Assembly (NCBI GenBank): GCA_038087875.1
Contig: CM075992.1
Coordinates: 7,752,001 to 7,816,000 of the forward strand
DNA length: 64,000 nt
Reading direction: 5' to 3'
Origin: Malacoraja senta
Lineage: Eukaryota
Made by a program: the position numbers and the translations under genes. The notes beneath the pieces are model-generated. The model had not been told where the DNA came from. It made no database searches and saw only the letters and a list, made by a program, of their open reading frames with translations. Positions 1 to 64,000 of the stretch are shown one piece after another (the first letter of the stretch is position 1; each line of letters begins with the position of its first letter).

Positions 1-503
1 CCTGTACGATCTTCCTAGTGCTAGCAATCTCCCTAACATCGTTTCAAAAAGTTTTAGAAAAGAAAAATCACAAAATTTGATCACACCAGTTCCAAAACAG
101 CACTAGCTGGACCTCCTGTGTTAGTCTTTTTAAGGTACACCAAGCTTTAGGAGTCAAATTTCCCACGTTAGCGACAGCATTCTCCACAGCTTTGATATTA
201 TGAAGCGGAGGTCTTCCCCAGGCTACAAACGCCTGACTAATGTACAGACCTAACAGCTGCTGTGAAGCTGCAGGAATCATCTGCCGTGTGGGAGCTTGAT
301 TTGCGGCAATATCTGAATGGTTGAGTTAAACAGCCTGATTTAACTACACATTACCCTTGGTTGGTCCAAGTGTTTGTCTAAATTGATTGCCAAGCCGCCA
401 CATTGTCGACTTGTGAACTCTTCGGGTTACAAACAGTTCACAGTAATTGGACCCTGTCATATCCTGGGGCCAACCTGTAGCTATTGAAGAATCACACCAT
501 TGT

Positions 504-1345
504 ACGAAACAAGGATGCAATACAAACATTTAAATTTAAATCTAAATTGGACCAAGTGATAGCCCATACTTTATAAATGTTAGTGTAGATTGCAGTTGCT
601 TGAACTATCTTTTCCTGGAGGTGTTTATTTTGTTTCAGTGAAATCATAAGTTGAATGCTTCGTAAACAGCAGTGTAACTTTTCATCAGCTGCTGGAAAGT
701 GTTGGCGGGGGATGTTTGCATGCTATAATGGTGGAAGTATTTGTCAGATGTCCAGGATATATCTCCAGTTTTGGCAGGTTTGACAGATAACATTCCAGTA
801 ACAAATGAACAAGAAGTACCTATTTTGCTCCCAAAGCCAAAGTCAGTGTCACCCTCATTCTGAGAAGCTTGCCTCAGGTTCCTTGTATGCTGTCTTTGCT
901 GATACCTGCTACATATGACACACTGCTGCATGCAAAAGTCCAGAATAGCACTTCTATGAACCTTTCATCTTCCAGAAATGTGATTTTTTTCTATTAACAC
1001 CTGAAATGGGTATTGGGCTGCAGTTCAGGTTATCAAAAAGTGTCATTGATGAAAGCACTCTTGCCCTTGCAGATCCCCATCAGCAACTTACTGCCATGAA
1101 ACCACCTCTTATATCAAATGCCCAGCTCCAGTTAAAAAAAAATGATTTCTGATCTGATAAACACGAAACAAGGAAGCAGTACAAACATTCAAAAGTAAGT
1201 CTAAATTGTTACGCTTTTAACTTTATGAATGTTAGTGTTGATTGCAGTTGCTTGAACTATCTTTTCTTGGAGGTGGTCTCACATATTTTGGCTTCAGTGA
1301 AATTATAAGTTGAATGCTTCGTAAACAGCACTATAACTTTTCATC
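504..1345 (+). repeat. Diverged direct repeat pair (~183 bp; 504-686 and 1163-1345)
   Basis: Both copies run ACGAAACAAGGA..TACAAACATT..GATTGCAGTTGCTTGAACTATCTTTTC..AAGTTGAATGCTTCGTAAACAGCA..AACTTTTCATC, 659 bp apart. Confidence 0.9.
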
Positions 1346-1361
1346 CACTTCATATGAAAAC

Positions 1362-1895
1362 GCACACCTCCAGATTCAGGGACAGTTTCTTCCCAGCTGT
1401 TATCAGGAAACTGAACCACCCTACCACAACTAGAGAGCAGTCCTGAGCTACTATCTACCTGGTGACCCTCGGACTATCTTTGATCGGACTTTTCTGGCTT
1501 TACTTTGCACTACACGTTATTCCCTTATCATGTAGCTAGACACTGTAAATGGCTCGTAGGTAGACAAAAATGCTGGAGAAACTCAGCTGGTGAGGCAGCA
1601 TCTATGGAGCGAAGGAAATAGGCAACATTTCAGGTCAAAACCCTTCTTCAGACTGACGAAGTGTTTCGAACCAAAACGTTGCCTATTTCCTTTGCTCCAT
1701 AGATGCTGCCAAACCCGCTGAGTTTCTACAGCATTTTTGTCTACCTTCGATTTTCCAGCATCTGCAGTTCCTTCTTAAACAACTGTACATGGCTCGATTG
1801 TACATGTGTTGCCTTTCCGTCGACTGGTTAGCACGCAACAAAAAGCTTTTCACTGTACCTTGTGGGTACACATGACAATAAACTAAACTGAACAT
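1362..1895 (+). mobile_element. Rex1/Babar-type LINE 3' end, interrupted by a Penelope-derived mini-element
   Basis: CCAGATTCAGGGACAGTTTCTTCCCAGCTGTTATCAGG (RFRDSFFPAVIR, as in the other Rex1/Babar copies here); ends CAATAAACTAAACTGAAC. Confidence 0.7.
1557..1781. mobile_element. Penelope-derived terminal-repeat (pLTR) mini-element, inverted pair
   Basis: Two inverted pLTR arms meet at degenerate hammerhead cores; TSD ACTGTAAATGGCTCG (1542-1556) / ACTGTACATGGCTCG (1782-1796). Confidence 0.85.
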
Positions 1896-4774
1896 AAATC
1901 TGGAAGTTGTTAAAATGCTAAATATCCTGATTAGGATATAGAGTTGTGTTATTTATCAGTGGTCACTCTACAACCTTTTCTTTTCCACAACCCCACATAT
2001 TGCTGTTACTGTTGTTTTAATCCTTAGTTATCTTAACATTGCTTACATGCAATTTATACTTGTTTTGCTTTGGTGTGACTAGGTAAATTGGGCTAAGTTA
2101 GGCCAGCTTCTCATTACATAAAACAGAATGCTGGATGAACTCAATAGATCAAGCAGGATCTATGGAAGCAAAAAGGGTAGATTACATTTTGGGTCAAGTC
2201 ACTGCATCAGGACTGAGAGGGAACAAGAAAGATTGTGCAGTGCAGAGGTGGGTGGGATAGAGGATGATTGATGATAGGTGGAACCAGATGTGGAAAGGAT
2301 GATGGGCAAATCGACAGGTTCTATCTTTGCATCATCGCCTCCCCATCCAAGAAATTCACACAAGTTACACCACTTTTATGTGAAAACAAATCCTTTACCA
2401 ATTTTGCTCCCCTGAGTTACACTAATGAAAACACCATTTACCTCATTGTCGAATCAGACAACGAGTAAAGCAAGGAAGAAAGATATTTGGCACATGGATA
2501 GGGGCATTCCAGCTAGTCCCTCTTCTCGTTGCCCTATAAATTCTTTCCAATATTTATCTTCCATTTGAATGTGAAAATTGATTCTGCCGCCACTAATATT
2601 CTTGGCAGTCCATTCCAGTCCCTACACTTGTTTTATAAAATACTTATTCTTCACATCCCTTTTACGTCCCTGGTCTTGACCAAGCCTCACAAGAAAACAG
2701 TTTATCTATATCTACTTTATCTGTACCCTTGATTTATCCCTCTACAGTGTCTCCTAATCAGAGTTGTACAGTACAGAAACATGCCCTTTAGCCCACAACA
2801 TCCTTTTTCCCCATCTACACTAATCCCCTTTGCCTGCATCGTTTGTACCCTTCCATACCTTGCATATTCCAGCTCCTATATCATAGTAGTGATTGCAGCT
2901 GATACCACCGTCTTTTTGGCTGTAAGCTCCAGGCACCAATCCATGTACAGAAAAATCCCCTTTAAAACTCCATCTTCTTTCCTTAAACATATGCCGTCTT
3001 TTCCAGCTTCGCTTGTCTATCCACATCACTCATCCCTCAAACTTTTAGTAAATCTCTTCTACATCTTCTTTAAACCTTTAAATTGTTCCTGAAATGTGAT
3101 ACCAAAACTGGACACAATGCTGTCTCGACCCGAAACGTCGCCAATTCCTTCTCTCCATAGATGCTGCCTCACCTGCTGAATTTCTCCAGCATTTTTTGCC
3201 TACCTTCGATTTTTTTCCACCATCTTTCTTAAACACAATACTCCTGTTGATCTAGTTTTATAACATAGTTCATTGTCCACATCAAGAGAACACAAGCTTC
3301 CAGCTTTAGTACTTGTTCCAAATATAATAAATTTACAACGTTTTAGTGGCAGCGTTTTAGTGGCAAAGACTATTGCTTGCTTGCTGGTAGGTGTTTTGAG
3401 TACCCTCCTGGGACCAGAATCAATTAATTAATACATTTCCTTAATTTAATTTTATATGTGTGCTTAGACACATAAATGATTCTAATATCATCAGTATAAA
3501 TAAAGAAAGACATAATTTGTGTTTTCATCAAGCCCAATTTTTGTGCTGTTTTCTGGTTTTATATACCAGTATTTATTTTTAAGCTTCTCAGGAAAACTTT
3601 ATATAAATGGCTATTGGTAAGAATGATGTAAACTAGATATGAATTTCGTCATATTTTCAAAATGATTTCAGCACCTTAAACTTAGTTAAATACAGTGCCG
3701 CTTGTGTAAATTTTAAAATATAATAATAATGTTGACGATGACAGTGAAGATTATAATTACAAAACAACACTGATCTTTTTCAGATTAATATCTACAGTAA
3801 ATCCATGCAAAAATTCTTAAGATCATAGCCTCAACATACTCATATGTTTAATTAACATTTTTTTAAAAATCTCAAGTGACTACGATTTTCAAAAATAAAT
3901 CATGCAAAACAACGTATTACTTTCTAATAACTTTGGTGGAAAATAGACAGACGATGCAGGGGTGGGTGTTGTTGAATGCTGCCAAAGCTTCCCTTGATGT
4001 CTCATTTATTTGCCATTAATTGTCTGTTTCAACTGACAAATAGAAACAGTGGGTTGACACATTAACATTTTCAGCAATGCTGAGTATAATTCACAAAATT
4101 GAGTTTTGGTTACTAAACACTCAATAAATATAGTAGCAAGAATCTCAACAACTGGCAGTAGAAGGGCTCCCCTATTTTAATTTAAATCTGCCAATAATTA
4201 CAGCTGGTGGGATAGAATCAAATCCATCAAATTTTGATGTCACGGACATCAAATTTTGATCGAATCATCAAATCAAACACTTCCACTACATGAAATGGTG
4301 GTGAGACAAGAAAAGCAACTCTTGTTATAAAATTGCAGGTGTTCTTTGGCACAGAATGATCAGCAATGCCTGTGGTGGCATGAAAGCACATTATCCAATA
4401 GGCAAACTAGCAATATTTCAATTTTCAATTGTAACACAGCTGCTAAATATTTCAATATGATTTGCTTGGCCCTAATTAAGATTCAATTTTCTCTTCCAAC
4501 CTCCCTTAACCTGGGTCAAGTTGAGGCTAACAGTTCGAGCACTATTTCTGGGCACACGTGGGAACAATTTGCCGAACCTTTATATTTGTGAAACAAGAAT
4601 GTTCCCTCCTTAGCTATGCGGAACGATCTCACTTTCAATCCCTCATTACCAAAAAGATTGGGAACTATTAATGTGGAGAGAATGAGAAAGAAGCCTGGTG
4701 CAACTCACAATGGTAATTCTACTTTGCACCTATATCTATTTTGCAGCCCAAAAATGTATATGTTTATAAACTAA

Positions 4775-4976
4775 TGTGTAGGAAGGAATTGCAGATGCTG
4801 GTTTAAACCATAGATACAAAATGCTGGAGTAACTCAGTGGGACAGGCAGCATCTCTGGAAAGAAGTAATGGGTGACGTTTTGGGTCGAGGCTGAAGAAGG
4901 GTCTCAACCTGAAACATCACCCATTCCTTCTTTTCAGAGATGTTGCCTGTCCCACTGAGTTACTCCAGCATTTTGC
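4775..4976. mobile_element. Penelope-derived pLTR mini-element, inverted pair
   Basis: Inverted arms; perfect 13-bp TSD GTTTATAAACTAA (4762-4774 / 4977-4989). Confidence 0.85.
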
Positions 4977-5785
4977 GTTTATAAACTAACTTTAATATTT
5001 CTGACCAGGATCAATGGAATTTGTAAAGTTATCAGAATTTTGTTGCCTTCTCTCAGTGAATAAGGTTTTATTTATGAAATTGATATTTTCTCTTGATTAT
5101 TTGTTGATTATTGCAACTTTGGTGATGAAAGTTCCAATGGCACAAATGACAGGAGGATCCTGGGCATTTCAACAATTGTAAAAGATTTCATGGACAAATA
5201 ATTCAGAAAATGTTACTTTATATTAACTTCATAAGTTAAACATTTTCTACAGATCAGAGTATAATTTATAGATTCTAGAAGATTAGACAGGCGAACTGCA
5301 TGTTTTAACATTTTGGAATACTGTATGTTCTAGATGAACCTGAGTTACATTTCCGTAGTTATGTACTTTAAACTTAATTTATATTTTCAGACCCTGATGA
5401 CAATGAAGTATAACATCAGGCATGATAAAAAAAAGCAATTGCAATTGACATTAACCGCAGGTCATCTTGGAAAGTGGGTCAGGCTTCAGGGGAACAGAAA
5501 AAGCACAGCTGCAAAGTGCCAGCATTGGCAGAGGTCCAAGATAGCAGGTTTTGTGATGGCAGGGAACACATCAGAAGTGTCTTCCCAACGAAAACAAGTC
5601 AATCCTTCTCAGCCAGTCACATTTCCACAGTTAACTGATTTTGTTTTATATAGTTTTATTTATCATTAGATCAATAGACACCGAACAGATAATCAATAAT
5701 CAAAATGATGTTGTTTAAAAACAACCCCTGGCTTGTGTCAATGTCAGTAACAGTGATGCTAATAGTGGATGCAGTATCTAGTGAT

Positions 5786-6701
5786 CTTCTTCTTCTTGCG
5801 AATGAAACATAAACCAAAGGACTAGTTAGATCTCAAGCCGGGTGTTGAGCAGCCAGGTTGTTGTCTCTGTTGGCGTCAATGTCTGCCAGGCCCTGACAGA
5901 GCTCCATTTGGTGGGTGGTAGAGCGGGCACCCAGAGATGACATGGTTGGCTGTCTGTTGTTCTGCTCCGCATTCACAGGCTGGGCTCTGGCGCAGCCCCC
6001 ATCTCCACATGCTGGGATTGAAACGCCCATCTCTAGTACCAAGTCTGTTGAGCTTCACCCATGCTCCTCTGGGTAGGTCAGACCCTGGACAGCTTTTATC
6101 TGGTGAAGAGATGTAGCTGTGTAATGGAGATGAGGTTGCCTTCCACTCCTGTGACCACGTGGTGGCTATCCAGTGTGCGTTTGTCTCAGTTGGCCGGATG
6201 GATGCTAGGAGTTGTTTTCCATGTGGAGCAAAGGGGTGACGGGACTTCAGTCGGGGTGGCCTCTGCTCTCTGCTGATAGCCTGATGGAGGAGGTGATCTG
6301 GGTCTATGGCATGACAAGATAGTGCCAGAGTTGCTACTTGCCTTCGAATCCCTGCAGGCAAAATGCCTGCAAGTTTAGGGAGCTGCTCGACTGGAGTAAG
6401 TTGAAGGCACCCAGTGATGGTTCGCAAGGTGCTGTTCAGGCTCGTGTCTACCAGGCTAGTATGTCTACTTCTACTCCATACGGGCACGCAGTACTCAGCT
6501 GCGGCATACACAAGAGCTAAGGCAGATGTGTGAAGAGTTGATGGACTGGCTCCCCAACTTGTTCCTGCCAGGCGTCAGACGCTGCCGCTACGTGCCATGA
6601 CATTGTCGCAGAGATCAGCTAGGTGTTGACGAAATGTAAGCGACCTGTCCAGCTTTACGCCGAGGTCAGTGGGTGTTTGTTGAAAGTCCAAGACTTCCAT
6701 C
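5786..6701 (-). mobile_element. 5'-truncated Vingi/Ingi-like (I-group) LINE, RT C-terminus plus CCHC finger, degenerate
   Basis: Minus-strand translation LGVKLDRSLTFRQHL..*RLAGTSWGAS..LVYAAAEYCVPVW..CECGAEQQTANHVISGC; 3' end CATTCGC(AAG)n; TSD TATCTAGTGAT (5775-5785) / TATCTGGTGAT (6702-6712). Confidence 0.8.
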
Positions 6702-6751
6702 TATCTGGTGATGTTATTGGCAAATAGTTATATCATATAATGAATAATAAT

Positions 6752-6880
6752 AATGAATACGTTTATTGGCCAAGTATGTACACATACAAGGAATTTGCCT
6801 TGGTGCTCCACCCGCAAGTAACAACACGACATACAGTGAACCATGAAGAATAAAACATAAAACATTAAGAATTAAAGTTC
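6752..6880 (-). mobile_element. Rex1/Babar-type 3' UTR fragment
   Basis: TTTATTGGCCAAGTATGTA..CGCAAGTAACAACACGA matches the 3' UTR of the copy at 12008-12826. Confidence 0.6.
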
Positions 6881-7897
6881 CATTTATAATATATTAACTA
6901 GTTATCAGTTAGTTCAATGTTTGGAGTCTCGTTACTTTTCATTTTATACACTTGCTAAGATCATAGAATGGTCAATGGAGGTGTTTTACATTGAACACAA
7001 TTCAAGGTGAAAGATTTAAAATATTTATGTCTGTTCCTCCACTATTAACAAACTCAGGATTGCAATTGGACCTGTTCTTTGTTCATTTACATTACCTCTT
7101 TTAGCTTGATTCCTTGAATAAAGAAATATTAACCTATTCACCTTTGTTGAGCCTTGTTTTTAATTGAATACAGACACCATTTACCCTATAAAATGACTGC
7201 TATGCTAAAATTATGTGGAAAGAAAAAAAAGCCTGAATACTCTATATTTTATTATTTCATTATTTCATTAGTATTTCATTAAAAATACTAACATAAAGAT
7301 GCAATGATTTATAATTTACACAATATATTTTGCATATAATTAAAGTACGCAACATGGCAATAAAACGTATCAAATTTGCATTGATTCCAATTTCAAAAGG
7401 TGGTGCTGCTAAAAATCTGCTCTTTTTCCCCACGTCACACACAGTAAAAATAGGTTGCAGCATGTTTAAAACTACCAGAAGTATTGAGATTTGGAAGATG
7501 TTAAAATGCAGAGTTTGTTCTCATAATTTAAAATAACTGAAAGCCTCAGTACATCAGAGACTTGGACCGACTACATATTGATCCAAATTTGCTGAGAGTT
7601 TAGCATTATGCAGCATCAGGATTCCTGTGTAAATTCATAAGCCCTGAACTTATAAGTCCAATTGTGTCAGTGATTTCTCAGCTGTGTTGTGCCGCAAGAC
7701 TTATTATGAAGTGCTATTGTATGGCAGGTGCTTACTGAGATTTCCCAGCATTTATTTTATGGAATGTGCTTCCAATCCTGCATCAGATTAGACATGGCAC
7801 TGGATTCATAATTCCGTTCCTTTGAATGCGTTTTATAGGGCTATGGTGAGGGTAACTGCCTAGAAAATGGACTGCATAGCACTGACTTTTTCAGCTA

Positions 7898-9217
7898 TAC
7901 GAGTCTTTTTACAATACTGGAGAGATTTTGAAGAACGAGTTTATTATTCAGGTTTTTACACTGTTCTTAACAAAAATCTACCCATCATGTGAAACCTTAC
8001 AAATAACAGATATAAAATAGATAACTTCAAGACGGAAAGTCAAAAATCTTTTTCATACCAGACAAATTTTCATCGTTTTACCACCATTTTGGACACCAAA
8101 AATGTGACATTAATTTAATTCATAAATAAACTTCATATGGCCCTTCATACATATACGTTTTGATAATGATCTAGGGAAATATCTTCATCAATACCAGGAG
8201 AAAAATACAGTAACATGTCTGGTATTCCGCCTCGCAAAGATCCCGTAACGGTCGTTGTGCTTGGTGTCCATTGTCACAATGACCGTTATCGGGGTTGGTA
8301 CCTCTGTAAGTTAAACCACGGAGGCTCCAAACCTCTAATGCTTTTCCCAAACCCAACGAGGTATCCTAGTTATTTTTGGGCGAGTTAATTATTTTTTCTT
8401 ATTTTCCAATTTAATATATCAAAAATATCGTGGGGGCAAAAACGCAACAACCGTTTACGATATATTTTCCGACTTTTTAAAATCAATAAAATAAATGTTT
8501 TGGACATAAATTGGTCATCAAAATTAAGATACTGAGTCAATCTTCATTTTGGCAACACACTGTCTCTTGTTTGCCTTTCGTACGGACCAAGTCGCTAACT
8601 TAATTCCTTTGTGTCAACTTCCGGAAGCTCCACAATGACCGTCACCGAGACATTTTACTTACTAAAAAATCATCCCAAATCAAACCTTCTGATGAATCAT
8701 CGGCCATCGATATAGCTCAAATCCATAAGGTATTGTACCGTTTAGATCACATTGATGAAAATGTTTGGTTTTCGATAATAATGTAACGTCATTTTCTGGG
8801 ACACCAAACCTTTGAGTGTCCACCGCAACATATGTTTGTGTGTATGATGTGTGACACGCATTGCGGTGTCCACTCAGATGGATGCAGTATTCTACTACAT
8901 GATCAGGTGAATGAAGTGGAAATGGTGTTTGCAATTTTATTGTTCCATGTGGTAGTCATAAACATAGAATGGAATAAGAAATACATGCACTTACTGTGCC
9001 AACCAGGTCACTGGTGGACACCACGTGACAACCGTTACACAAAATGTATTTGTGTATTCTGATGCCATTTGCGGAAACTTGCCATCAATATGCTATACTT
9101 TCTTATATTTTTTTGATGATACTATGTTAGTCATGAACCCAATAAAGTGCTTGTCAACCTTTTTGAAGGAATTTGAAATTTGACCCCCTTTGTCACGTTA
9201 TTGTAAAAAGACACCTA
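7898..9217. mobile_element. Degenerate DNA transposon with 19-bp TIRs and TA (or TATA) flanks, Tc1/mariner-like
   Basis: TA|TACGAGTCTTTTTACAATA (7898-7916) and TATTGTAAAAAGACACCTA|TA (9199-9217), 2 mismatches; interior richer in CpG than the flanks; no intact transposase ORF. Confidence 0.7.
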
Positions 9218-9663
9218 TACAACTAAAAGTTTACTTCATCAAGAGTACATGGTTTTGAAACCAGTTCTGTGTTAAATCATATCAATCATGAAATTTAAAC
9301 AGGTAATTCCTATTGCAAGAACTGTTGCAACCCTATGTGATTTACCATTCACTGCGCACAACTCCTTTTGGTTCATTTGCTGGACACATAGTCTTATAAA
9401 TGCAATGGCGATCTAGGAGGCCAGCAGGTAAATATAATCCTTCCCAAAATTCCCAGCTCATCCATCCCTGCACTAAAACTTCGCCAAAATCCTGCACAAT
9501 GTTCAGCCTCTTGTTTCCCTGACTCCCCATCCACACAGGCCTTCCAATTCTCCCCTTCATTGCTAGTGCTCTTTCCACAACCTGCTTTCCCATTTTCCGG
9601 TGTTTGGCCCATTTTCCACTACATCTTTCCGATCCATCTACTTATCTTAAACTCTTTCTTTGG

Positions 9664-11360
9664 CAGTTCATGCCCATATCCCCACCACCCTCTGTGTGAA
9701 GAAGTTGCCCCCCAGGTCCTTTTTAAATCTTTCCCCTCTTATCTGAAGCCAATGTCATCTAGCATTTGATTCCCCTCCCCTTGGAAAAGGACTGTTACAT
9801 TATTAATTCCCCTCATGATTTTATATACCTCTAAGATTACCCCTCAGTCTCTTACGTTACAACCTCTCCTTAGTTCGACCTCACCAACATCTTGTCCTAC
9901 TGCAAAAACCCAATTCCTTCACTGGCTGATGAAGGCTAGTGCACCAGCTGCATTCTGCACCATCTTATTTACATGAGATGCCACTTTCAGGGACAATGTA
10001 CTTGTACATCTAAGTCACTCCATTCTACAACACTCCCCAGGGCCCTATTCTTCACTGTCAAAGTCCTACTTTAGTTCAACATCCCAAAACGCAACACCTC
10101 ATTCTTATTTGAATTGAATGCCACTTGCCAGTTCTCGGCCCACTTGCCGAGCTGAACAAGATCCCATTGTAATCATTAATAACCTCCTTCACTGTCAATG
10201 ATGCCACATGTTTTAATGTCATCTGCAAATATACGAACTTTATTTGACATCCATAAATGACAAACAACAACAAGCATAACACCAACCTCTGAGGCAAACC
10301 AATAGTCACAGGCCACCAGTCTGAAAAACAAACTTCTAACATTAACCTCTGCTTCCTGCCAATAAGCTAATTATTGTCTAATTATCTGAAGGTTTCGACC
10401 CAAAACGATGCCTATTTCCTTCGCTCCATAGATGCTGCTGCACCCGCTGAGTTTCTCCAGCATTTTTGTCTACCTTCGATTTTCCAGCATCTGCAGTTCC
10501 TTCTTAAACTATTATCTAATTAGCTAGTTTTCCCTGGATCCCATTTGATCTAATCTTGTGGACTAGTGTACCAAAAGGGTACTTGTCAAAGGCCTTACTA
10601 AAGACTATATAGACAATGTCCACTACACTGCCCTCACCAATCTTCTTGGTTACTTCTTCAAAAAAATCCAACGGGATTTGTGAGACACAATTTCTCACAC
10701 ATTAAGCTATGTTCACTATCCGTAATCATTCATGTTCATCCAAATGCAGGTACATCCTATCTATCAAATTCTTTTCCAGTAGCTTACCCCTAAGTTCCCT
10801 GGCTTGCCCTTGCTTCCCTTCTTAAATAACAATACAACATTAGCTATCCTCCGGTCTTCTGGAATTTCAACTGAGGATAATGACGATGCAAATATCACTG
10901 CAATATCTCAGCAATTTTGTCCTCTAGCTTCCCACAAGGTCCGAGCCTGTACCTGGTCAGGCCCTGGGGATATATCCACCTCATTGTGCTTTAAGGCTGC
11001 CAATACCTCTTCTATGGTCATTTGTAATGTGGTCCAAAACATCACAACTCATTTGCCTCAATTCCTTAGCTTCCATGATTTTCTTTACAGTACACACTGA
11101 TGAGAAATTTTAAATGTAAAAATTCTTACCCATGTCCCGTTGCTCCACACATAGAATGCCACATTGGTCGTTAAGGGTCTTTTAAACATTATAATTGTAC
11201 CTGTCGCTACAGCTCCCTCAGGCAGCGTGTTCCATATACCTACAACCCTCTGTGTGAAAAAAGTTGTCCCTCGGGTTCTTTTTAAATCTTTCCCATTCCA
11301 CCTTAAATCTATGAACTGTAGTTTTAGATTCCCCAACCCTGGGATAAGGTCTTTACTCAT
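9664..11360 (-). mobile_element. CR1 LINE ORF2 fragments, degenerate, with a pLTR mini-element at ~10386-10510
   Basis: Minus ORFs FFEEVTKKIGEGSVVDIVYIVFSKAFDK, WPVTIGLPQRLVL and FFTQRVVGIWNTLPE. Confidence 0.85.
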
Positions 11361-12007
11361 ACTTGATTAAAGGAAAGCATACAATTTACCTTCTTAATTG
11401 CTTGCTCAACTTGTATGCTAACTTAGCAGGTTAAACATTTGGCTGCTATAAATTGACAAATGTGCAGTAGATGTCTTCTATTACATCAATAATAACAATT
11501 TGTATCAGTCTCCCCCGCTTTTGAACTCTAGCCGCTAGCATCTATGATTACAAGTAATATTTGTACCTTGCCTTTGCTCAAATTTCTTTAGCACATAGAT
11601 GTCTTGCCATGGACGATGCAATTTTGTATACACGTTCAAATGTGCGTCTATAAAATGTTTATAAAATGCAATTGAATTCACTCATCAACTAACTCGCAAA
11701 CAAACTTGCCACTGGGTCTCAGAGGGTTTGAAGTTGCAGGCCTGAAGCAGGTCCTTCAATGAGGGAATATTCGTGCTGGCAGTCCTGACTTTTGATTCCT
11801 CATTCAAAGTTTTTAGTTCTACAAATTTTATGCCGATTGAAATAAATCTGTAACTTTTGCACTGCTTTGCAAAGCAAAACACCTTCTGCTGTCCGTGACA
11901 TTAACAGATTTGCCAACTGTGTCCTTTTTTAATGTGTTTCAGTTAGAAACATGGTCTCCTCTGCATTATATAGCATATTATGCACACATTTTCTCCGCGA
12001 TTGTCTA

Positions 12008-12826
12008 TTGAATTGAATTCATTTTATTAGCCAAGTATGTATATATGCTTTGCTCGCAAGTAACAACACGATATACAGTAGACAATTAAAAATAAAACAT
12101 TATAATTTAAACATGTGAAGAATGACATAAAATACCAGAGCACAAGGAGGCTACAGATTTTTGGTTATTGAGTAGAGCTACTACTCGTGGAAAAAAGGTG
12201 TTTTTATGTCTGGCTGTGACAGCCCGGAGTCGCCTTCCAGAGGGAAGTGCTTCAAAGAGTTTGTGACCAGGGTGAGAGGGGTATTACCCGCCCGCTTCCT
12301 GGCCCTTGCTGTGTACAGTTCGTCGATGGGGGGAAGGTTGCAGCCAATTTCGGATGATAGAACAATTCGCTGCAGCCTCCAGATGTCGTGCTTGGTGGCT
12401 GAGCCAAACCAGACCATGATGGAGAAGGTGAGGACAGACTCTATGATGGCAGTATAAAACTGGACCATCATTGTCTGTGGCAGATTGAGTTTTCTCCGCT
12501 GCCGCAGGAAGTACATCCTCTGTTGGGCCTTTTTGACTGTGGAGTCGATGGTGGCCTCCCATTTAAGGTCCTTGGAAATGATGGTTCTAAGGAACTTAAA
12601 TGACTCCACAGATGTGACTGTGGTGTTGGTGATGATGAGTTGGGGGAGGGGAGGGGGAGCTCTCCTAAAGTCTACAATCAATTCCACTGTCTTAAGAGCT
12701 CCAGGTTGTTGCAATGGCACCAGGACGCCAGCAGTGTCACTTCCTGTCTGTAGGCAGATTCCTCCCCATCCTGGATCTGTCCAATCAGGGTTGTGTCATC
12801 CGCAAACTTGAGAAGCTTGACAGACA
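12008..12826 (-). mobile_element. Rex1/Babar-type LINE, 5'-truncated
   Basis: ORF 12181-12720: KTVELIVDFRR..VESFKFL..KKAQQRMYFLR..FYTAIIESVLTFSIMVWFG. Confidence 0.85.
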
Positions 12827-12842
12827 GCTTCACTATGTTAGT

Positions 12843-12896
12843 GCAGTGGGAGATTGCAACCTACACGTGGTCCACCCTGTTTCGACTAATGCAATC
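12843..12896 (+). ncRNA. HDV-like ribozyme with partly mutated P1
   Basis: GCAGTGG-GA-GATTGCA-ACC-TACACGT-GGT-CCACCCT-G-TTTCGA-CTAA-TGCAATC; P2 and P3 intact, two P1 mismatches. Confidence 0.7.
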
Positions 12897-12986
12897 AACC
12901 CGACGTGCACAAACAAATAGATATCATTTTTCATGCCACTTGATCTACAACTTTAGGCTGTGCACGCCATATGCAAGAAGAAGAAG
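12843..12986 (+). mobile_element. Short ribozyme-headed retroposon, family A, copy 1
   Basis: Perfect 11-bp TSD ACTATGTTAGT (12832-12842 / 12987-12997); (GAA)n tail; homologous to 24634-24776. Confidence 0.9.
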
Positions 12987-13034
12987 ACTATGTTAGTTTC
13001 TGTATAATAATATGAAGAACTATTGATAAGAACT

Positions 13035-13232
13035 GTGTAAGAAGGAACTTCAGACGCTGACAGGCAGCATCTCCGAATCGAGACCCTTCTTCAGTCTGAA
13101 TGATAACCCTACTTATCGTATGAAATATCAATATAATGGTATTGGTCTGAAGAAGGATCTCGACCCGAAACGTCACCCATTCCTTCTCTCCAGAGATGCT
13201 GCCTGTCCTGCTGAGTTACTCCAACTTTGTGT
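13035..13232. mobile_element. Penelope-derived pLTR mini-element, inverted pair
   Basis: TSD CTATTGATAAGAACT (13020-13034) / CTATTGACAAGAACT (13233-13247); hammerhead core at 13147-13174. Confidence 0.85.
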
Positions 13233-13896
13233 CTATTGACAAGAACTATATTTTTAAGAATTAAAAGGCTCATGCATCAAACTGTATGCACCAAGGTATC
13301 CAAGGAGACAAATATGAATCTGACAGCTGTTTTTAGTTACTCTCGTAACGGGTTTTTTAACCAATACCATTATATTGATATTTCCTATTATAAGTAGGCT
13401 TATCATTCTCTAGCAGGGCCTATATTCACGGACTTCATTCGTCCTTTTTATAGGTCAGAGAAAGTCATTGTCCAATTTTATATTTTCCACTAGTTGCCCT
13501 TATAGTTTCTTTTCACTCGTTTTCTTTGTCGTCCTTTATGAATCCTGAACGTTTCCCAGTCTTGGGAACGTAAAAATGTACAGAGAACTCCATGATTATG
13601 TGTAACTGTTTTATTGAATTCTCAAACTCCACTGAGCATGTCCATGTACGTCATGCATTTACATACAAAACGTCTGGGGAACATAACAAAATTGTGTTGA
13701 TCATAAAGGAAATCTCCAATTATGAAATTGCACAAGGGACCACCTGCAGACGGTCATTCCAAAATTCCTTTTCAAATGCATGGTTCAGGATATGATGCAA
13801 TCCTTCCTGAGAGACAGATTCCACCTTTCAAGGGGCACAATGGACATGAATGTCACCATGCAGCAAATTATGTGCGGAGAGCTGCAATAACGTTTG

Positions 13897-13991
13897 AAGT
13901 CTGAAGAAGAGTCTCGACCTTAAACATTCACCCATTCCTTCTATCCAGAGATGGTGCCTGTCCTGCTGAGTTACTCCAGCATTTTATCTCT
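13897..13991 (+). mobile_element. Penelope-derived pLTR mini-element, single arm
   Basis: Starts AAGTCTGAAGAAG; perfect 11-bp TSD AATAACGTTTG (13886-13896 / 13992-14002). Confidence 0.8.
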
Positions 13992-15124
13992 AATAACGTT
14001 TGTACATGTCCTTACTGATCTGAAAAGAAAAATCCTTTGGTTCTCTCAAACAAGAGGAATCGTAAAGCATCTTCTAAAAAAGTCACCAGCATCCTAAATT
14101 GGCTCCACAATGAAAGAAAACTGTGATCCTCACCAGCTCACGGGATATATTCTCCTGCTGTATTTCAATAAATATCACGTTACACTGGTCCAGAAACTGC
14201 TTTAGATAAATAAACTTTTCACTGGACCCAGCAGTATCACAAAACACCCTACTGAGGAATGAACTTTTGACCTAAAATCCCCAGAGAATAGAATACCACA
14301 GAGTACTCTGAAGTGGTAAATAGACTCAGGTTGAAACATAATTCAAAATGCAGCTATACTGCAGTGTGCTGCGACATATCGACTTTTTGTGCACGGCAAT
14401 TCATTTATATACAACAGATCACAGGCATTTTGTAAAAGGACGTAGAGGGAAGCCGATTTAGCAGCACACTTACACTGTATTGCTAAATCAATATTTTATT
14501 AGGTTTTCTGTTGCGATGCAGAATGACAGAAAAGTGCCATACCAAATTAGATAATGTGACACATAATGCATCACCACCAAAGTCAGCAATTCCTTATTGC
14601 CTTACAGCAATAAACAAATAATTTAATGGATTTTCTCCCCAAATTTTAAGTCTCTCTCTCCTCTCCAAAATATCATACATCATTTTCACATGTAATATGG
14701 GGCAGGCCCAATCCCCATTTTTCTGTCATTAAGGAGGCAGTTAAGGATCATGAGCAAAATTTCAACTGTTAAATCTCTGCCTTGAATGGAGAAAGGAAGG
14801 AGGAAACTGGAAAGGCATCAGTGGCTCTAATGAGGACAAAAGTTCAGAAATCAGCATGTGGGAAACTGCGAATAAAAGTTCAAACTCTTAACAGAACTTA
14901 CTGAAATTCTAATACACTCAATATTGGATTTCTTCTAATAAGTAACATGATTTGCACAGTAATGGGGCCAGTATTTTGGGGTCTCATGCAATGAGAAAAG
15001 GTAAAATTGTAGCTATATCATCACAAAGCATAGAAACTTTCTTCCCAAAAATGTTCTTCCTTAATTCTAAAAGAATAAAAAATAGAATTGAATTTAACAT
15101 CATGGAACTTTCTACTTGTAATCT

Positions 15125-15430
15125 TTTAGTTTAGTTTAGTTTAGTTTAGAGATAGAGTGGAAACAGGCCCTTCGGCCCACCGGGTCAGCGCCGACCAACG
15201 ATCCTCGCACGCTAACACTACACACTAGGGACAATTTATAATTTTACCAAAGCCAATCAACCTATTTAATTACGTCTTTGGAGTGTGGGAGGAAACCGGA
15301 GCACTTGGAGAAAACCCACGCAGGTCACGGGGAGAACGTACAAACTCTGTACAGACAGGACCCGTGGTCAGGATCGAACCCAGGTCTGTGGTGGTGTAAG
15401 GCAGCAACTCTACCCATGCGACATCATGCT
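15125..15430 (-). mobile_element. tRNA-derived V-SINE (HE1-like)
   Basis: Minus strand: B box GGTTCGATCC, V-core CTGTCTGTACAGAGTTTGTACGTTCTCCCCGTG, (TAAAC)n tail. Confidence 0.85.
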
Positions 15431-15670
15431 GCACTTGTTACATGTATTCAGAGTTTTAGTGTTCTATACACTGAATTCTAGTTATCATACCTAATTTTTC
15501 TTTAGTGGACAGATTTACACCATTACTAGATGGAATGGAAAGCATTCTAACTTCCATGGCATAATTTAACTTTACAACATAGGAAGCTACCATTTAGCTT
15601 ATTGTGACAATGCACCAAAAAAAAAGACCTCCTAGTCTAATCTCACAGACATTGATTGTGTTAGCATCAT

Positions 15671-15903
15671 GTGTAGGAAAGAACTGCAGATGCTGGTTTA
15701 AATCGAAGGTAGACACAAAATGCTGCAGTAACTCAGCGGGACAGGCAGCATCTCTGGAGAGAAGGAATGGATGACGTTTCGGGTCAGGTCCGTTCTTCAG
15801 ACTTCTTCTGAAGAAGAAGGATCTCGACCCAAAACGTCACCCATCCCTTCTCTCCAGAGATGCTGCCTGTCTTGCTGAGTCACTCCAGCATTTTGTGTCT
15901 ACC
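15671..15903. mobile_element. Penelope-derived pLTR mini-element, inverted pair
   Basis: Inverted arms; perfect 15-bp TSD TTGTGTTAGCATCAT (15656-15670 / 15904-15918). Confidence 0.9.
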
Positions 15904-16500
15904 TTGTGTTAGCATCATCTTTAAACAAATGTCAAACACACAGATTCCAAACGTACATTTTAAGACTTCAGCCTTTTTTTTCCAGTGGGAAATCAACGAG
16001 GGGAAAAATATATTTTACATTAACAGCATAAGACATGTGAACAGTCTATTCCCAACGCCAATGCAATTTGCAGGATCATTACTATTAAGTCTGCATTTCC
16101 ATTTCTACAATCCCCTTGTCCACTTTGGACTCTGCATACAGAATCATTCATAATCTCAAGAGTTGAAGAAAGTTGAAAGGGTTCTGAGTATTTTCATAGC
16201 TTTTACGGAATGTGCTCTGAAATAAAACAATGTTTATTGCTACAGAAAATCCAATCTAAGAAACTCAAATTGTTGAGATAATTCTCAATATAACAATAGT
16301 ATTTAATATTAAAAATAATCAAGCAACTTAAATTAAATTCTGAATTAAGAGGCTTAGCAATGAGGTCACATAGCTACTAACAGTTTATTGTGATTTACTA
16401 GTGTTGTTAGGGAAGGGATTGTCTACATAGGTAGAGGGTGTGACTACTAGATAATGACCCCCATGGTTGGTTAATAAATCTGAGTGCATGAAATTAATTG

Positions 16501-16626
16501 TTTAAGAAAGAACTGCAGATGGTGGAAAAATCAAAGGTAGACAAAAATGCTGGAGAAACTCAGTGGGTGAGGCAGCATCTATGGAGAGAAGGTCGATGTT
16601 TCGGGTCGAGACCCTTCTTAAGACTG
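16501..16626 (-). mobile_element. Penelope-derived pLTR mini-element, single arm
   Basis: pLTR consensus on minus strand; flanked by ATTAATTG on both sides. Confidence 0.75.
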
Positions 16627-16756
16627 ATTAATTGGTCAGGAGCATCGTGGATGGAAATTCAGAGTGAAGGATGGTAGGGACTAAAATCTCCAAAGATTTC
16701 CCCAAATCTTAACAATGGAGCAGTGTATTTTTGGACACACATCATTGACCTGCAGA

Positions 16757-16879
16757 AGTCTGAAGAAGGGTCTCGGCCTGAAACGTCACTGATTCCTTTT
16801 CTCCAGAGGTGCCATCTGACCCGCAGAGTTACTCCAGCTTTTTGTGTCTATCTTCAGTATCTGCAGTTCCTTCCTACAC
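16757..16879 (+). mobile_element. Penelope-derived pLTR mini-element with hammerhead core (16760-16787)
   Basis: AGT-CTGAAGA-A-GGGT-CTCG-GCCT-GAAA-CGTC-ACT; TSD TCATTGACCTGCAGA (16742-16756) / TCATTGACTTGCAGA (16880-16894). Confidence 0.85.
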
Positions 16880-16948
16880 TCATTGACTTGCAGACATGGA
16901 TGTACAGATTAAAATTTCCAAATCTACAAATGTTCAAAGCACAAGTGT

Positions 16949-17245
16949 GGCACGGTGGCGCAGCGGTTGAGTTGCTGCCTGACAGCAAATGCAGTGCCGG
17001 AGACCCGGGTTCGATCCCGACTATGGGTGCTGTCTGTACGGAGTTTGTACGTTCTCCCCGTGACATGCGTGGGTTTTCTCCGAGATCTTCGGTTTCCTCC
17101 CACACTCCACAAATGTACAAGTTTGTAGGTTAATTGGCTTGGTAAATGTAAAAATTGGCCCTAGTAGGTGTAGGATAGTGTTAATGTGCAGGGATCACTG
17201 GTGGGCCAAAGGGCCTGCTTCTGCTTGATATCTCTAAACTAAACT
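16949..17245 (+). mobile_element. tRNA-derived V-SINE (HE1-like)
   Basis: A box TGGCGCAGCGG, B box GGTTCGATCCC, V-core, TCTCTAAACTAAAC tail. Confidence 0.9.
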
Positions 17246-18175
17246 CAGTGTGAATCAAATGCTGGTAAATGGGATGAGTAGAGCAAGGACTTGTTGGTCA
17301 GCATGAACATGATGAGGAGTAAAAATAGCGAAGAGAACAGTAACAGAATTTGAGAATGCACATGCTAACAATGGAAAGGCAGGTGGCAAATTAAATTTAA
17401 TTCAGAAATGTAGTACATTTTGCAAGAAAAAAAAAGAGAAAATATAAATTAAACACGGACCACAAGAACAAAATAACTTTGGTGTACATGTCCATATATC
17501 GTGGAAATTGATATATTTTTACTCTGCTATATTATTATATTGAAACATTTAATTAATGCACTGCTATTCTCAGTAAATCTAATAATTTTGAAATAATGAT
17601 ACAATTGATTGCTAATCCAACTGTTATCCTCCCCTGTTGAATTTCAACCATTGTACTGGCAAGTAACCTTGGCCGTTTCACATTCAGCACCACAACCCAT
17701 GTTGTGTAGGAAGCAGGGTCGTGCTACTGCTACTATTTATTTCCCCTGCCACAAATTAAATGACCGCAGTATCTTGAAATGGGTTGCTACTGAACACTGG
17801 TCCCCAAAGCGTCATGAAATTATTATCGGTGCATTAGCATACAATTTATTCACTTCTTGAGATGTGCACCAGAACCCAAATTAATTTTTTAAAAATTGTT
17901 GAGACATGTTAATGCCTCTTGAACTGCATGGATCAGGTTTCCTGTAAATTACAACCTATGATAAAATACAATTCCTGAAAGTTTGAACTAAGCATAGAAA
18001 ATGCTGGAAATATGCAGCAGGGCATGAGATTAATGAACTTAGTGGAAAGTATATGAGAGCTTACTATTTCTGGCTGAAACATCTTGCGACTTTGCAAAAT
18101 TTAAGCAATCTAATTATTTTGGCCATAAACTACATCATATTCAGCATTGTAAATTAAAACAAGAAAACGCTGCAA

Positions 18176-18620
18176 GTACGGTGGCGCAACGGTAGAGTTG
18201 CGGCCTTACAGCGCCAGAGAACCGGGTTCGATCCTGATTATGGGTGCTGTCTGTATGGAGTTTGCACGTTCTCCACCTGACCGACGTGGATTTTATCCGG
18301 GTCCTCCAGTTTCCTCCCACACTCCAAAGACCTACAGGTTTGTAGGCTAATTGGCTTGGTAAAATTGTAAATTGTCCCTAGTGTGTAGGATAGTGTTAGT
18401 CATAGAGTTAGAGAGTCATACAGTGTGGAAACAGGCCTTTCGGCCCAACTTGCACACTGGCTAACATGTCCCAGCTACACTTGTCCCTCCTGCCCGCGTT
18501 TGGCCCATATCCCTCCAAACCTGTCCTATCCATGTATCCAAGTTAGTATGCGCGGATAGATGGTTGGCACGCTCGGTGAGTTAAGGGCCTCTTTCTTCTT
18601 CTATGTATCTCTAAACTAAA
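18176..18620 (+). mobile_element. V-SINE interrupted by an inverted CR1/SINE 3'-end fragment (~18398-18540)
   Basis: A/B boxes, V-core and TCTCTAAACTAAAC tail; internal GGAAACAGGCCTTTCGGCCC fragment. Confidence 0.8.
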
Positions 18621-19474
18621 CAACTCAGCAGATCAGCCAACGTCTATGGGAAAAGAAAGAGATGTGCATTTAGGGTTGAAGACCCTTTGTCAAAACCAGG
18701 GAGGAGAGAAAGAAATGTCCTTAAGCTGCAGGTAAGAAGGGGTTTGTTTCTGTTAGGGTAAAACCAGGGTGAACGTGGACTGTAAACAAAGTTTTCTGGT
18801 CAATGAGTGAATGGGAGTATAGAGTGAGAACAGACAAAATAAAAGAATGTAGGACTGAGCTGAGCAGAAAAATACCCTTCAGGTCAGGCTGGGTATTTCC
18901 TCCTGCATTTCAAGAGGGAAAAAAAGATAAAGGGAAAACAAACAAGATGAACTAATATCACTAATGGACAACTGAAGCAGACTGAGAAATCAAGTTGCCT
19001 AAAGTTGTAAAATTCAATGTTTAATCCAGAAGAATTTTATTGCTTAAATGTTACAGAGGTGCAAGATGTTGGAATGGAGAGACCACCACATTGTGAACAC
19101 TGGATGCAGTACACCAGGATGGAAAAGTACAGTAGCTCCAGCATTTACATTTAAAATAAAATGGTGATTATTTTGGCTGGTAGTAATATTTTCCATGACT
19201 GCCTCCCACTGTGAGACCATTTCTCCATCGCAATCGAACATACCATATTTGGAGCAAAAATTACAGAATGATATTGGTTAACACTCTATTTGAATACTTT
19301 AGAAAATCTGCAAAAGTAACCCATTAGATAGCCAAATTGCCAGCAGGTTAACTAGTATGTTTTTTGCTCATATGTGATACCAAAAAGATAGTTTGACAAA
19401 AAACTACTTAAACATATCTCCACTCAATTTCCACCGAAATGAAATTATTTTTTTAAACAGATATAATTAGGGCA

Positions 19475-20606
19475 GGTAGACAAAAAGCTGGAGAAACTCA
19501 GCGGGTGAAGCAGCATCTATGGAGCGAAGGAATGGGTAACGTTTCGGGTCGAGACCTTTCTTCAGATTGACGCGGGCGGGGGTGGGAGGGACGGGGGGCG
19601 GGAAGACTAAAGGAAGATGCGGAGACAGTGGGCTGTGGGAGAGCTGGGAAGGCGAGGGGATGGAGGGAGCAAGCAAGGACTACCTGAAATTGGAGAAGTC
19701 AATGTTCATACCGCTACCCAAGCGAAATATGAGGTGCTGCTCCTCCAATTTGCGGTGGGACTCACTCTGGCCATGGAGGAGGCCCAGGACAGAAAGGTCA
19801 GATTCGGAATGGGAGGGGGAGTTGAAGTGCTGAGCCACAGGGAGATCAGGTTGGTTAATGCGAACCAAGCGGAGATGTTGGGCGAAGCGTTCGGCAAGCC
19901 TGCGCTTGGTCTCACCGATGTGGAGCAGTTGACACCTAGAACAGCGGGTGTAATAGATGAGGTTGGAGGAGGTGCCTCACCTGGAAAGACTGCTTGGGTC
20001 CTTGGATGGAGTCGAGGATGGAGGTAAAGTGACAAGTGTAGCATTTCCTGCGGTTGCAAGGGAAAGTACCAGGGGAGGGGGTGTATTGGGTGGGAAGGGA
20101 CGAATTGACCAAGGAGTTGAAGAGGGAGCGGTCTCTGCGGAAAGCTGAAAGGGGAGGAGATGGGAAGATATGGCCAGTGGTGGGATCCCGTTGGAAGTGG
20201 CGAAAAGGAGTATCTGTTGTATGTGATGGCTAGTAGGGTGGAAGGTGAGGACAGGGGGGACTCTGTCCTTGTTACGAGTGGGGGGATGGGGAAAGAGAGC
20301 GGAGCTACGGGATATAGAGGAGATCCTGGTGAGAGCCTTATCTATAGTCGAAGAGGGGAACCCCAGTTCCCTAAAGACTGAGGACATCTCCGATGCCCTG
20401 GTTTGGTACACCTCATCCTGGGTGCAAATTCGGCATAGACAGAGGAATTGGGTGTAGGGGATAGAGTCCTTACAGGAAGCAGGGTGGGAAAAAGTGTAGT
20501 CCAGATAGCCATGGGTCAGTAGGTTTGTGTAGATGTCGGTCAGTGGTCTGTTACCTGCGATGGAGATAGTGAGGTCTAGAAACGGTAGGGAGATGGATAG
20601 TGAGGT
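19475..20606 (-). mobile_element. Penelope-like element, 5'-truncated (RT C-terminus, GIY-YIG remnants, pLTR with hammerhead core 19538-19565)
   Basis: Minus ORFs KDRVPPVLTFHP and QPDLPVAQHFNSPSH..RKLEEQHLIFRLG; TSD TAATTAGGGCA (19464-19474) / TAATTAGAGCA (20607-20617). Confidence 0.9.
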
Positions 20607-21454
20607 TAATTAGAGCAACATCATTGTTGCTGCTGTACAGCTCCAGCTAGTATTGACTTATTGGGCCAAATGGCCTCCTTCTATATCATAAGGGAATATG
20701 AGAAATGAGAAACAAAGTGCTATTCAGCAGAGTGTGCATATTTTCCACAAACGGTAGGAAAGATGTTGATTGAATGGTGAAGTGCGAGAACAATTTTTAG
20801 AAACCAATATTTTAACAGTAGCATACACAAATGTAAGATAAATATTTTTATAATGCAACAAATGTAATAATGTTCCACCTAAACATAATCACTCTTCATA
20901 AACATGCTCACACCACCATTGTGGTCGCCATGCATTGACAGTAGTTAAAAGACTTAACAAAACAAACTGCTAGATGAACTCAGCAGTTCAAGCAGCATCT
21001 GTAGAGGGAAATAATTCATCCATCACACAAAGGATCCTAACTTAAGATGGTGTCTGTCCACTTTCCTACACAGAAGCCTGATCTATTAAGTTCTTCCAGC
21101 CAGCAGTCACTCAAGATTCCAACATCTGCAGTCTTGTGTCTCTGTGATTTAACAAGTTGTGCTGGATATGGAAAACAAATCCAGTATATCCAATCTTTCC
21201 TCATAACTAGGCAATATTCTTGTGAATCTCCTTTGTAAGCTTTCCAGAATAATTGTGTCCTTCCTCTAGAGTAGCAACCAGAACTGTAGGTTGAACATTC
21301 TTTATATTCCTCATCCTCACCCTCCTACTTTGATTCCCAGCCTTCCTCCCACCATCTTTGATCTCCTGTTTCTATCTAATCCTTGCAACATCACATAACG
21401 TGTGGTTCTAGTGGCGAAGGGGTGCGTAGCAGAGTTCAGATTACTCAGGCACAC

Positions 21455-22380
21455 ACATTTGCCGTTTTTTGCAGAGATGACCAAGAGGATTCAAGAGGGC
21501 AGGGCAGTTGATGTTGCCTCCATGGGCTTTAGCCTTTGTCAAGGTCCAACGTGGTAAGCTGGTCTGGAGGATTAGTTTACATGGGATCTAGGGTGAGCTA
21601 GCCAATTAGGTACAATATTGTGGTGGAATGTGGCTATTCAGACTTTCGGCCTGCATCAGTGGTATGCTGGGTCCATTGTTGTTTGACATCTATATTAATG
21701 ATTTGGGTGGCAGTGTTGTAAGCATGTTAACAATTCAATTCTGACAAGTGCAAGGGGTTCCATTTTGGAAGCATGAACTGGTGCGGGACTTGTAACATAA
21801 ATGGTAGGACCCTTTAGAAAGTTATAGAATGGAGCAATCTCAGAGTGCAAGTGCATAGCTCCATGAAAATGGCACACAAGTCGATTTGATGGTGAAGAAG
21901 GCGTTTGGCACTCATGGCTTCATTGGTCAGCGCATTGAATACGTGTGTTGGGGCATCATGTTGCAACTGTACAAGTCATTGCTGTGATCACGCTTTGAGT
22001 GCTATGTGCTGAGGAACTATGTCATTAAGCTGGATAGGGGGCAGGAAAGATTTATAAGGAGGTTACCAGAACAGGCCATGAGTTCTAAGGCTGGATAAGG
22101 CTGGATTAAAGTTGTTTTCACTTGAGCGTAGGAGGTTGAAGGGTGACCTTCTAGAGATAAATGATGGTCACAGTCTTTTTTTACAGGTAGGGGAGTTTAA
22201 AACAAGAGGCCATATATAAGGTGAGAGATTTAAAAAAATATGGGCATGAGGACAACTTTCTCACACAGAGGGAAGTAGGTGTAAGGAATTATCTGCCAGA
22301 GGAAGGGTAGAATTACATTTAAAAAACATTTAGACAGGTACAAAGATAAAAAGATTTAGAAGGATATGGACCAAACGCTG
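21455..22380 (+). mobile_element. CR1 LINE ORF2 3' part, degenerate
   Basis: GAGGGCAGGGCAGTTGATGTT, ATCTATATTAATGATTTG, GGAGGTTGAAGGGTGACCTT and AACTTTCTCACACAGAGGG CR1 landmarks. Confidence 0.75.
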
Positions 22381-22387
22381 ACAAGAG

Positions 22388-23039
22388 AAGAGTCAAGAAG
22401 AGTCAAGAGTGTTTTATTGTCATATGTCCCGGATGGGACAACAAAATTCTTACTTGCTGCTGTACAACAGAATATGTGAATATGTAAACATAGTACATAA
22501 CGGGGGAAGAGAACAAAAGCTCAATAAATAACTAATATAGTGCAATAATAATATAGTCTTTTGCAGTTCAGGGCTCAGAGCTTATTCGTTGTTGTGTTTA
22601 ATACCCTGATGGCTGTGGGGAAGGAGCTGTTCCTGAACCTGGACGTTACAGTTTTCAGGCTCCTGTACCTTCTTCCTGATGGCAGTGGTGAGATAAGTGT
22701 GTGGCCAGGATGGTGTGGGTCCTTGATGATTTTGGCTGCCTTTTTGAGGCAGCGACTACGATAGATCCCTTCGACGGTGGGGAGGTCAAAGCCGGTGATG
22801 GACTGGGCAGTGGTCACAACTTTTTGTAGTCTTTTCCTCTCCTGGACGTTCAAGTTGCCAAACCAGGCCACGATGCAACCAGTCAGAATGCCCGTGCACC
22901 AGTAGAAGTTTAGGGGAATCCTCTTTGACATGCTGAATCTCCGTAATCCTCAGGAAGTAGAGTCGCTGATGTATCTTCTTTATAATTGCATCGATGTGCT
23001 GGGTCCAGGAAAGATCTTCGGAAATATGCACGCCCAAAT
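22388..23039 (-). mobile_element. Rex1/Babar-type LINE, 5'-truncated
   Basis: Minus ORFs GVHISEDLSWTQHIDAIIKKIHQRLYFLR and ILTGCIVAWFGN..IIKDPHHPGHTLISPLPSGRRYRSLK. Confidence 0.9.
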
Positions 23040-24633
23040 AGGTGTAGCTCAGTTAGACGTTGCGGTTAGCATGGATCAGTTAGGCCAAAAGGCCTGTTTC
23101 CATGCTGTACAACTGCATGTGTCCATATGCAGAGTAATGTAACTTTCAAGTTGGCAGGCAGCCAACAATGGACCTACTTAATTGCTGGGAGTCCATGTCA
23201 TGAATCAGAGTCTTCTCAAGGGTTATTGTTTCATTGGGGTCATAAATCTGATCTAGGGACTGTTCCCAAAATATATGGTTACAGTAATATATGGAACATC
23301 AAAGCAATACCACTGCAGTTGGTAAAATCAAGATTCGTCACATTTATATAGTGGAGGCATTCTCACTAATGTCGAGAATACTAAAAATATCCGGTGCAAT
23401 CCTAAAATAACTAACATAAAATCACTGACAGGTCAGCCTGGCCTACAAACTGTAGCACCTCTACAGACCAATTCAAATGTATTTATGAGTGCATTTACAA
23501 AGCATTCTGCTAGAAACTGTCTGAACTGAAATCCCCACACAGACCAATATCAATTTATATTACTTCCTTTAGTGGTCAATGTAAGTAACCACATAGATTT
23601 GTAATATCCTATAGTGATGGATTACATAGTTTTTTTTTATTTTTCATTGTGATAGAACAGAACATGAGGAAGTCTCACACCAATACAAAATGGAAGAGAA
23701 TGGGGTTAGGAAGACTGCAGAGTTACTCACTGGATGACGAAGAGCTGTTTTATTATTAACAATTCTGCAATACAACACATGAAGAAAACTTATTTTTTAA
23801 ATAATGTGCAATTAATGTCATGAGATTCCATGTGATCACATCATATTTGTAAAAAGGTCCTATTGCACATGACAGCACCTTGCTGCTTTGCTAACTGGAT
23901 GGATCACTAAGGATTTCTTTATTTTCATTTTCTTAAAACAGCACATTTCGAAATAGTATAATCACAGATTGAATTTGGAATTAACTTCCTAATACTTCAA
24001 ATTTCATTATATTTTTTGGTCATTTCGACTCCAGCCTCCTTTGCATCCCTTTTCTCACAAGTGCGAGTCACCTGCCTTGAGCATTCAATAATTTTACTAC
24101 TGCTGAGTCCACTACTACTGCCACCACTGGAAAGAATCAGTATGGAGTAGATACCTAACGACAGGCCAACAAATACCATGGCTGCAAGCGAAGGACCAAG
24201 GATGGGTATCCTGTCGCACGATATTCACTTGGTGTCACTTCAATGTTTTTCCACCACCTATAAAGTTCTCTCCATTTGTATGTATGAAATTAGCTTAAAA
24301 ACCTTAATCAAATCCAGGCCAAATCAGGCCACTTGATTGCTACCTCATTCACCATCACAAATATTCATTTTCTCCACCACCAATAGTAATAATGCAAGAT
24401 GCAAAATTTGTGTAACTTTCAGTCTCGTTGATCCAGAACAGTGGCACAGCGGTAAAGTTGCTGCCTTACAGCGAATGCAGCGCCGGAGATTACGGGTGCT
24501 GCAGGTCCATCCCGACTACGGGCGCTGTCTGTACGGAGTTTGTACCTTCTCCCCATGACCTGCGTGGGTTTTCTCCCAGATCTTCGGTTTCCTCCCACAC
24601 TCCAAAGATGTACAGGTTTGTAGGTTAATTGGC

Positions 24634-24687
24634 GGGGTGGGAGATTGCAACCTTCACGTGGTCCACCCTGTTTCGACGAATGCAATC
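24634..24687 (+). ncRNA. Minimal HDV/CPEB3-like self-cleaving ribozyme (54 nt)
   Basis: P1 GGGGTGG/CCACCCT with G1-U wobble, P2 GATTGCA/TGCAATC, P3 ACC/GGT, L3 TTCACGT, P1.1 G24670, minimal P4 T-TTCG-A, J4/2 CGAA (putative catalytic C24677). Confidence 0.88.
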
Positions 24688-24776
24688 AACCTGGCGTGCA
24701 CAAACAGAAGATCAAACCGAACAAATTGTCCTACAACTTTAGGCTGTGCACGCCATACGCAAGAAGAAGAAGAAGA
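24634..24776 (+). mobile_element. Short ribozyme-headed retroposon, family A, copy 2
   Basis: Perfect 12-bp TSD AGGTTAATTGGC (24622-24633 / 24777-24788); ribozyme, then 11-bp hairpin, then CATACGC(AAG)n tail. Confidence 0.92.
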
Positions 24777-24955
24777 AGGTTAATTGGCTTGGTAAATGTA
24801 AAAATTGTTCCTAGTGGGTGTAGGATAGTGTTAATGTGCGAGTATCGCTGGTCGGCACGGACCCAGTGGGCCGAAAGGCTGTATCTCTAAACTAAACAAA
24901 GAAGGAATTTCATGTTTTCTCCCTGAAACAGCGAATTAAGAGAATACTTAATAAA

Positions 24956-25121
24956 CAATAGACGATAGGTGCAGGAGTAGGCCATTCGGCCCTTTGAGCC
25001 AGCACCGCCATTCAATGTGATCATGGCTGATCATCCCCAATCAGTACCCCGTTCCTACCTTCTCCCCATATCCCCTGACTCCGCTATTTTTAAGAGCCCT
25101 ATCTAGCTCTCTCTTGAAAGC
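24956..25121 (-). mobile_element. CR1 3' end
   Basis: Reverse complement of the CR1 3' terminus seen at ~48510-48686. Confidence 0.85.
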
Positions 25122-25899
25122 TAGATTTTGTATTGAAAGCTAGATTTCAAGAGCTAGAGATCTCTTAAATTGCGTATTTTGTGTTAATTGACATCTGTAA
25201 CCTTCTGCAATACAACCTCACATCTGCCTGGACAGCTTTGATTGTGGAGGCCAAGCCTTTTCTCCGTTGTCTAGTCTCAGGATCATTGCAGTAGGTTGTG
25301 TCCCTGCGACATCTCAGTTTGCACCTCACAGTTGCATTAGGCAGGTTATCCAAGGTTCAAAATCAAGGTCAGACTTTGTCTATTTATACCCGCACCTCAA
25401 AGGAGCAGCTGAGTGGGCGCAGGGATTAACTCGCATGGTAGCTTTCCCATAGTGCAAGCAATATAATGGATTACTCTTATGTAGTATTACTCATTGCAGA
25501 GTCTTCTCTGCTAACTTCCTGCCAGAAACACCTAGCTGTATAGCCCAGGAGGATTTTCTTGGTGCTAACACAAAAAAGAATTCCTGTGAGTACTGTTCTT
25601 CATCAGCCTTTCCTCGTCATCTAACCCTCGGAGAGCACTTTTCCCTCCCACTCATTAGATGTCCACTGGAAACTTGCTGCTTATTTGTTGCATGCCCCTT
25701 GGAGAGCTGCCTGCAGAGAATTTAATTGCCAGAGACAGAGCAGTTTGGTTGATCCCTGGGGTCAGATAGGCCAGAGTAATGAAAGACGGAGAACACAAAC
25801 TCTTCACCTTGTTCAGAAGGTATCTGAGAGGTGCAATGAGAGTAGTGTGAGCAGTCTCGGCGGAGAAGGAATGGAGATGGAAAATCAGTCGTATAACTG

Positions 25900-26081
25900 G
25901 AGATAGGCACAAAATGCTGGAGTAACTCCGTGGGACAGGCAGCATCTCTGGATAGAAGGAACGGGTGACGTCCTGGGTCACCCATTCCTTCTCTCCAGAG
26001 ATTCTGCCTGTCCCACGGAGTTACTCCAGCATTTCATGTCTATCTTCGGTGTATACCAACATCTGCATTTCTTTCCGACAC
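25900..26081. mobile_element. Penelope-derived pLTR mini-element, inverted pair, hammerhead core deleted
   Basis: Near-perfect inverted arms around GGGTGACGTCCTGGGTCACCC. Confidence 0.8.
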
Positions 26082-26176
26082 ATTAATTAAGTATAAAAGG
26101 AGGTTTTGGGCCAATTTCAGAAAATTCTTCTTCATGCAGTGCAATGTACATATGGAAAGAGGTAACGGAGAGGAAA

Positions 26177-26594
26177 GTAGTAGTAGTAGTAGGCCCCTCT
26201 CGGTCATGACTGACCATGGGTGATGCCTCCTGGTCGGATGCAAGCCTGGGCGATGTCATATGGAGGACAGACTGTAGCCCATGCTGCACGTTCCCCCTCT
26301 CCACGTCGCTGATCGATCCAAAGGAACAGCAGGGCCGTTACAGTTTGGCACCAGCGAGCGAGGTTGTAGACAACGACGAACTGCCTTAGGGGCTCCGACT
26401 CCGGATTTTCTTGAGGTTTACTCCAGGAGCCTTTTCCATGACTGGATATGGCCACAAGGCAGTAGAGGTTTTAAACCAGAGTTTTCCCTCTCCTAGATGG
26501 ACTGCCTTCCCAGGGTGACGAGCCTCATCTGCCCGAGACTCATGGGGGCGGGAGCGTCTACCTTCTCGTGTAGGTCTACAGCACCTGCCCACAT
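26177..26594 (-). mobile_element. RTE-derived short non-autonomous element
   Basis: (CTA)n tail on minus strand; RTE-like leader GGCAGTCCATCTAGGAGAGGGAAAACTCTG; TSD CGGAGAGGAAA (26166-26176 / 26595-26605). Confidence 0.7.
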
Positions 26595-29500
26595 CGGAGA
26601 GGAAAAGTGAGACAAAATTGTCAGTTTCATCAAGTGCACTTGGTGCTATCACAGAAATTGATGAAAATCTGTCATCAGACTTTCATCAGATGCTATCACA
26701 GAAATAGACTTGAAAATCTGTCTACATGGATGGTTAATAATTGTCGTGATCAGATCGCCCCTGCACTTACATTGATTGACAGCTGGCAAAAAAATCAAAA
26801 TGCATTTTTATGACCACTATCCAGTACAGGTTCCTCAACCCAATTACTCAGGCACAACTGAATGAATATCATCAGGCCCATTTGGACAGGTACACACTTC
26901 AATCACCACAGTTCAATCATGATCCTGTGAGGATTTTAGGCTTCAAGATTGAAGATGCATAAACAGTAAAACTGAAATGCTCATTATTTCTACAACCAGC
27001 AGGTCTGTTGTTGTCGTACTGAAATAGGTCATTACCTTTACTGGAAATGTTATTATGGAATATAATTTAACCCTGTTACCATTTTTGCAAAAACAGTCTC
27101 GCCAAGTAAATGGTTTATACCCATGCAATCAACAAATAGCAAATCACTGCATGTCATTATTTCATTTGTTTGAATGAAAATGAATTAAAATGTCACAAAG
27201 TTCAATAATTCTATTTATTTCAAGAGCAGCAAGGTACCAATACAGCAGGACTTAACTGTGCAAAAGAACCACCCCTTTCCCTGCCTCGGTGATTTTAATC
27301 ATGCCTATCTCTTAGCAACAAGATCACTAAATTAATCGCATGACATGCTTGACATGATATTTTAGCTGCCCATTTTAGAGGAGTGCTTTAAACATGGGGG
27401 TGTAATTCAACAGTAATTAGAAAACGTCAGAGATGGTACATATGAGCTATGCCATGCTGTCAGAAATGCTCAACATAGTTAGGATGCTGCAGCCTTCCTC
27501 CATGCCACAAACTACATCACTCCCAGCTGCAGCTTAATTTTCTGTGACTTGTCTAATTACTGTAATTAAACATTAATTGCCATTAATTATTCACACATAA
27601 GCTAGTCGCAAGTCAAGTGGTAAAAAACAGATGAAATCTGTCGTACAACTTACATGTGAAAACTGTGCACTGTTCAATGTTGGCAGGTCATTGGGTTTGC
27701 CCATGACAGAACACATGCTTGAAACCCCGAAAATCCTCAGGGCTCTGATGTTGGCCCTGTGGCCTGCAGACACCAGCAGATAAGGCAAAGGCTTGCAATT
27801 ACCAGACGCTCCTGCATCTACACCATCCATTATGCTTAAAGCATCAGCCTTAGAAAGCCCCTTCAATTATCAGGCAACAATGTATAATTAAAAAATAAAC
27901 AATGTATACAAATATTTGACCAATAGTATATTTTTAATTTGAATATTCTATATTTTAAGAAAACTATAAAAGGTTAAGGAGTTATGAAAATCTTGCTCCC
28001 ATATGAAAAGAATCAAAGTTAGTCAGATATCTTCTGCTTCATTTCAGATTTCAAAATAAAGCTCCTCTGCACCAGAGTGTCTAGAAACACATTGGATATG
28101 AAAAAATAACCTGCATCTCCAAACTGGGTTTCAATTACACACAAAAAATTAATTAGGAACAATTTTAAAGGTCAATAAAAAAAACATGTGGAAAAAGTCT
28201 GATTTGACGACAAGATCGCAAGCCTTTTCTGAAAAATGTTTCTTTTTGACGTTAGAGGGAGCACTAACATAGCCAACTGCAGAATTACCGTCGATGGTTG
28301 AAAAGCAAGTCACACCAATTTTCTCTTGAATCTGATGATGCAAATTAAGCACTCAAAAGATTCGATTGACTGAGTGGCGCTGCTGTTGTGCAGAAGATTT
28401 TGCTAAGTACAAATTGAGAATGCTGGAAATATTTAACAGGTCGAAGCTGATACCTCTGACAATAGGTTACTGATCTGAAATTTAACCTAATATGTTTGCC
28501 CCTCTTCAGATGCTGTCCATCCAGTATGTAATGAATTTATTCCATAACAAAGTAAAAGCAGATGGTTAAGTTATCTTTATGAAGCAAAATCTAATCACAA
28601 ATTTTATGAAACAGTGTAATCAAATTACGCTGTCTAAATTGATCTGAACCAAAAATAACAAGGTAAGCTAATCAGATATAATATTATTTACTACATGGTG
28701 CAGAGTTTAACTCTCAATCCACCTTGATCAAGAAGAATGCCTGTTACCAATCACGTAAGTATAAATATTATTATTCTGACCAAGGCACCTAATGTGTCTC
28801 AGACCACTTACGTTTGTAAAATCCTGCATCTTCTGAACACGGCTACATCTACTCATCAGACACATCGTGTATAGCAGGCAATCTTTGAATAAGGTGAAAA
28901 TGTTGGTCATAAATTACTGTGCCAAATTCATGTGGTATAACTGTTAAAATATTAAACAGCATTTCAGGCATAATACTGGGTTCCCACAAACTGCCAATTA
29001 AACTTTTCATTTCAAATGGCATATAGAGATGATGCACTTGAAGCAGAAAAAGTAGTGCGTAAATCCATAACTACCCCATGTATTGTGGTGAATCATTATT
29101 CACCAGATGCTTACCAAAGCTGACAAATTCCTGCCAAGTGCACAGCGTACAAAGAACAGGTCTGTAGAATACCACTTGAGTGAATATACTGGGTTAGGTC
29201 TTTTCGTACTGAATAACATGAGTATTTCAGTAATGTGTTACTCTCATTTCAGAGAGCAGAATTGCAAACTGAAGTATTTCATCTCAAGACGTGTTTTTGA
29301 GACAGAAAGAAGGATTTCATAGATTTGAAGATGTGGTTAGAAGTGATAGTAGCAGAACAAAATGTGTAGTATAAGCAGGAATACATCATTGAGTTTGATT
29401 AAATGGCTTCACTTAGAAATGACATCAAATTACATTCTAGATTTGAGTTCCTGTGATGGAAGATGTATTTTATGTAATCATTTACATAAAAAGGGGAATA

Positions 29501-30096
29501 TTGTGCTATTGTAATACACTCTATGTAGTATTGCAAAAATACATCATGTTCTACCCAGAACTGCAGAATACAATGTCAACTTTGGCTTATGCGAAGGAAA
29601 ATGTGTAGATCTGTTTAAGATAGCAACTCTGAGTAATAATAAATATACAATAACTGCATGGAGTTTAATCAGATGAAAATCTAAGATTATTTGATATCTG
29701 CACAATATCATTAAGGAATGTGCAGAATGATTAGATTATAAATGCATTTTTGCCTTAAGCTCCATGGATGGCTGACCCATACATCAAAACCAATCCCAAA
29801 TTCAGTCTCCAGGCTGTGTTACTTTTTTGTAAAAGGCTTTGGTCCCCAGGGCTAAAAAGAGAAAAGGCTACAGATGTACTTGAGCTCAATTTCGGTCAAG
29901 GACAGGAAAAGGCATGATTATGATACTCCGGTGAACAAATACTTCCCAGTGCTTGCCGCTGAAGGGCCATGCATGAAAAGCGAGCAATTAAGGTATTAAC
30001 AGCAGTCATTACCTATGACAATGTAACTCTGTTAGAAATCAATGTCTCTGAGATTGCTGAGGGGAAAAAGTTGGTCTATAAAAATGATCACTGAAA

Positions 30097-30180
30097 AGAA
30101 AAGATTTGCATTTATATAGCACTTTTCATGACATGATTTCCCAAAATGCTTTACAGCCAAGTGTAGTCATTGTTAATACC
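30097..30180 (-). mobile_element. Old SINE 3'-end remnant (DeuSINE/SacSINE1-like)
   Basis: TTGCATTTATATAGCACTTTTCATGAC..CCCAAAATGCTTTACAGCCAA..GTGTAGTCATTGTT; family assignment from memory. Confidence 0.45.
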
Positions 30181-30776
30181 GCTGCATGTACAAATCACAG
30201 CATGCTTTGTGTTCTCGCCCTCAAAATAAACTGCCATTAAGCATTTTGTTGGAATGTTTAACCTGAAATGTACTCTAAATTCTGAACAGATGGCATTTAA
30301 AAAAAATCCACTCACATGGTATGTCCTTCTCTAATTTCCCCAGATCTGAGGAGGCAGCTGATTGCTTTTAAACCACAGTCGTGAGTCCACACTAAATAAG
30401 GATGGGAGATTTTCCTCCCTGAAGGACATGAGTGAATCAGTCAGTAGTTTCAAGACTATTATTTTAACTCCGGACCTGTTTATCACGTAAATTTAATTTC
30501 CCCAGATGATGGGATTCATGCTCAAGTCTCTTTCTCAACGGTTCAGATCTCCACTCACTAATTCACACACTAGCCATAACTGGCCCAATCTGAGCTATCT
30601 GTACTAATATATTAATAAGCAATTACCACTTTCAACTAGAGGTGTGTATTAAGTAGGTCCTTCCTATTACCAGCATCTTGACAGAATAATTTTAAAAATG
30701 CAACCTTAAAGGCTATAAATAAGAATAATAATTCTCCACAAACAAGTGTAGCTGAAGAACTGACATTTACACCAAG

Positions 30777-31019
30777 TACGCTTTACCTCCCCCCTCGACT
30801 CCATCCAAGGACCCAAGCAGTCTTTCCAGGTGAGGCAGAGGTTCACCTGCACCCCCTCCAACCTCATCTATTGCATCCGCTGCTTTAGGTGTCAACTGCT
30901 CTACATCGGTGAGACCAAGCGCAGGCTTGGCGATCGCTTCGCCCAACACCTCCGCACAGTCCGCATTAACCAACCCGATCTCCCGGTGGCTCAGCACTTC
31001 AACTCCCCCTCCCATTCCG
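30777..31019 (+). mobile_element. Penelope-like GIY-YIG endonuclease fragment
   Basis: RQRFTCTPSNLIYCIRCFRCQLLYIGETKRRLGDRFAQHL (LIY..YIG motif). Confidence 0.9.
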
Positions 31020-31139
31020 TATCCCAGTTTAGACCAAGTACAATGTGGTAACATGAAAATCAGTATTATGGCTTGCTCATATGTCCATGTAGATCAGAGC
31101 AGATTGAAGGGTAAAAAGGGGAAACTGTATATCTTTAGC

Positions 31140-31282
31140 CCTTGTGGCTAAAGGGATCAGGGGGTATGGAGAGAAGGCAGGTACAGGATACTGAGTTGGA
31201 TGATCATATTGAATGGCGGTGCAGGCTCGAAGGGCCGAATGGCCTACTCCTGTACCTATTTTCTATGTTTCTATGTTTCTAA
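31140..31282 (+). mobile_element. CR1 3' end
   Basis: TGAATGGCGGTGCAGGCTCGAAGGGCCGAATGGCCTACTCC followed by a (TTTCTATG)n tail. Confidence 0.85.
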
Positions 31283-32218
31283 TGCCCTCAGCAGTAAACA
31301 GTGAAGATAGGAAATACAGATTGCAAAGAAATATTAATTAAGTGGTCGGACACAACCGTGACACTCGGTGTTCAATGTGAGAATGAAGTCCATTTTGGAG
31401 CCTAGATACACCAGAGAATTTTCCTATACTGAGAAACTAGAAACTGGCTGAGTCAAGATTTAAGAATCCAAGTATGGAAGTCAATAAAACCAATGGCCAG
31501 GCACAAAACCTAAACAGGTGAATAGATTGCTTTTTTTCTCATGGCTAGAACACAATTTATTTAGAAGTTACTTTATAGAGGTTCAAGGCTCTGGTTAGAG
31601 CCCCATCTAGAGCACTGCACATGCTTCACAATACCATATTCTGATGAGGACAAGTTCTGATGACCTTAGTTCTCGCTGCCTCTCCATAAATCTAACATGA
31701 AATACTTATTTGCAGCAATTTCTCTTTTCATTTCAGAAAGAAATACTAAATGGTGCAGTGAAGATCACTAAAGTGCTACTGAATATGAAAGAGTAATATT
31801 GAGCACAGGTTGTATTTCACGGAATATAAAATATTAAAGGCTGTTTAAAGACTTTCATTGGATAGGGAAAAATACAGTGTGCTCTGGTGAAGCAGCACAC
31901 AACAATAGGTCATAAGCTTAAAATTAGAGCTAGATAATGAAGATTTGATTCACAAAGACATTTCTTCACCCAAATATTAGTGAAAATCTGTAACTCTTTC
32001 CATCAAAATTTCAAAACAAGTGATCAAAACAAAACCCGAAACGTTACCCATTCCTTCTCTCCAGAGTTGCTGCCTGTCCTGCTGAATTACTCCAGCATTT
32101 TGTGTCTATGATCGATCTTTAGAGTGCTCGCGGTTAAGCTGGGTAAACTGAGCTCAGGTAACTGAGCTGTCATTGCATTTATTCAACAGTGTAGGTGTGA
32201 CCACCTGCTGCTTCTTTA

Positions 32219-32373
32219 AGGGCCTGTCCCACTTGAGCGTCATTTGCGCGTCACGCAGTTGGCGCGCGAAGATTTTGTGAATCCCAAAATCCTGGGGCGC
32301 CGCGCGTGACGCGTGACGCGTAAATGATGTCGCGTAAATGATGCGCAAATAATGCCCAAGTGGGACAGGCCCT
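32219..32373. mobile_element. PIF/Harbinger-type MITE (155 bp)
   Basis: TTA|AGGGCCTGTCCCACTTG ... CAAGTGGGACAGGCCCT|TTA. Confidence 0.85.
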
Positions 32374-32632
32374 TTAGGGCGCTGGATTTCAAATAGCTGA
32401 CAGCCACAAGCCCAAAATTAATTTGTAGGCAAAAATCTGCATTTTAAATGAATTGCCTCCCAAAAATTGCTTTTCCTTTTGCCAAATCTCACTGCCACAA
32501 CTACCCATATCTTCTAGAAATGATTCCATGGGCACACAAATCCTCTTCATGCATGTGCCCAGATGAAGCATATTTTCAGCTGGTGAATGGTGCCGCAAAG
32601 TAGCAAACTTGGTTGCAGAGTAGTAAGACTTA

Positions 32633-32959
32633 AAGCCCACTGTACGAGTTCATTCAAAGAGTTCTCACGAGTTTGCCCTGATTTGAACTCGGAGATTTAC
32701 GGTAATGGCCGCTCGTCGGTACTCGGGGCTCTCGTGGACATTTTTCAACAATCTTTTCAACAATGTTGAAAAATCTTCACGAGTCTTCCCGAGCTTATCG
32801 CGTTTCCCGAGTACCTGCCGTTAGCGTTACGAGCTGCTAAGAGACGTCCCCGAGCTCCGACGTACCCGCTATGTTCATTCCACGTGCTTACCACGAGTTT
32901 GATTTTTTTTTTAAACTCGGGAGAGCACTTGAATGAACTCGTACAGTGGGACAGGGCTT
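32633..32959. mobile_element. PIF/Harbinger-type MITE, same family as 35760-36077
   Basis: TIR CACTGTACGAGTTCATTCAA / TTGAATGAACTCGTACAGTGGGACAGGGCT; 6-bp deletion in the left TIR. Confidence 0.85.
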
Positions 32960-35759
32960 TAAGTAAACTTGGTTGAGTATTTCCTTCTTTAGACCGGAGA
33001 AATGTGGCTCCTTGTGCTGCCGTTACTGTGCGTCCTAACTAAGAGTGGAATAAATTATTTCTTGAAACTGGGACACGGACAGGTTTGGTGTTGCATCAAA
33101 CAATTGTTTAAGCCACAAGGCCATTGTGGGAATACAATTGGTTTATTAACTAACTTCATGAGAGATATGAAAGGATAACAATTGAAAGTAACTCAGCTTG
33201 ACATAATTTCCCCTATCACTTCATTTTGTTCTTAACATCTGCACCACAATGATCATATATGTGCTTTCCTCCCAAGTCAAAAATTACTACTTATTGGCAG
33301 AGACATCATTTGGAAGGCTAAATCTCAGAAGTAATGCTTATCATATAAATACACAGCGCTTCTTTGTTAGGAGTGCTATTGCATGAAAATAGGTTAAAAA
33401 ATATCAGGAAAGCTTGTAAAAGTAATCCTAATATCTTCTTTTTCCCCCTTCCCTTCTCCCACTAGCATGCTGCAAGTTCTGTAAAATACAGCTTAGTTTC
33501 TATTAAAAATGTTTTGTAAATCTGAGACCAACATTCATTCTTGTACAGAAGGCATTTAACAAGCCTGCTAAGAGAGAAGACATAATATCTTTAATGCATC
33601 CAGTGTAATGATGAGAATGACATACACAGGATGAAGTGGACTTGCCTGCAGGTAATTATACAGTGCATGGCTGGTGAATCATCACTCACTATTTCCATTA
33701 TGGCAATTCATCTCTCTAGAAGCATCTCCATGAGACTGATGCAGGGAGAAGTCTCAGTGGCTCAAAGCAGTGGGGGAGGATGGCAAAAAAGCTCACACAA
33801 AGCTTTAAGCATGAATATTGAAAGTCTTTTGGCATCATTTTTTCAATATTCATTTGAAGCTGATTTGTGTGACTGAGTTGGGTATCAATATTAACCCAAC
33901 AGGGAAGCCTTATCCACACTTTTAACAGGCATAAGTGCATGGGGGCTGGTTCAAATGCATATAAATAAGTGCATTAAAAAAACAAAAATTATACGATTTT
34001 TGCAACTATTCCAGTAACTATATCTGGTCCGTTGCAAAGGCTAGATGGAAAATTAATGAGTACAATGCCACCACGCTAAGCATCTATGATGGTGACATTG
34101 TCATGAGCATAAGGTTAAATGCAAAGCCTGCAAATTCTATGCAGCGATTCTATCTGTGAGGTGCACAGGGTGTGGGGACAACTATATTGTTGAAACTAAC
34201 AAACTAAAAAAACATAGAGAATCAAATGCATAAGCATTGTGGTTTGCTAATCTTTTTAATTGTAATTTTTTTTTTCTTTGCTCATTTTTTCAACATCCAG
34301 TCACATGCAATTAAGCTACTACTTGCATTCATGAGTGTCAAGCAGAGGTGCAGTGAGAGAATAATAGTCAGTCACCACAAACAATTATTATGTTGGGCAT
34401 AAGAGACTTTAAGAAGGAATTAATAGGAAAAGGAGTCACTTTCAATCCCAAGGGGCTGTCTGAGAAGGAAAAATAGAAAAATAAAATTGGAGTCCACACA
34501 GCAATTCAATTCTTATTCACATTATTTTTATTTTTTTAAACTTTTGCTGTCTCTTTACTGGAGATTAAAGATTAGAAGAGAAAAAAGTGATAGAAAAAAA
34601 TGACGACCAAAACAAATGAACACAAGGGATTGTAGCCCTTGAGCCTACTCTGCCATTCAGTACGCCAACTGTACTTGCCTGCCTGACTCCCCCTAACCTC
34701 TGGATTCCCTTATAGCCCCCAAATCTTTCTATCACAGCCTTGAATACCCTTAATAACTCTCCACCCACAGCTCTCAGGGCTAGTTAATTTATTATGAAGA
34801 TTCACAACCTTCAAATCAGAAATTCCTTGTCAATTCAGTCTTAAATCAGACGTTGCTTATCCTGAGCCTATTTTCCCCGAGTTCTTGCCTATCCAGCCAG
34901 AGGAAATATCTTTTCTACATCAAATCTCCTCGGAATCTTATAACATCACTTCTCATCCTTTTAAACTCATATTCACCTAAAGGAGGAAGGATGCAAGAAG
35001 AGGGAGGCAAAAACAAAAGACAGCCAGCAGGGAAGAACATAGACATGACTGTGTGAACTGGAGCTGAAAATGGAGATCCACTGTGCATGCTAATTGGCAA
35101 ATTGATTTTATAGGAAATATGGGCAATGGAATAGCAGCTCCGACCCAGTTTTATCCCTGCAAATATAAATGATTCAAGAGATTCAGTGATGAGGGGATGG
35201 GGAGGTTTCGAGTCACCACTTCAATATTAGACCTATATAAAAAAATTAAAAAGCTGAAGATACTCAGCAGGTCAGAGAGAAACAAAGTAAATGGTTCTGT
35301 ATGAAGTCCTTTCATCAAAAACTTATCTGATGAAAGGTCTTCGTCCTAAAATGTTTACTTTGATTGGCTCTCCACCTCTAGCAACTTCTATTTTTATTCA
35401 GGAATTACGATTTCTTTTTTTTTGTAAACAGACTTGTAGAATGCTCTACAAAGAGGGAAAACGTTAAGAAAAGATCTAGATGGCAACAAACCAAGGTCCA
35501 CGCTCCAGCAACTGTCTAAAAAACATTGCCAGCCAGATCATGAGATCATCACATACTCATCCATTTGTGATGGAATCATTTGATTCACCTGGAAGGAGAA
35601 ATGACTGAAAAAAAGAGATGAATCTTAAAATAAATGAATGAGTGGATTGGGATTGTGTCACTGTACACAAAAGCGTGCAATGGACTAGATGGGTACAGCA
35701 GTAGGGAACCCATTGTCATGAACCTTCTGTCATTAACCATTGCCGTAAACTTATATTTA

Positions 35760-36077
35760 AAGCCCTGTCCCACTGTACGAGTTCATTCAAGAGTTCTCCC
35801 GAGTTTGCCTTGATTCGAACTCGGAGATTTACAGTAATGGCCGCTTGTCGGTACTCGCGGCTCTCGTGGACATTTTTCAACATGTTGAAAAATCTTCACG
35901 AGTCTTCCCGAGCTTACCGCGTTTCCCGAGTACGTGCCGTTAGCGTTACGAGCCGCTAAGAGACGTCCCCGAGCTCCGACGTACCCGCTACGTACATTCT
36001 ACGTGCTTCCACGTGTTTGATTATTTTTTTTTACTCGGGAGAGCACTTGAATTAGCTCGTACAGTGGGACAGGGCCA
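35760..36077. mobile_element. PIF/Harbinger-type MITE
   Basis: TTA|AAGCCCTGTCCCACTGTACGAG ... CTCGTACAGTGGGACAGGGCCA|TTA; interior nearly identical to 32633-32959. Confidence 0.85.
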
Positions 36078-37526
36078 TTAAGAATGTACTCTATCCTGCA
36101 ATCTGTCTGGTGTTCAGTATTGGTGAGGGGGGGTAGGTAAGGTTGGCCAGACAGCACAGCTCAAAGATGTTTGCAGGGAGAAATGGAGGGGCACTGGAGC
36201 CCGCAATTATGGGAATGGGAAAGGGAGGACGTTCAGAGGGAGCCTAGCAGAGATGGTTAAATATTTGCCAGAGAAATTGGAGAAAGTGGGGGGAGGAGTG
36301 GAATACACCTTCTGAAGTCTGGAGCCAACGAATTGGGGCTTGGGGGTTATGAAGTTAAATGTGGCTCATCCAGAGCATACGGTGAGGGGCTAGGTCAATG
36401 GTGGAGGGAAAGCATGAGTGGCAAGGAAGATGGATGATAATAGATTTGAAGATGAGGCCATCTATCAATAACGTTTGGAGGTTCCAGTCTGGCTCATCTC
36501 ATTGAAGCATTATTCCAAGAATGCTCAATAAAGCGACCTCCCAGGACGATGGAGATCAAGTTCACCGTCACTTCTCCAAAAGGTGTCGTGCACAGTGAAT
36601 GAGCCCATTACATGTGCTCTTAATACAGAAATTGTGCCACACACCTGCAAATGCCTGGCTACATTTCAGGAATGACACGCACTATCCAGAAATGGTTGTT
36701 ACCAGATTTCACTCTGGAAAAATAAAATCAATACTCAATTGCCTGGTACTGAAAACAGCAGCACTTACAATTGAATTTTGAGGCAATGATTTTCTCAATC
36801 CGGCTGGTCATAGGCACAAATTCCTGTCAAAACCAACATTCAGATTTAGTTAATCTATTAACATTCAGTCAGTCCCCATCAGTCCACTGAATGACTGCCC
36901 GATTGTGAAACAAATCATTTCAAATCTGAAACCTTTAAAAAACAACTGCAACAAAGGAAGTATACATTCTGCCTTGATATTACACCAAAAAACGCAGCTC
37001 ATTTTCACCTAACAAAACGAAGGGGAAGAAATGGCAATGAGATTCCTACTCAGAATTTTTAGAAAGGAGGGAGGAATTAAAAGGAATGTAGATATGTAAC
37101 CAGCACAGAATACTTCAATCCTAAATGTTTAAGCGAAACCACTTATTTAAAAAAAGCTTGCAGATAGGTGATATTGCACACTCCACAGCTGACAGTAGCC
37201 ATGAGTGAATAATGACTCTCTTCACACAACTAAGGTGCACACTCTGTTTCATGGCCTGGGATGTGTTGACATCTTCACCAAATAATTTAAGTAATAAACG
37301 ACAGTGTCTGGGGAATGTACAATGAAATAACCTAGAGCACAGGAACTTCAGTAGATCAACAGCATCTGTCAGCAACAAGGTTTTGTCTTCACATTGTAAT
37401 GTCATAAACTGCTGTATATTATCATAAGTCATGTGTTTGCATGGACACATTGTACGTGTATTCATGTTTATTGACTACTGTAAAATAATTCACTGATAAG
37501 TACTATTTTAATAAGAAAAAAATAAA

Positions 37527-37730
37527 AAACAAATTGCTGGAGGAAATCAGCGGGTCATGCAGCATCTGTGGAGGGAATGGCCTGATTACATTTCGGGTCA
37601 GGACCGTTCTTCAGATTGTGTCTTCAAACGCCGCCTGTCCATTCCTTCCACAGATGCTGCCTAATCTGCTGAATTCCTCCAGCAATTTGCTTTTTGCTCA
37701 AGATTCCAACATCTGCAATTTCTTGTGTCT
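37527..37730. mobile_element. Older Penelope-derived pLTR inverted pair
   Basis: AAATTGCTGGAGGAA..GCAGCATCTGTGGAGGGAATGG and its reverse complement. Confidence 0.7.
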
Positions 37731-38099
37731 CAACAAAAAGATATGGACTGAAAGGCCAGAAAAAGACTACATGACTGTACATAGTTGGAGCAGAATGTAG
37801 CAATTCAGCTCAATTTGCTTGAGCGATCCAAAATTAATTAAATTTTTTACATCTTAGTTTGAAATAGATCAAATTTTTCTTTTAAAGGTGGAATCTTTTC
37901 AACCACATACCAAGAAGTAGATGATCCATCCTGGCTACCTCTCAAGGTCCTTGGTTTCACACAAACCTGGATTCACTCTATGTCAAAAAATAGATGGAAG
38001 CAATGGATCAACAAAAGCGATGACATTAGACTAATATACACCTCTCGCTAAATAGTTCCAGTACAGTTACAATATAGCAGCCATCTGACATCCTTTTTG

Positions 38100-39350
38100 T
38101 CCCGCTCACAAAAATCCAGACAAATCTAATGCAGGTAATTACAATTCCACCCATCTCCCCTTCTCAACAGCAGCGTTAACCAACACTTGGAAATCATCTT
38201 AATCTGTTTACTGATTTCCAGTTTGAACTTTTGCCAAAACTACTCAGCTCCAGACTTCATTGTGGCTTTGGTCTAAATATAATCAAACAAGCTAACAAGA
38301 GAGACTGCCCTTGAGATATTTAACCAAACATCAGAGAACCTCAGAAAAGTATGAAGACAATAGAATCGAAGGAAAAACTTATCTTTAAGTGGAGTCATCC
38401 TTCACACAAAGAAAGGTGGCCGTGGTTGTCAGTCTGCTAATATCCTCTGCCCCAAGATATTGCTACAGGAGTTCCTTCAGGTAGTTTCCATCTTCAACAA
38501 CTACATCAGTAATGCTCCTTCCATTACTAGGTCAGATGGGTTATTCACTGCTGATGGCATCCACTACATTTGCATCACCTCAGAATATCCCATGTGAACA
38601 TAAAAACGCTGAGGCTTTAGCCTGAGTGAAAATAACATTCATGCATATGAGAGGCAATGGTCATTACCAAAAACAGATTCTAACTACCTACCCTCGATGT
38701 TCAAGGGCATCACCACTGCCAAGTCCCTTATCATCAACATCCACAGTAGCCATTCACCAGGAACTTAAATGGACCAGCTTTGTAATTCTGTGACTATAGC
38801 AGTTGGCTTAAAGTTCAGCAGCTCACAACTGATTCCCAAAGCCCGTCTACCATCTGGAATGTATACGGCACAAGTTGATGGAACATTCTCCACTTAAGTG
38901 GGTGAAAGCATTTCCAAGGGAACTCAAGACATTCAACACTATTAAGCTGTGAAGAGGGGTCTCGACCCGAAACTTCACCCATTTCTTCTATTCAGAGATG
39001 CATCCTGTGATACTCCAGCATTTTGTGTCTATTTAAGGTCTAGAACTCCCCCCTTCACCAATATAAGCATTCACTTCCTCTACCATAGCTAAAAAAAAAC
39101 ACATTGTAACATCTTTGAATTGTTTCGCAAAACTGTGATCTTAACCACCAAAAGAATGTGGACAGCAGATATAAGCGAACTTAAATGTTACACATATGTC
39201 ACCAATCATTTTGATTTGGTATTATATCACGATTTTTTAATCCTTAATGAGTTGAAATCTTGGGACAAATATTAGGAGTACTATTAGCACAGAGACTAGA
39301 GGATCTCATCAATACTTTCTCAGTGGCAATAAATACCGGACTTGCTAGCT
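38100..39350 (+). mobile_element. Old, highly degenerate L2/CR1-group LINE with a pLTR insert at ~38948-39032
   Basis: RT remnants ACTGCCCTTGAGATA (TALD-like), GGAGTTCCTTCAGGTAGT (GVPQGS-like); 3' end GGCAATAAATACCGGACTTGC; boundaries approximate. Confidence 0.55.
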
Positions 39351-41865
39351 AGAGATATCTATAAAACATTAAATAATTGTAATCCCCCATTCATGCCAAG
39401 TCTTTCACGCTTTAACTATCCTCTGCATAAAGAAAATTATCCTAATCTCTGAGGTGATCTAAAATTAATGTGTCCTTCTACTGACACTTAAACCAGCAAC
39501 AATCTTTTCCTATTCACATTCACAAAATGATTCATAAGTAATTGTAAATGAAATCAACAACTACACGCAGGTAAGATATAACTTTGCTGATCATGTATCC
39601 ACCTATCTGTCTTATTACTGGCTCACTGTTGCCTATCAGCAGATCATTTACACTGCATGCTTAGAGATAATGGAAAAATATTTATGGAAGGTTGTATTTT
39701 CAAAGCAGCAAGTACTCAATTTGGGTCAACTGTTGTGACAGGGATCAAGCAATGTCCAAGTTACTGCTAACAAGTAAGGGGTATTGAAATGCAAGTAAAT
39801 TGGGGATTCTGCAGTCAGCTCCGCTGCTTTGTGCATTGTGTGCTGGATAAAAATAATGCAAATGAAGGTGTAGTGGACACAATTGTATTAATATACATTT
39901 ACCCCAATCTTAAGAATCGTGACCAATACAAAACGTCTTTCCCAGCAACCCATTAAATGCAACAAAATATTTATATTTGACATAATTTTTATAGACCAGT
40001 CACAATTCATTCAAGCATGGGTTATAAGATCATGTCTGTATGTGATTATATTTTGAATTAAAATCATTTACTTGGGGAATTTTCTTTACATGTTTACTGT
40101 AAACGTCAGATGCAATAATTATTTGCCTCTCAATGAATCTACATTTCTCCAGTTAAGTTGGCCCAGTAAAAATTAAGTTCATAAATCAAAATAGTTTCCT
40201 GCTGCGCTCCTTTTAAGAAAAATTCAACCTTGCTAAATGCCTTTGTACATAACCTACAGTCTTCTAATTACATAATCTGATATAAAACAGACTCTTGGAC
40301 CACAACAAAGATCGACACAGGCCTGTGGTTTGGACCTGACTATCATTTCATTACTCTATAGCCTACATTGCATCTGCCCACTGAAACATCACTGACTATA
40401 GTAATCATGATTAAACGGATGATGTGAAGCACAACCAAATGAAGCATAGCGAGGCTTGGGGCACTGCTGCCAAATAATTCCTGGGGGACGATGCAAACGA
40501 CCACCAGGATGGCTAGCAAAAAATGTATATTAGTTGCTTCACGCTCAGCCTGCCTGACTGAAGAGACATCATCACTGATTCATTGACATGTACTTTTGTT
40601 TTTCATCTATGATGCCCAGTGCTGCACCTTTTTTTGTGCGGCTTGTCATTGTGTTTTACAAGGGGTCATTCTGATGTGCTGCACACTGCTCTCATGCTGA
40701 GGCCGTGGTTAGGAAAGTGGTGTTAATTGGTCCGTGCAAATCGCAACTGATTTTATACACGGTTCACCCAATAAAAAGCAGTCATAAAATTCAAATGATA
40801 ATTAAAAGCACACTGATATCAACTGTAAATCACAGTTCCAACTAGCAGCTTTTCTGTTCATTAGTGACTTCAATAATGTCTAATGTAGTACAATGACGAC
40901 CAAAACCAGCACTTTAAAAATACAGGAGTAATTAAATGGTAGATTAATACTTAATGCAGTAATCTATTGTCCAAAAATAAGGGGTTCTTGTACAATATGT
41001 TGCCATGTTCACAATGGAATGAACATGCGGTATTTGCAGCAATAGCTGCCAACGTATCGTCTTGAGGAAAAATACTACATGTTGGCAGCTATTTAAAATA
41101 TTTCATTTATTTTTTAACATTAAACAGAGGTAGAATGTTCGGCTCTAAATATGCTTAGTCGTTTTCAGTTTGAAGCTTCGCTATTGCTTCTGAATAAAAT
41201 AAAATGAAAGAATTTTCCCCGTGGGATGGGCAATATTTTGACACCGCTATGAATAATCTTTTTTAATGTACCTTACATCCACTACATCTGAAGGTGGCAG
41301 ATTGCTCAACATTAACGGTGCTTGATTATCTTCATAATATATCATTTACCTCCAAATAAACTGTGGCACAGATAATATAGCATCTTGAGAACTGTGTGTT
41401 AACCACAAAACCATATCTCGCAATTTTTACATTGGTCATAGCTGCTCCCAACATTGCCAGAGTAATTAATAAATTATTCATGTAGTGATATGGAGTCTTA
41501 AATAAAACTATTGTGAGCCGCAGGTCTCTGCTTGGCCTACCTTATTATATCTGAGATTGGGATGCCTTTCCTGGCTTAGTTGCCAGGAATGTGTTACAGC
41601 AATCTTATGAATACAGTAAATTTTTATTTTGAGTCAAGGTTATTTTAATTCTCGATTTGCTTTGATATATTAAAGAGAAAACAAAGCTGAAGAACTGGGA
41701 GTTTCTTGAAGGTCACATGATAAAAATTCCTCATGTCCAATCAGATTTTTTAAAATGTTTTTAAACTAGCAGCTACTGTTCTTTAGCTGACATTTGCAAC
41801 AAGTGTAACTTATGTGTCATGTATATACAGTAAGTTGTACTACAGTGAATATTCCACAAACAAGG

Positions 41866-42667
41866 AACTGCAACTGATGGTTAATGCACGAAAGGTCTCG
41901 ACCTGAATGTTACCTATCCATGTTTTCCAGAGATGCTGCCTAAAGCCCCTGTCCCACTTACATGTCCTTGGCATGCTAATTACGCGACCTCGTGGTCGCG
42001 TTGAGGCGCGACGGTCCCGCAAAGGTCGTGCGCGATTTCATGCGCCCCCACAGCCGTCTGGAGCGCATGACGTCATCTGAAGATGGACACAAAATGCAGG
42101 AGTACCTCAGCGGGACCAGCAGCATCTCTGGAGAAAAGGAATGGATGATATTTCGTGTCAAGACTCTTTTTCAGTCTGAAAGAAGGGTCTTGACCCGAAA
42201 CGTCACCCATTGCTTCTCTCCAAAGATGATGCCGGTCCCGCTGAGTTACTCCAGTATTTTGTGTCTATCTTCAATTTTCTTGGGAGTAGAAGTGGGGGCG
42301 GACCGGATCCGCAACGGCCGTGAACCCCAGGCCGAGCTCAGTGATCGTTTGCCTGCTTCTGCTGCTGTTGGAGGTGAGACGTTGCGTCGCGCCAGGGTCT
42401 TGGGCCTGTCCCACTTTGGCCGTCAGTTACGCGACAGGCCGTTGGCGTGCGAAGATTTCGTTCGGTACAAAATTTTGGAGCGCCGCGCGATACAGCTCAC
42501 AACTCCGTACACCTCCGCGCTTCTCAGTGGGACCGGCCCCGCGCGGCCACACGATACCCATGCGCCTCAACTCGACGACGACGTCGCGTAATTTGCGTGC
42601 CTAGGACACGCAAGTGTGACAGGGCCTTTACCTGCTGAGTTACTCAAGCACTTTGTGTCCCTTTTGC
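41866..42667. mobile_element. pLTR mini-element interrupted by a MITE
   Basis: AGATGCTGCC|MITE|CCTGCTGAGTTACTC; perfect 12-bp TSD CCACAAACAAGG (41854-41865 / 42668-42679). Confidence 0.8.
41944..42627. mobile_element. PIF/Harbinger-type MITE containing an inverted pLTR pair (42079-42272)
   Basis: TAA|AGCCCCTGTCCCACTT ... AAGTGTGACAGGGCCT|TTA; CpG-rich interior. Confidence 0.8.
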
Positions 42668-43339
42668 CCACAAACAAGGTTACCCAAATCTCAGCAGTCA
42701 AGCTGCAATTCCCTACATTGACCTTATTCGCCACTTCATAACCCTCTAAACCAGGGTGGATGAAAGTCATCCTCAATCCTAAGGGGTTGCCAGTAAAGAA
42801 AAATAATAATATATGGATCCACCAAATGTTACAAATGCCTGACTCGTGTAACAGCTCATACACACAAACTTTCATTTTGGAGACCGATGGGATGGATTTG
42901 CCAGCTGCTACAGGGTTGCACACATTTCTGCAGCCTGGACATTCAGTTTGCAGTTGCATTCTCAACTGTCCAGGTTTCAAACAAATTACAGGAATGAACC
43001 CTGCTGTAATCTGGGTAGGCCCTGCATGTCTTTAAGAAACATTGGGTACTATGTGATGTGACATCTGTTGCATTATGGTATAGATCACTTGAGCACACTA
43101 ATTATGAGCAGAAGTTGGCCTCTTGGCTCTTTGAGCCTACTCCACCATTTAACATCATAGCTGATCTGTCTATTGACTAATACTAAGATCATAAGTGATA
43201 GGAGCAAAATTAGGCCATTCGGCCCAACAAATCTACTCTCCCAATCTACTTAGGCCTTCTTTGTGTAGATAGATGGGTGAAGATATTAAATTAATATTTC
43301 ACATCAGTTTTTACTGAGATCATGGAAACTGAGGCATAT

Positions 43340-43510
43340 GGGGTGTGATATCCAAGACCATATACAAATTATAAAAGAAGACTTTTGGGCAAGTGCTTTA
43401 AGGTGGATCAATCCTGACCGAGTGCACCCTCCGATCCTCTGGGATGCAAGGGAAGAAATTACAGAGGCCCTTGCGGAGATTTTTGCATCATCATCAACCA
43501 CAGGTCAAGT
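43340..43510 (+). mobile_element. CR1 ORF2 fragment
   Basis: PDRVHPPILWDAREEITEALAEIFASSSTTGQV. Confidence 0.75.
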
Positions 43511-43736
43511 TGGGATTGCAGTAAATCAACTTGGCATTAGCTTAATATCCCTTGATGCAAGTGTATAATTTGAATAATTTTGCATGTATAGTTGTGGTTA
43601 AGAAGTGTTTACATTAAACACATTCTGCCAATGCATATTTAATTCTTTGAGTCAATATTTTCATAATAGTTTTGGCCTCTTGTGTAGTCAACTACACTGC
43701 TTTGTTGGTTCACTCTTTGACCATTATATCTTTGAC

Positions 43737-44300
43737 CAGAAAAACTTTTTGTATTTCGGTCTGTGGAGTAGGATTGTGGAACAGTTTGAATGTGGAATTA
43801 AAGCAATGTCCAAACATGAACCAGTTCAAAATGACATACAAAAAACTTTTTTTCACAAGGTACAGGGATGAAGGGGATGGTTGACAAACAGGGGTTAATG
43901 TTTATTTATTATTTTATTTATTTATTTATGTCTTTTGGTTACTTCATACATATTACTTGTATGTGTATATCAGTTGTATGTATATATATGTCTGTATGTT
44001 TCTCTAAAAATTGTCTGGGGTATTATTATTATTAATTAATTAATTATTAAATATGGAAGAAGGGTTTAGGGAGAAGGGGTGAGATTAAATAAGTTATTCT
44101 TCTTCTCACTCCTTTTCGAGCTTGTAAAGAAAAAGTGTTGGACATTTAAATTTTGCATTATGCTTTTCATTGCTTTGCAAATATTGCCTGGAATGTCCAA
44201 TGTTTAACAATTTTGATTTTATTGTTGTTATTTATTCCTATTTATGTCTTTACTTGTTCGGAACAAATAAATAAATAAATAAATAAATAGATAAATAAAT
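43737..44300 (+). mobile_element. L2-group (Crack/Daphne-like) LINE 3' end
   Basis: KTFCISVCGVGLWNSLNVELKQCPNMNQFK C-terminus, AT-rich 3' UTR, (TAAA)n tail at ~44265-44300. Confidence 0.6.
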
Positions 44301-44927
44301 ATCTGACCATGAGTCACAGCTTCTTGTCAACTATTAGTTGAGATTGAGACTGCTTTCTGTTAATTGAACATTGCCAAAATATTAAATATTTTTCTTTTAT
44401 AAATCATAACTTTCTATCACAACTGAACTAAACCCTGATAGCATTTGTGTACCTGCATCATAGAAAGATGAGTGGATTTGGCTGTTTAAAACCATGGGCT
44501 TTATAAACTGTATAATAGTAAGCAGAGTAAGTTTGATAAGTCATCTTCGGAAAAACATAAAGGCCTTGGAAAGGATGCGGAGATGGTTTACTAGATTGGT
44601 GTGTTGGATTCCAGTTACCTGAATACTAAAGAACTTAGAGCTGTTCTCCTAAAACAGAAAAGGTAGGGAAAATTCAATGGAGGTATTCAAGATCTTGAAT
44701 ATTCCACATAATTGACGACTGGCTTGAGGTGAAATAAGGATATCTAATTTTACACTTGGAGTTGTTCATGATTTGGAATGCAATGCCTAAAAATTCACTT
44801 TCAAAATTGTGTAACCATAGGAAAAGTCAGTAGAATGGAATGATTTTGATAGGTTTTTGCGTTAGATTCAGAATGAGCAAAATGGTCTCCTTTGGTGTTA
44901 TATTAGTTTGTTTCCAACTAAGTAGTT

Positions 44928-45015
44928 GGGGATCATGACAGAAGCCTCCTCGTGGCAATCCCCGGAAACGACGACACGATGCACTTTGTGACGCGTCGGG
45001 CGACCAATTCTGTCA
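44928..45015 (+). ncRNA. HDV-like self-cleaving ribozyme (88 nt)
   Basis: P1 GGGGATC/AATCCCC (6 of 7 paired), P2 TGACAGAA/TTCTGTCA, P3 GCC/GGC, L3 TCCTCGT, P1.1 CC/GG (44964-44965), P4 CGACG/CGTCG, J4/2 CCAA (putative catalytic C45004). Confidence 0.88.
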
Positions 45016-45077
45016 ATATGTTGGACAACAACGGAAGCCAACAGCGAGCTATGCGTCGTCTGACACGCGAGTGATCG
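44928..45077 (+). mobile_element. Short ribozyme-headed retroposon, family B (150 bp)
   Basis: CpG-rich insert between perfect 12-bp TSDs AACTAAGTAGTT (44916-44927 / 45078-45089). Confidence 0.88.
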
Positions 45078-45461
45078 AACTAAGTAGTTAGTAACTACGA
45101 CTGTATTTTCACTTGTATCAATTCACTTGGGGTTTATTCAATTCTAATTTTCAAAAAACTTTTCCCTGCAACTACAAATACTTAAAAGATTTATGCGGCA
45201 AAAATTCTAGTGTGGTCACAATAGAGATCTTAGAAGCAAGGGCTTTCCTACAAAGAGAAGGAAGTTGAAAGGAGTGTTAATCTGTACCACTTTTGCACCT
45301 TTTCAGGAGATAAGTTGCAGAATGATTTTAGTATAAATCTGAAAGCAAGTTACTCGATTCCCTGGTGAATGAATATTGCATGGGAAGAGAGGAATAGTTA
45401 GAACAAGAACTGAGAAAGAAAGAATGTATTATGAAATCAAGATATTAGAATGACATGCCAA

Positions 45462-46482
45462 TCTTCTCCCTCTCCCCTCAATTACATGCTTCATTTACTA
45501 ACCAGCTTCCGATCTTTTTATGGAGAGAGAGCTGAATTGTTAACACTTTTTCTTCTCTAGTCAGATGCTGCCTAACCTGCAAAGCAGCTTTAAGATGCAG
45601 CAGTTTTCAACATTGGGGAGGAAAAGTACATCTTGCAGACATTTGGTTTCATTGTCAATGTTGATGTTGGATCTAGATGTTCAGAATGGCAATGTATTCT
45701 CAGTTTGGGTATCCAAATCCAACAAGGTCAACAGTTGAAAAGGATGGTAGAAATTTGAACTTGCCATAACACATACGCCAATTTAAGAGAAACAGCAAAG
45801 GAGATTTGCATCAAGTTAAGTCTTTGACAGCTCATTGAGAAATTTGACAGAAGTGCTTCTATATGAAGAATCGCCCCAGGCCTTGCTTCCTGCCACAGTG
45901 GACTACCAACACCATTCATCAGAATTAAAAATAAAAGAATAAAACTAGTATTCATGTGCCTTCTCTGACTACAAGTTCTTGAGTACACTCTAAGCATGTT
46001 TCTATCTGGCCATCTCATTACAGTGACCAAAACTAACAGATATTGTCATTGCTAAATAGTGATATTGGTTCCAGTCTATCGTGCACAGCTAAGTAATAAA
46101 GCTTTTAGTTTGAATCTTTGTCAACCAGTGTAAGTGCAACTCTCCACAGAGACACATGGAACTGCCATATTTTCAATTTAATGCAAAAGTCTCTATTGTT
46201 GTATAGTTAATGGCTTCCTTTATATATCACACTCGCATAATTTCTGGTTTGACAATATGAATTTACAGCTCCAATGATGTCAGCTTTCACTTTTACACAA
46301 AGCACACTTTATTCGGCATATTCAATACATCTTTCATTGAACATTGGACAAGCTTCTCCAAATATTGCTGTCTTCTCCCTCTCCCCTCAAATACTTGCTT
46401 AATTTACTAACTGGCTTCCTATGGAGAGAGAGCTAAAATGTTAACATTTGTTTCTTCTCCTCATGGATGTTGCCTAACCTGC
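45462..46482 (+). repeat. Diverged direct repeat pair (~115 bp; 45462-45580 and 46372-46482)
   Basis: TCTTCTCCCTCTCCCCTCAA..ATGGAGAGAGAGCT..GATG(C/T)TGCCTAACCTGCAA occurs twice. Confidence 0.85.
45773..46345 (+). repeat. ~600-bp duplicated segment, copy 1
   Basis: Colinear with 50453-51092, e.g. GAGATTTGCATCAAGTTAA..TGCCACAGTGGACTACCAACACCATTCATCAGAAT..GAATTTACAGCTCCAATGAT. Confidence 0.9.
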
Positions 46483-48185
46483 AATGAAGCACGAGGCTGC
46501 ATTCTCAGTTTTTATTTCAGTAGTATTCAGCAGTTTTGTTACTTGTGTACTCCTGAGACTAAAACCAAATTCAACCCAAGATAATGAAAGTCTTCCCTCT
46601 GTAATGTCCATAAGGACTTTACAGAAATAGGTTTAGGATGGTTTTGGTACAGTTTTCCATTAGCCATGATTTGACATAAATTGGAGCATTATAAGAAAGG
46701 ATTACAAAATAAAGGTACTCTTTTGGGATTGGGATTATCACAGGATTGCGGAGAAAAGGGGCATGTTGCACACCTTGGGTTGTGTTGTCGATGTTGATGT
46801 GGAATCCAGGTGTTCAGAACGGCAATGTACTCTATTCACAGATTTGGTATCCATATCGAACAAGCTCAGCAGTTGAAAGGGAAGATAAAAAATTGAAACT
46901 ATTCCATAAAAAGCAATCAATGCTAGCTCAATTAATAAAGATAGATTTGGATCCAAGGAAGATAAAAGGTGTTAGTTCCACTTCAATTGATGGAACAAAC
47001 AGAGAAGACTGAATTCCAATATTCCTGCTCAGAAATAGAAGAGGAAAAGGACATCAACTTTAGTAGAATTTACCTACATTTAGCTTAGTCATGTCTAATT
47101 TGATAGCAAGACATTTCTTTTTTTGTTTTTATTTACTCCTTCGGAGAACAAGGCATAGCTATGGGCACGCGCATGGGTCCTAGCTACGCCTGCCTCTTTG
47201 TAGGGTATGTCGAACAATCCTTGTTCGAGGCATACCATGGCCCTATCCCCGAACTTTACCTCCTCTACATCGACGACTGCATTGGTGCTACTTTTGGCAC
47301 CTATACACAGAACTCACTGACTTCATCCGTTTCACCACTAACTTCCATCCGGCACTCAAATACACCTGGACCATTTCCGACATCTCCCTACCGTTTCTAG
47401 ACCTCACTATCTCCATCGCAAGTGACAGACTACTGACCGACATCTACTATAAACCCACTGACTCCCTTGGCTATCTAGACTACTCTTCTTCCCACCCTGC
47501 TTCCTGTAAGAACTCCCAATTCCTCCGTCTGCGCCGCATCTGCATCCAGGATGAGGCGTTCCACACCAGGGCATCGGAGATGTCCTCATTTTCAGGGACA
47601 GGGGTTCCCCTCTTCTACTATAGATGAGGCTCTCACCAGGGTCTTATATACCCCGTAACTCTGCTTTCACTCCCCATCCCCCCACTCGTAACAAGGGCAG
47701 TCCCCCTTGTCCTCACCTTCCACCCTACCAGCCGTCACATACAACAAATAATCCTCCGACATTTTCGCCACCTCCAACAGGATCCCACCACTGGCCACAT
47801 CTTCCCATCTCCTCCCCTTTTGGCTTTCCGCAGAGACCGCTACCTCCGTAACTCCCTGGTCAATTCGTCCCTTCCCACCCAAACCACCCCCTCTCCTGGC
47901 ACTTTCCCTTGCAACCGCAGGAAATGCTACACTTGTCACTTTACCTCCCCCCTTGATTTCATCCAAGGACCCAAGCCGTCTTTCGAGGTGCGGCAGAGGT
48001 TCACCTGCACCTCCTCCATCTCATCTATTGCATCCGCTGCTCTAGGTGTCAGCTGCTCTACATCGGTGAGACCGAGCGTAGGCTTGGCGATCGCTTCGCC
48101 CAAAACCGCTCGGTTCGCAATAACCAACCTGATCTCCCGGTGGCTCAGCACTTCAACTCAAACTCAACTTCAAACGCACTTCAAG

Positions 48186-48686
48186 CGTAGATTTACAAGG
48201 TTAATTCCCGGGATTGCGGGACTCTCATATGCTGAGAGAATGGAGCAGCTGGGCTTGTACACTCTGGAGTTTAGAAGGATGAAAGGGGATCTCATTGAAA
48301 CATATAAGATTGTTAAGGGCTTGGACACACTAGAGGCAGGAAACATGTTCCCGATGTTGGGGGAGTCCAGAACCAGGGGCCACAGTTTAAGAATAAGGAG
48401 TAAGCCATTTAGAACGGAGACGAGGAAACACTTTTTCTCACAGAGAGTTGTGAGTCTGTGGAATTCTCTGCCTCAGAGGGCGGTGGAGGCAGGTTCTCTG
48501 GATGCTTTCAAGAGAGAGCTAGATAGGGCTCTTACAAATAGCAGAGTCAGGGGATATGGGGAGAAGGCAGGAACGGGGTACTGATTGGAGATGATCAGCC
48601 ATGATCACATTGAATGGCGGTGCTGGCTCGAAGGGCCAAATGGCCTGCTCCTGCACCTATTGTCTATTATCTATTGTCTATTGTCT
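48186..48686 (+). mobile_element. Young CR1 3' fragment nested in the Penelope-like element
   Basis: RRFTRLIPGIAGLSYAERMEQLGLYTLEFRRMKGDLIETYKI..FFSQRVVSLWNSLP; (CTATTGT)n tail. Confidence 0.92.
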
Positions 48687-48941
48687 AACTCCCCCTCCCA
48701 TTCCAAATCCAACCTTTCTGTCCTGCCTCCTCCATGGTCAGAGTGAGGCCCACCGTAAATTGGAGGAGCAGCACCTCATATTTCGCTTGGGTAGTTTACA
48801 CCCCAGCGGTATGAACACTGACCTCCAATTTTAGGTAGTCCCTGCTTTCTCCTTCTTTTCCCTTCCCACTCTCCCACAGCCCACTGTCTCCGCCTCTTCC
48901 TTTCTTCTTCCCGCCCCCCCCCCCCCCACTCCCACATCTGT

Positions 48942-48969
48942 CTGAAGAAGGGTCTCGACCCGAAACGTC
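48942..48969 (+). ncRNA. Minimal type I hammerhead ribozyme core in a Penelope pLTR
   Basis: CTGAAGA-A-GGGT-CTCG-ACCC-GAA-ACGT-C: CUGANGA box, stem II, GAAA, palindromic ACGU stem III, GUC cleavage triplet. Confidence 0.8.
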
Positions 48970-49370
48970 GCCTATTTCCTTCGTTCCATAGATGCTGCCT
49001 CACCTGCTGAGTTTCTCCAGCATTTTTGTCTACCTCGGAGAACATGGATGTCACTTACAATACTTGCTATACTACCCATCCCGAATTATCCCTAAATTGA
49101 GAATTCAGTTAAGTTTTCCTCCACTTGCATTTAAACCAGACCTATTCAGGGCAGTAGATTTCCTTTCCCTAAGGTCATTAATGAAGTAGTGGTGTTTTTA
49201 TGACAATACGGTGCTTACTGGATAGAGATTAGCATATTTTTATAAATGTATTTAATTACCTCAATTTAAATCCTCCAGTTGCCATGCGATGGGCCAGAAG
49301 TCTGCCTATATGCAGTAACTGGCATGCTATAACTCTTGATATTTGTCCAATGATTTAACTAGCATTCTAA

Positions 49371-49540
49371 GTTTTCAAGAAGGAACAGCAGATGCTGGAA
49401 AATCGAAGGTAGACAAAAATGCTGGAGAAACTCAGCGGGTGAGGCAGCATCTATGGAGCGAAGGAAATAGGCAACGTTTCGGGCTGAAACCTTTCTTCAG
49501 ACATGTAGGGTGGGGGGGGGGTGCGGGAAGAGGAAAAGAC
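49371..49540 (-). mobile_element. Penelope pLTR with hammerhead core (49473-49500)
   Basis: Minus strand CTGAAGAAAGGTTTCAGCCCGAAACGTT followed by pLTR consensus. Confidence 0.8.
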
Positions 49541-49543
49541 TTG

Positions 49544-49997
49544 AGGCTCTGTCCCACGGGTTTGCGGTTGTTGGCGGTGAAGCGCGGCGTCGCCGGAAGA
49601 GGGGACCGCACGGCAACCACGAGAGCGCCGCACGGATGCTGCGCGGGGGGCCAAGTACGGCCGGTTCCACGAGCTTGCTGTTTCGGCTTTCAGATCGCGG
49701 GGCTGTGGCTGCGGCCGTGCCGCACACGCGCCTCACTAGCGGCGGCTGTGGCGGCGGCCGTGCCACACACGTGACTCACTGGCGGAGGCTGTGGCGGTGC
49801 AAGTTCGACGCACGCGCTCGTGCCGCACTGGCGGCGGCTGTGCGGTAGGAACATATTTTTGAACAGTGTTGGTTTTATTTTAGCACCGTGCGGTGTTGGG
49901 AACTGCGTTTGACCGAGTGCGCGGTCTATGGCGGCCCAGGAGCGGTAGATTCTACCTGTTTCGCCGCCAATGACCGCAGACTCGTGAGACAGGCCTT
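49544..49997. mobile_element. GC-rich PIF/Harbinger-type MITE
   Basis: AGGCTCTGTCCCACGGGTTTGCGGTTGTTGGCGGTGAA ... TTCGCCGCCAATGACCGCAGACTCGTGAGACAGGCCTT, imperfect ~38-bp TIRs. Confidence 0.75.
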
Positions 49998-50452
49998 TAA
50001 CTAACTAACTAGCATTCTAAAATTGGTGCATTCACCTGTTTTTTGTAGAAAATGAAAATAAATTGTAATGCTTAAAAATTGCTCCCAACAGGAGCAGTTT
50101 TTTAAAATCAGACCGTCTTAAATATTTTTAAATTTTCCATCGATAACTTCTTCACTTTCATCTATCTTCCTGCTTTCACAGCATTTTTTTTCAAGATGTG
50201 CATAATCTGATTTATATGCAAATATTCAATATACAGCTTTGTTTAAAAATGGATTAAAAGGAAAAAGCATGCAGTGTATATTTCCCAAAGATGAAAGCCA
50301 CAGACAGAAACAAGTCAAAATTGTAAGAAAAGCTCATGCAAAATTCCCTTTGAAGTCAATTTGTAACAAAATCTGTGAAAATCTGCTTACATTGTATTTG
50401 CATTGCCTTAAGTCTCAGCCAACTACAACATGCCTCAACACATGGCGGGACT

Positions 50453-51092
50453 ATATGCCAAATTAAGAGACGCAGCAGACGAGATTTGCATCAAGTTAAC
50501 AGTCTTTGACAGCTCATTGAGAAATTTGAAAGAAATGCTCCTATATGAAGAATCGCCCAAGGCCTTGCTTGCTGCCACAGTGGACTACCAACACCATTCA
50601 TCAGAATGAAAAATTAAAGAATAAAACTAATATTCATGTGCCTTATCTCACTACAAGCTCTTGAGTACACTCTAAGCATGTTCCTAGCTAGCCATCTCAT
50701 TACACAGTGACCAAAACCTAACAGATATTGTCATTGCTAAGTAGAGATATTGTTTCCATATAGCCACAGGCACAGCAAGAAGACATTTTAATTTAATCAG
50801 TCTATCATGCTCAGCTAAGTAATAAACCATTTCTTTAGTTTGAATCTTTGTCAACCAGTATACTTACACAGTTTGAAGTGCAACTCTCCACAGAGACACA
50901 TGGAACTGCCATGTTTTCAATTTAATGCCAAAGTCGCTATTGTTGTAGAGTTAATGGCTTCCTTTATATATCACACTCATGTAATTTCTAGTGTGACAAT
51001 ATGAATTTACAGCTCCAATGATAAGTCAACTTTCATTTTTGTATGAATCACACTTTATTAAGCATGTTCAATACATTTTTCATTTGGACATT
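50453..51092 (+). repeat. ~600-bp duplicated segment, copy 2
   Basis: Colinear with 45773-46345 with several indels. Confidence 0.9.
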
Positions 51093-51280
51093 AGGTTTAG
51101 AACTAAGTAAATAATCAGCCATAGATATTTTTTATTATATTACCAGAAAAACATACCACTGCAATGGCAACTAAACAAAACAATTTTATAAACAAAGACT
51201 TGATAGATATATAAGCGATACAGAATAAGTATCTTGTCGTAAGCTCTCTGTCCTGCTCTCTCAAACCTATTCTCACTAAA

Positions 51281-51416
51281 TGGCTTAAGAAGGAACTGCA
51301 GATGCTGGAAAAATCGAAGGTAGATAAAAATGCTGGAGAAACTCAGCGGGTGAGACAGCATCTATGGAGCGAAGGAATAGGTGACGTTTCGGGTCGAGCC
51401 CATTCTTTAGACAGGG
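51281..51416 (-). mobile_element. Penelope-derived pLTR mini-element
   Basis: pLTR consensus; TSD TCTCACTAAA (51271-51280 / 51417-51426). Confidence 0.8.
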
Positions 51417-51834
51417 TCTCACTAAACTGCTGATCAGCATGTTAATCTCCAGACACCCACGTTGACTATTTCCATCAAGAAAGAATATAACTTCTTCCTT
51501 ATAGGATTTAGGAGAACTTCCATTGTAAAAAAAACATAATATCACTGACCTGAAACCCACTAGATTAATCATATGAATATTGAAACAGATCAGAAGTGAT
51601 ACTTCTACAGCTTGGGACACAACTTCTCAATTCTTTCCACCATCTACTGGCATGACGGGTGTGTGATGGAATATACTCAACTTGCCTGCATGCCTGCAAC
51701 CTTAAACGATGAAAGCATTCCTACACAAAGCATTCTGCAGGGAGAAACTCATCCACTACCTTAAGTAACCTCTTTCCCCCAAGAGCATGCCGTGGTGTTA
51801 GTTTATCACATTAAACGCAATAAATTACCACCTT

Positions 51835-52277
51835 TTTAGTTTAGTTTAGAAAGACCCTTCGGCCCACCGAATCCGCACCGGCCAGCGATCCGCACACATT
51901 AACGCTACCTTACACACATTAGGGACAATTTACACTTATAACAAGCCAATTAACCTACAAACCTGAACGTCTTTGGAATGTGGGAGGAAACCGAAGATCT
52001 CCCTAGGGCTAGCGGAATCACGGGGTATGGGGAGAAGACAGGCACGGGTTACTGATTGTGAATGATCAGCCATGATCACAATGAATGGTGGTGCTGGCTC
52101 GAAGGGCCAAATGGCCTCTTCCTGCACCTATTTTCTATGTTTCTATCTCGGAGAAAACCCACGCAGGTCATGGGGAGAATGTACAAACTCCGTACAGACG
52201 GCACCCGTAGTCGGGATTGAACCTGGGTCTCCAGCGCCGCAAGCGCTGTAAGGCAGCAACTCGACCGCTGCGCCACC
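51835..52277 (-). mobile_element. V-SINE interrupted by a plus-strand CR1 3' end (~52005-52146)
   Basis: Minus-strand A/B boxes and V-core; insert ends with TTTTCTATGTTTCT. Confidence 0.85.
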
Positions 52278-54015
52278 GGGCCGCTACCCTTATGACAGCA
52301 TCTTCCAAAATTTGAATCTAAATCACCAAAAAGAAGAAGGGCAGCTCTGAACACCTTCAAATGTTTTAAACCATCATGAATTAGAGACATACAAAACGCT
52401 GGAGTACAAAAAAGCAGGTCAGACAGCATCTCTGGAGAAAAGGAATAGGTGATGTTTTGGGTCAAGACACTTCTTCAGACTGAGAATCAGGGGAAAGGGA
52501 AACAAGAGATATAGCCAGTGATATTGAGAGATATAGAACAAATGAATGAAAGATATGCGGTTTAAACCCAGCAGCCGTAGTTCCTTCCTACACATGATTT
52601 AGAGATGGATATAGTGCTGCTCCTTAACTTTTGGTGAAACAAAATCCTGGAACTTTCTATACAAGTGTGGAAATACCTTCAAAAGTTAAATTTCAGTAGT
52701 TCAGGAGGTAGATCACCATCTCAGGTGGGGCAATGACAGACAGGTAAATATTGCAGACCTTGTTGGTGATGCCAACATCCAACAAAAGACTAAAAAGAAT
52801 ATGCCTCGCTTTTCATTTTTAATTTCTACCGATCCCTTAACGATCCTAATAGGACCCTGGTTCCAGTCTGTTCAATGAAACCAAGCAATAACAATGTGAC
52901 CCATTGGTTGGTTTCATTGATAGTATTTGCATAGATTATCATATGATGAGCGTTTGACGGCAATGGGCCTGTATTCACTGGAGTTTAGAAGAACGAGGGG
53001 GGGGGCCTCATTAAAACGTACAAAATATTGAATGGCGGAGTAGACTTGATGGGCGAATGGCCTAATTCTACTCCTATCACTTATGATCTTATGTTCTTAT
53101 GAGTATTGAAGGTTCACTCTTCAGGTAGTCTCCATCTCTTTCAAATATGACACTATCGATTTTGTTTTAGCAAAACCCAAATTCTCTGCCCTTATAACCT
53201 GTTATCCTGACTCCTTTAATAAAGTAGTGTCACAATACCAATCCGGCTTTTAGCAAAGACACAGATACCATTCTACGGAATTGTGACAAGGATTCCTCCC
53301 TGTCCTTTTGATATTTTCCTCTCAGGATACACATCATGACAGAGTTACATTGGTATTGGTTGGATTCATTCTCATTCATCAAGCAGTAGTCACCTGCAGC
53401 GGCTTCTCTTACTCTTCCCTCACCATTACCCAAAACACTAAAGGATTGATCCTAGTTTCCTCACACCTCTCACTGAATACTGCCTTCAGTAACATCGTCT
53501 GACAACAAAGCTTTTTTTTTCTCTCCACATATACAGGTAACTTCAGCCAGTTTCCCCTTACCCCTACCTCTCTACCATTTTCATATTACCACATTTTTTC
53601 TCCTAAGCAGACATTTCCTTCATGTACATTTCTTTGTTTTCTCCTTATTTTTATTATCATCGCCAACCTCATTATCAATGACAACTTATTTATGTACCAT
53701 CTTTTGGATGTTAAAATGTCTTATACCACTTCATATGGCCTTAAGACACAGGATCAGGATTAGTCCATTCGGTCCATCATGTCTATGCTGCCATAATTAG
53801 GACTGAGACCATAATTTATTAAAAAAAAAGGACACAATGTCTCATTAGCCAATCTGGTTTTGTGATGACATCAAAAACCAAGACAAACAATATTAGCAAT
53901 GCAGGCTGAAGGAACACTGAGGACAGGAACGGTGCTAGTTCTATTGACATCATGCCAGTATTTGAAAGGAACTGAACCATACTGGATCCGGGGTCCTATC
54001 AGAAAGGATCGTTAA

Positions 54016-54369
54016 AGGGCCTGTCCCACTGTACGAGGTAATTCAAGAGTTCTCCCGAGTTTTCCCCTGATTCGAACTCGGAGAATGTCCGTAGCGGTTC
54101 GTAGGAGTTCGTGGATGTTTCGTAGCGGCTTGTACGAGTAAAAAGTAACAATTTTTTTCATCACGAGCATTTTTTTACTCGTCGACACTTTTCAGTGTTG
54201 AAAAAACGTCACGAGTTTACCGCGTTTCCCGAGTACCTACTGTTACTCGTACGAGCCGCTACGAGACATCCATAAGCTCCTACGGACCCACTACGGACAT
54301 TCTCCGAGTTCGAATCAGGGGAAAACTCGGGAGAACTCTTGAATTACCTCGTACAGTGGGACAGGCCCT
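54016..54369. mobile_element. PIF/Harbinger-type fold-back MITE with ~125-bp TIRs
   Basis: TAA|AGGGCCTGTCCCACTGTACGAGGTAATTCAAGAGTTCTCCCGAG... and its reverse complement|TAA. Confidence 0.92.
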
Positions 54370-54949
54370 TAAGGAATCGGAAGGAATTTAAAATGATGAG
54401 GCACAGAAGGGGATTATTTTATTATTATTTCCAAAATCAAGTGAAAGTGCAGTAATAATCAGAAATGTAGTATTAAGCACTACAAGCAAAAAGAGAACTA
54501 AACCCTGTTAAGAGAAATAAGAATATTGAAAGTCGTATACAATAGTGGAAAGACAGGACAGAATGAGTGGCACAAATGAGCCTGTTTTTATTCAAGCATA
54601 GAAGGTGCAGGTTGAATGAAGTGCAGTTGCAAATTCAACTTGGATAAGCCATGATAGTCGTTAAAGAAATATGCCTGCAAGAGACAGTAACAATAAACCT
54701 GGTTATAACATTCGCAGGAGAAACTGGAATAATAGTAGTGTGGGGGAGCTTGATTCAGTTGGAATTACTTGAAAGATGACAGAGGACAAAAAAAAGGGGA
54801 GCGCTGGACTGGAGGCATTATGGTCAGATAAAGAAATAGGCAAGAAATGTTAATAGAGTTGTACATAGACACATTAGAGCACATTAAGTGTCTAAATGTA
54901 TAATTAGAAATTAAAAAAACAAGGTGGGTTAAACGGGAGATGTATTTAT

Positions 54950-55400
54950 AGGATGTGGATGTCTCTGGCAAGGACAGAATTTATGGCCCATCCCTAATTA
55001 TTCTAAAGCCCATTGCTCTGCCATTTTAGAGGGGAATTACAAGACAACCACATGTGTTTGGAGACGCACCAAGCCCAAAAGGAAAACAGAAAATGTTGGA
55101 AAAACTCTGGCAGCATCCGTGAAAAGGGAAACAGCTAATATTTCAGGTCTGAGATCATACATTAGCCCAGATTGAGTAAGGTCGGCAGATGTCTTTCCTT
55201 TAAGGACATTAAAGAATCAGTTGGGTTTTTACGATAATCCAGTAGTTTCATGGGCACTATTACTGACTCTAGCTTTTTAATTCCAGAATTTATTTAATTA
55301 ACCAAATTTAACTTCTGCAGCTGCTGAGGGATTTAAACTAATGTCTCCAAATCATCAGCGGTGGCCTTTTAGATCATTACTCTTGCATTAACAACCACTA
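54950..55400 (-). mobile_element. Old SINE (related remnants at ~30385-30560 and ~49140-49300)
   Basis: Shared motif TAAGG..GGCAGAT..CTT(T/C)CCT..AAGGACAT..GAATCAG..GTAGTTTCA; 3' end resembles the old LINE 3' ends at ~39325 and ~52730. Confidence 0.55.
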
Positions 55401-55724
55401 TGGTACTTAAGAAATAAGCAGACAAAATAGATAGTTTAATAGATAAGCAGACAAGCTCATGTTTGAAAAGACAGTACATTTCTGGAGTGTGTTCAGGATA
55501 ATGTTCCACAACAATGTGTCCAAGCACTAATATGGAAAGATAAAACTTTAGATATATTAACAAATAATCAGCAAGATTTAATAAACAGCAAAACAATGAA
55601 TGAACATTTATCTGTTAACGAGGTGTCTAAGAATGAGTCTTAAAAACTATTGTGATAAGACCAGAAGATAACACCAAGGGCAAGAGGCATATATGCAACA
55701 AAAAAAAGGACAGGTGAAGAAAAC

Positions 55725-56216
55725 AAGTCAAGTCAAGAGAGTTTATTGTCATGTGTCCCAGATAGGACAATGAAATTCTTGCTTTGCTGCAGCACAACAG
55801 GATTATGTAGGCATAAATACAGAACAGATCAGTGTGTTTATATACCATAGAATATATATATACACACATCAATAAACAGATAAAGTGAAATAGGCTGTTA
55901 TAGTTCAGTGTTTGTTTAAAGTTGTGTTTAATAGTCTGATGGCTGTGGGGAAGTAGCTATTCCTGAACCTGGATGTTGCAGATTTCTTGCACCTGTACCT
56001 TCTTCCCGATGGCAGTGGAGAGATGAGTGTGTGGCCAGGATGGTGTGGGTCCTTGATGATGCTAGCAGCCTTTTTGAGGCAGTGACTGCGATAGATCCCC
56101 TCGATGGTAGGGAGGTCAGAGCTAATGATGGACTGGGCAGTGGTTACAACCTTTTGCAGCCTTTTCTGCTCCTGGATGCTCAGGTTGCCGTACCAAGCCA
56201 CGATGCAACCGGTCAG
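55725..56216 (-). mobile_element. Rex1/Babar-type LINE, 5'-truncated
   Basis: AWYGNLSIQEQKRLQKVV..IIKDPHHPGHTLISPLPSGRRYR; (CTTGA)n tail. Confidence 0.9.
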
Positions 56217-56440
56217 ATGCTGATTTAAACCGAAGATAGACCCAAAATGCTGGAGTAACTCAGCGGGACAGGCAGCATCTCTGGAGAGAAGGAATGGGTG
56301 ACAATTTGGGTCGAGACCCTTCTTCAGACTGAGTCAGGGGAGAGGGAGATACAGAGATAAGGAAGTGTACAGTGTGAAAACAAGACGAGGGAGAGGGAGA
56401 GTTATTTGAAGTTAGAGAAGTCAATATTCATACCGCTGAG
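56217..56440 (-). mobile_element. Penelope-like 3' end and pLTR
   Basis: pLTR consensus plus GAGAAGTCAATATTCATACC ORF end as at ~19693. Confidence 0.8.
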
Positions 56441-57059
56441 GTGAACATTCAATCAGAATGGAAATTACCAAAAGAAATAGTAAGTAAAATAAAAAAGCAA
56501 TCAGGTAGTGATTGCTCAGGTGATTCCCCTCGCTAACAACCATACCATCTTGGATACTATTAGAGGGATGCCCCCCCTCCCCCCCCCTACCTACCACAGA
56601 GAGAACCCAGCTGATTGTACCACAGTGGATGCTGCTGTATAGATGTGTGAGGGGAGGAGGGGGGGGGGGACACAACACTCGGAGCGTGATAATGTTATGG
56701 GAGCATAAGTTGCAGCATAACACCAATCATTGACACAAACTCTTGTACAACAACATTGCGACTTTGACTTATCCAATCTCCCATTATAATTGCAGGTGCT
56801 GGTTTCTGCGTTCACAACTCTGCAAGTTTTCGTAGTCTTGGGCAGAGCAGTTGCCGTATCAAAATATGATGCATCCGAATGCTTTCTGTGGAGCATCTGT
56901 ACTTGATAAGAGTCATTAGAGACATGCTGAATTTCATTAGCCTTCCATGTTTTTGCAACTTGCTTACGTGTCTTCTCCTCTAATTCCTGATGACTATTGG
57001 AATTTATACTACAGAAAGATGTTCCCACACCTTACTATAGTAGTTACCACACCTCCCCC

Positions 57060-57360
57060 CTAGAGTGATCATCCCTCTCATATTCCAAACTTCTATCCAT
57101 ATGGTCTCATTGGCTGATTCTTCCAAGATATCCTCTCCAAATAATCCCATTATGCTTTTCCTAACTGATTGTGCAAAGCCCCCCTCCCCCTTTTTGCATT
57201 ACCTTGTATCATGCCTGAAACTTCTATACCCAGTCCGGGCCTTGCCTCAACCACACTTGTAATTGCAGTAAAATCACAAATCCAAGTGCTATTCCATGCT
57301 TTAAACTCATTTGGCTTACCTGTGAGGCTCCTTGCATTAAAGTAAATGCAATTTAGCCTG
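57060..57360 (-). mobile_element. CR1 ORF2 N-terminal (APE endonuclease) fragment
   Basis: LNCIYFNARSLTGKPNEFKAW. Confidence 0.7.
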
Positions 57361-58905
57361 ACAGTTATCCCATGCTCCCTAACCTGCCTAAGTACGCTCT
57401 GCCTTCTGGACTTACTTGATATATGCACTACACTTTTCACCCCGCCTGCTGCACTGCCACTATGCTGCCTACATTTTGCCAGTACTTGACATCCTTGCTG
57501 ACTCCACAGCCCCGACCTTACATACCCATACCCTCCACCAACAGTGTACTGTGACTACAGTTTGAATCAATTACTAAACGCACTGCAGCAACTCGTCAAG
57601 GTTTCTTCAATAATGCCTCCTTAGTCTGTGCCATCGACATCAGGACAGTGGAGAAAACTATCACTGCACGTTATTCTCCAAGTCAAGCAATGTTCTGAAT
57701 TGGATACATATCCTTTTCTCTTCATCATCACCGGATCCAAATATTGATTCTTGACATCCAAAACTACCTTACCACCTCAGTCATGAAGGCAATTAATAAA
57801 ATTTTCTCTGACGTTGGACTATAGCTGGCAGTCACACTCAGAGTGCCTCAGTAGAAACAACTCATCAGATCCCGTTTTATAATATCTTTGAACTGACCAG
57901 AAAGCTTTGCTTTATGTGAAGACACAAGTGACTGCATATGCTGCAATCTGAAGCAACAAACAATCTGCTGAAAGAACTCAGCGGGTGGGTCAAAGGCAAC
58001 CTGCTAAGTCCCTTCAGCAAATTGTTGCTACTTTATAAAAGATAGAAAAGTTGTTTGATAGGTATGGTGAAAATTACTGAACCAGGAATTTTCTTGCAAA
58101 ATTCCAGCAGATTCCCTTATTCCATAAAGATAGAATAGAATGGGCCTACACCATCTACATTTTAGAATAAATGGTGATCTCACTGAATGTGGCTTCACAA
58201 AGTCAGCATGTTTAGGATCTAAAACTTGGAGAACGATTCAGGACATGCTATTGACTGTTTAGGACTAACACGAGGAGGAATTTCTTTCCTCAGGAGGATT
58301 GCAAATCTCTACACAAGAGCTGTGGATGCAAAATCAATGTATGTTCATAACTGAGATCGCTTTTCGGACTGTGGAGCAATGAAGAATTATAGGGATTGGT
58401 CAGGAAGAGGGAGTTAAGGCCAAAGATTGAATTGTGGAGACACGGGGGCCATTGTGCCCACTCCTACCTTTAATTATTATGATTTTACATTCAAATGGAA
58501 AGACAGCCAGACTGTTCTGAGAAAGCAAGCTGTGGGATTCCTGCTCAACATTAGAGTACGCCGCTGCAGAATGATAGTACAAGGAATTTCATGTGATCTC
58601 CACATGACAAATCCACAGGCCATCAATGCCCAAAATGTAGAAGAATGCAAAACAAATATTTCTGTGTCAACAAATTTAATTTTATGGGGCAAGAGAAGTG
58701 TAAATATGAGGCCCAAATATTATCCCACAACAATGAAAAAACTTTTTCTGAAAAAGAAAACTTAGGAAATGTGTGAGGAGATAAGTTATGCCTCAGCTAC
58801 CAGTTTAAACGTATAGTGTGATATTGCTGTTTACATAAATACTACACAAATTACGAATCTGTTGCATTATTAGGCATTTGAGATTTCAAACAAAATAAAT
58901 CTGTT

Positions 58906-59142
58906 TTTAGTTTAGTGTAGATACAGAGCGGAAACAGCCCCTTCGGCCCACCGAGTCAATGCCAACCAGTGATCACCCCACACACTGGCACTATCCTACA
59001 CACTAGATTATTTGTTTTAATTTTTTTTTTTCCAAAGCCAATTAACTTACAAACCTGCAAATATTTGGAGTGTGGGAGGAAACCGGAGCTTCCAGAAAAA
59101 ACACACGCGGTCAAGGGGAGAACTTACAAGTTCTGTACAGAC
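58906..59142 (-). mobile_element. V-SINE 3' portion
   Basis: TTTGGAGTGTGGGAGGAAACCGGAG..GGGAGAAC..TGTACAGAC; lacks the tRNA head. Confidence 0.8.
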
Positions 59143-59324
59143 TATATCACTTTGTGTTTATTTATCTATTTTTTATAAATTAACTTTATTTATTAGGTAC
59201 AAGGTTTAGGTTTATTTATCACGTGTATAATTTAATAGTATTACAAAATACCATACAAGAGTCACAGAAGGGCTTTCAGCATCTTTCACAGAAATATACC
59301 AGAATGCTGATTGGATTAGAAGGC

Positions 59325-59677
59325 TTCAGCTACAGGGTAGACTTAGATTGTTTTCTTTGGAATGTCAGAGGTTGAGGGAAGTATATACAATTATAAGAGG
59401 CAAAGATATGGTAGACAGTCAGAACTTTTTTTCCCAGGGTGGATATGGCCAACACTAGAGGGCATAGCTGTACAGTGAGAGGGGGAGAGTTTAATGAAGA
59501 TGTTTTTTTACACAGCGTGTGGTGGGGGGCCTGGAACGCATTGTTAGGGGTGGTGGTGGAGGCAGATACGGTAGTGGCATTTAAGAAGCTTTGAGAATTG
59601 CACATGGAAATGCAGGGAATGGAGGGATATGGGTCACGTGTGGGCAGATGAGATCAGTTCACCCAGGCATTATTGTG
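59325..59677 (+). mobile_element. CR1 3' part
   Basis: TTCAGCTACAGGG..GAGGTTGAGGG..TTTTTTACACAGCGTGTGGTGGGGGCCTGGAACGC. Confidence 0.8.
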
Positions 59678-60162
59678 GGTAGACAAAAATGCTGGAGAAA
59701 CTCAGCGGGTGCGGCAGCATCTATGGAGCGAAGGAAATAGGCAACGCTTCGGGCCGAAACCCTTCTTCAGACTGATGCCGGGTGGGAGGGGCGGGAAGAA
59801 GAAAGGAAGAGGAGGAGCCAGAGGGCTGAGGGAGCGCTGAGAAGGGGAGGAGACAGCAAGGGCTACCGGAAATTGGAGAAGTCAATGTTCAGGCCACTGG
59901 GATGCAGACTGCCCAAGCGCAATATGAGGTGCTGCTCATCCAATTTCCGGTAGTGCTCACTCTGGCAATGGAGGAGGCCCAGGACAGAAAGGTGCGGAAT
60001 GGGAGGGGGAATTGAAGTTCGGAATGGGAGGGGGAGTTGACGTTCAGAATGGGAGGGGGAGTTGAAGTTCGGAATGGGAGGGGGAGTTGAAGTTCGGAAT
60101 GGGAGGGGGAGTTGAAGTTCGGAATGGGAGGGGGAGTTGAAGTTCGGAATGGGAGGGGGAGT
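59678..60162 (-). mobile_element. Penelope-like 3' end with pLTR
   Basis: Homologous to 19475-19830; hammerhead core has GAAA changed to GAAG. Confidence 0.85.
59995..60162 (+). repeat. 25-bp minisatellite, ~6.7 copies
   Basis: Unit CGGAATGGGAGGGGGAGTTGAAGTT starting at 59995, 60020, 60045, 60070, 60095, 60120 and 60145. Confidence 0.95.
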
Positions 60163-61067
60163 ATTCGTATTGTGGACTGAGGGGACTGATGGGAGACATT
60201 ATTGTGGACTGAGGGGCCTGTTCCAGTGGTGTCGTGTTTTACAATCTATGAAATATATTTCCTATTGCACCAAATGAAACTGTTGGAAATAATTATCTGA
60301 TCAATAAAAATCACTAAATATTTGTTTGCCAAATCATAGAAAGACCATGTCAATTTACAAATACCCCATGTTGATATTCAAAGAATCTCTACTTTGTACT
60401 ACATGTTTGTGGTTTATGGAGTTAATTAGTAATTTCAAAAGTATGAGATTTGTTTTGACTTCAAACTAGATAAGCACTTGAATTTCCAAATCATAGGAGG
60501 TTGTGGACTGGAAAATGCTATCAGTCTAAATGGCCAGTTGACCAACATGGGCATGACGTTCCAAAGGTTCTGTTTCCGTGCAGTGCAACCCTGCGACTCA
60601 GTAAATCTTTGACAAACCAGAATTTCAAATGGCCATGGACATTTTGTAAACTTCTAACACTAATGCAAACTTCAGTGAAGATGTTTTTAACACTGGTCAA
60701 TACTTCTACCACATATCCAGTTCCTGGGTTTCTGATCAATTGTAATTCTCCCATTCTGTCAAGCAGAGTCATTTCCTGATTGTTATCTGTATTGGACATG
60801 ATACTGCACTTATTGCTTCAGCGGCCTTTTTTAATTGGCAGGCAGATAATTGAATTACTGGAAGATAAGAATTTCACCAGCTGGAGAAAAAACAGAGAAA
60901 GAAAGCCCAGGATCACACGCATGTGAAAACATTTGGGTCATAGAATTTCTGCCAGGTGTTTTACTGCTGACTTTTTACAGGACCTGTTTATTGCTAACAT
61001 TATTTTTCTTCCTTTATTTCTGCACTATGCACCATTCCAGGAACACACACACACAGACACACACACC

Positions 61068-61456
61068 TCTCTCTTCTTAGGCCCCCTTCGGTCATAGCTG
61101 ACCATGGGTGTCTCCAGGGTGCTATTCCCTACATGGAGATGCTTGTGTGTGACTTTGTTTAACGTGGGGAGAATGGTGCACAGACAGCCACCCCACAGTC
61201 CTTGACAGATCTGGGTCAGGATCCAGTCCAAGACGGCCGGAGACTCTTTTCTGCTGTAGCCTTCATCCGCCTTCCCAGCCGTTGTAATGCTCCACTAAGG
61301 TCAGCCATCGTCCTCCGCCTGTTCCACCGTTGAGGTCTTGGTTGGATTGCTCTTTGTCAGAGACCTCCCCCTCGACCGTACCGCCATGCCTCCAGACGGC
61401 ATCGCTCTCATGATCTCAGGTCCACACAAGCTTCTCCACCACAACAAGGTGACAAT
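61068..61456 (-). mobile_element. RTE (Expander/Rex3-like) bipartite non-autonomous element
   Basis: Minus strand starts TTGTCACCTTGTTGTGGTGGAGAAGCTTGTGTG (RTE 5' UTR-like); ends CCCATGGTCAGCTATGACCGAAGGGGGCCTAAGAAG. Confidence 0.7.
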
Positions 61457-63462
61457 CTATGTTATATACATGGAGAATAATTAAAATATTAAATGTACTG
61501 TAGGCAATGTATATTTGTGATATGAATGTTATGTTATTATGTAAAAGATTTTGGTTTTCTCAAGGAGAAATAGTAAATGGAAATATTGTAACAAATCCTG
61601 ATTTCTTTTCCCTAGTATGAATCTGCTTTAGATTTAACACAAGAGTGCTGTAAATAAAATAATACAATGACTTTAAATACATGACAGTATATTAATCCAT
61701 TATTTCAAAACCAACTACTCGAATTACTATTATTCCCAACTTAATCCAAATAAATATTTATGCTACACCTTTGTTGTGAATTTGGGGTCACAGAAGGGTG
61801 CTCCTTTAACTCAAGTTTGCTGTTGACTGATCACAGTGTGACAATGGTAGCAATTATGGACAGTGCCTGACACACATTGCACTTCCTTTAGGGGTAATGC
61901 AGCAACAGTCTTACAATACACCCCTTTTTGGAGGAGTAGGACACATAAATGAAAAGCTGAATCAAAATTCTAGCTGCAAGCTATTGTCAGTACAGGAGAT
62001 GAACAGCAATGGCTTTGTTTTGCTCTTCAAACATCTTCTGCCTTCTTTCAGAGCTTCATGCACATTATTGTGCATACAGAATGTGGTTGTGGTCTCCATT
62101 ACAATTCTGCCTGCCTTTTCACGTGCAATTCTTCACACTGTCAATCTACGCTCTCTGCCAAATACCTGAATTAGCATTTTAATTGATGTTGCTCTCCAGT
62201 GAATCTCCCAAAATGCGAATCTGAAACTGAATATGAAACTTATAATCGATGCCTTTATCAATCCGCTGCAGCAGTCTTCAAAGAGGAAGCATTTAAATGG
62301 AAATAAGGTAAAATATGCGTAATGTTTATTCCAATCCACAGCAAAAATGTATGATGGATCAGGTTTTCAAATTCTATCCATAGATCAGAAATAGTCCATC
62401 TACACCACCCTGATAAATTACACTAGCACCTCAATTGTTTCTATACATGCAATATCAACCATATACAAGGCTTTACTGTAAAACTATAAGAAATAAAATT
62501 AACTCCATTTTGAACACTTACTAATGACTCTTAATGAATACGCAATATTAATATCAGTAAGATTCATTGACCCAGTTAACTAAATATTTCTAAAATTATA
62601 TTCTAATTTAAGCAGTAGCTCACTGGTCACTGAAAAACATCAAATGTGTCATTTTTGTGAAATATTCTATTTATTCTTTAATAATGAGAAGCTACAGACA
62701 GAAAGGCACATGGCACCAGAAAACATTCAATGCATATAAAGGATGAAGACAAAGTACATGCTATTGTTTTTTTCGTGCAATGAGCAAGTTTAATCAAGTT
62801 GCAGAACTACAATAATTGACCAGGTATTGTCATATAAATCTTGCAAAATCCCATTCTAAAAAACATTTTTGCCATGAAGCAATATTTCAGATTTCTGAGA
62901 AGATGCGAGATGTTCAAATGTGAGTGTGATACCGAGTGACAATGACTCAGTTTGTGACTTGATAGCGATTTGGGTTGGGGGAGGGGGAGAAACTATCACA
63001 GGAATATTTTTCACATACCTTAACAAATTGGTGATTTATATTAATATTAATTTATATTTAAGCTGAATATATTTTAAAATATTTTGCATTTTCAATGAAT
63101 TATGACCATAGATGCACACTTTAAAAACAATTTTATTTATGCACACTATTGGTATATTGGGATGGATCTTGCTTGCTGATTGGCAGATACATGCTTAGCC
63201 ATTTAAGTCAGCCTCAGATATCCACGTTTGTTGGGTTAAACACTAAAGTCAGAGACTTACAGATGCCATCTGTCACCACTCTTTGTTACTGGAGTTCACC
63301 AGAGCCTTCTCTTGTTGAGATTTCCCCAGCACTTGCCACTGTGATCCCACAAATAGCAAGGCTTTGAAAGCGGTATCCTGCTGAAATCCCCAAACTCCAC
63401 AGTTAAGAGCTGCCGTCACAAATCTGCAGTCCCATTGACTGTATCTGGGAAAATATGACATA

Positions 63463-63506
63463 AGCAAGTTCAAGAAACCCAATGAGCAAGTTCAAGAAAC
63501 CCAATG
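63463..63506 (+). repeat. Perfect 22-bp tandem duplication
   Basis: AGCAAGTTCAAGAAACCCAATG x2. Confidence 0.9.
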
Positions 63507-63807
63507 TGGTATGTACCACATACCATATTAGAATCCCTGCTGACTGCCACAATCATCATCATCATCAGGATATTGCTCAACCATCTTCTTCCAGTAGCCA
63601 AGCAGCTGGTTCTTGAATCCCAGTGCACACTCAGTCCAGAACTGCGCAAAAACGCAAAGAATGTGAATGTACCAGCCATTATACATGGCCTCACCAAAAC
63701 TTATGACTCCAGCAATTGAGAAGATCCCTCTTTAAATGCATCTAGTCAGGAAGACCTTTAACACCGTGAAGATAGATTGATTAGCAAACGGATATTATAT
63801 TTTGTTC

Positions 63808-64000
63808 AAAGGCCACAAGACGGCTGTGGAGGCCAAGTCAGTGGATATATTTAAGGCAGAGATCGATAGATTCTTGATTAGTATAGGTGTCAGAGGTTAT
63901 GGGGAGAAGGCAGGAGAATGGGGTTAGGAGGGAGAGATAGATCAGTCACGATTGAATGGCAGAGTAGATTTGATGGGCCGAATGGCCTAATTCTGCTCCC
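63808..64000 (+). mobile_element. CR1 3' end running off the window
   Basis: GGCTGTGGAGGCCAAGTCA..TTGAATGGCAGAGTAGATTTGATGGGCCGAATGGCCTAATTCTGCTCC. Confidence 0.85.

Follow-up and report, generated by a model that had tools for sequence, protein, structure and literature searches.

The 64-kb window, by which we mean the whole stretch of 64,000 nucleotides of DNA that was analysed, contains on its minus strand the 3′ end of a LINE and on its plus strand two copies (A1 and A2) of a short retroposon-like element that we call family A, together with one copy of a further short element, family B (Table 1). The LINE fragment comprises the reverse transcriptase (RT) thumb region, a C-terminal Cys/His motif, a 28-nt 3′ UTR and an (AAG)4 tail, and it aligns without a gap, from the RT thumb to the Cys/His motif, with residues 745–1008 of the homologue P0001 (E 1.7e-107). 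An earlier note on this DNA gave the ORF of the LINE as 5876–6511; the stop-to-stop frame is somewhat longer (5876–6574), and homology to intact relatives runs from 6691 to 5900 and crosses one in-frame stop codon at 6575–6577. Below about position 5900 the C-terminus shifts to other frames. Because of this in-frame stop and the change of frame near its end the 916-bp piece is a dead copy, truncated at its 5′ end. There is no second copy of it in the 64-kb window, and in itself the fragment is ordinary.

Table 1. Coordinates of the LINE fragment, the family A and family B elements and their parts in the window (TSD, target-site duplication).
Feature	Position	Strand	Basis or remark
5′-truncated, dead copy of a Vingi-type LINE	5786..6701	−	66% amino acid identity to P0001; RNase-H-less clade in the tree
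LINE TSD, 5′ copy (11 bp)	6702..6712	−	10/11 identical to 5775–5785
LINE TSD, 3′ copy (11 bp)	5775..5785	−	10/11 identical to 6702–6712
7-nt terminal motif and AAG tail of the LINE, the sole DNA common to LINE and family A	5786..5804	−	18/19 identical to A2 24754–24772
Family A copy A1, with older head (P1 5/7) and minority-type middle	12843..12986	+	exact 11-bp TSD 12832–12842 / 12987–12997
Predicted minimal (P4-less) HDV-like ribozyme of A1, 54 nt, two P1 mismatches	12843..12896	+	descriptor scans
Family A copy A2, majority type, inside a SINE	24634..24776	+	exact 12-bp TSD 24622–24633 / 24777–24788
Predicted minimal (P4-less) HDV-like ribozyme, 54 nt, head of A2	24634..24687	+	descriptor scans, pair counts
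20-codon remnant ORF of A2, ATG inside the 3′ end of the predicted ribozyme	24680..24742	+	first 16 aa resemble the N-termini of the closest full-length relatives of the LINE
Predicted 3′ stem-loop of A2, ending at the terminal motif	24692..24755	+	11-bp perfect arms 24692–24702 and 24745–24755
Family B, second element of 150 bp with a predicted ribozyme head	44928..45077	+	exact 12-bp TSD 44916–44927 / 45078–45089

The closest full-length homologues of the LINE are single ORFs of 989–1,039 amino acids on contigs of 3.2–3.6 kb, with 56–67% identity, and its nearest intact relatives have 61–67% protein identity. Four of these proteins (P0001, P0003, P0174 and P0004) combine an N-terminal APE endonuclease with an RT in one compact ORF, a part that the truncated window copy has lost, and endonuclease and RT are present and RNase H is absent in all eight members of the LINE's clade that were scanned. 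The LINE fragment itself gave no RNase H match. Nine of the ten longer, more distant outgroup matches carry RNase H, the tenth being matched only to profile position 888. In a maximum likelihood tree of 77 full-length proteins (hand-picked from about 530) and the fragment, computed from 517 columns from the RT onward, the fragment falls within the RNase-H-less clade with an SH-aLRT of 100 and the RNase-H-bearing relatives lie outside it; its neighbours are P0001, P0002, P0003 and P0174 (88.5), followed by P0004 and P0180 (98.5). Vingi is defined in PMC13708176 as a compact single ORF without RNase H that is sister to Ingi. Both the layout of its closest relatives and its position in the tree therefore agree with the earlier description of the LINE as Vingi-like, and we refer to it as Vingi-type, a name that rests on architecture and on a tree without named Vingi or Ingi references.

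The viral contigs searched held neither relatives of the LINE nor matches to family A. Prokaryote genomes yielded no LINE relatives with an alignment of close relatives as the query and, with a wider alignment, only distant, contaminating Vingi-clade contigs. Four LINE-related loci were found in metagenomes, none of the four with an intact 5′ end. Locus L017, considered at one stage as a LINE, was dropped as a bacterial nuclease-type gene by eye.

Family A is a non-coding, dispersed element with TSDs and a simple-repeat tail. Its coding capacity is limited to an ATG frame of 20 codons, and Rfam returned no tRNA, 5S or 7SL head, either at the gathering level across the window or at E ≤ 10 for A2. 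The SINE that hosts A2 (24441–24886), which we take to be V-SINE/HE1-like, has further copies near 16955–17206, 18181–18398, 51855–52276 and 58931–59142, and two other copies carry the target site of A2 in its empty form, at 17127 and 51945. A1 is inserted at the upstream edge of an RT-region fragment of another LINE (12367–12830, minus strand; weak tblastn match at 12645–12367, E 6e-7) that is presumably Rex1/Babar-like. Elsewhere in the window a very abundant short repeat family occurs in both orientations (1553–1750, 4788–4999, 15669–15919, 48903–49539 and others), also as near-perfect inverted pairs such as the arms 1554–1651 and 1653–1750; a tandem array of about seven copies of a 25-bp unit lies at 59967–60191, within a repeat also found near 19777; and the segment 8030–9300 is AT-rich and by eye unlike the retroposon fragments that surround it, possibly a DNA-transposon remnant. 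The repeats in the window appear to be of the kind found in cartilaginous fish.

Sequencing runs revealed how abundant family A is. At least half of 12 sampled family A words occur in 18 of the 23 runs listed, spanning nine organism codes and 12 studies (metatranscriptome rows with small word shares, n = 2, were left out). In four runs 5,939, 7,393, 10,233 and 628 contigs were placed on A1; as contigs, these data cannot show RNA ends or copy number, and their depth sums are not copy numbers. In the first three of these runs, which are of DNA type, long and unrelated flanks are carried by 164, 275 and 331 contigs, and the final GGG of the flanks lies directly before position 12846, at G1 of the predicted fold. 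Since these flanks are mutually unrelated and end at G1, many independent insertions start at the predicted cut site. Among the middles the A2 type predominates, and that of A1 accounts for about 0.1% of depth, about 1,000-fold below its flanks; as a minority form in contig depth, it was ruled out as a second major deletion type. Placed contigs that run on unlike family A amount to 0–1% in three runs and 6% in the fourth, X18, and among 24 of 384 loose-end rows there was no clear case of a continuation of family A into an ORF. Towards its 3′ end A2 is predicted to form a stem-loop of −21.5 kcal/mol (z −3.8; 0/300 mononucleotide shuffles), and the same hairpin is weaker in A1 (z −1.55).

The first 54 nt of A2 are predicted to form a complete HDV-like double pseudoknot. 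As modelled, all pairs form in P1 (7/7, the first being G-U), P2 (7/7) and P3 (3/3), P1.1 has 1 bp, J1/2 has 2 nt, and the 7-nt L3 is identical to the CPEB3 consensus loop in Rfam. At the place of P4 there are 6–7 nt with no predicted helix, and on this model the head fits the minimal HDV-like subtype, not the canonical one. The C at the first position of J4/2 is present in A1 and A2 and also in family B (4-nt J4/2) and in a Vingi-clade locus, L018 (3-nt J4/2), which are described below. HDV-like ribozymes constrain particular loop bases, and the descriptor used in our scans includes these constraints. The arrangement of its helices, the catalytic C and the cut at G1 were taken from the descriptions in PMC3185411 and 10.1101/2023.06.13.544163. 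In its strict form the descriptor matched A2 only in the window, with 0 matches in 40 Markov controls and 0/5,000 among shuffles of A2; in its relaxed form it matched A1, A2, family B and, among 19 loci, L018 alone, with 0 matches in 60 controls. A decoy-base control was uninformative, as the same loci were re-matched one base over. When the four heads (A1, A2, B and L018) are aligned, 94.7% of cells are paired versus 31–47% in slid controls and 10 of 19 pairs show two-sided changes, in a set of four sequences from three lineages from which the structure itself was derived. Rfam produced no ribozyme match for A2 at E ≤ 10, by a method that ignores pseudoknots, and nothing at the gathering level in the window; nested folding of whole family A copies, in which pseudoknots are likewise ignored, was no better than shuffles (z −0.43 and −0.04). 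An A>G change at 12874 (A1 numbering, 3′ strand of P1) makes up 28–76% of depth in four runs, and six X18 contigs hint at a T>C change at 12847 alongside it; the 12874 variant may be compensated at 12847, as a subfamily.

The L018 fold lies at positions 4–80 of that locus, at the 5′ end of a Vingi-clade ORF, and has the same 7-2-7-3-7-3-7 helix pattern as the family A head. The ORF is 77% identical to P0336, on a distant branch of the LINE's clade, and the locus, like L005–L008, is a eukaryotic contaminant of a prokaryote genome bin. In the L018 fold P1.1 is swapped (G-C/C-G), and only 20 of 38 core bases are shared with A2. Of the other 5′ ends, that of L001 is cut inside the ORF and that of L004 is degenerate, with no descriptor match. 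An HDV-like fold at LINE 5′ ends had been anticipated in the earlier note, and it appears for the Vingi clade on the one intact-looking end obtained (L018); the 5′ ends compared came from outside the subgroup of the 5786–6701 LINE.

Family B, of which the window holds one copy, also begins with a predicted HDV-like fold (44928–45014), this one with P4. It has sub-threshold Rfam matches to CPEB3 (E 0.0043), HDV-F-prausnitzii (E 0.61) and HDV (E 3.4), and its core is identical to the L018 head at 29 of 38 positions. The 3′ end resembles those of L007 and L008 (GACACG followed by a TGA/GAT-like repeat). Given these likenesses, family B probably goes back to a different branch of Vingi; the match of its peptide to group-2 N-termini is not significant, 143/1,000 shuffles reaching the score.

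As the earlier note had it, the LINE and both family A copies end in similar tails, found at 5789–5804 (minus strand) for the LINE, 12968–12983 for A1 and 24754–24769 for A2, and each of the three is flanked by a TSD of 11 or 12 bp. A pattern made for these tails has three matches in the window against 0.20 expected, a circular count since the pattern was built from the same sequences; the window has five runs of (AAG)3 or longer, three of which are those of the LINE, A1 and A2. The last 7 nt before the AAG repeat are identical to the LINE at six positions in A2 and at five in A1. Similarity stops upstream of this motif, again as noted earlier: in the next 30 nt A1 and A2 each match the LINE at 6/30 positions, the chance level, versus 27/30 between A1 and A2, and the score of the local alignment of family A to the last 200 nt of the LINE is reached by shuffles in 1439/2000 and 1671/2000 cases. 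Other Vingi-clade ends (L001, L003 and L008) have a similar CACG-type motif, then AAG or TGA repeats, and CACG, TACG or TTCG followed by a trinucleotide tail is recurrent in the Vingi-clade ends seen. With its recurrence in L001, L003 and L008, the motif singles out no partner for family A.

We do not class family A as a derivative of the 5786–6701 LINE family because the identity upstream of the motif is no better than that of shuffles. A simple internal deletion keeps the 3′ UTR of its parent, and with only 6/30 positions matching, this family is probably not the direct parent. The reading that we favour, and hold to be somewhat more probable than not, is that family A is an abundant element of about 143 nt, likely formed by internal deletion of a Vingi from the LINE's subgroup, with a sister family as the probable source, and likely copied by a Vingi RT. 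The earlier proposal that family A is a derivative or tail-sharing parasite of a Vingi-type LINE thus stands in part: Vingi architecture, the HDV-like head, the L018 fold and the A2 peptide speak for it, whereas the 3′ comparison speaks against the neighbouring LINE as parent.

Two peptide hints bear on the parent of family A, and they disagree. First, when the peptide of the A2 remnant ORF was compared with 75 N-termini, the top three were P0174, P0001 and P0003, with P0174 identical at 8 of 12 positions. The score was reached by 15/2,000 shuffles; 40/2,000 random peptides reach it against some protein, and among random peptides of the window 1/2,000 reaches it while matching best in the LINE subgroup. 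This hint is short, post hoc and drawn from one of three frames, and A1's own frame has no pointer to the LINE subgroup. Second, the 3′ frame of A1 ends LDLQL-stop and scores 12.0 on a group-2 PSSM versus −5.7 on that of the LINE subgroup, a group-2 score reached by one of 5,082 window peptides, namely itself.

The N-terminal hint would also suit a different history, in which the 5786–6701 LINE family is both parent and mobiliser, family A kept only its 5′ end and the last 7 nt with the tail, and a snap-back duplication, the source of the 11-bp hairpin, restored the rest of the 3′ half. We regard this history as unlikely, although several observations fit it: the three best-matching N-termini belong to sister sequences of the LINE, the terminal motif is identical to that of A2 at 6/7 positions versus 5/7 for L001 (by eye), the TSD lengths are alike, and, since the two arms of the hairpin are exact reverse complements, the 3′ arm need have no LINE origin. 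Against it stand the chance-level identity upstream of the motif, the stop-to-tail spacer of 28 nt in the LINE versus 18 nt in family A, an ORF that ends RLEI-stop in the LINE where the 3′ part of family A reads LQL-stop, and the lack of a comparable hairpin at the LINE 3′ end (z −0.81 for its last 70 nt). For the 5786–6701 family to mobilise family A, the last 7 nt and the tail would have to be nearly all that recognition requires.

The C-terminal hint would instead suit a tail-exchange chimera, with a head from the LINE subgroup and a 3′ part from a group-2 Vingi of the P0029/P0039 type, the real mobiliser; we think this quite improbable. The A1 3′ frame does fit group-2 C-termini, under a scheme whose leave-one-out assignment was right for 33/35 and 56/58 proteins, but the A1 middle is of the minority type, the PSSM score of the majority type is −0.5, and P0180, from the LINE's own clade, has a similar end, ELKL. 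Seven X18 contigs diverge from family A beyond about nt 100, with GPA in one of their frames (hand translation), and GP or GS occurs just before the endonuclease start in 13/20 group-2 versus 3/17 group-1 proteins; however, GP is also found near the N-termini of P0001, P0003 and P0174, and the X18 row was picked among the 24 of 384 rows. Tail exchange as such is described in PMC5786205. Finally, it is very improbable that the similar tails arose by convergence on a short motif and that family A relies on a ribozyme-bearing clade other than Vingi, RTE for example: PMC5786205 lists RTE, R2, R4, R1, LOA and Ingi with 5′ ribozymes and has RTE yielding bipartite derivatives, and LINE and family A share only 7 non-repeat bases, but the Vingi head of L018 has identical helix lengths, both peptide hints point to Vingi-clade proteins, and the motif with its trinucleotide tail recurs in Vingi-clade ends, the ends that this comparison covered.

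For family A as the likely offspring of a sister Vingi family, what is observed is the architecture, the TSDs, the tails, the many independent insertions and a 5′ end fixed at G1 of the fold. From there one may picture the following cycle. A family A copy would be transcribed by host read-through or from an internal promoter, and the 54-nt ribozyme would cut just before G1 to give a precise 5′ end. A Vingi endonuclease/RT acting in trans would then bind the 3′ stem-loop, the terminal motif and the AAG tail; it would next nick the target and start reverse transcription there, with a duplication of 11–12 bp as the result. We infer the release by self-cleavage and the target-primed reverse transcription in trans from what is described for L1Tc/NARTc and R2/SIDE (PMC3185411, PMC4035085, PMC6765202), and recognition of the stem-loop from the stringent LINE/SINE pairs described in PMC3747384. 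It is possible, if a little short of probable, that an active, P4-less HDV-like ribozyme of 54 nt, as predicted, heads a Vingi-dependent retroposon with thousands of copies in at least nine related animal genomes.

PMC5786205 raises the question why such derivatives are made by RTE, Ingi, Vingi and R2 only. If Vingi-clade elements begin with a ribozyme, this would agree with the view that derivatives can subsist on read-through transcripts by means of self-cleavage. Were the family A ribozyme active as just described then, taken with family B and L018, 5′ self-cleavage would be general among Vingi and there would be many potential cut sites in host transcripts. At about 143 nt, with ribozyme, stem-loop, 7-nt motif and AAG tail, family A would be a very small natural template from which one could work out the minimal cis signals of Vingi, a clade now in use as a gene-insertion tool (PMC13708176), and with its thousands of copies nature would already have provided a mutational scan of a minimal HDV-like fold. 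Our literature search found no description of family A or of a Vingi ribozyme; Repbase, Dfam and supplements were outside its reach and, as the supplements of PMC5786205 list SINE sequences, the family may already be catalogued.

Among known systems, the Vingi clade and the internally deleted derivatives of Vingi-1_EE (Kojima et al. 2011, as summarised in PMC5786205, PMC4494074 and PMC13708176) come closest when LINE and family A are set beside these descriptions, for both have a compact endonuclease and RT ORF without RNase H and short, non-autonomous derivatives made of 5′ and 3′ parts. Unlike those derivatives, family A has a 3′ UTR with no match to the neighbouring LINE, and Vingi is absent from the six clades listed with a 5′ ribozyme in section 23 of PMC5786205. 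The NARTc, RIME and SIDER elements of trypanosomatids, with their Pr77 HDV-like ribozyme, resemble family A as described in PMC3185411 and PMC4035085 in being short, non-coding Ingi-group derivatives whose position +1 begins an HDV-like fold with a 3-bp P3 and a P1.1 of 1–2 bp. However, Pr77 has 77 nt and a P4, whereas the head of family A has 54 nt and none, the element ends in (AAG)n, and its ribozyme is a prediction. The drz-Mtgn-1 and theta ribozymes (10.1101/2023.06.13.544163) share with the predicted family A head the absence of P4, the C that comes first in J4/2, the G1 cut site and a short J1/2, but they are described there from metagenomes and from gut phages, next to tRNAs, in contrast to a head on a high-copy retroposon in a large eukaryotic genome. 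The R2 SIDEs described in PMC3414825 and PMC6765202 are ribozyme-headed, internally deleted parasites that use a LINE protein in trans, as we propose for family A, although R2 is rDNA-specific and has a restriction-like endonuclease, whereas family A is dispersed and has TSDs of 11–12 bp. Bipartite Vingi derivatives and ribozyme-headed LINE parasites are already known, and the interest of family A lies in its minimal ribozyme and in the question of its partner.
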